Position numbers and translations under genes: made by a program. Below are positions 1 to 42,102 of a DNA stretch of 42,102 nucleotides, piece after piece. The notes below the pieces were generated by a model that saw only the letters and a program-made list of their open reading frames with translations, was not told the origin of the DNA and ran no database searches. The stretch covers positions 1 through 42,102 of the forward strand of contig NW_005434556.1 of the NCBI RefSeq assembly GCF_000315625.1. Reading direction: 5' to 3'. Numbering within the stretch: the first letter of the stretch is position 1; each line of letters opens with the position of its first letter. This DNA is from Guillardia theta CCMP2712. Lineage: Eukaryota > Protista > Cryptophyta.

Positions 1-428
1 GGAACCTGCCAGGAAATAAGGAACCTGCCAGGAAATAAGGAACCTGCCAGGAAATAAGGAACCTGCCAGGAAATAAGGAACCTGCCAGGAAATAAGGAAC
101 CTGCCAGGAAATAAGGAACCTGCCAGGAAATAAGGAACCTGCCAGGAAATAAGGAACCTGCCAGGAAATAAGGAACCTGCCAGGAAATAAGGAACCTGCC
201 AGGAAATAAGGAACCTGCCAGGAAATAAGGAACCTGCCAGGAAATAAGGAACCTGCCAGGAAATAAGGAACCTGCCAGGAAATAAGGAACCTGCCAGGAA
301 ATAAGGAACCTGCCAGGAAATAAGGAACCTGCCAGGAAATAAGGAACCTGCCAGGAAATAAGGAACCTGCCAGGAAATAAGGAACCTGCCAGGAAATAAG
401 GAACCTGCCAGGAAATAAGGAACCTGCC
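1..428. repeat. 19-bp tandem array (GGAACCTGCCAGGAAATAA)n, ~22.5 perfect copies, running off the window start
   Basis: Read directly from the sequence; perfect 19-nt periodicity up to the telomeric tract. Confidence 0.97.
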
Positions 429-470
429 AAACCCTAAACCCTAAACCCTAAACCCTAAACCCTAAACCCT
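429..470. repeat. Telomeric repeat tract (AAACCCT)6 = (TTTAGGG)n on the minus strand
   Basis: Six exact AAACCCT units; C-rich strand on + at the left end, as expected for a left chromosome end. Confidence 0.95.
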
Positions 471-656
471 ATTATTATTATTATTATTATTATGTGAGTT
501 TATTAGAATGCTAGAATGTTGCTCGGCCTCGTTGTGGGCTTATGCAATTTGATCCTAGTCTAAAGAGGCGCTCGAGCACTGGGAGTACACGGCCTACAAT
601 GCGAACCCTGCTTCTGAGGCGTCTTTCTACTTTCTACTTTTGCTGTCTTCTCTTGG

Positions 657-880
657 CTTCCTCAGCCTCAGTCAGGAGAGTTGCCTCTCCTCACCTTGGC
701 CTTCGGTCACCACCTACTCTACCTCCATTCAGCTTCCTCAGCCTCAGTCAGGAGAGTTGCCTCTCCTCACCTTGGCCTTCGGTCGCCACCTACTCCTCCT
801 CCATTCAGCTTCCTCAGCTTCAGTCAGGAGAGTTGCCTCTCCTCACCTTGGCCTTCGGTCGCCTCCACCTTCTCTACTTA
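657..880 (-). repeat. Three ~76-bp repeats in the element 3' UTR, each with hairpin GGAGAG-GCAA-CTCTCC
   Basis: Units start at ~657, 733 and 809; also present in copy 2 (~3651-3875) and, as two units, in the 22.5-kb copy. Confidence 0.85.
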
Positions 881-893
881 CCTTGAGCTCAGC

Positions 894-3068
894 TCAAGCT
901 CGGTACGGGCTCGCCCCGTCTTCTTCCTCGCCCTCGCCTTGCTCTTCCTCCATGTCTTCCTCTTCTTCGCCATCTTCCCTCATCTCCACCCGCAGTCGGT
1001 CCTTCTTGTCCACCTTCAGCGAGCAGGCCAGCACATGCATCTCTGCGAATTTACTCAGTGCTATGAACAGGAAGCTAAGAGATCGACGCTCTATGTCGTC
1101 GCTCTCCGCCTCCTGCTCAAGCTCAGCAGCTGCCGTTGCCCGTGGCGAGAACGCGCTGCCCCTCCTTGCCTTCTTGCTCTCTCCTTGCACGCGAGTCCAG
1201 CGCTTGCTCTGCAGCCACTTCCCCAGCTTCTCCTTGAGAACGTTGCGCCCAACTCCCTGCTCCTCTGGCATCTTCGCCCACTCTCCCAGCGACATGAACT
1301 CCAGGCTCCCCGGAGAGTAGAAGGTGTCGTGGAGGTTGCCAACGGCCTTGTCCAGGACCAGCTTGATCGGCTCGCTCGTCCCCGCCTCGTTCAAAGAAGC
1401 TGCATCTTCGATGACTGCTGACAGCTCGCTGACGAGCTGCATGTCCTCTTGGCTTGACGGAGATGCTGCCTCCATTGTGATCCTCTCCAGGTCTGTAAAC
1501 TCCAGCCACTCTCCCTCGCTCTCCTCCTGTCGCTGCGCTGCGTCGCTGGTGCCCCGCTGACCAGCCGCCTCAGAGTCAGGCTCCTTGTCGAAGCCGACTG
1601 CTTCGAGCTTGGTTGCTGCGCCTTCGAGATAGAAGGGCAGCTCCTTCATCATGCGTCGAGCATCCTCCGTGGAGCCGAGGAGGATGCATAGCTTGGACCC
1701 GTTCCAGGACTTGGTGTTCAAATCCTCCTCCATGTCGATGCCTTCAACGTTGATCTCGAGCCTGTTAGCGATCTCCAACAAGACTCTCTTGACTCTTGCG
1801 ATAGACGTGTTGCCGCCGTTGCACAGCCCCTCCATCTCCTTCCTCGTGAAGCGACCAGATGCCGCCGTCGACTTGATGATGATCTTGATCTCCTTGCCGT
1901 CCTTGCCGCCTGCCTTCTTCTGCATCCTTGATGCCTTCTTCAACTTATTTCTGGACACAAAGCGATCAGCTGTCAACTCGACTGCGAGCGCCTCTCTGAT
2001 CTTCGGGTCCTCGCTGAACAGAGTCAGGTGTACTCCCTCCATCGCTTCGCTCTCTCGGAAAGCTCGAAATGCTGTATCATTCGCCTCTGGGCAGCTCGAG
2101 GAGACAATCCACTCCACCTCCCTCTGTCTCCAGATGACGTTGGCCCCTACAGCGATGAAGCCTTTCTGACCTAAGCCTTTGTGGACTTGCTGTCCTGGCG
2201 CCCCAGCGACCAGCATGCCTGCCAGCGGCTGGAGTTGGACCGCTGCAAGGGACTGGCGCAGCAGCTGATAGCGATAGACGGCAGCTATCTCAGCCGTTGT
2301 CATGCCGCCCAAGGTTAGCAGGTGAGTCAGCTCTGCCAAGCTGCCCCCTTTGCCCCAGGGTCCTCTCTTGGCTCGAATCTTGAAAGATCGATCGTGCACG
2401 ATGCTCACATGTACAGCTGTGAACTTGCGACCATCGATCGCGAAGTCCTCTCTTCCCTGCCAGAGCTTCTCCGCTTGTGCATTGCGGAGGAAGGAAACAG
2501 TCACCGGGATCTCCTCAGCACTCGCTATCTCGGGTCTATACGGAGCCTTCCACATGATTGCTTTACTCTCTTGCACTGAGTCTACGATCAGTCCGATCTC
2601 TTCAAATTTCTTCTTCAGCTTTTCTTCATGGTTGACATACACCGAGGAGATGCCCAGGAGAGTCATGGAGATGAAGGAAGTCACCTCGTTGCCTGCTGAG
2701 GCGGTGTATGTCTCGACCTTCTCTTTCTTGGCTTCTTCAATCTGCTGCATAAACCACTCTCTGGATGCGTCACTCCATCCAGTCATCGCTTCTTGCAGAA
2801 ACTCACGTCGTGCCTGCTGACATGTCGAGCGGATGGCTTCTGCGATAGCGTCGGGGGTGCATCCCTCCACAGCCTTGCAAGCCTGGGCTGTCCTGCTGTT
2901 CGGATAACGCTTCGCGAAGCTCTTCACCCTCTCGACGAGATCAGCTTCGAGGACAGAGGCATCCACAAGTCCGCTCTGCGTGTATTGGCATGATCTCCGA
3001 TACAGCAGGTTGCGAACATTTTCATCATACTGAAGAACCATACTTAGAAAGCTATTTGAAGTATACAA
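894..3068 (-). CDS. ORF1/Gag-like protein (~720 aa) with probable RRM-like domains and an acidic C-terminus
   Basis: 724-aa ORF; RRM-like segments (VTVSFLRNAQAEKLWQG..IDGRKFTAV; LCILLGSTEDARRMMKELP); C-terminus aligns with 15256-15669. No RT or endonuclease motifs. The frame stays open upstream into the 19-mer array, so the true start is uncertain. Confidence 0.7.
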   Translation of the reverse strand: MYTSNSFLSMVLQYDENVRNLLYRRSCQYTQSGLVDASVLEADLVERVKSFAKRYPNSRTAQACKAVEGCTPDAIAEAIRSTCQQARREFLQEAMTGWSDASREWFMQQIEEAKKEKVETYTASAGNEVTSFISMTLLGISSVYVNHEEKLKKKFEEIGLIVDSVQESKAIMWKAPYRPEIASAEEIPVTVSFLRNAQAEKLWQGREDFAIDGRKFTAVHVSIVHDRSFKIRAKRGPWGKGGSLAELTHLLTLGGMTTAEIAAVYRYQLLRQSLAAVQLQPLAGMLVAGAPGQQVHKGLGQKGFIAVGANVIWRQREVEWIVSSSCPEANDTAFRAFRESEAMEGVHLTLFSEDPKIREALAVELTADRFVSRNKLKKASRMQKKAGGKDGKEIKIIIKSTAASGRFTRKEMEGLCNGGNTSIARVKRVLLEIANRLEINVEGIDMEEDLNTKSWNGSKLCILLGSTEDARRMMKELPFYLEGAATKLEAVGFDKEPDSEAAGQRGTSDAAQRQEESEGEWLEFTDLERITMEAASPSSQEDMQLVSELSAVIEDAASLNEAGTSEPIKLVLDKAVGNLHDTFYSPGSLEFMSLGEWAKMPEEQGVGRNVLKEKLGKWLQSKRWTRVQGESKKARRGSAFSPRATAAAELEQEAESDDIERRSLSFLFIALSKFAEMHVLACSLKVDKKDRLRVEMREDGEEEEDMEEEQGEGEEEDGASPYRA

Positions 3069-3131
3069 ACCTCTTGCTTGCAGCTTCCTTGGCGCCCTGG
3101 CGGCTTCCCCTACACCTGACGAGGAGCCATG

Positions 3132-3418
3132 CTGCCGAAAATAACGGCGCCTGCCGAAAATAACGGCGCCTGCCGAAAATAACGGCGCCTGCCGAAAATA
3201 ACGGCGCCTGCCGAAAATAACGGCGCCTGCCGAAAATAACGGCGCCTGCCGAAAATAACGGCGCCTGCCGAAAATAACGGCGCCTGCCGAAAATAACGGC
3301 GCCTGCCGAAAATAACGGCGCCTGCCGAAAATAACGGCGCCTGCCGAAAATAACGGCGCCTGCCGAAAATAACGGCGCCTGCCGAAAATAACGGCGCCTG
3401 CCGAAAATAACGGCGCCT
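3132..3418. repeat. 19-bp tandem array (CTGCCGAAAATAACGGCGC)15
   Basis: 15 perfect copies at 3132-3416 plus a 2-nt partial unit; shares CTGCC and AAATAA with the array at 1-428. Confidence 0.97.
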
Positions 3419-3470
3419 CCTAAACCCTAAACCCTAAACCCTAAACCCTAAACCCTAAACCCTAAACCCT
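3419..3470. repeat. Interstitial telomeric tract, ~7 CCCTAAA units
   Basis: Read directly; separates the two element copies. Confidence 0.95.
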
Positions 3471-6157
3471 ATTATTATTATTATTATGTGAGTTTATTAG
3501 AATGCTAGAATGTTGCTCGGCCTCGTTGTGGGCTTATGCAATTTGATCCTAGTCTAAAGAGGCGCTCGAGCACTGGGAGTACACGGCCTACAATGCGAAC
3601 CCTGCTTCTGAGGCGTCTTTCTACTCTCTACTTCTGCTGTCTTCTCTTGGCTTCCTCAGCCTCAGTCAGGAGAGTTGCCTCTCCTCACCTTGGCCTTCGG
3701 TCACCACCTACTCTACCTCCATTCAGCTTCCTCAGCCTCAGTCAGAAGAGTTGCCTCTCCTCACCTTGGCCTTCGGTCGCCACCTACTCCTCCTCCATTC
3801 AGCTTCCTCAGCCTCAGTCAGGAGAGTTGCCTCTCCTCACCTTGGCCTTCGGTCGCCTCCACCTTCTCTACTTACCTTGAGCTCAGCTCAAGCTCGGTAC
3901 GGGCTCGCCCCGTCTTCTTCCTCGCCCTCGCCTTGCTCTTCCTCCATGTCTTCCTCTTCTTCGCCATCTTACCTCATCTCCACCCGCAGTCGGTCCTTCT
4001 TGTCCACCTTCAGCGAGCAGGCCAGCACATGCATCTCTGCGAATTTACTCAGTGCTATGAACAGGAAGCTAAGAGATCGACGCTCTATGTCGTCGCTCTC
4101 CGCCTCCTGCTCAAGCTCAGCAGCTGCCGTTGCCCGTGGCGAGAACGCGCTGCCCCTCCTTGCCTTCTTGCTCTCTCCTTGCACGCGAGTCCAGCGCTTG
4201 CTCTGCAGCCACTTCCCCAGCTTCTCCTTGAGAACGTTGCGCCCAACTCCCTGCTCCTCTGGCATCTTCGCCCACTCTCCCAGCGACATGAACTCCAGGC
4301 TCCCCGGAGAGTAGAACGTGTCGTGGAGGTTGCCAACGGCCTTGTCCAGGACCAGCTTGATCGGCTCGCTAGTCCCCGCCTCGTTCAAAGAAGCTGCATC
4401 TTCGATGACTGCTGACAGCTCGCTGACGAGCTGCATGTCCTCTTGGCTTGACGGAGATGCTGCCTCCATTGTGATCCTCTCCAGTTCTGTAAACTCCAGC
4501 CACTCTCCCTCGCTCTCCTCCTGCCGCTGCGCTGCGTCGCTGGTGCCCCGCTGACCAGCCGCCTCAGAGTCAGGCTCCTTGTCGAAGCCGACTGCTTCGA
4601 GCTTGGTTGCTGCGCCTTCGAGATAGAAGGGCAGCTCCTTCATCATGCGTCGAGCATCCTCCGTGGAGCCGAGGAGGATGCATAGCTTGGACCCGTTCCA
4701 GGACTTGGTGTTCAAATCCTCCTCCATGTCGATGCCTTCAACGTTGATCTCGAGCCTGTTAGCGATCTCCAACAAGACTCTCTTGACTCTTGCGATAGAC
4801 GTGTTGCCGCCGTTGCACAGCCCCTCCATCTCCTTCCTCGTGAAGCGACCAGATGCCGCCGTCGACTTGATGATGATCTTGATCTCCTTGCCGTCCTTGC
4901 CGCCTGCCTTCTTCTGCCTCCTTGATGCCTTCTTCAACTTATTTCTGGACACAAAGCGATCAGCTGTCAACTCGACTGCGAGCGCCTCTCTGATCTTCGG
5001 GTCCTCGCTGAACAGAGTCAGGTGTACTCCCTCCATCGCTTCGCTCTCTCGGAAAGCTCGAAATGCTGTATCATTCGCCTCTGGGCAGCTCGAGGAGACG
5101 ATCCACTCCACCTCCCTCTGTCTCCAGATGACGTTGGCCCCTACAGCGATGAAGCCTTTCTGACCTAAGCCTTTGTGGACTTGCTGTCCTGGCGCCCCAG
5201 CGACCAGCATGCCTGCCAGCGGCTGGAGTTGGACCGCTGCAAGGGACTGGCGCAGCAGCTGATAGCGATAGACGGCAGCTATCTCAGCCGTTGTCATGCC
5301 GCCCAAGGTTAGCAGGTGAGTCAGCTCTGCCAAGCTGCCCCCTTTGCCCCAGGGTCCTCTCTTGGCTCGAATCTTGAAAGATCGATCGTGCACGATGCTC
5401 ACATGTACAGCTGTGAACTTGCGACCATCGATCGCGAAGTCCTCTCTTCCCTGCCAGAGCTTCTCCGCTTGTGCATTGCGGAGGAAGGAAACAGTCACCG
5501 GGATCTCCTCAGCACTCGCTATCTCGGGTCTATACGGAGCCTTCCACATGATTGCTTTACTCTCTTGCACTGAGTCTACGATCAGTCCGATCTCTTCAAA
5601 TTTCTTCTTCAGCTTTTCTTCATGGTTGACATACACCGAGGAGATGCCCAGGAGAGTCATGGAGATGAAGGAAGTCACCTCGTTGCCTGCTGAGGCGGTG
5701 TATGTCTCGACCTTCTCCTTCTTGGCTTCTTCAATCTGCTGCATAAACCACTCTCTGGATGCGTCACTCCATCCAGTCATCGCTTCTTGCAGAAGCTCAC
5801 GTCGTGCCTGCTGACATGTCGAGCGGATGGCTTCTGCGATAGCGTCGGGGGTGCATCCCTCCACAGCCTTGCAAGCCTGGGCTGTCCTGCTGTTCGGATA
5901 ACGCTTCGCGAAGCTCTTCACCCTCTCGACGAGATCAGCTTCGAGGACAGAGGCATCCACAAGTCCGCTCTGCGTGTATTGGCATGATCTCCGATACAGC
6001 AGGTTGCGAACATTTTCATCATACTGAAGAACCATACTTAGAAAGCTATTTGAAGTATACAAACCTCTCGCTTGCAGCTTCCTTGGCGCCCTGGCGGCTT
6101 CCCCTACACCTGACGAGGAGCCATGCTGCCGAAAATAACGGCGCCTGCCGAAAATAA
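3471..6157 (-). mobile_element. Telomere-associated element, copy 2 (only ~1.7 copies of the 19-mer)
   Basis: Colinear with copy 1 apart from scattered SNPs; shorter (TAA)n tail at 3471-3487; identical body start (CATGGCTCC on the minus strand). Confidence 0.8.
3969..6062 (-). CDS. ORF1/Gag-like protein, copy 2, with a premature stop removing the 25-aa acidic tail
   Basis: GAA>TAA at 3969-3971 relative to copy 1; otherwise almost identical protein. Confidence 0.65.
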   Translation of the reverse strand: MYTSNSFLSMVLQYDENVRNLLYRRSCQYTQSGLVDASVLEADLVERVKSFAKRYPNSRTAQACKAVEGCTPDAIAEAIRSTCQQARRELLQEAMTGWSDASREWFMQQIEEAKKEKVETYTASAGNEVTSFISMTLLGISSVYVNHEEKLKKKFEEIGLIVDSVQESKAIMWKAPYRPEIASAEEIPVTVSFLRNAQAEKLWQGREDFAIDGRKFTAVHVSIVHDRSFKIRAKRGPWGKGGSLAELTHLLTLGGMTTAEIAAVYRYQLLRQSLAAVQLQPLAGMLVAGAPGQQVHKGLGQKGFIAVGANVIWRQREVEWIVSSSCPEANDTAFRAFRESEAMEGVHLTLFSEDPKIREALAVELTADRFVSRNKLKKASRRQKKAGGKDGKEIKIIIKSTAASGRFTRKEMEGLCNGGNTSIARVKRVLLEIANRLEINVEGIDMEEDLNTKSWNGSKLCILLGSTEDARRMMKELPFYLEGAATKLEAVGFDKEPDSEAAGQRGTSDAAQRQEESEGEWLEFTELERITMEAASPSSQEDMQLVSELSAVIEDAASLNEAGTSEPIKLVLDKAVGNLHDTFYSPGSLEFMSLGEWAKMPEEQGVGRNVLKEKLGKWLQSKRWTRVQGESKKARRGSAFSPRATAAAELEQEAESDDIERRSLSFLFIALSKFAEMHVLACSLKVDKKDRLRVEMR

Positions 6158-6173
6158 CCCTAAACCCTAAACC
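6156..6173. repeat. Innermost telomeric seed AACCCTAAACCCTAAACC (~2.5 units)
   Basis: Read directly; abuts unique sequence. Confidence 0.85.
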
Positions 6174-6363
6174 ATCTTGAAAACAACACCACATTGATAG
6201 AAAGAACTATTGATGAAAGAATAGCTGAACTAAGGGCATTTCCATTACAAGAAGTGTATGCAAAAGACAGGGGACCGAACCATGAAACGACGCGTTTGCT
6301 TACCGGGGACAGGACTGATACGAAACTGCGCATCAATCTTTGTATTCCAAGCCATTTTTGTAT

Positions 6364-7071
6364 CTAAACGTAAGAAATCGGGCAGACAAAGTTTTCCGGG
6401 CAGGTCTGGCACTGCCCGTCCACTTCGTAGTAACCAGAGCTGCAGACGCAGCCGTCTATAGCGGTGGTGTTCGGCCTGGAGGTGCGCGGCGCAGGGCACT
6501 GCTTGCAGGTCGTCTGTCTGGATTCGTCTTGATATTCGCCGACACCGCACTGATCACACGTCAGATAGTTTCCAATGATCCCTTTGAAGCCCGGCGGACA
6601 GTCGTAGCAGGTCGAAAAGCCAGCGTAAGGAGCTATGGTGGCCGTCTGGCACGTCTTGCAGGCCAGCTGCCCACTCTGGTCGCTGTACTTGCCAGCTTCG
6701 CACGGAAGGCAGTGGGAAAGACGGCTGTTTCCAGTGGCATTGCTGTACGTGCCGGGCGGGCAGGGAAAGAGGTAGTTGGACGATACAACGCCATGGCACT
6801 GGTAGCAGACGCCGGCGCTCGCATTGCCGCAACCCGCCCGGAACTGGTTGGCCGAACAAGCATCGCACTTCTTGCAGACGCCGCCGGACGACGCGCTGCA
6901 GCCGTCGCTGTAGTAGCCGGAAGGGCAGGCGGTGATCGCCGGGCAGGGCCAGCATTGCGGCCATCGGTAGTAGTAGCCGTCAGGGCAGGAGGGCAGGGAG
7001 AATGATATCTTAATAAAACAATGACAAAAGAAGAGGATAAGAAAAAGACCCTTCATTTCTTTGAAAAACAT
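6364..7071 (-). CDS. Secreted Cys-rich protein with TNFR/ephrin-receptor-like (GCC2/GCC3-type) repeats, probably C-terminally truncated
   Basis: Hydrophobic N-terminus (MKGLFLILFFCHCFIKISFS); repeated CxxCxxGxY motifs; ends soon after starting a new repeat. Confidence 0.65.
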   Translation of the reverse strand: MFFKEMKGLFLILFFCHCFIKISFSLPSCPDGYYYRWPQCWPCPAITACPSGYYSDGCSASSGGVCKKCDACSANQFRAGCGNASAGVCYQCHGVVSSNYLFPCPPGTYSNATGNSRLSHCLPCEAGKYSDQSGQLACKTCQTATIAPYAGFSTCYDCPPGFKGIIGNYLTCDQCGVGEYQDESRQTTCKQCPAPRTSRPNTTAIDGCVCSSGYYEVDGQCQTCPENFVCPISYV

Positions 7072-7121
7072 TTATTCGGAACACTTACGACTGAAATACA
7101 CCGTCTACCAGCTAGATCAGT

Positions 7122-10100
7122 TCAACCACACACCTGCGGGCAGTAGAATCCGGCGGGGCAGATGTCGCAGCTATAGACATCCTTCCGGTAGTAGCCCGCA
7201 AAGCACGCGCAGTGCCCAACGCTCTTCGCACCGAAGCTGGAAGTGCTGTTCGAAGGGCAGGGCTTGCAGACGAAGCCATCATCCGAATACAGCCCAGGCA
7301 TGCAGGCCATGCACTGCCCGTAGTAAGACTGGTCCCCCGCACCGCAAAGCGCGCAGGAAGGAAGGTTGTCGTTCGCGTCGTAGTAGTCCGTCACCCCGTT
7401 CGCGTTCGAATCCATATGGTGCGATGATACGCCCCACTTCTCGCTAAGGTAGCGATGGACCGCTGTAGTTTGGACAGAAGGAAGTGCGATGTCAAAGACA
7501 CGAAGTTGTTGCCAGAAGAAAGATCGCTGGCAGCGCCAATCACCGCGTAACCGCTTGCGTCCGTAGCACCAAGGGCGTGGCTAAGAATCGTCGTGGCGTG
7601 GCTGAAGCCGTTCACCTGCAGCTGCGTAACATCGACGCCGCTCTGCAAAGATGCGGTCGCAGTCATCACAATGCGTTCCTTCCTTGCCACCGTGTTCAGC
7701 AGCGCGTCCGTGTTGGTCGTAGTGTCTGTATTCCCGCTGACACCGTCGTCCCGCGTGTAGAACGCCGAAGTGTCCGTCGAAAAGCCCAGCGTTTGCGACA
7801 CGGTTCCGGTCGACTTCCGGCCCGAAATGACGTGCCCCTGCGTCCCGCTGTCCGCGCCAGTGCGCTCCACCACCGCAAAGATCGTCGTTTCCACTGCGGA
7901 GAGCGGGCTGGAAACAGTCGTCTTGTAGCCGCAATTCCCGTTGAACTCTACGCCTACATCCGGCAGAAGCTGGCAGGTCAGCGAATACTTGCTATTGTCC
8001 GATGTTGTCAGGGATGTTGCGTGCCTGCCGTTCCCGCTTAGATCGTTCCAGGTTGAAAGCTTGTTAAAATAACGGATTTCGGAAGTAGACCACACGCCGT
8101 CTGCACGGTAGAAGTAGAAGCCTGTTCCATCTGTACGCTCTGTTATTTGTGCATGCGAAAAACTTATTGTAAAGTAATTACCCCCTAGATTTTCGGAAAA
8201 TCTAAACATTACGGGATAATACGTATAAGAATCAAGTGTGGTTTGTGCTGAAGCTTTGGAGCTAGCAACAGAACCTTGCCAAGTTCCCGAAGTAAGTAAT
8301 ACTTCCGTTCCATCTTTATAAATGTATATAGCACTATCATCATCGCTATTGCGGTAGAATGTAAAGACACCTGAATATTGACCCGTATAGAAGTATCCAT
8401 TGTATTGCACTGCAAATAAATTTTCTGAAGTAACAGTAAATAAATTGTTGATATTGATTGAAACACCCGTGCTTGCAGGTATTCCAACATATTGCTGATA
8501 ACCATTATTCCAACGCGTGTACGGCAAACCAGAGAGCATCTGCGGCACCGAAGCAGACGGCGTCTGCCCGGCATTGAAGCTTCCATCAACGTTTTTGGAA
8601 TCCAGCCAGAGCGCAAGGTTAGATTCATATAGTTTCAAGCTACTGTTGCGCTGGGTCAGATAGTCGACATAGTCCCAGAGCTTGGCGTACGAAGTCTGGC
8701 AGAAGCCCTGCGTGCGCGAGCCATTGACGGAAACTTTACCGTAAGGACATCTGACGCACGCATCCGCCTTCATCTTTCTGATATTATTCCTGTTCTGGTC
8801 CGAAACGAAGACATACTTGCCATCCCTGGAAAGCGCAACGCCGAAGGGCACGGTAAATTCCGCGTCGTTGGCATAAAGATTGTCAATGAACCCCGCATTT
8901 CCGTTGCCAGCCAGCGTCGTAACTTCAGACGTCATCAGGTCGATCCTGCGGATGGTCGAATCCATGCTGTCGGCAACCAGAAGCGACGCGCCATACCAAT
9001 CCACCGCAACCCCCGTTGGGTTGTAGAACTGCGCGCTAAGCCCGACAGCGTCCGTAAGGCCAGCAACGCCGCTGCCCGCAACGACAACCAGCGAAGGTGT
9101 AGCCGAAGTCCAGTCCAACTTCATAATCTGATGGTAATCCTTGAAGGCAATGTACACAGTCGGACCAAAGACGTCAAGGCCCAGCGGATTGTAGACAGGA
9201 TTCATGACAGTCAGCGTGTAAAGGTTCGTTGCGGTGGAAGTGACGATCGCGACCTTGAAAATGCTGAAGGAATCGATAACGATCAAGTAGTCCATGCTGT
9301 CCGTCAGCGCTATACCCCTGGGCTTGGTGTAGATCGAACCAGAAGCGGTGCAGGTGCCAGAAAACGTCGTCACCGCCGCCGTCAACAGGTCGATCTTGCG
9401 GATGCAGTTGTTCCCCTGATCAGAAACGTAAGCCACCGTTTCGTTCCAATCCACCGTCACATCCACCGGCATGTTGAACTGCGCAAGCGTGCCGACACCG
9501 TTCGCAGTGCCAGCAAGCGACTGTCCCGCCAGCGTGTTCGTATACCCGCTCTCTATGTCGACCTTGCGGATCATGTTGTTTCCAGTGTCGGCTACAAGCA
9601 CGTACTCCCGCGCGGCCATCAGATTGTACGGATTGCTGAATCTGGCCGTTGCAGCTGCCCCGTTCCGATAACCCGCTGTCGACGTTCCTGTTGAAGGGCC
9701 AGAAAGCGTCCGAACATCCCAAACACCCGAAACTTCACCGGTGCCGTAATATCCCGCTTCGCACACGCTCTTGTCAACGCATGAAATGGCACTGGACGAA
9801 GCCCATGGCTCCGACGTCTTGCCCGCACCGCACGACGCATAGCTGCTCTGCGTTTCGCCCGTAAAATACTGCCCGGGCGTGTTCATGTCACTGGTGCAGA
9901 AGTCCGAAGAGCTGCTTCCGGCCGGCGAAACCTGCGCCGCCATCGTTCCAACCTCCTTCACGCGGATGATGATGATGCCGGAACCGCCATTACAGCCATT
10001 ATTACTTAAACGACCACCACCACCTCCTCCTCCCGTCCCTGACATTCCATTCACACATTGTAATGCACCACTACCAGCGTCATAACCACCATCGCCGCCA

Positions 10101-12605
10101 CCACCTTTGCCACCAAGACCAATTGATGATGTACCACCAGATTGATATGAATTTCCACCACCACCACCCCCAATCCATCCATTATCCCCGAAAGATGTAG
10201 ATCCAAACACCCCTGACATGTCAATTCCAACGCCACCATCTCCTGCTTTGCTTCCACATAAAGCATTTTTTCCAGGACCACCAGCACCTCCACCACCCCC
10301 ATGAACGTGATTTGGATTTATGTTACAATATCCAGGCCCTTGTCCAAATCCTCCTATATTGCCATAAATGAAAAATCCATCATAAACTGAATAAATCGTA
10401 TTGCCACCAGAACAAGTGTCATCGTTGCCCATAGATGCACCACCTCCACTTCCACCATCGACTCCATTTCTACATGAACAACATGGAGCAGTTACGCCAT
10501 TTTTCCTACCTCCACCAGCACCTCCACCCTTTGCAGTGTATGTAGAAAAGGTAGAATCTTGTCCATTGTTTGCAACACAAGTAGATGTTCCACACTGTGC
10601 TGTTCCTGCGCCCCCATTTCCAACTTTTGCAGTATAAATTCCGGTTGTGACTTTCAAATTAATTCCAAGAAGCACACCACCTGCACCCCCTCCACCACCA
10701 AATCCTGTCGCTCCACCCCCACCCGCCACGATCAGCACATCAACCACTGCGGCGTACGGGAAGTTTACGGTGTAGGTGAACTGGTTGGCGGATCCGTCGT
10801 TGACTAAGTAGTAGACAAAGCCCGCTGACCCTTTGCCGAGCTCCAGAACCGTTGGAATTGGTGAAATAACAATGGGCGTGACCTTGCAGTTTTGGCAGGG
10901 GACGTAAGTCGAAGGACAGGACTGGCAGGCGCCTGCTGAATCCTTGTATTGATTGATCAGACAGGTTGAAGCCGAATAGCAGTCGTTGATGGATCTAGCC
11001 TTTCCAGCGGCGCTGAACTTTCCGCTTGGGCAGCTGACGCAGGTCGGTGTGGTAAGAGTCCAGTCGTAGTACTGGTTGGCTTGGCATGGATTGGCTTGGC
11101 AGAAGCAAGCGTTGGTGGAGCCGGATGGTGAAATGTGATTGGAATCACATGTATGGCAATAATCGATGTCCATAACAAGTATCCTAGCTTGATCTTCACC
11201 GACAATAAAAAGCTGTGTATTTCCATTGGTAAATACTGGTGACATTGGAACATTGAACAATGAATCAAATGGTTGTAGAACCAGCAAGATTAAAGAAGTA
11301 CCCATCAGATACCCTTGCGGCTGAAACAAAATGATTTGAACAAACAATAACATAATTTCCACAAGGGCTGACTTTAACACCATAAGGTGTATTTATTCGA
11401 GCTTTTGTTCCATATCCTTGTACATTTCCAGCTGTACCATCACCGATCCAAGCAACCGCCGTAATAGGAAACGTTGCAGTCTTAATGTTATTGACTTTGT
11501 AAATTGTGTGTAAAGTTTGACATCCAATGTACATAGTGAGTACATGAAGCTATAGTTGTGACAGTAGTTACCACAACCGGTGTTACTGATACATCAATTC
11601 GACGCAGCTTATTATTTCCCACGTCGGCAACATATAAGTACTGCTCATTCTTGGTCAAATCAACCCCTATCATGTTGGAAAATCGTGCATTGGTTCCAGT
11701 AGAATCAACATATTGATTTGTTCCGCATAATCCAGCAATAGTAGTCACAATTTTAGTTGTCAAATCAATTTCTTTGACACAATAATTATCCCACGTAGTT
11801 GAATAAAGCACATTCCGCGACTTGCTGGGTACAATACCCATGATTTTTCCTACACTTGTTTTTGAATTCGATGCATCTATGAATGTGGACAATTTTCTTG
11901 TTTTTATGTCCACTATGCGAAGCAAGCTATTAACGTAATCTGATATGTATAGATTATCATTGAATTGTGTAATGTAGTATGGATAGTTTAATTGTCCTAC
12001 CACACCGGTTGCATCATCTTGTGTACCTCTTGATCCAGTGCCAACAAATGATTGTATATTCCATACTCTTTTTAATGTATTATCCCCGTACGCATTGGCC
12101 TCGCAGTAGCTCTTTGTATCACACGTCCCGCTATTGGAGCTAGCGTAGGGAGGTGAAACTGTCCCGCTTGCGCAGGCGACGCACTGACCGCCAGAATAGT
12201 ATGTGTTGGAAGGGCACGGCGTCTTGCAGTCGCAGATCGATAGCGAATTTCCTTCTGAAGATCCGGAAGGGCAGGCCGTACAGCCGCCGATTGCTGTGTT
12301 CTGGTATGTATTCGCAGCACAACCCTTTGGAGATTCGCAGTCCGCAACAGAAAAGCCGTTCCCTTCCACCGAAAACTTTCCAGCTGTCTGGCAGCCGTAG
12401 ACGGTGTTGGCGCCGGGCCTGGAAGTCGAAGGGCCCGGGCAATCCGTGCAGGCGGAGCCGCTAAGGTACTGGTTCGCCAGGCAGCTGGTGCAGCCTTTCA
12501 GAAGATAGAAAGCGGCCTTCTTTCCAGCTGTCGCGGTAGAAACCCACTGGCTGCTGGTCGCCGCTGCCTTGCCCGAATTTGCAAAGGCACCGTAGTTGGC
12601 AACGT
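7122..12605 (-). pseudogene. Large, apparently intronless mosaic surface-protein gene (Cys-rich repeats, two NHL propellers, Gly-rich domain, LamG-like domain with inserted PA14-like domain), broken by frameshifts
   Basis: ORFs 11488-12648, 11265-11534, 7391-11383 and 7122-7415 join across frameshifts near 11535, 11275 and 7500 (the alternative frame gives VFDIALPSVQTTAVHRYLSEKWG). NHL motifs (VADTGNNMIRKVD, FYNPTGVAVD); VLIVAGGGG..GGSGIIIIR; YNGYFY..SDDDSAIYI..FSENLGGN. The 5' end is lost at the junction with the LINE remnant. Confidence 0.7.
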
Positions 12606-12928
12606 CGGTCGCACGCTTTCGTGAATAACTCTTGATCTTGTGCTGCACAGATCTACTTGAATTTGGTCATATTCTCTCTTATTTCTGCCTTTAGGCTCGA
12701 CTCCTTGTGTGCGCGATCAATAAAGTCTGGAATTTCTGAAGCGTTTCTTAAATCCTTGTGGAGTTGCTTGATTTTACGTTTCAGGTCCATCTGGATCTTC
12801 GAGTCTTGGACGCATGACGTTTACCGCCGGAGCCTCGCAGGGGGATTTCCTTGGTGGGTAGGGCTGTTGTTATCAATTCGAGAATGTTGCAGTCTTGATG
12901 TAAAGTTTGTGCCGCTTTTATCTTCTCA

Positions 12929-13790
12929 TCAAGTGCTATTGCCCATTCCACGCCTAGTCTTCCCGATAGCTTGTCCAGGGGTTGCTTCACGATCCCTCCT
13001 TTGCGAGAGAATTTCAATCTTTGGGATGGCTTGCTTACCCTCAGCATTGAGCGAGCTCACATTCACTACAAGTGCTCTGTGGTCGATTGCGGCTCCTATG
13101 ATGCAATCCTCTGCGGTCTGCGATATTAAGCTTACTGTGTAGGATGGGTGATGGAAAGCAAAAAAATGATCCAGTTTTGCTTGATGATGACCCTGCTTGT
13201 ACCATGTGGAGAAGGTGAAGTGCGTGCTGCTTCTGCTCATTTTCTCGCAGGTGATTGTTTGAAATTGCCCTAACTCGTTTAAGATTGCTTCCATTTCCTC
13301 GTCGGCGTGGTGCACGCTCGAGTTGCTCCCGTATCCTTCTCTCATGAGGATCTCAGGGTGTTTTCGAGATGCATTAAAGTCGCCTCCGACGATGGTGAGC
13401 TTGACGCTTGGATCTGTCCTTAGCATCTGACTCAGCGCTTTCCACATGTCGGCTTGCTCATCCTCCTTCGATGCTCAGGTAAGGAAATGTACATTACAAA
13501 TGCGTGTTATCGGTTCTTTTTTCCCGATCTGTAAAACTTGTATTTTTTTGCATACTTCGCGCTCTCCCCCCGCCATGTCGAGGCGGCTAGAGGAGGGGGG
13601 GGGGCGGGGGAGGAGGTCAGCATGAGCACATCGTTCTGAGAGCTGTCTCCTTCCTCCTCCCCCCTACCAAGACCTCCTGCAACATTACAACGCTTGGTTG
13701 GTACGTCTCGATCAGGTATCCCAGGATGTGCTTCAGCACAAATTGACTGCACCCATTGACATTTTGAGAGATGATGTTGCCTGGCGCGGA
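12929..13790 (-). pseudogene. APE (EEP-fold) endonuclease domain of ORF2, frameshifted
   Basis: Motifs split between ORFs 13617-13943 and 12929-13447, with a disrupting poly-G tract near 13600. Confidence 0.8.
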
Positions 13791-13870
13791 ATCCTGTCTG
13801 TGCATTTCCACCCATGATGCTTGCTCTGATGTTTCTGTTCTCCTTGCATTGGAAGGTTTTCTACCTGTTG

Positions 13871-15256
13871 TTAGAGTTTGTTCCTCCTCCCTCGTAGCCC
13901 ATTGAAGTCGATGCAGTATTCCCCCTCGCTCCATCGCCGGCAAGTGCGGTTCCTCCTCCTCCCTAGTCCCCCTTCATCGTTCGTGGCTCGCTTTGAGGGA
14001 TACGACGGCTGGCGGTAGGGCGGAAGGGAAGGAACTTCCAGTGGTGCGGAATGCGGTGATGGGATGTCGAGTTGTGTTGACCTTTCATATACCTGCAGGT
14101 CCGCCATGTTCCTCGTTTGTCCTTGCCCGCCCTGCCCCCGCTCGTGCTCCCACCGCTGGTCTTGCCTCGATGTCTCAGTTGCTTGGGTTGTCGGTATCTC
14201 GCCTGCGCGTTCTGGGCTGTCTTCTTGCCTTTCAATCTGGTTAGGTATGCTTTCCGTGGTGAGCTCTGTTGTTTGCCAGTCCATATATCCCGTATCTCGC
14301 GCGCATTGTAGAGCTCTGCAAATGTTTTGAATCGCTGCTCCCATTAAACCCTCTGCACAGATTGCTTCTAGGAGCAGGTGCCTCGTCCTCTCTAGCCATG
14401 GCTGAGGTGGGGCAGCACCGCCTTGTTGCCTACCTGTGTAGGGGATGTCCTGTTGTTGTGTCAGCCATCTTGTCTTTGCGATCAGTAGTAGATGCAGCAG
14501 TACGAAGGTCCCGCAGCTGTGGTTGTCTGTTTGTTGCAGTTCTGTGAGTATAGATGCGTTCCATATCGTTTCTTGCTCTTGCTGGTTGCTGAATGCCTCG
14601 GTGACAATCGTCGCCGCAAGTGTTGCCAAATCCATTCGCTGCGCGCCATCCAGCTGAAACTGTGCCTCCCTTTGGCTTCGGATTATTCCCAGATCTCTCT
14701 CAGCTTTGCTGAGCGAGTCGACAATGTGTATTCTTTTCGTGGTGAAATCTGCCACGATTAGTATCCAGTGATTGCCGTTCTCTATGCATGGGAATAGGAA
14801 TGGCTGAACTGCTCCTGTGAGCAGTCGCTTTGCTCTTCTTGTCCTCCCCTCTTGATCTTTCAAACAAGCAACTATTCTCGGGAGGACAATAGTCCCTCTC
14901 TGCGGCTTGCTCTGGTTTTTAGATTGCTCGTTTGCATACCTCTTATCTTGTAGCCGTGCTACATGAAATCTAGCTTCCTCTGGTTCTAGTCCGTTGTTCC
15001 CCTCGAGGATTAACGCCTCGACTACATCTTCTGAAAGAAACCCTGCTTTCCCTGAGTTCAGCAGCGCTGACAACCCATATTCCATCCCTTGTTCCCGTCG
15101 ACTCCATGGAATCTCTCCCACCCAGTCGACCACTTGTGTTGTTCTTTTTTTCTGATTTTTGTTGTCTGTTTTGTCCTGTTGTTCCTGACTTGGTTCCACC
15201 TCACCGTGTTGCCCCCTGTCCCACCTGCCCTCTTCTCCTCCTCCTCTTGCTTCCAT
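13871..15256 (-). CDS. ORF2 N-terminus with Ulp1/C48 SUMO-protease-like domain
   Basis: FPCIENGNHWILIVAD (His), IHIVDSL (Asp) and QQTDNHSCGTFVL (Gln, Cys) in canonical C48 order. Confidence 0.8.
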   Translation of the reverse strand: MEARGGGEEGRWDRGQHGEVEPSQEQQDKTDNKNQKKRTTQVVDWVGEIPWSRREQGMEYGLSALLNSGKAGFLSEDVVEALILEGNNGLEPEEARFHVARLQDKRYANEQSKNQSKPQRGTIVLPRIVACLKDQEGRTRRAKRLLTGAVQPFLFPCIENGNHWILIVADFTTKRIHIVDSLSKAERDLGIIRSQREAQFQLDGAQRMDLATLAATIVTEAFSNQQEQETIWNASILTELQQTDNHSCGTFVLLHLLLIAKTRWLTQQQDIPYTGRQQGGAAPPQPWLERTRHLLLEAICAEGLMGAAIQNICRALQCARDTGYMDWQTTELTTESIPNQIERQEDSPERAGEIPTTQATETSRQDQRWEHERGQGGQGQTRNMADLQVYERSTQLDIPSPHSAPLEVPSLPPYRQPSYPSKRATNDEGGLGRRRNRTCRRWSEGEYCIDFNGLRGRRNKL

Positions 15257-15669
15257 TAAGCTTGCGCTGCTGGAAGGGAGTCAAGCGACATCTCTTCCGA
15301 TTCCGCCGCCATGCTCCCTGCCTCGGGTACATCTTCCATTCGATCGTCGGTGTAGTCTGGCTTTCTATCTCCCAGCATTCCTACAAGGGAGAGCGCCGTT
15401 TCCTCCAGGAATTTATTCAAAGCAATGAAGAGAAGATCAGTTTTCAATGGTTTCTCTTCCTTTGGTGCGAACGCGCTGTTCCTGCGCTTCGCTACTTTCC
15501 ACATGTTTTTACCTGCAATCGTCTTGACGCGATCTCTCAGTCGCTTGCTCACGGCATTCTCTGCCTCGTTGGCACCCTTATCAGCCCACTCTTGTAGCGT
15601 GGGGAAGGATGCATTTCCTGGGCTCTCCGGAGCCATCTCTTGCACCGCGTCATCAAGATGGAGGAGCAT
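15256..15669 (-). CDS. C-terminal part of ORF1, homologous to the telomeric-unit ORF
   Basis: LHLDDAV/LVLDKAV, SPGNASFPTLQEWA/SPGSLEFMSLGEWA, RRNSAFAPK/RRGSAFSPR, LLFIALNKF/FLFIALSKF. Confidence 0.75.
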   Translation of the reverse strand: MLLHLDDAVQEMAPESPGNASFPTLQEWADKGANEAENAVSKRLRDRVKTIAGKNMWKVAKRRNSAFAPKEEKPLKTDLLFIALNKFLEETALSLVGMLGDRKPDYTDDRMEDVPEAGSMAAESEEMSLDSLPAAQA

Positions 15670-15768
15670 ATCCTAACAAATCTGCACCCTCACCCGCCGC
15701 CGGACAAGGCAGGCCCGGGCGAGGCTCCGAAACGTCAGGCTGCTTGGCTACAACAGGAGAGCCTAGCA

Positions 15769-15945
15769 CTGTCCCCGTCATCTTGTCCGATGTCTCTGCT
15801 GTGCCCGTCATCTCCGCTGTCCCCGTCATCTCCGATGCCTCCGCTGTCCCCGTCATCTCCGTCATCTCCGATGCCTCCGCTGTCCCCGTCATCTCCGATG
15901 TCTCCGCTGTCCCCGTCATCTCCGATGTCTCCGCTGTCCCCGCTG
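15769..15945 (-). repeat. 27-bp coding minisatellite encoding (GTAETSEMT)n, with 9-bp sub-unit variation
   Basis: CTGTCCCCGTCATCTCCGATGYCTCCG repeats; ORF 15653-15988. Confidence 0.8.
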
Positions 15946-16744
15946 CTGTGTCAGTGATGGACAGCAAGGCGGCTGGCAACATCCGCATGATGGACTCGCT
16001 TCATCCTTGCAGGCGCGCAGGGTGTGACCGTAACAGAACGGGGAAAACTGAACAAGGCAGGCAAGGCACAAGGAAGAGGAAGGAGAAGCATGGCAATGGA
16101 AGGAGGAGCCGGGGCAAGAGCAAGAGGAAGAAGGAGCATGGCGATGGAAGGAGGACAGGTGTGGGGGGGAGCAGCCGGGACAAGAGGGGGGGAAGCAGCT
16201 GGGGCAAGGGGAAGGATGCGGGGGATGGGAGGAAGTCGAAGAGCAGGTTGGGAGACCCAAGGAGCAGGAACAAGACACAACAGGCGCTGATATCGCGTGA
16301 TGACATGAGCAAACAAGCATTTCGCTTTCCAGAGCCGTCGAGTTGGCTGAGGGCTGGGGGCATGTCAACTTTAAAGTGAGGGGGGTGGAGCAGGGGGTGG
16401 AGGGGAAGGTGGAGGGGATATGGAGCTGGTGGGTAGGGGCATATGCGTTTGTGATAGGCAGGTAGGTGGGGTCACTAAGAAACGCAAGGTCAAAAAGGCA
16501 ACAGCCGTTACATTCGTCTTGATTTCAATTTTTTCTTCAATATCTACACCAATCTTTGAAAGATTGATCTATATGTTCAATATCTCCCTTACGATTGAAA
16601 ATGTTTTGCCCACCCTACCCGTACAAATACATCCCCAAATCTCCACCTACCCCGCCCTCTGTTCTCAACCTCCGCAATGCCGTGGAAATGCCCTATTTGC
16701 CAGGCAAGGAGCAGCAGCGATGAGATGCTGTTACCTTGAGTGAC

Positions 16745-19700
16745 ATGCTTGATGATGGAGAAGTTTGCTTTGCTCCCCCGCATCTGTTCCTTCCATCATT
16801 CAACTCCTTTCTTGGCGGCTCCTTCACTTCCTCATCACACTTTTCTTGACCTTCTGACTTGTGTTTCTCCAGATCGTGGTCGATTATAAAACCAACGACA
16901 GCACAAAATGCGTAATTTGAATAGCTCCTAGTAGGCGTCATCTGACTTTGTGTGTTTTACGTTCTGCCGTGAATTGCCATGTTGTTATTCGGAAGGCGGT
17001 AAGCATCAGTCTGTGCAGCATATGCTCGTTCACAGAATAATTGGCTGACATGTATTTTGCAAATTCCTGGGTTTTCCTTGCTTGCATGGACTGAATTCGT
17101 CTTAATAGAGAGTAAGTATCATATGATGCGCTCAGGGAACGATTGGCTGATATTTATTTTGAAAATTCCTGGTTTTTCCTTGCTTGCATGGATTGAATTC
17201 GTCTTCATAGGGAGTAAGTGTCATATCATATGATGAAGTCAGGGGATAATTGGACTGACATGTATTTTTCAAATTCCTGGTTTTTTCTTGTTTGCATGGA
17301 TTAAATTTGTCTTCATAGGATGTAAGTGTCATATCATATGATGCACTCAGGGAACGATTGGCTGACATTTCATTTTGCAAATTTCCTTCGTTTTTTCGCT
17401 CGGATGGATGAAACTTGGGCTTGATAGGCAGTAAGTTGCAAATGCTATGATGCGGTCAGGGGACGATTGGCTGACATGAATGTTTGCGTTTTTTCGGATT
17501 TGCTTCGGATGGGTCGTTAATGTGGCTGGATAGTATGTAAGTAACAAATATTAAATGATGCGCTCAGGGAACGATTGGCTGACATTTATTTTTGCAAATT
17601 CCTGGTTTTTCCTTGCTTGCATGGGTTGAATTCGCCTTCGTAGAAAGTAAGTGTCATATCATATGATTCGGCGCGGTCAGGGAACGATTGGCTGATATTT
17701 ATTTTGAAAATTCCTGGTCCTTGCTTGCATGGATTGAATTCGTCTTCATAGGGAGTAAGTGTCATATCATATGATGAAGTCAGGGGACGATAGGGACTGA
17801 CATGTGGTTTTGCAATTTTGTGGGTTTATCATCGGATTGAATACGAATGGGGCTGGATAGCTGGTAAGTAACAATCTACAAATGTGCGCTCAGGAGATGT
17901 CTCGCTGACATGTGTTTCTGCAATTTCGACATTTCTTGCTGGGATGGACTTTGCTGATGTGTAGTGGGTAAGTATCTTGATCAAAATATGCGGTCAGGGG
18001 ACGATTGGGCTGACATTTGCTTTGCAATTCCTACTCTTTCCTGGCTTGGATGCATGGAATCTGTCTTCAAAGCGTGTAAGTATCATATCTTGTGATGCAC
18101 TAGGGGACAATGGGGACTAAAATCAATCTTGCTTTTGTCTGGCATGTCTTGCTGAATGATGGGCCAACTCCGAATTGGATCTACCAGTGCTGCGTAAGAA
18201 TCGACATCATCGCATATTATCCTGCTGATCTGAGTGTTCTTGTTTTGGCTTCAACGTTCTATTTGAATGCTCATAGAATGTAAGTTCATTGTGTTCCCAA
18301 CAGTCGGTTGGTAGTGGTCTTGATTGTTTTGTGACTGGTTGACTCAGTGCGCCAAGTCTGCAGGATGGTCGCACTACGAGAAGGTATGTGATTGCTTTGA
18401 GTGGAACTTCAGAACCCCCTTATATCGGAGCTGACTGTTGCTGTCGATAGTATGGATGCAGGCATTGCAAGAAACGCCTGCAAGAGAAAGAACAAGCAAG
18501 TAGCAAGCTGGAGGCGCAAGAAGAGAAGATCAAAGAGGAGAAGGAGCGTAGAGAGAGGGAGGAGCAGGAGTGGAGGCAGAAGAAGGAGCAGGAGCGCAAG
18601 GCGAGGGAGAAGCAGGAGCGCAAGCAAAGGGAGGAGCACGACGTTGCTTCCCAGGTTCTCTTCTTGCCATTTCATGATAATCGATGACATGGTGAACCTT
18701 TCTCGTTAGCTTGGTCAAATCCCATCGTTGAACTTCGAGTCCTTTACGGGCCTGCAGCAGATCGGCTCAGGCTCCTTCAAGCTCGTCTACAGGGCTCGGT
18801 GGCAGCAGCCGCATGGCAGCAGCGCTGACGTGGCAATCCAGCGAATCCGAGGCAGCGGACAAACTGGGAGGAGAGAAGAGTTCGAGCAGGAGGTAAAGAT
18901 CTTCCTCCAGCTGGGCCGTCACCCCAACCTCCTTCGCCTCCTCGCCACCAGCATCGAGCCGAGCTCCGGCGACTACTGCCTGGTGACTGAGTTTGCTTCC
19001 AAAGGCTCTCTCGATGTGATCTTGTCCAACTTCGCCGAGAAGGAGGAGACGATGAGTCTGCTGGTGCAGCTGCAAGTGGCGAGGCAGATCTGCGACGGGA
19101 TGGTGCAGCTGTCGCTGCATGAGGTCGTGCATCGGGACCTGGCGGCGAGGAACGTGCTTGTGTTCAGCCTGGACCCGGAGGATCACCTGGCTGTCAGCGT
19201 CAAGATAGCCGACTACGGGCTGTCCATCATGGCCTCGCGCGGGTACGGGGAGAGTAGGGCCGCGAGCGTGAGCACGGCAGGCTCGATGGCTCGACCCGTG
19301 CGGTGGATGGCGCCGGAGAGCATCGAGAGGAGGCAGTACTCGGAGAAGAGCGACGTGTGGGCGTTCGGGGTGACCATGTGGGAGGTCTGGACTTACGGCA
19401 AAGTGCCTTACTGGGCCATCACAGACGATTCGCTTATAGGACCTAAGGTGCTGGAGGGCGACAGGCTCTCTAAACCTGAGACATGTCCTTGGGGATGCTA
19501 CAGAATCATGCAGGAATGCTGGAAGGACAACAAACATGCGCGTCCGAACTTTATTGACCTTCAGAAATTGCTTCAAGGACAACATGACGATGCTCTGCTC
19601 AGTCTCTCCATCCGACGTCAAGACGAAGAGAAAGTAAGCCTTTTCTTCTTTCTTGTATACATCTTTGTGTCGTAAGACCTTGTTCCAGGTGATTGGGAAT

Positions 19701-21150
19701 CCGAGGCCCCAGGATGTACTGGAAGACTATTTTGATGTCAGTTTGAACCCTGAAAGTTCTGGTGAAAACAAGACTCAACACGACTTGGCCCTTTTCTTCG
19801 CAAACTGGATGCCGGAAGCGGAGAGCACGAGGCAATTCAATCCCAACGACGTGAAGGCATTCCTGGATCAAATCGACAAGGGGCAACGCGACGTCGTCAA
19901 GGTCCAACTTGTTGAATCTTTTCTGCGAATGATGAACAGCGCAGATCATCGGCTTCTCCGAATTCCCCTTCACCAACGGAAGGAGACTGAAAGAGGCTGA
20001 CTGGACCATCGAGCGCGAGTACTGGCTGAAGCTCGATCGCATCGACAGGCGTGTGGCTGGGGAGGACGGTTACGTCATCCTGCATGTGCACTACGCGGGG
20101 AAGTGGACCGCCGCGCGGGACAGGCGAGACACGTCGATGATCACGCAGCTGAACATCCGACACACGACTAGGAAGGTGGAGCTCGCGTACCATCGCAAGT
20201 GCGTGGACCTGAACAAGTGGAAGGAAAGGCACGGGAGCGAGGTGCTCCCAAACCTGCCAGCTCAAGGCTGGCGCTGGCGGGAGAATCCGGGCATCTGCAG
20301 GTCCATGCATGGGCTGCTGATGGAAGCAGAGCGTTGCACCAGCTGGGTGCGGTCTCTTGTTATCCCTAAAGCCTTGTCGCTTGCAACTCCAGCAGGAGCA
20401 AGGAAAGCACTGATCATCAGCAACAAGAAGTACCAGCACACGCAGATCAAGGACCTTCCCAATGCCATCATGGACGGCTCGAAGCTTGAATCAGCCCTTA
20501 TGGAGCTGGGGTGGGATGTGGAGTTCGAGGTGAACTTGGGGCTCGAGGACATGGTAAAGGCTGTGAAGGGCTTCAGGGACTCTGTGAGGGAGGACCGCGA
20601 TGCCGCCTTGTTCGCTTTCATCGGGCATGCGGTAGAAGTCAACGGGAAACTTTTCCTCATCCCCAAGGGCTTTCAGGCAGACAGCTTGACGGACGAAGAC
20701 ATGGAGGAAGATCTTCAGAGCTTTGCCCTGCCCTTCAGCAAGGTTCAATCTTTCTTGCGAACTGCAAGGAAGGGACGAAATCCAACTGTTTTCGTACTCG
20801 ACTGCTGTCGCAGCAACGGGCTCTCCGCCTCTGCCTCTCGGTCCTTTGATGTAGGAACAGACAAGCTCAGCGCTCCTGGGATCGACGTGGTCAACTCTTG
20901 CGTTGTCTATTCCACGCAGGCCGGACAGGTAGCACAGGATGGGGAGCCAGGGCGTGGGGGACCTTTCATGTCGGTGTTTGCGGCGAACATCCTTGTAGAG
21001 GACAAGAGTTTGAACGATGTGATGGAAGAGACAAGGAAATCTGTGATGAACAAGACCAACATGGTCCAGATGGCCCCGTTTGTGTCAATGCTTACGGAGG
21101 CCTTCTACTTCAACCCTAGCTGTCGGGTTGATGGTATGAACTTAGCGTGA
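16745..21150 (+). CDS. Multi-exon gene (~893 aa): microexon-encoded Cys-rich/Zn-finger-like N-terminus, coiled coil, TK/TKL kinase, unknown domain, caspase-like (C14) protease
   Basis: Manual splice model with all introns GT-AG and phase 0: 16745-16762, 16873-16911, 13 microexons (16996-18279), 18348-18383, 18451-18654, 18710-19633, 19689-19901, 19945-21150; no in-frame stop. Kinase motifs HRDLAARN, DYG, RWMAPE, SDVWAFG; caspase motifs RKALIISN, FIGHAV, VLDCCR. The first exon is the least certain part. Confidence 0.75.
16996..18279 (+). other. Array of twelve 3-nt exons and one 6-nt exon separated by related ~85-112-nt introns (~108-bp periodicity)
   Basis: AG|NNN|GTAAG at 16996 GCG, 17109 AGA, 17211 GGA, 17319 GAT, 17428 GCA, 17534 TAT, 17644 AAA, 17752 GGA, 17861 CTG, 17965 TGG, 18073 CGT and 18277 AAT; AG|TGCTGC|GTAAG at 18188. 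Confidence 0.8.
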
Positions 21151-21574
21151 AGCGTGTGGAATTCCATCATTGTTCTGGAAGAGTAAAACGATACTATGAC
21201 GTAGCTCTAGAGCAGCTCCTTGTGCGCCAGGAGCATACAAGCGGCACCATTAATGTACAGCTCTCACAGTAATATTGTTGATGCTCTGTAAGATCGTTCC
21301 AGGTTTCAAGGCTGTTGCTTTTTCCCTGATCACAACCGCTGTGAGCTGTCAATTGCACATGACTACCATGTCTACGGGGGGTTTGCCTGATTGTTGATGA
21401 GGCAGCCAGGCTGAATCTTTCACGGCACGAAGCTCGTGATCGTTCAGTCGGGTGAAAGATCATATCATCTACAGACAAATTCCACCTGTCCTTCTATTTC
21501 GGTTCTTTTTGTGTTGAAGGCTGTCCCACCCGCACCCTGACGTCACCATACTTGCCGCGTCACTTTCGGATCAG

Positions 21575-21958
21575 CATGGAAGTCACTAAATATTAGATGT
21601 TATCTTGAAGGCTGGGCTTGACGAGCGGGTCTGCAGTCTGGGAGGCTTGTTTGGAGCTGGGATCTACCTAGCTGAGAACTCGAGCAAGAGCGACGAGTAC
21701 TGCACGCCAGACAGCCGCGGGATCTGTCGTATGTTTGTGGTGCGAGCTGTGCTGGGATCGTCTTACGAGGCCATGCAAGCGATGAACAATGTACGGCTAC
21801 CACCAGTAATGCCGGGCAGCGACCGCCTGCATGACTCAGTGATTGGTGTGACAAAGGATACGCATCCTTCAGCGTTCTTGGAAAAGTACAGGGAGTTCAT
21901 CGTCTACGACCGGCGACAGACATACCCTGAGTTGCTGGTGGAGTTCAAGAGGGTGTGA
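21575..21958 (+). pseudogene. PARP/ADP-ribosyltransferase catalytic-domain fragment (tankyrase/PARP12-like motifs)
   Basis: HGS at 21575, in-frame TAA at 21587, then GLFGAGIYLAENSSKSDEY, MFVVRAVLG, DSV and YREFIVYDRRQTYPE (H-Y-E motif order). Confidence 0.75.
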
Positions 21959-22299
21959 GCTTGTATTGAGCCTTGCATCAGTTGCTCTATGGACAAGCTG
22001 CGGGACAATAGGGGGGGAAGAGTTTGTTTACATTCCTGTCGATACATCGACTGAGAGAAAATTCTCAGGTTTCGGGCAATCTGACAGTTGCATGTAGGAA
22101 GCAGGACACATCTGTATTGTCTCGCCCAGTTGGAAGATTTTGACAGTTAGGTTGACCATGTCGGTTCCATCCGGCTGGTTGTACCAACTACAATAGAAGT
22201 AGTAGTAAACATCCCCAGCAATCACGATTGCTCCAGACTGTGACGTGTAAGTTTGACCACAACTGACATCTCTGAACCCGTTGTGCTTCGCAGGACTTG

Positions 22300-25100
22300 A
22301 CCTTTCGAGTCATCCTTGAGCCTTCTCCTGACCCACATCTTCCTTGCTCTTGTCAACTTTCTCCATGCCCTCAGGATTGCCCACAGAATGTTCATCAAAA
22401 CCTACCATCATATCTCTACCAGGGTATCATCCAGTGGCTCACGAACTGCCAGCTATCTGCTCGATCTGTCTCAGAATACATGTCGCTCCTCCTCAATGAT
22501 CTCGTTGACCCCGACACAACAATGAGATGCATGTGCTGGCCTGCTCGCTGAAGGTGGACAAGAAGGACCGACTGGGGGTGGAGATGAGGGAAGATGACGA
22601 AGAAGAGGAGGACATGGAAGAAGAGCAAGGCGAGGGCGAGGAAGGAGACGGGGTGAGCCCGCACCGAGCTTGTGCTGAGCTGCACCTGAAGCAAGACAAC
22701 GCGGTGAAGTCGAAGAGCAACCGACGAGCCGGCAAGGTAGGCAAGGTAAGGAGAAAAGGTAGGAGGCAACCGAATGCCAAGGTGAGGAGAGGCAACTCTT
22801 CTGACTGAGGCTGAGGAAGCTGAAGGGAGGAGAAGTAGTTGGCGACTGAAGGCCGAGGGGAGGAGGGGCAACTCTCCCGACCGAGGCTGAGGAAGCCAAG
22901 GGAAGATTGCAGAAGTAGAAAGAAGGAAGAGACCTCAGAAGCAGGGTGAGCATTGCAGGCTGTGTACTCCCAGTACTCGCGCGCCTCTTTAGACTAGAAT
23001 TGTATATGTGAGGGCTGATAAGCAGCTTGAACAACATACTAGCATTCTAATAAACTCACATAATAATAATGATATGGCAGGGAGACCGCACAGGCAGATC
23101 AAACACATGAAAGAGAAGATTGAGAGGAAAGGTTTAGATGTCATGAAAGAGACCGTCTGATGCTGAGGTGGGGAGTGCTTGAAACACGTCAAATGTAACC
23201 GACAAGATCTGTGAATCTCGATCTCAGCTACAGAATGATGAAGGGGAGGGAAAGTGTGAAGGCCTGGGCAAGAAGAGAGATGAAGTCTTACATTTCAAGA
23301 TCGTCTTCCTAGCGATGAGATTGTGTCGAGCTTTCAAGGAAAAGTTTAGGAGCTTCCCCTTCCTCCTTAACCTGCATCTCTCCAAGCAGCCCAACGCCAA
23401 CATGCGCACAGCCATGCTTGAGGATGGACTTTACCCAGATGCTTGAATATTCAAACCTCGACTGAAGATAAAAGACTTTCTTCAAAAGATTATTTGGTTA
23501 TGTGCCCTTATATACTCCTTAAATCCAAGGTAGAATCGACGTGACTTGACAGAAGGATCACTAAGTTTCTTCCGCTTCTTTGGTTCATCAACGGAAATTC
23601 ACCTGCCCTGTCTTGTGAGTTCGACTCTGACTCTGTTGCCTGCTGGTCGTTTCAAATCTCTATCTCAAGTTGCAACGTTGCTCGTTCAATTTCGCATCTC
23701 TCTGTGAGTTATGGATCTTTATGTCATCTCTCTTCGCTTCTCCTACTGTACAACTCTTGAGGTCCACAATCACAGTTCCGATCAAATCGTCAGAAGACAT
23801 CTGCGCACTTGAGCAGGCCAGCAAAGATTAAAATTGAAAAGTGCGCACATTGTCTTCATCCCAGAGGGTGATGGTGTGAGAATTGTCGTGTCGCCTCGAA
23901 GCCTCCAGGTAAACGTTTCGTTCCATGTCGGCGAGGTGCTCTGAGGACGAGCAATGAAGGCTAATGAATCTAGTCAAGGACATCGCTCGCCTGATTGTTC
24001 GTCCGCAGCCTTTTTGCCACCGCAAAGTTCGACGCCAGTCGGTCCAGTTGAACAGTAGGTAGACATCTATGTCTACCTATCTATCTAGTTGAACAGTAGG
24101 TAGACATCTATCATGTTCTTGGCGTAGGCGACAACTGAAAACTTTCGTCGGTGATGAAGTTTATCCGTCACCTCCATCCCTATGTTCCAAGGGATCTTTC
24201 CCCCTACGTCCCAACTGAAAGTCACCTTGCAGTAGGACAAGATGTTCCTGACCGCGTTGTATGCTATCAACTCTACAGAGACTTCATTGGTCTCAAAGTC
24301 GATGAACTTTCCATCCTCTGAGCTCGTCAGCATGTTCATTGCTTGCTGCCTCGACAGCCGCTCGTCGAAGTAAATCTTCAAGTTGTCAGCCTCCTTCCTG
24401 ACAACAACATTAGGGCTCTTGTAAGTCAGAGCCATTGACGTCGTGTGCCAGTTCATCGGGAGACAACTGGCCGTCGAGGTTGAGGTCGAGGTGGTTGGAG
24501 TCGTGGCTGTCCGGGAAAAAGCCAGAAGAATAGGAGATCACTTTCTCCGACTTTTGTCGAGGTACCAGTGTCGCTCGCTGTCCCCGTAGAAATCATTTTC
24601 TCTCAAACTGTCATCGTAAGGCTGCTGAAGGGTGAAAAGCTTGGGTCGAACCCGAAGGGAGTGGGCATGAAACCGGTCAGAGCGAGGAGCGTGTAGTTGC
24701 GGAACCCTGGATTCTTGATGTGATCCACGCACGTGGACAGGCTCTTCATACGCTTCTGCGGATGACAAGAGCTGCGACCAGGCGGTTGAATGGCGTCAGC
24801 TCCAGTAAGTGGGCGTGATAGGAGGAATCACAGTTGGCGCGCCGGAGGTCGAAGAGCCAAAACACCAAATCTCAAAGTCATAAAGTCATAACGATTTTGA
24901 GATGAAGAGGAAAGGCTTTCCAGGAGAGCTGTAGCGTTGACACTTGGAGGGAAGCCGCCGGATCCAGGGCATTTCTCTTGAGGACACACATACTGAAATC
25001 CATCATGCTCATGTACCGGCTCATCAGGGAGGATGCTGAAATGATTGTAAATCTCAGGAAAGCTCATCATCAGAACTTCATGCTCTTTTGTAATTCCTTT
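22300..25100 (-). pseudogene. Disrupted polycystin (PKD2/TRPP)-like channel gene; boundaries approximate
   Basis: FIDFETNEVSVELIAYNAVRNILSYCKVTFSWDVGGKI resembles the polycystin extracellular motif; hydrophobic fragments downstream; broken by a 41-bp duplication near 24070 and probably by the retroelement copy. Confidence 0.5.
22524..23070 (+). mobile_element. 5'-truncated, diverged copy of the telomeric element (ORF1 end + 3' UTR + TAA tail)
   Basis: MHVLACSLKVDKKDRL..EEEEDMEEEQGEGEE matches the ORF1 C-terminus; ends TAAACTCACATAATAATAAT as the telomeric copies do; AATGA on both sides (22521-22525 and 23068-23072). Confidence 0.88.
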
Positions 25101-26124
25101 CCCATATCGAAGGTGTCGTGGTTATGCTCGAGTGAAGGCGACGCACAGACGTGTATCCGCAGGCAGTGAGCGCGCACTGAGCCTCCCCTTCCAAGCAGGT
25201 GACACACTCTTCGCTCTTCTTCACTCCGTCGCTCATTCTCTCCCTATCGCACTGCTCCTGTAGGTTTCACACAGCTCTTTGAAGGCAGGTCGATCAGTCT
25301 TCTTCTCCTTCCAGCCCTACGAGCAAGGCGCTCGCTGCTTTCTCTGATGCCACCAGTCAAGGAAGATACATACCACCTACCTTGCCCATTCACGCAAATA
25401 CGATACAGTAAACGTCAGAAAATTGATTCCGAAAGAACGATTGATCTTCCGCCATTGCTTCTGACTGATGTTTTAAGATCGATCTCGATCTGAAGAACAT
25501 CAAGTAAGAGGAGTGTAATCAACCAACACAGCGGCCGCTGTCTTCATGGCCATGAGGAAGACGCGATTCAGAGGATACAGGGAAACACAAGGGATATGGA
25601 GGGCAAGCAGCTCAGCAGCTTCTCTACCAAACGTGCAGGTCAAGCGGCAACCAAGCGTCTCATCGCGACATTTTGTTGTCTTGGGAGGTGTAGACAATGC
25701 GAGCCCGCCTCGGCGTTCTGAGAGGAAGCAATGTCGAGGAGCGCAATATGGTTGGAAACACGGGGAGGAGAAGCAGAGCAAGGGGAAGGGGAGAGGAAGA
25801 GAAGGGATGAGAACGATGAAGATCAGAAGCAAGAGATGGAAGGGGAGAGGAAGAGACAGCAAGAGATCGACGAGGAAAAGCGCTCAATATGATAGCGAGA
25901 GGAGGATGATGATGATGGTCTCAGGCGAGGTTGAAGCAAGAAGGCACAAGGCAAATTTGATAATGCAGCATTCAAAACAATGTTTAGAAAAGATGATATT
26001 CGATCGAAGATGTGTTTACAAGAGATGATCTGCAATATGAAACTAAAAGCAGAGAACGTTGTTTGATATGCTCTGCAGGTTTGAAACATTTCAACTTGAT
26101 GTCACGAGCCCGACATTAAGCGTC

Positions 26125-29100
26125 ATGGCACAAGAAAGTTCCGGTGCTCGTAGAAGCAGAACGGATGCTGTTTGGATCCACTCAGGATCTCCTCATTGCT
26201 GCGTATACAGTGGGCACTCGGACTCAGTGATCTGCTTGCATGGAACAAGAGGGAAGTTGATCAGCGGATCGGTGGATTCGACCATCAGAGTTTGGTCGAC
26301 CAGTCAGCCCACGTGTGAGGCCGTACTGGAAGGACACACTGATTGGGTTCGATGCATCGACTGCCGTGGATCCACGATAGTGAGTGGCTCAGATGACTGC
26401 ACGATCAAGATATGGGACCTTGACAGTGGAAAGCTCATGAAGAGCATCGAGGCGAAGTCCATGAACTGTCTGCAACTGTTCGGGGATGTTGTCTTCTACG
26501 GAAGCGAAGAAGGGAGCATCTTCATTCTCGATGTCGAAACCGGGCAGCAGCTTGCCGCACTCACTGGTCACTCGCAGTCAATCAATTGTATGCAGATCTG
26601 GGATGAGGGAGAAGTGCTGGTGACAGGCTCGGGCGACTGCACCGTTCGCTTCTGGTCGCTGGCGAATCATCAATGCCTGTACATCTACCAGCATCATTCA
26701 TTCTCAGTCAATTGTCTTTGTATTGCTGACTCCACGCTGTTCACGGGATCAGGCGACTGCACATTGAGGGCCATAAAGATAAGCAATAACCAGACTGATG
26801 GCGAAGGCATCAGTTTTTCAGGACATACCTCGCCAGTGTTCTGCCTGCATGTGAAGAACGAACTTCTCTTTAGCGGTGCAGGAGATTGCTCAGTGCGAGT
26901 CTGGAACAAGATGACCGGAGAGTGTGTCCTACACCTCCCGGGATCTCCTGGCACGAGCGATATCATGCGAGCAACAGGGCACATGGACTGGGTGAATGCC
27001 ATCTGGGCCGATGGGGAAGTTGTGTTTTCAGGGTCAGTGGACAAGACGATCAGAAGGTGGCATATTCCTTCGCTCATCGCAAACGCGTCTCAGTCGCGAG
27101 ACGTGGAGCTTCCGGACATGTCATGGTCAAGAAACGAACAAGAGGCAAGGAAAGGGAGCCGAGAAGATATGTACGACAACTTTTCCTGGGGTTTCAACAA
27201 TGATGGAGCTCTGGGCCTCGGGACCACAGATGCTGTTGGATCGCCCTGTCCAATCATAGCCCTCCAAGGACTGCTGGTGGTCAGTGTGGCGTGTGGTGGA
27301 GGGTCGGAGGAGCAGCACTCAGCAGCAGTTACGGAGCAGGGGCAGGTACAGCTCCTTCCTCCTGCTTGTGCCGTCGTATCGGGTGATTTTCTCTTTCAGG
27401 TCTACACGTGGGGGTCTGGGAAGAGTGGGCAGCTGGGTCATGGAGATAGTCAGAATTTGGTTCTGCCGCGACTGATCGTCGGCTTGCAATCAAACCCGAT
27501 AGTGGAGGTCTGTAACCTACTCCCTCTTCCCCTCCCTCCTCCCTTTTCCTCTCTCTCCTCTCCTTTCTCCTCCCTCCCTCCTCCCTCCCTCCTCCCTCCC
27601 TCCACTGCCTCCTGCACTCGCTGAGGTGGCAGCAGGTTGCGTGCGGGTCGGCACACACGGTGGTTGTTTCCAAGGCAGGGCTTGTGTTCGCGTGGGGCTG
27701 GGGACATTTCGGACAGCTAGGAGTCGGCAGCACACGTGAGGAGTGTGACTAAAATTGTTTGTTAGTGATGAGCGTTGGTGGCAGACAACTCCAACGACCC
27801 TGTCCAAGTCACTTCTCTTGACGGCGTCAAAGTCTGTAAGGTCGCATGTGGATCCGCACATACGGCTGTCGTGACAGAGAGCGGCCACGTGTACACCTGG
27901 GGATGGGGAGTGAACGGACAGGTTGCCCAGCCCGCGATCCTCCCGATTGACTGACCAGGCTGCTAGCTCGGGCATGGCGATGACGCGAGTCAGTCGCGTC
28001 CCATGTACGTGAAGAAACTGCATGGAATCTACGTCTCAACACTTGCTTGTGGCCTCGCACATACGGTATGGGACAGCAAGGTGAATTTATGCCAACAAGT
28101 TCCTGATTGTGCTCAGGTTGTCGTCTCTGAAGTGGATCGTGCTGTTTTCTCTTGGGGCTGGGATGAGTACGGACAACTTGGTCATGGCGGTTGGGACATC
28201 TTCGGTGGAAACAAGAATAGATCTCCTCGTCCCATCAAAGATCTCCAAGTAAATTCTGAAGGGGGGAGCGGGAGGGGGGGGGGGGGGGTGGTTCACGGAG
28301 AGGAAGGTGGAGGAGATTTTGGCAAAATTTCTGTGTGTGGGATCTGATCTGATCTGAACGGGATAGGAAAAAGCGATCAAGCAGATAGCATGTGGCAGCT
28401 CCTACACTCTTGCCTTGTCGTCTCGTGGAGATGTATACGCGTTTGGGTGGGGGAAAGATGGGCAGCTAGGTACACATTTCGTTTCAGATCTGAGTGAAGC
28501 TGACATGTCGAGAAGGCCTTGGTAACAGCGCTAAAGAGCGGAAGACTCCGACGCTGATCAAGGGCTTGTCAAACATTTCATTCATCGCAGCTTGTGGATC
28601 TCACAGCTTTGCCGTCACGACGACTGGGCAGGTGAGCCATTGCGGTTTCAAGAGTTTGAAGGCTCTGACGCAAGCCTGCGAAGATTTATGCGTGGGGCAA
28701 CAACTCGGTCGGTCAGCTGGGAGTGGGGAGGTCCGCGTCTCTTTGCGCTCCAACCAAGCTCACTGCGCTTGCGGGTGCCGCTGAGGCTGCGAGACTCGAT
28801 GACTCGGCTTGACCTTCCCTGCTGCAGGCCGTCGCTGCCGCACAGTCGCTTGTGCTGGAGGAGTGAAGTACGGGCACAGCATCGCCCTTGTCTATCCAGG
28901 AGGAGGAGACTCCTTCGAATCCATTCCTGTCCCCGACGGTCCTCCCATCGCCAGCCACAAACTCAACGCTGCCCCAGCCCTCTCGCCTCCTGCAAAGCCA
29001 AACAAACCCCCTCCTCCTGCCCCTGTTCCTACTCCTAATTCTCCCACCTCGCTCGCTTCCGCACCTCCTCCTGCTCCTCCTGCCCATACTCCTTCTCTTG

Positions 29101-31779
29101 TCCCGGCCGATAGCACGATGCTTGGATCGCCTGTGGGTGACTGGACGCAAGAGAGCAGGATACTGTCACCCGAAGTGGAGGAACTGTTTCTGATACAACA
29201 GCAGAGCAAGCAGCAGATTGAGAGCAAAAGCCCGATCAACTTGTTGGAGTCACCAGACTTTCAGAGCGCTCCTCCGTCATCGCTCCTCGAGGAGGAGGAG
29301 ACGGAGCCGTCAGCGTTCGACTTTATCGCCAAGGAGCAGGGATTTGCTTCTTCGCCTCTGATGGCGCCCAGCGAAGAAGGAGCGAGCCATGCCAAGACTC
29401 AGCTGACCGCCCTCGACAGGCTGCAGCAGATGTGCGAGCGCGTCAACGTCTCGCAGGAGGACCATGACAGCGGGCTGAACCGCCTGCTCTCCGAGTTCCA
29501 AACCGAAATCGATGAGAAGCAGCGCGAAAAGAAAGCCCTGGTGCAACGCAGGAAAGACCTGGCGAAACAAGAGACGCTTGTCGGCATGAGGCTGAGGGAG
29601 GCGCAGGAGTCGCTTGTGAAGGAGGCTAAAGCTGAGCGTTATGACGCGGCTCAGCAGATGGAGGACGAGGTGAAAGAGCTTCAAGCTGAGCTCATGCGAA
29701 TCGCCGCCGAGTGCAGGAAGTTGATCGAGTCGTATGAGAGTCTCGACAGTGAGCAGGAGGAGTATCACCGCAAAGCCATCTTGGCGAGGAGAGAGGCCTG
29801 CAAGTTCTTGTCCTCCGTCCAGCAGGACGCGAGCGCTAAAGCTCAACAGTACGTGCGTGACGCGCACACGCGCCTTGAGGGGATGAGGGTGTCGATCGAG
29901 CGAGATGAAACGGCTCTGGTCACCAAGCAAGCGAAGCTGCAGGAGTCTCACAAGGAGATGGAGACGTTGATCGTGGCGAGCTCAGACCAGCAGGAGAGGG
30001 AAAAGAGAAGGAGAGACGTCGAGGAGGCCGAAAAGCGCTTGACCGACGTCCGCGAGGAGTGTTCGTCTATTGAGGACCAGATCGCCGCTTTGCAACGAGC
30101 CCTCAAGGTCAAGAGGGAGGAGGAAGAGAGATGGGTGCTGGAGGTCTCGAGGGCTCAGTTTGCTCTGCAGCAGCTGAGCGAGAGCGAGTCAGAGATCACC
30201 TGGCAGATGAGACAGGAGCAGTCTCGTCTCGAGGTCGAGCTGCAGCGAGTGGGGAACGACCTGGAGGAAGTAGCCTCGAATCGTCAGGTGCTGGAGAGAG
30301 AAAGAGAGCTGCTGCAGATGGCGGAGGAGGAGAGCTGCAAGACCATGGACAAGCTCTCGAGCGTGATATCGATCGCCAACGAGGAGCTCGAGACGATTGT
30401 AACGGCGTTGAACCGAAAGCATGAGCTGTCGCTGAGGAGGAAGAAGCTGATATGTGATGAGGGCGACAGCCCGGCCCCGGCCAGAGGTCACGCGGACGAG
30501 CATGAGTCGATCGCTCAACGGATAGAAGATTGTGAGAAGACGATCTACGAGATGTCCGAAGAGGCTCTGAACTTGCAGCAAAGCATCTCACGGATGCGTC
30601 AGACAGTCGCGAAGATGGACGGGCAGGTGTCAGAGCTGCAGGTCAAGAAGCAGGTGGCGGTTGACAAGCGAGCCTTCAAAGATGCCTCGCACATCAACTC
30701 GCAGATCAAGGCTCTCAGCATCACGCGAGAGACCGAGGCCGAGGCCTTGAACGACCACATCAGCCAGCTGGAGCAGCTCAACGGGAAGCTGGAGGAGCAG
30801 CGGAGGATCAGCCAGCAGCTCGCCCAGACGTCCATGGGGGTCGAGGCCCGCTCGCAGGAGCATAGGATGCAGATGCTGCACGCCAAGGGGAGAGAACTGC
30901 AGCTGCTGCTTGAGGAGGAGATTGACATCAATGACTTCGAATCCGCTGCTCTCCTTCAGCTGGAGCTCGACTGGATCCAAGAGCAGACGAATTCTCAGCA
31001 GCCTTGTCTGCCTGGTCAACCTGCTGATCTTCCGCATCTCGATCGAGTCTTGCCCTCGGCTCAGGTTGTGCCGACCATGAGACCTGCGGTAGACTCTCTC
31101 GCCCTCCTCTCCTCTCCCCTCCTCTCCTCTCCTCTCCTCTCCTCTCCTCTCCTCTCCTCTCCTCTCCTCGTCCTCTCCTCNNNNNNNNNNNNNNNNNNNN
31201 NNNNNNNNNNNNNNNNNNNNNNNNNNNNNNNNNNNNNNNNNNNNNNNNNNNNNNNNNNNNNNNNNNNNNNNNNNNNNNNNTCCTCTCCCTCCCTCCTCGC
31301 CTCTCCAGTCCTCTCCATCCTCCTCTACGTCCTCTTCTCCCCTTCCCCTCCCTCCCTCCTTTCTCTCTTGCCCTTCCCTCGCTCTCGTATCCTCCTCCTT
31401 CCCTTCCTATCTCCCTCCCTCCTTCCCTCCCGTCTCTCCCTTCTCCTGTCGCATTTGTTCGTGTTCTTGTTCATTTGTCTCTCACGCAGGATTCCTCTGA
31501 GGACGCTCGACGACAGGGAGCCGACAAGGCACTGCAGCAGCTCCAGAGCAAGATAGATGCTCTACACCAGCAGGCATGTTTGAGCCAGCCATGGCGTCTG
31601 TCGCTCATTCGGTTTGTGTAGCTCGAAGCGGCTCTGTGCGAGGAGGACTACGATCTGTGCGACGTCTTGAACGTGAGGTCAGCAGCTCTCGATCACACCT
31701 GACGACTATGCAGGCTGAGATAACATCCCTGACGCACGAGCGAGAAGCTCTGCTGGATCCCGACCTCGTAGCTCAATGA
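26125..31779 (+). CDS. WD40-repeat + RCC1-repeat + Pro-rich + long coiled-coil protein (multi-exon)
   Basis: GH..SGSxDxTI.VW WD40 repeats (26125-27070); RCC1 repeats (VYTWGSGKSGQLGHG, VACG..HT) across short introns; coiled coil ~29400-30980. Confidence 0.85.
31181..31280. other. Assembly gap (100 N) within a (CTCCT)n intronic tract
   Basis: Run of N. Confidence 0.99.
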
Positions 31780-32099
31780 ACCTTTACTGCTTCATCTTTC
31801 TCGTCCCCTCTCTACACTTCTGCCCACATCATCCGACTTACTGAAGGCACATCTTTGGACCTGGAGGGCATTTATCAGACCAGCATCCCTCCTCAATCCC
31901 TAGAGGCACTTCCTTCCTCCCCCCCTGCAAGTACTCCTTCCTCCCTCCTCACAAGTGCTTCCTCCTTCCTCCCTCCTCACAAGTGCTTCCTCCTTCCTCC
32001 CTAGAGTTGCTTCCTCCTCTCTCACCCTCTCCCAACTCGCTCGAGCATGCGAGATCCCCAGAAGGTCGAGGAGGTTTGAGGTCGAGACCTGGGAAGGGT

Positions 32100-33270
32100 G
32101 AGGAGAGGACCCTGTCTCAGAAGCTCTTACTTGTACGACTTGGGTTGGTTCTTGGACTCCATGAGAGATTGCTTGAGCTCTCGCGGCTGAATGAACTCAA
32201 GGGCCATGGCATGCTCGACGTCTTTCAGCAGGTTTCGATTCGACTGTTTGAGGCTTCAACACATGTCAGCTCGGCCGCTAGAGGTGAAGAAAGTGAACCG
32301 GTCAGCGGCAATCTCCATCTTGTGTTTGAAAGCAAGCTTCATACGGGTACAAGAATCCTCAACCTCCTTCTGCTCTTTCTCCAGCGATTCGTTCAGCCGC
32401 TCTCTCTGTTTGCTAATGTTTGCTTCCAAGGATACATTCTGGCGCTTCTCTTCCGACTTCTTCTGCAACCTCACATGAGAGATGTGGACAAGAACAAGCG
32501 TCAACCCTACCTGCCTCGATAGAGCTCTGCTGGATTCAAGAGCCATGTCGTAATGGCCATACTGACACACGGTTGAGCGCCTTCGAGACGGCAAGCTGAC
32601 TGACCTTGGCTTGCGTGCTCTCACGGAAGGAATAGTCGCGAACTAACGGTGAGAACTTGATGGAAGGGTAAAACTTTCTCGACACAGCAGCCTCGAAAGC
32701 CTTAGGAGAAGTCATCATGTGAAGGACTACAAAGCACAACAACCAGAATCCTCCCTTCCTTCTTCTCCTCAAAAGCCTTCCACTTCTGTTCTACTTTGCT
32801 CTCCAACTCTAGTTTCTTCATAGCCCACTCCTTGTGAAAATCTTCTTCCCTCAGCTTGAAGGCCTGGGTCAACGTTAGCACTTTGTCTCGCAGAAGTCGA
32901 CTGAGCTACAGCTGCTATGTTCCTCCTCTCCATCTTCTGTCTTTCGAGCTCATCAGCCCGGAGTTTCTCTTCATAATCCAGCTTCCTCCTGTTCGCGAGG
33001 TCCGACAGAACCTTGGCGCTGCAGCAATGGTGTGAGGAGCTTGGGAGGGTCAGACTTGAGCTCACGTCATGTAACTCTCCGGCGTCCTGTTTCTCGCCAT
33101 TCTTTTACAGAACCTTCGCAGCTCTCCGACCGAGCACTTGGCCCAATCTTCTTCGGGGAGCAGCTTCGACCGACTGAGAGTGATCTCTTGCCGAATGATC
33201 GACATGCTTATCCTTCTACTTCCACACACTGCCACAGATCGCAGAGTGACTGTTACCGGCGCATCATGTT
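32100..33270 (-). CDS. Hypothetical multi-exon coiled-coil protein; boundaries approximate
   Basis: Charged helical exon fragments (RRKLDYEEKLRADELERQKMERR; KQRERLNESLEKEQKEVED) flanked by splice-like sites. Confidence 0.5.
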
Positions 33271-33354
33271 CACGGTTTGTCCGGCATCTTCAGCGCTCTC
33301 CGTCTTCCACCATGTCGCGCGTTGTTGCGACTAGACAGAAAGGCATTCAACTGC

Positions 33355-33645
33355 CACTACCAGTACCAGTATATTTAATAAGTTTGTACCGGTTGACCGT
33401 CGTAGCCTACAAAGGTGTCAGTAGTAGTGTACTACCCGGTAGTACTACTAGTAGTACTAGTAGTACTAGTAGTACTAGTACTCCTAGCATTTGAGTTATT
33501 AGAAGCCTATTTATCGCAATCAGTCCATGACCTGGTGACGGACTCCCGGGAGGCCGCGGCCCGGCTGAACGGTCCGGCCCGGGGCCCGGCGGACCGGCCC
33601 GCGGAGCACTGCCGAAGTTCAGTCGTGACCGTCATCAGGTTATGA
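33355..33645. promoter_or_regulatory. Putative divergent-promoter region with a (TAGTAGTAC)n tract and a CCGG-dense island
   Basis: Lies between head-to-head genes; composition unlike the flanks. Confidence 0.35.
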
Positions 33646-33971
33646 GTCTCTGCGTCTCACATCTAAATGCGTGGCTTTAAGAAATATCCAGTTCCTGATA
33701 TTCATATTCAACCAGTCTATCTAAATTTCAAAGTTTATTGAAACAAATTTTAGTGTTTGACGGGGCGGAACGGAAACTCCAAAGGTGACTCTGAAAGATC
33801 AAGAGAAAGATCAAGAAAACGTCTTAGTCAGGGTGGGTAGTCAAGAAGGGGTCTATTCAGATCCGATATTGTAACGAGGTGGGGTGGGGTGGGTAAACCT
33901 TTTTTGCAGTGAATGATGATAGCAGGGGTAGGGGTAGAGGGTGGTGTCCATGGAGTTGACAGTCGGCAGTC

Positions 33972-36900
33972 ATGACTATGGCGGAAGTTGAGTGGCATGA
34001 GAGGAGAAGGGAGGGCGCGGAGGCAGAGGCAGTAGAGCAAGCGACACGCCAAGGTCCAAGCACCATGGCCGGCTCAAGATCCGATGAGGAGGTATGTGCG
34101 GCTCAAGACCATTCAAGAACGGATTTCTTGGCTGGATGTCGGTTGGAATGCGACTTGGATGAAGGTTATGAAGGAAGACACCAGAGAAGCATGGGAACGA
34201 GCCCGGATAAGAATAACAAAGGCATCTTGAGCGCGATAAAGGGAGCTGAACAGATCATCCAGGAGCAGCGGCAGAATCTCTCCAAGTTGAAGAGGCTGTT
34301 GGAGGCGAATGTCCAGCCAAGTCTGGTGGTCAAACGCGAATCGACAAAGAGCCTGCCCAGGTTGAACATGAACATGATCAAATCAGACTCAGAGTCGGGA
34401 TCACGCCGAATGAGCTTCGAGAGCACTAGTTTCTGTGAAGTAACTCCCTCCTACTCGAGCATCTCAGCTAAAACTCGGTCCCGTCAGAACAGCCCGGAGC
34501 TGTCGAGTTGTGAGAACTCTCCAACCTCAGAATTCTTTCCCGAGCTTGTCCATGAGAATTTTCTTGATTGTCCTTGCATGAGCTGGGAAGAAGCCAGCAA
34601 CATTCTTGAATCTCGGGACCTGATAGCTGAAGAGCATTCGTCAGCTGAGAACGCAGCTCATCTGTTGCAGCAATTCATGAGGCAGTGCAATTACCTTGCG
34701 ATAACAGACAGAGCGATCATCACTTATGCTGTCAAAGCCCTCCAGTCAGACGTCAAGATCTCTTCTATCCCACAAGCTCTTTTCAGCCCCAACAACAGGC
34801 AGACGACCCCGGTAACGAGACCACGGCTGGGCAGTCAGTCAGGAGGGTTGGAAAGAGACTTGCAGCAAGAGAATGTAGCAGACCAGATGAAAGCTTTTGA
34901 GTTGGCGCTGAAACTCGGCGATGACGATCAGTCCTGCATTCCCGACGAGGAGATGCGATCGATCTATGACCTCACGCAGCGTGACGTAGCCATGTCCGCC
35001 TCGGGTGAGGATGGGGATGGGGATGTCAACCAAGAGAAGTTCCAAGAGCAACTGACGAGCACGTGGATGGTGTACACGAGACTGAAAGATACGATCATGT
35101 CGCTGCTTGACAAGTACTCGGACAAGACGAGTGGGAACCTGAAGCGAAAGGGACTCGCTCGCCTGATGAAGGAACTGATCTTTGACTACGAGCCCAAGGG
35201 CGAGGACGTTGAACAAATCCTCAAGGATGCCAAGAAGGTCGGCCAGGGAACGGCAGGACGAGGACAACTGACAGCGGCGATAGTGATCTGGTATAAGAAC
35301 GTTAAGGAGCATCGAGGTCTGCTGAAGCGAGACAAGGCAGCGGTCTCAGAAGACGTCAAGGAGTGGATCGTTAGCTTCTTCACGCCCTTCAGCAGCACCC
35401 CCGTCTTCTCTTCTGACTCCTGTGGAAACACTCCTCGCTTCCGATCCAACAGCCTCACCACCGCCAAGATCTTCGTCAACCGGATCGAACAGCCGGCAAG
35501 CATGTCACTGGTGGACGAGAACAACGACTTTCCTCTTCCTGCCTGTTGGAATGAGGAGGAGCTGGTGCAGCTCAACCAGGTGCTGGAGCGCGTGGACGAG
35601 TGGGGCTGGAACCCCTTCGAGCTGTCCGAGATCACCCGCATGCGGCCGATCCAGGCGCTGGGATGGCACCTGATAAGCCACTGGAACGTGATGGAGGAGC
35701 TGATGATCGACGAGTGAGGTAGAGGTTGCGACTGATCGGCTTTGACTGTCTTGCTGCAGGGCCATCATGAAGAATTGGCTCGCGTTTGTTGAGTCAAAGT
35801 ACAACAACAACCCCTATCACAATGCCATCCATGCCTCGGACATCTTGCAGACCGTTCACTTCATCCTCAAGACTGGGAACCTGTCGAGGTATCTGACGCG
35901 GAAACAGATCACGGTAAGCTCTGCTTCCTCCTCCTCCTGCTTCTCCCCCTGCTCCTCCTCCCGCCCCGTCCTCTTCGTGTTCACTTGGTTGCAGGCTCTT
36001 CTCCTCGCGGCGCTCGTTCACGATCTGGGGCATGACGGGCTAAACAACAACTACCACAAGAACTCGATCTCGCATCGGGCACTCATGTACAATGACCAGA
36101 GCATCCAAGAGAACTATCACCTCTTCCTGCTTTTCTCCAGCATGGACTCCGAGGAAGAGATCGACATCTTCCACAGGCTGTCGCAGGAGAACTTCTTGGA
36201 GCTGAGAAAGTCGATCATCGACATGGTTCTCTTCACCGACATGTCCAAGCACTTCATGCTGCTCAAGGACCTCAAGGAGACCTGCGAGCCTCCCGACACT
36301 CTCGGCGACAAGCTTGCCGCGTCCAGCGACCTCCTCATGAAGGCCGTGCTGCACGTCAGCGACATCTCCAACCCCGCAAAGCCGAGGGAGCTGGCGATCA
36401 GCTGGACTGAGAGGTGTATCGAAGAATTCTTCAGTCAGGGAGACAAAGAAAAAAGTCTCGGACTGCCCGTGTCACCTCAGTGCAATCGAGAGACTACAAG
36501 CATTCCTGACTCGCAGGTCTATTTGCTTCCTCTCCTCTCTTTCACCTCTACTCGCTCCTTCTCCTCCACCCTATCCCTACTTGCTTCTCATCCTCTCTTA
36601 CCCTTACTCGCTTCCTCCTCCTCTCTTACCTCTTCCTCTTCATCCCTCTTTCCTCTACCTGTCCTCCAACCTTCTTCCTGTCTCCTCCTCCTCCTCCTCC
36701 TCCTCCTCCTCCTCCTCTCCGCCTTCTCGCCCCTCTGATTTTCCCCTCCCTCTCCTCCCAACTGTTCATTCCGTCATTGTCTTCATCCTTCTTCTCGCAG
36801 TGCTTCCTTTGACTTCTTTGTCTCCACTTCCTCCTCTCAGCTCCTCGAATGCTTTTCTCTCCTAGTCTCCCTTTCATGCTTTTCTTTCCTAGTCTCCCTT

Positions 36901-37821
36901 TCATGCTTTTCTTTCCTAGTCTCCCTTTCATGCTTTTCTTTCCTAGTCTCCCTTTCATGCTTTTCTCTCCTAGTCTCCCTTTCATGCTTTTCTTTCCTAG
37001 TCTCCCTTTCATGCTTTTCTCTCCTAGTCTCCCTTTCATGCTTTTCTCTCCTAGTCTCCCTTTCATGCTTTTCTTTCCTAGTCTCCCTTTCATGCTTTTC
37101 TTTCCTAGTCTCCCTTTCATGCTTTTCTTTCCTAGTCTCCCTTTCATGCTTTTCTCTCCTAGTCTCCCTTTCATGCTTTTCTTTCCTAGTCTCCCTTTCA
37201 TGCTTTTCTCTCCTAGTCTCCCTTTCATGCTTTTCTCTCCTAGTCTCCCTTTCCGTTCTCCTTTCTTTCTCCTTTCTTCGGTTCTCGGCTCTCGTTTCCT
37301 CACAGTTTGTTCCTCAGATTGGCTTCATCGAGTTTGTGGTTCTCCCCTCCTTCCAAGTGCTGTCATCAGCTCTTCCAGTTGTGAGTGATGGATAATGGCT
37401 TAGTCATGATGATGATGATGATGGAGATGATGATGATGATGGAGATGATGATGATGGAGATGATGATGATGATGATGATGGAGATGATCATGATCATGAT
37501 CATGACTGATGATCGTCCAGATCAAAGATGTCTGTTTGCCTCACCTTCAAAGCAATCTCCATTACTGGAAGGTTTGTCAACATACCTCTAGAAGCTTCTT
37601 CTCCTTTCTTCCTCCTCCTCCTCCTCCTCCTCCTCTTTCCACTTCCTCCTCCTCCTCCTCCTCCTCCTTCCACTTCTTTCTCCTCCTCCTCCTTCCACTT
37701 CTTCCCCCGCGCCCTCTTTCTCTTTCTCATTCTCAAAATCTTCAAGGAGAATAAATTGACTTATTTGCAGGAGAAGAAAGAGGAGATGCACAATGCAAGT
37801 TCAAGTAAACGCAGCGAGTAA
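33972..37821 (+). CDS. Class I 3',5'-cyclic nucleotide phosphodiesterase with long N-terminus (possible EF-hand-like segment)
   Basis: NPYHNAIHASD, HDLGHDGLNN, ENYH, TDMSKH, HVSDISNP, EEFFSQGD and SQ|IGFIEFV. Exons approx. 33972-35714, 35760-35913, 35995-36516, 37318-37380, 37521-37571, 37771-37821. Confidence 0.88.
36849..37252. repeat. 27-bp intronic minisatellite (ATGCTTTTCTYTCCTAGTCTCCCTTTC), ~15 copies
   Basis: Read directly; one dimorphic C/T position; lies inside a PDE intron. Confidence 0.92.
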
Positions 37822-37971
37822 ATACTTCAAATGGTTCATCCACCACCACCACCACCACCACCACCACCTCCTCCTCCTCCTCCTCCTCCTCCTCCTCCTC
37901 CTCCTCCTCCTCCTCCTCCTCCTTGTTTTCTCTTCTTCTTTCTTCTTTACTCATCCCCCTCCTCTTTCGCC

Positions 37972-38746
37972 TCAACTGGAAGGGCATCCGCTTTTCTCAG
38001 CAGCTCTTCGCTCTTCCGCAGCAGGATCATGGCCTGTAGCCTTTCCTTTGCGTCGTCGGATCGAATTCTCCTCCTCGCCTCCTCCTCCACCTGCGACTCC
38101 AATCAATTTCTTGCCTCTCCTCCTCCTCCTCTCCTCTCCTCTATCCACACCAGCTCCTCTCCCCTCCGTCTCCCTCTCTCCCTGCCCCCTCCCCTCCCCT
38201 CTCTCTCTTCCTCGTTTCCCCCTCCCTCTTCTCGCCTCCTCCCTCACCTCGTTGGCTTTCTGCACCAACGACGAGCTGATCATCTTCGCGCGCTCCTCCA
38301 GCTCCAGCAGCTTCTCCAGCTCCGACATGAAATGTACCACCCGCTCCTTGGGCAGCTTGAGCGGGTTCGCCTCCTCCTCCTCCTCCCTCTTCTCCTTCGT
38401 CATCATCACCCCCATCCTCTCCAGGTTCCTCCTCGCCACCAGCAGGCTGGGCCGAGCCAAGTTCACATCCTCGCTCTTGAGCTTCTCCACTGCGTCTTCA
38501 AGGCCCTTGGTCGTTGCCTCCTTTGCCTCCTCCTCCTCCTCCACCAGCTGCTGTTTCACCTCCTCCAGCTTCTCTCGGATCTGAGCGGGAGGACGGAGGT
38601 CCTCGATCTTGCTTATGGGATTCTCACTCGCTCCTGCCATGGCCAGCGCGTCGTTGAGGCCGTAGACTCGGTTCAGCTTCTCCCTCTCCTCCTCGCTCAT
38701 GCTCGTGCTCATTCCCGCGCTGCCGAAACGTCAGGATGATGATGAT

Positions 38747-38777
<31 letters not shown>

Positions 38778-39105
38778 ATGATGATGATGATAGAGATAAT
38801 GATGATGATGATGATGATGATTGAGAAGAAGAAGAAGAAGAAGAAGAAGAAGATGATGATGATGATGATTGAGAAGAAGATGAGGATGATGATGATGGAG
38901 ATGATGATTAGTGGAAGGGGAGGAACCTTTCGAACAAGGAATCGAGGTTGAGGAGAGCAAGATTTTCTTCAGCCTCGTTCAAAGCCATCCTTATCTGTTT
39001 CAGATGTGAAACTTTAATGCGGGAGGAGAGCAAGAGCAAGAGAAGGTAGAGGAGGGTCGGGAGGAAAAGATGAGAAGGAAAACAAGAAGGGGGGAGGAGG
39101 AAGAG

Positions 39106-39137
<32 letters not shown>

Positions 39138-40290
39138 GGAGGAGGAGGAGGAGGAGGAGGAGGAAGAGGAGGAAGAGGAGGAGGAGGAGGAGGAGGAGGA
39201 GGAGAAAGAAGAAGATCGGGTACCTTCATCAGGTTATGCTGTTCCTTCTCCTCCGGCTCGAGCTCTTTCTCAGCTTCCTTGAGCGACTTGTCGGCTTTCT
39301 CCGTCAGCTCTGTGACAGCTCTCTTCAGCAGCTCCGTCTCCTCCTCCAGCTGCTTCTTCCGCGTGTTCCTCTGCCTCTCCTCCCACATGGAATCAATCGC
39401 ATCCTCCTCCTTGTTCTTCGTCGACGACAGAAGATCCGACAGTGACCTGCCCTCCTCCTTCTTCTCCTCCTTCTTCTCCTCCTTCCTCCCGCCCGTCTTC
39501 GCTGGCTCCGACCCTCCTTTCCTCTCTTCTTTCCTCTCCTGCTTCTGCTTCTGCTTCTGCTTCTCCTCGTTCTTCTCCTTCTCCTTCGGCTTCTTGTCGC
39601 TCTTTCTCGTATCCTTCTTCTCCTTCTCTTCCTTCCTCCTCTCCTCCTTGCTTGTCTTCTCCTCCTCCTCCTCTGCCTGCAACGCGAGCTCCTTCCCGTT
39701 AGTCCTCATGTACTCGCTCACTGTGTCCTCCATGGCTGCTGCTCCTCCTCGCCTCCTCGTCTCGCACTCGTGCAGCTTCAGGCTCGCGTCCATCGCTCCC
39801 TCCCCGTCCTGCAGCACATCTCGAAGAAGCTCCTCCGCCCTCCGCAGCTTCTGTTCGGCCTCCTGGCATCCCTCAGGCACCCAACCACTAAGGTAGGAGG
39901 AAGAGGATGATGATGATGATGAGGAGGAGGAGGAGGAGGAGGTAGTGGCAGAAGGTTCAGGGCGGCTGTAAGTCATGAGAACTTCGGCGGAGCACATGTC
40001 AAGATTCGCGAGCATAGACTCTCTGCGGAGTTGCTCGAAACCAACAGGCTTTCTCCTTTCCTTCTCCTTCTTCTCTTTCTTCATCTCCTCCTCCTCTTTT
40101 TCCTCCTCCCTCTCTTCTTTGTTATCTCCCTTGCCCTTCTTGCTCTTCTTCTCTTCTTCTTTGTCTTCCCTTCTTGTCATCTTGTTGTCTCTGAAACCAG
40201 GATTGCTCCCCAGGTACAGGAACGAAGATGCTTTTCTCAGCTTCCGCCCTGCCTCCTCGAATCTCCCGCTCTCCTTAGCTGACTGCAACA
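37972..40290 (-). CDS. Hypothetical Glu/Lys-rich coiled-coil protein (multi-exon, 5' end undefined)
   Basis: ORFs 39014-40291 and 37972-38712 with microsatellite-filled introns; no recognisable domain. Confidence 0.5.
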
Positions 40291-40389
40291 ATGTCAGAAT
40301 AGCTGAGAAACAGAAGACAGAAATAGAGGAGGGGAGGAGAGGAGGAGCAGAGATCGAACGAAAGAGAAGAGGGGAAAGAAATGCATAGA

Positions 40390-40548
40390 CGAGGAGAGGA
40401 GAGGAGAGGAGAGGAGAGGAGAGGAGAGGAGAGGAGAGGAGAGGAGAGGAGAGGAGAGGAGAGGAGAGGAGAGGAGAGGAGAGGAGAGGAGAGGAGAGAG
40501 AGAGAGAGAGAGGAGAGGAGAGGAGAGGAGAGGAGAGGAGAGGAGAGG
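40390..40548. repeat. (GAGGA)n microsatellite
   Basis: Read directly. Confidence 0.95.
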
Positions 40549-40689
40549 AAAGCGGAGTGACGAGGAGAGACGGGGAGAAAGAGGAGCAGGGGGAGCAGGA
40601 GCAGGAGGAGAAAGACGAGGGAAAGGATGAGGGGATCAGGAGGGGAGGGACGAGCGGCTACGAGTCGGAGCAGACGTTGACAGGTTGTG

Positions 40690-41752
40690 CGACAGGCAAG
40701 CGGTCCGGACGTGTTTGGAATATGCTCTCTCCCTGCTGCCAACTCAATCGCTGAGCTCAACGACGATGGAGGAGGAGGAGGGTGGAGCGGAGGGAGACTG
40801 CGTCTACCTCATCGCTAGGCTGATCCTCCTCACCTCAGCACAGACCGTGCAGGTGAAGCTCCTATCTCCTTCCACCACCCCTTGTTGATGGGCGAGCAGG
40901 AGGGGCTCGACATGCTCGACTACCTCAGGCTGCGGCATCACTCCCGCTCGCTCTTCCTCCCGGCGTGCAAGCAGGCGGCCACCCTGAGCCTCCTCCTCCC
41001 TCGGCGATGCTCCGGGCGAGGGGAGCAGGACCGGCTGATGGGAGCGTCTCGCCTCCTCTTCCTCTCCGGGGACTACGAGCAGAGCTTCGACCGGGTTACT
41101 GAGCTCGTGAGCCGCTACATCCTGGAGGAGGAGGCGTCAGCGGGGAGGGAGGAGGCCATCCGGTTCTGCCTGCAGCTGAGGAACCAGCTGGAGGAGAACG
41201 GGGGGCAGGCGGTGAACGGGAGCCTGAGGAACGAGCTGATCGAGTGGGTGCAGAGGAGCAGCAGGAACGCGGAGGAGGTGGAAGCCATGTTCACCCTCCT
41301 CCTCCTCATGGAAGCCCATGAGCTGTATGCTCAGCAGAGCTTTGCGCAGGCTCTGAACCTCCTGCTGGAGGGAAGGCAGACCCCCCACCCCCCCGGCGCT
41401 CACATGTCCCTGTCCTACTCCCAGTTCCTGTCCAGCTGGAGGTCCCGGAGCTTCTTGCCGGTGAGAAAGAATGGGGGAGAGAGTTGAGGCATGAGGAGGA
41501 GGAGGAGGAGGAGAGCCAGCAGGAGCAGGGCAAAGGAGCAGGAGGCAGGAGGAGGAGGAGGAGGAGAGGGTTTTGCTCATGGTGGCTGCAGGTGCTCAAC
41601 GGCAGGACGGAAGCTGGTGAGATCGAACGAGCAGCCGCACGAGCGGCTGAGAAGATCCGAGCGATGGACTCAGATCTCTCCGGAGCTCCTCAGGAGGAGG
41701 AGAAGTAGCAGCAGATGTAGAGAGGGAGGAGGAGGAGGAGGAGTGGAAGCGT

Positions 41753-41815
<63 letters not shown>

Positions 41816-41960
41816 TGGGAGCGAGAAGGCGGGAGGATCAGCTGTGAGGGAGTTTGGGACGAAGGAGGAAGGAGGAGCATGGGAGTTAATTTTGAGTGCA
41901 GTTGAAGGATGAGATCATGGCTTGTAAGCCAGCGAGAACCCCGAAGTTCGGAGAGGACGG
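40690..41960 (+). CDS. Hypothetical alpha-helical protein (multi-exon), weak resemblance to the Nup93/Nic96 C-terminus
   Basis: Exon-like ORFs 40685-40888, 40882-41487 and 41594-41708; segment LLLLMEAHELYAQQSFAQALNLL. Family assignment tentative. Confidence 0.35.
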
Positions 41961-42057
41961 TGAGATTTTCGATTTCTCCTCCCCTCCTCCCGTCTGTGCT
42001 CCGTTTCCTCCTCCAGCTGCTGCTGCTGCTCCTACTCCTTCTCTTCCCCTTGCCCAG

Positions 42058-42097
<40 letters not shown>

Positions 42098-42102
42098 TTG
42101 CC

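What the first reader, a model, noticed from the sequence alone, without database searches (positions are those of the whole stretch)
16996..18279. One-codon-per-exon array: twelve 3-nt exons and one 6-nt exon hidden inside an apparent ~108-bp satellite
Seen: the pattern AG|NNN|GTAAG recurs every ~104-115 bp. The triplet differs from unit to unit (GCG AGA GGA GAT GCA TAT AAA GGA CTG TGG CGT, then TGCTGC, then AAT) while the splice signals are invariant. Spliced in phase 0 between flanking exons, they read IVVDYKTNDSTKC-A-R-G-D-A-Y-K-G-L-W-R-CC-N-CAKSAGWSHYEK-YGCRHCKKRL. This has no stop, forms a W-x-C-C-x-C-x13-C-x2-C Zn-finger-like motif, and continues in frame into the coiled coil and kinase. 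One of the other two phases hits TAA. About 1.3 kb of DNA encodes 14 aa. Known comparators are the schistosome micro-exon genes and isolated 3-nt animal microexons; I know of no description of eleven consecutive single-codon exons. Inference: every exon is symmetric, so any subset can be skipped in frame (up to 2^13 isoforms), giving residue-level combinatorial diversification of a putative sensor domain.
Basis: partly seen in the sequence, partly recalled or inferred. Interest (0 to 1): 0.95.

Follow-up and report, generated by a model that had tools for sequence, protein, structure and literature searches.

The report
Single-codon exon arrays in algal receptors
In the alga Guillardia theta, the variable loop of a cysteine-rich domain at the start of immune-receptor-like proteins appears to be encoded one amino acid per exon, by runs of 3-base exons separated by ~105-base introns; comparative evidence supports this strongly, but no RNA data could be obtained.

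Summary
Window 16996-18279 holds twelve AG|NNN|GTAAG triplets and one AG|TGCTGC|GTAAG, and each is flanked by a complete intron-like unit.

The window comes from Guillardia theta CCMP2712, from a subtelomeric gene: a 27-nt ATG exon, a 39-nt exon, the array, a coiled coil, a kinase, then caspase and PARP domains.

At least 16 paralogues carry the same kind of array, and the pattern gives 154 hits genome-wide against 3 in the control.

Evidence that the triplets are coding:
- Intronless homologues align end to end with the spliced peptide. The microexons GCG, TGCTGC and AAT supply the family-conserved residues A, CC and N of KC-A-[loop]-CCNCAK. The other ten triplets fill the variable loop.
- None of 266 array triplets is a stop codon (12-20 expected).
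- Spacers are only 3 or 6 nt.
- Each unit keeps its 5' splice site, a branch motif and an AG-free zone (32 AG against 488 expected).
- Triplets diverge about six times faster than their flanking intron sequence, with 29 nonsynonymous against 2 synonymous differences.

Not shown: inclusion in mRNA. The proposed combinatorial exon skipping is therefore untested. I found no prior description of such arrays.

The parts
16677..16703 (+). Exon 1: start codon plus 8 codons (MPWKCPICQ), the first CxxC knuckle of the domain
   Evidence: It is conserved in 16 paralogues and holds the first ATG after an upstream in-frame stop.
16704..16872 (+). Intron 1, GC-AG type (CAG|GCAAGG ... CTCCAG)
   Evidence: The donor is GCAAGG in nearly all of the 16 paralogues and GTAAAA at the same position in L013.
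16873..16911 (+). Exon 2, 39 nt (IVVDYKTNDSTKC)
   Evidence: Paralogues show synonymous third-position changes (ATC/ATA, ACA/ACG, AAA/AAG). Codons 5-6 are variable.
16912..16995 (+). Intron 2, 84 nt. It is unique in sequence (not the array family) and conserved among paralogues.
16996..16998 (+). Microexon GCG (Ala), the conserved small residue after KC
   Evidence: GCG occupies this slot in most paralogues. Intronless homologues have A or S here.
16999..18072 (+). Ten family introns (99-110 nt) interleaved with nine loop microexons: AGA 17109-11, GGA 17211-13, GAT 17319-21, GCA 17428-30, TAT 17534-36, AAA 17644-46, GGA 17752-54, CTG 17861-63, TGG 17965-67
18073..18075 (+). Microexon CGT (Arg), the last loop residue
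18076..18187 (+). Intron of 112 nt preceding the CC microexon
   Evidence: It is conserved in L019.
18188..18193 (+). 6-nt microexon TGCTGC (Cys-Cys), two invariant cysteines of the domain
   Evidence: CAG|TGCTG[CT]|GTAAG recurs in 10 arrays. CC is invariant in 44 homologues.
18194..18276 (+). Intron of 83 nt between CC and N
18277..18279 (+). Microexon AAT (Asn) of the CCNC motif
   Evidence: AAT occupies this slot in W, L025, L019 (both genes) and L013. N is the majority residue in homologues.
18280..18347 (+). Intron of 68 nt
18348..18383 (+). Exon CAKSAGWSHYEK
   Evidence: It aligns to CAK..GW..Y in the intronless homologues.
18451..18654 (+). Exon YGCRHCKKRL (last CxxC of the domain) plus a Glu/Lys-rich coiled-coil stretch
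18710..19633 (+). Kinase exon.
   Evidence: Pfam PK_Tyr_Ser-Thr matches residues encoded by 18710-19345 at E=2.5e-37.
20053..21150 (+). Open frame with a caspase (Peptidase_C14) domain, probably the same gene
   Evidence: Exon joins downstream of 19633 were not worked out.
21605..21958 (+). Open frame with a PARP catalytic domain, possibly the same gene
   Evidence: Paralogue L029 has kinase and PARP in one open frame.

Best explanation
The '108-bp satellite' is a run of 14 separate spliceosomal introns inside the coding region of a Guillardia theta gene. The 3-nt (once 6-nt) pieces between them are real exons, each adding one (or two) residues.

Together with exon 1 (MPWKCPICQ), exon 2 and the two exons after the array, they encode an N-terminal 8-cysteine domain: CxxC-x13-C-[variable loop]-CCxC-x13-CxxC. 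The first microexon (A) and the last two (CC, N) supply conserved domain residues. The ten in between are the hypervariable loop.

The domain heads a subtelomeric multigene family. Its C-terminal parts are cell-death or immune-type effectors: LRR-Roc-COR-TIR, kinase, caspase, PARP or RING. I therefore read it as the variable recognition module of cytosolic NLR-like receptors.

Inferred mechanism of diversification: arrays grow, shrink and are reshuffled in the germline by unequal recombination or gene conversion. The exchanged unit is a cassette: 3' intron half, codon, 5' intron half. The homogeneous introns provide the homology, and selection favours amino-acid change at the codon.

Inferred splicing: by intron definition, one unit at a time, helped by a branch point about 60 nt upstream of each 3' splice site and an AG-free zone.

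Shown here: the anatomy, the family, the homology and the evolutionary signatures. Inferred only: inclusion of the triplets in mRNA, zinc binding, the receptor function and the recombination mechanism.
For: (1) Homology. tblastn of the spliced peptide finds contiguous, stop-free homologues in the same genome. These are C166 (41% identity over the whole peptide), C14, C121, C104 and C205. Each has a loop of 11-36 residues exactly where the microexons lie, followed by CCNC, CCVC, CCQC or CCIC.

(2) A profile of these homologues finds 56 proteins among 1.84e9 representatives. Seven Cys columns are invariant and an eighth is nearly so. The consensus is ..C..C.I.......D..KC[loop]CCNCAK..GW..Y...AC..CK.R, and the spliced W peptide matches it throughout.

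(3) In the ROCO paralogues, CCVC lies inside the big exon directly after the array.

(4) Of 266 array triplets, none is a stop codon, although TAT (29) and TGG (18) are common. The expectation is 11.7 from intron 3-mers and 20.5 from positional base frequencies.

(5) Spacers between AG and GT are 3 nt, or 6 nt (TGCTGY, CGAGCG, AGAGGA). None is a length not divisible by 3, while the introns vary from 86 to 132 nt.

(6) Per-column conservation: GTAAGT, CTGAC and YAG are at 90-99%, while the triplet columns carry about 0 bits.

(7) The zone from branch motif to 3' splice site holds 32 AG dinucleotides against 488 expected, and 172 of 196 units have none.

(8) In 61 nearest-neighbour cassette pairs the flanks diverge 5% and the triplets 32%. 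The differences are 29 nonsynonymous against 2 synonymous.

(9) The structure is kept in diverged paralogues whose introns have drifted (L013 and the second gene of L019). L015 shows an in-frame fusion.

(10) The intron family is confined to these arrays: 70 of 71 genome hits.

(11) L011 and L021 are 99.5% identical over 3 kb of the effector exon but have unrelated loop arrays.

(12) Effector domains were identified by Pfam.
Against: The probable RNA runs hold none of the 18 sampled words of exon 18451-18654, so this gene may be weakly expressed or silent in culture. No transcript-derived or annotated protein with an array-encoded N-terminus was found. NCBI gene models for the paralogues start inside the big exon. 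Units in paralogues are not independent observations, so the stop-codon and spacer statistics overstate significance. Pairs were selected for similar flanks, which lowers flank divergence somewhat. Simultaneous recognition of a 3' and a 5' splice site only 3 nt apart is sterically awkward.
Confidence: 0.77

Rival explanations
1. The triplets are real exons but are used combinatorially. Because every exon is symmetric, subsets are skipped and one gene yields many loop variants.
For: All array exons are 3n in length, so any subset keeps the frame. Very short exons are generally prone to skipping (general knowledge). Schistosome micro-exon genes use this logic (general knowledge).
Against: Every unit carries near-consensus GTAAGT, a branch motif and an AG-free zone. 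That is the signature of efficiently used, not weak, splice sites. Skipping the CC or N exon would destroy invariant residues. The diversity that can be demonstrated is germline, between paralogues. No RNA data are available either way.
Confidence: 0.25
2. The array is only a tandemly duplicated intron or minisatellite. It is removed as one large intron (16912-18347) or stepwise by recursive splicing, and no triplet reaches the mRNA.
For: Tandem 108-bp periodicity. No RNA evidence for inclusion. Juxtaposed AG and GT are reminiscent of ratchet points. Annotated gene models ignore the arrays.
Against: A direct join gives ...TKC|CAKS..., which lacks one invariant Cys, the N and the whole loop that every intronless homologue has. 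This reading would not explain 0 stops in 266 triplets, exclusively 3n spacers, the substitution hot spot confined to the 3 nt, the per-unit AG-exclusion zones, or the conservation of GCG, TGCTGC and AAT across diverged paralogues. Ratchet points have a 0-nt exon, not a 3-nt one.
Confidence: 0.06
3. The family mechanism is real, but this particular copy (C118) is a silent or decaying subtelomeric copy, serving as a reservoir of cassettes rather than as an expressed gene.
For: It lies about 13 kb from telomere repeats and beside retroelement remnants. Probable RNA runs hold 0 of 18 sampled words of exon 18451-18654. No protein with this exon is in the databases.
Against: All exons from the ATG to the end of the kinase exon are open and in frame. 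All splice signals are intact and all conserved domain residues are present. The run index samples sparsely and only a few culture conditions are represented.
Confidence: 0.15
4. The introns are mobile introner elements that inserted independently between pre-existing codons of an originally contiguous loop exon, rather than arising by duplication of [codon + intron] units.
For: Intronless homologues with loops of similar length and composition exist. Nearly identical introns flank unrelated triplets.
Against: The intron family is confined to these arrays and is not dispersed in other genes. Insertion at every successive phase-0 codon boundary would be extraordinary. Array length varies from about 5 to 20 units between near-identical paralogues. 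The 30 intron bases next to a triplet co-vary with that triplet, as expected for cassette exchange. This rival concerns origin only and is compatible with coding microexons.
Confidence: 0.07

Closest known systems
Micro-exon genes (MEGs) of Schistosoma (general knowledge)
   Same: Long tandem runs of symmetric (3n) very short exons sit between conventional exons. They occur in multigene families thought to face another organism. Frame-neutral exon gain, loss or skipping is a route to protein variation.
   Different: MEG exons are about 6-81 nt, whereas here they are a single codon, with up to about 20 in a row. MEG products are secreted; these proteins start MPWKC... with no evident signal peptide and carry cytosolic effector domains. 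Here the introns form one homogeneous family that is more conserved than the exons. MEG variation is documented at the RNA level, which is not the case here.
Isolated 3-nt microexons of animals and plants (e.g. Drosophila homothorax, PMC7392893; plant microexons, PMC8831610; RPS24, PMC12207440)
   Same: A 3-nt exon is flanked by canonical splice sites. Microexons are commonly missed by annotation. An extended distance from branch point to 3' splice site is reported for neural microexons (PMC12871342, abstract).
   Different: Those are single, deeply conserved exons, or at most two or three neighbours. Here there are arrays of 5-20, the sequence is hypervariable, and the setting is a unicellular alga.
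Introners / introner-like elements (e.g. PMC4457414)
   Same: Many near-identical introns of uniform length occur within one genome.
   Different: Introners are dispersed through unrelated genes. This family is confined to tandem arrays in one gene family.
Recursive splice sites (ratchet points)
   Same: A 3' splice-site AG and a GTAAGT donor lie almost adjacent and are repeated along a long interval.
   Different: Ratchet points have no exon between AG and GT and leave nothing in the mRNA. Here 3 nt always intervene, and these 3 nt behave as codons.
Hypervariable immune-receptor families (plant NLR LRRs, lamprey VLR cassettes, subtelomeric var/VSG families), as functional analogies
   Same: A variable recognition part is fused to conserved TIR, kinase or caspase-type effectors. 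The family is multigene and subtelomeric. Cassette-like exchange and an excess of amino-acid-changing differences are concentrated in the variable part.
   Different: The unit of variation here is one codon flanked by intron halves. There is no evidence of somatic rearrangement, and the immune function is inferred from domain content only.

Membership tests
Spliceosomal microexon | Flanked by a functional 3' splice site (branch point, AG) and a 5' splice site | tested here: met
   GTAAG(T) is present at all 13 microexons. A CTRAY motif is found in 196 of 223 family introns, about 60 nt before a YAG. AG is depleted 15-fold in between. This is sequence-level evidence only.
Spliceosomal microexon | Present in mature mRNA | not testable with these tools
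No transcript-derived protein was found.
Spliceosomal microexon | Encodes residues homologous to those of relatives that lack the introns | tested here: met
   A, CC and N align to conserved residues, and the remaining triplets align to the loop of intronless homologues.
Schistosome-type micro-exon gene (MEG) | Tandem symmetric microexons that make up a variable coding region | tested here: met
   All array exons are 3 or 6 nt.
Schistosome-type micro-exon gene (MEG) | Secreted product with an N-terminal signal peptide | tested here: not met
   The N-terminus MPWKCPICQIVVD... has no hydrophobic leader. This is by inspection; no predictor was run.
Introner / introner-like element | Near-identical copies dispersed as introns of unrelated genes | tested here: not met
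   70 of 71 genome matches to a unit lie in arrays of this gene family.
Recursive splice site (ratchet point) | Zero-nucleotide exon: AG directly abutting GTAAGT | tested here: not met
   The spacer is 3 nt (6 nt in about 12 units) in all family units.
Non-coding minisatellite | Uniform drift across the unit, with no frame or stop-codon constraint | tested here: not met
   Triplet columns carry 0 bits against 90-99% conservation at the splice signals. There are no stops in 266 triplets and only 3n spacers.
8-Cys N-terminal domain family (unnamed; profile A1/A2) | C-x2-C ... KC-[loop]-CC-x-C-AK..GW..Y...C-x2-CK-x-R with all eight Cys present | tested here: met
   The spliced W peptive aligns over residues 1-61 to L033 at 41% identity, and all Cys columns are present. 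Without the microexons one Cys and the loop are missing.
RanBP2-type or other Pfam zinc finger | Significant match to the family profile | tested here: not met
   No Pfam family matches at E<=10 for the spliced peptides. An AF2 model of a homologue (pLDDT 79) has no PDB match: best Foldseek E=4.4, best VIA Z=2.5.
ROCO / NLR-like receptor (paralogues) | Roc GTPase plus a COR domain, with an LRR and an effector domain | tested here: met
   Roc, COR-A and TIR_2 were found by Pfam in L011, L012 and L030. The LRR was identified by inspection only. The window's own gene instead has kinase, caspase and PARP domains.

The most novel reading that the evidence does not exclude
A codon-cassette diversification system. 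Each loop residue of a receptor's recognition domain is its own exon, embedded in homogeneous introns. The introns serve as recombination handles in the germline (unit gain, loss and exchange between subtelomeric paralogues). They may also serve as independently skippable splice units in the soma. Together this would give residue-by-residue combinatorial variation of an algal innate-immune sensor.
Probability: 0.3. Interest if true: 0.95.

Novelty: new variant of a known kind. Interest (0 to 1): 0.86.

Why it matters
If the triplets are spliced in, these would be, to my knowledge, the longest known runs of minimal exons: up to about 20 consecutive one-codon exons, and roughly 270 in one gene family.

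Three consequences would follow:
- The splicing machinery of this alga would have to process 3' and 5' splice sites only 3 nt apart, repeatedly. That would make it a natural test bed for intron definition and for the order of intron removal.
- It would show an inverted conservation pattern, with introns conserved and exons hypervariable. This suggests that introns are kept as scaffolds for shuffling single codons.
- It would point to a previously unannotated, fast-evolving receptor family, and an undescribed 8-Cys domain, in a model cryptophyte. Current gene models start downstream of the arrays.

Tried and rejected
RNA evidence:
X12-15 look like genomic DNA, because their share of sampled words roughly tracks their contig total relative to the 87-Mb genome. 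The probable RNA runs lack exon 18451-18654.

Protein and DNA databases:
- The ROCO exon finds only NCBI models and Hanusia phi ORFs that begin at or after the Met of MCQHCK.
- A typed spliced peptide of L011 and the coiled-coil exon find nothing.
- A gapped pattern that only a spliced cDNA could match finds nothing in the metagenome contigs.
- P0025, which looked like the window's gene, is not from G. theta.

Other checks:
- A hairpin just after the 5' splice site is not better than shuffled sequence (-3.2 against -2.9 kcal/mol) and was dropped.
- The single 'TAA' triplet was a mis-registered TAG|AAA|GTAAGT.
- Pfam and PDB fold searches give no family for the domain.
- Literature searches for tandem or single-codon microexons, and for Guillardia introners, found no description.
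Full report
OBSERVATION

The pattern is real. AGNNNGTAAG occurs 15 times in the window, against 2.9 +/- 1.8 in shuffles, and 12 of the hits lie at 16994-18284 on the + strand. With CAG|TGCTGC|GTAAGA at 18185 this gives twelve 3-nt spacers and one 6-nt spacer. Tandem Repeats Finder sees the same stretch as a 108-bp repeat with 75% matches. Every interval is a complete intron-like unit of 68-112 nt with GTAAG(T), usually CTGAC, and a terminal YAG.

GENE MODEL

An alignment of 16 paralogous loci shows a conserved 27-nt first exon at 16677-16703, encoding MPWKCPICQ. It holds the first ATG after an in-frame stop. It is followed by a GC-AG intron with donor CAG|GCAAGG; at the same position L013 has GTAAAA.

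The spliced product reads: exon 1 + IVVDYKTNDSTKC + A R G D A Y K G L W R + CC + N + CAKSAGWSHYEK + YGCRHCKKRL... It then continues in frame through a coiled-coil exon into a kinase (Pfam E=2.5e-37). Open frames with caspase and PARP domains lie downstream.

ORGANISM AND SCALE

The source names attached to homologous proteins identify Guillardia theta CCMP2712. The assembly is 87.1 Mb in 669 contigs, and the window starts with CCCTAAA telomere repeats.

A two-unit version of the pattern hits 154 places in the genome, against 3 for the reversed control, in more than 20 loci. Exon 2 plus intron 2 has 15 DNA-level copies, and 16 loci carry the exon-1/exon-2/array arrangement.

Downstream of the arrays the genes carry one of the following:
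- a single ~1300-aa exon with LRR, Roc, COR and TIR
- a kinase
- a kinase plus RING
- a kinase plus PARP
- a caspase

Some arrays are interrupted by a conserved 87-nt exon with a CxxC-x7-H-x6/7-C motif.

ARE THE TRIPLETS CODING?

No RNA test was possible (see the section on what is not shown). The comparative evidence has five strands.

(a) Homology.
- tblastn with the spliced peptide finds contiguous, stop-free homologues of the whole N-terminal domain in the same genome, on C166, C14, C121, C104 and C205.
- The C166 copy aligns over residues 1-61 at 41% identity. It reads ...KC-A-[20-residue loop]-CCNCAK.HGW.SY.KY.C..CK.R in one exon.
- A profile of these copies retrieves 56 proteins from 1.84e9 representatives. 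They come from the Baffinella (CCMP2293) genome, MMETSP transcripts and metagenome or metatranscriptome contigs.
- In the 44-sequence alignment seven Cys columns are invariant and an eighth is nearly so. CCNCAK is the consensus, and the loop between KC and CC varies from about 8 to more than 50 residues.
- So three of the window's microexons (GCG, TGCTGC, AAT) encode conserved residues, and the other ten occupy the known variable loop.
- Joining 16911 directly to 18348 would delete one invariant Cys, the N and the entire loop.
- In the ROCO paralogues the same CCVC lies at the start of the big exon, immediately after the array.

(b) Frame and stop constraints.
- Among 318 chained donors in 24 loci, every family spacer is 3 nt, or 6 nt in the case of TGCTGY, CGAGCG and AGAGGA.
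- The other exceptions in the list are the long 87-nt exons, AG dinucleotides inside a triplet, or unrelated repeats.
- None of 266 array triplets is a stop, against 11.7-20.5 expected, although TAT and TGG are among the commonest.

(c) Every unit looks like a working intron.
- GTAAGT, the branch-like CTGAC and the terminal YAG are 90-99% conserved, while typical intron columns are 40-80%.
- The branch A lies about 45 nt from the donor and about 60 nt from the acceptor.
- The zone in between holds 32 AG dinucleotides where base composition predicts 488, and 172 of 196 units have none.
- Outermost-site splicing of the whole array would not maintain this in each unit.

(d) The triplet is the fastest-evolving part of the unit.
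- Its columns carry about 0 bits.
- Introns that are 85-95% identical flank triplets only 33-61% identical.
- In 61 nearest-neighbour cassette pairs (40 nt + triplet + 40 nt) the flanks differ at 5% of sites and the triplets at 32%. The peak is sharp, confined to the three positions, with 29 nonsynonymous against 2 synonymous differences.
- Caveats: units are related, pairs were chosen on flank similarity, and the flanks are partly constrained. Even so, the peak is confined to exactly 3 nt.

(e) Persistence.
- Diverged paralogues (L013 and the second gene of L019) have drifted introns but keep 3-nt exons and the ...|TGCTGT|AAT|TG[CT]GCC... ending.
- In L015 the GCG exon is fused, in frame, through 9 nt to the 87-nt exon.

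HOW THE ARRAYS EVOLVE (INFERENCE)

- The intron family is confined to these arrays: 70 of 71 genome matches, often with exact 3-nt gaps between successive matches. It is therefore not a dispersed introner.
- The 30 intron bases next to a triplet predict that triplet: 62% carry the same triplet when the 30-mer is identical, against a background of 5%. The far side of the intron does not predict it.
- The best-matching cassettes sit at different positions in different paralogues.
- L011 and L021 are 99.5% identical over 3 kb of effector exon, yet their loops differ completely: A-T-G-T-H-P-S-V/.../G-G-R against A-R/.../E-G-L-R-G-S-R-R-I-Y.
- This fits unequal recombination and gene conversion within and between subtelomeric arrays, with breakpoints inside the introns, plus selection for amino-acid change.

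FUNCTION (INFERENCE)

- The protein has no signal peptide by inspection. It combines an N-terminal Cys-rich module with TIR, Roc-COR, kinase, caspase, PARP or RING effectors.
- That is the architecture expected of cytosolic innate-immunity or cell-death switches, with the loop as the specificity determinant.
- An AlphaFold model of a short homologue (pLDDT 79) has two beta hairpins followed by helices, and its lowest confidence within the domain is in the loop.
- No Pfam family and no PDB fold match were found.
- Zinc binding is assumed from the eight conserved Cys.

WHAT IS NOT SHOWN

- Inclusion of the triplets in mRNA. I worked beside that stretch and sent none of its letters to any search tool afterwards.
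- The probable RNA runs hold none of the 18 sampled words of exon 18451-18654, so this copy may be weakly expressed.
- No transcript-derived protein with an array-encoded N-terminus exists in the protein collections searched. A cDNA-only pattern found nothing in the metagenome contigs.
The strength of every unit's splice signals, and the conserved CC and N exons, argue against free skipping of all exons.

COMPARISON WITH WHAT IS KNOWN

- The logic is closest to schistosome micro-exon genes, and the exon size to isolated 3-nt microexons of animals and plants. The papers retrieved describe single microexons or at most three neighbours.
- Introners and recursive splice sites share superficial features but fail their defining tests.
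- I found no description of arrays of single-codon exons, and none of this family in G. theta.
- NCBI models of the paralogues start downstream of the arrays.

VERDICT

The coding-microexon reading is strongly supported by homology and evolutionary signatures, but it is unverified at the RNA level. The isoform-explosion claim is unsupported. The finding generalises to a subtelomeric, receptor-like gene family with roughly 270 one-codon exons. I rate it a new, extreme variant of the micro-exon-gene theme, of high interest.

Noticed in passing
L011 (G000:C23) vs L021 (G000:C149): Two ROCO-TIR paralogues are 99.5% identical over 3 kb of their big exon. Their microexon loops differ completely in number and sequence, which implies very recent array turnover.
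   Followed up: partly
L015:3887-4100 (G000:C72): The first microexon GCG is fused in frame, through 9 nt (GTAAGCTTA, read as V-S-L), to the 87-nt CCHC exon. This looks like an in-frame remnant of a deleted intron.
   Followed up: partly
window 16704-16872 and paralogues: Intron 1 of the family is a GC-AG intron (CAG|GCAAGG) in nearly all paralogues, with a GT donor at the same site in L013.
   Followed up: partly
L032-L036 (G000:C14:155942, C166:41338, C121:75057, C104:185547, C205:45884): These are intronless copies of an 8-Cys N-terminal domain with no Pfam or PDB match. 56 homologues were found in cryptophyte, MMETSP and metatranscriptome data, some in tandem and some fused to TIR-like or Roc domains.
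   Followed up: partly
L031 minus strand, first ~900 nt of the reverse complement (G000:C269:~42.5-43.4 kb): A different ~88-bp tandem array of 10 units, each with ...AG-CACA-GT[GA]AGCTTGTTG (4 nt between AG and GT). It does not belong to the 3-nt family.
   Followed up: no
window 1-471 and 3132-3471; L015:2508-2542; L022:3448-3475: Telomere-type CCCTAAA runs and perfect 19-bp arrays lie near the array genes. Many paralogues lie within 4-16 kb of contig ends, so the family appears subtelomeric.
   Followed up: partly
window 15679-16625: The upstream region, with 27/36/63-bp repeats and a Lys/Arg/Glu-rich open frame, is shared at 75-92% with the upstream regions of several paralogues (L021, L024, L027-L029). 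Its role (promoter, 5' UTR or separate gene) is unknown.
   Followed up: no
   Followed up: no
P0001-P0003 (NCBI GUITHDRAFT_121310, _108245, _116126): The public gene models of the ROCO paralogues begin at an internal Met or an invented short exon. They omit exon 1, exon 2 and the microexon arrays, so the N-terminal domain is unannotated.
   Followed up: partly
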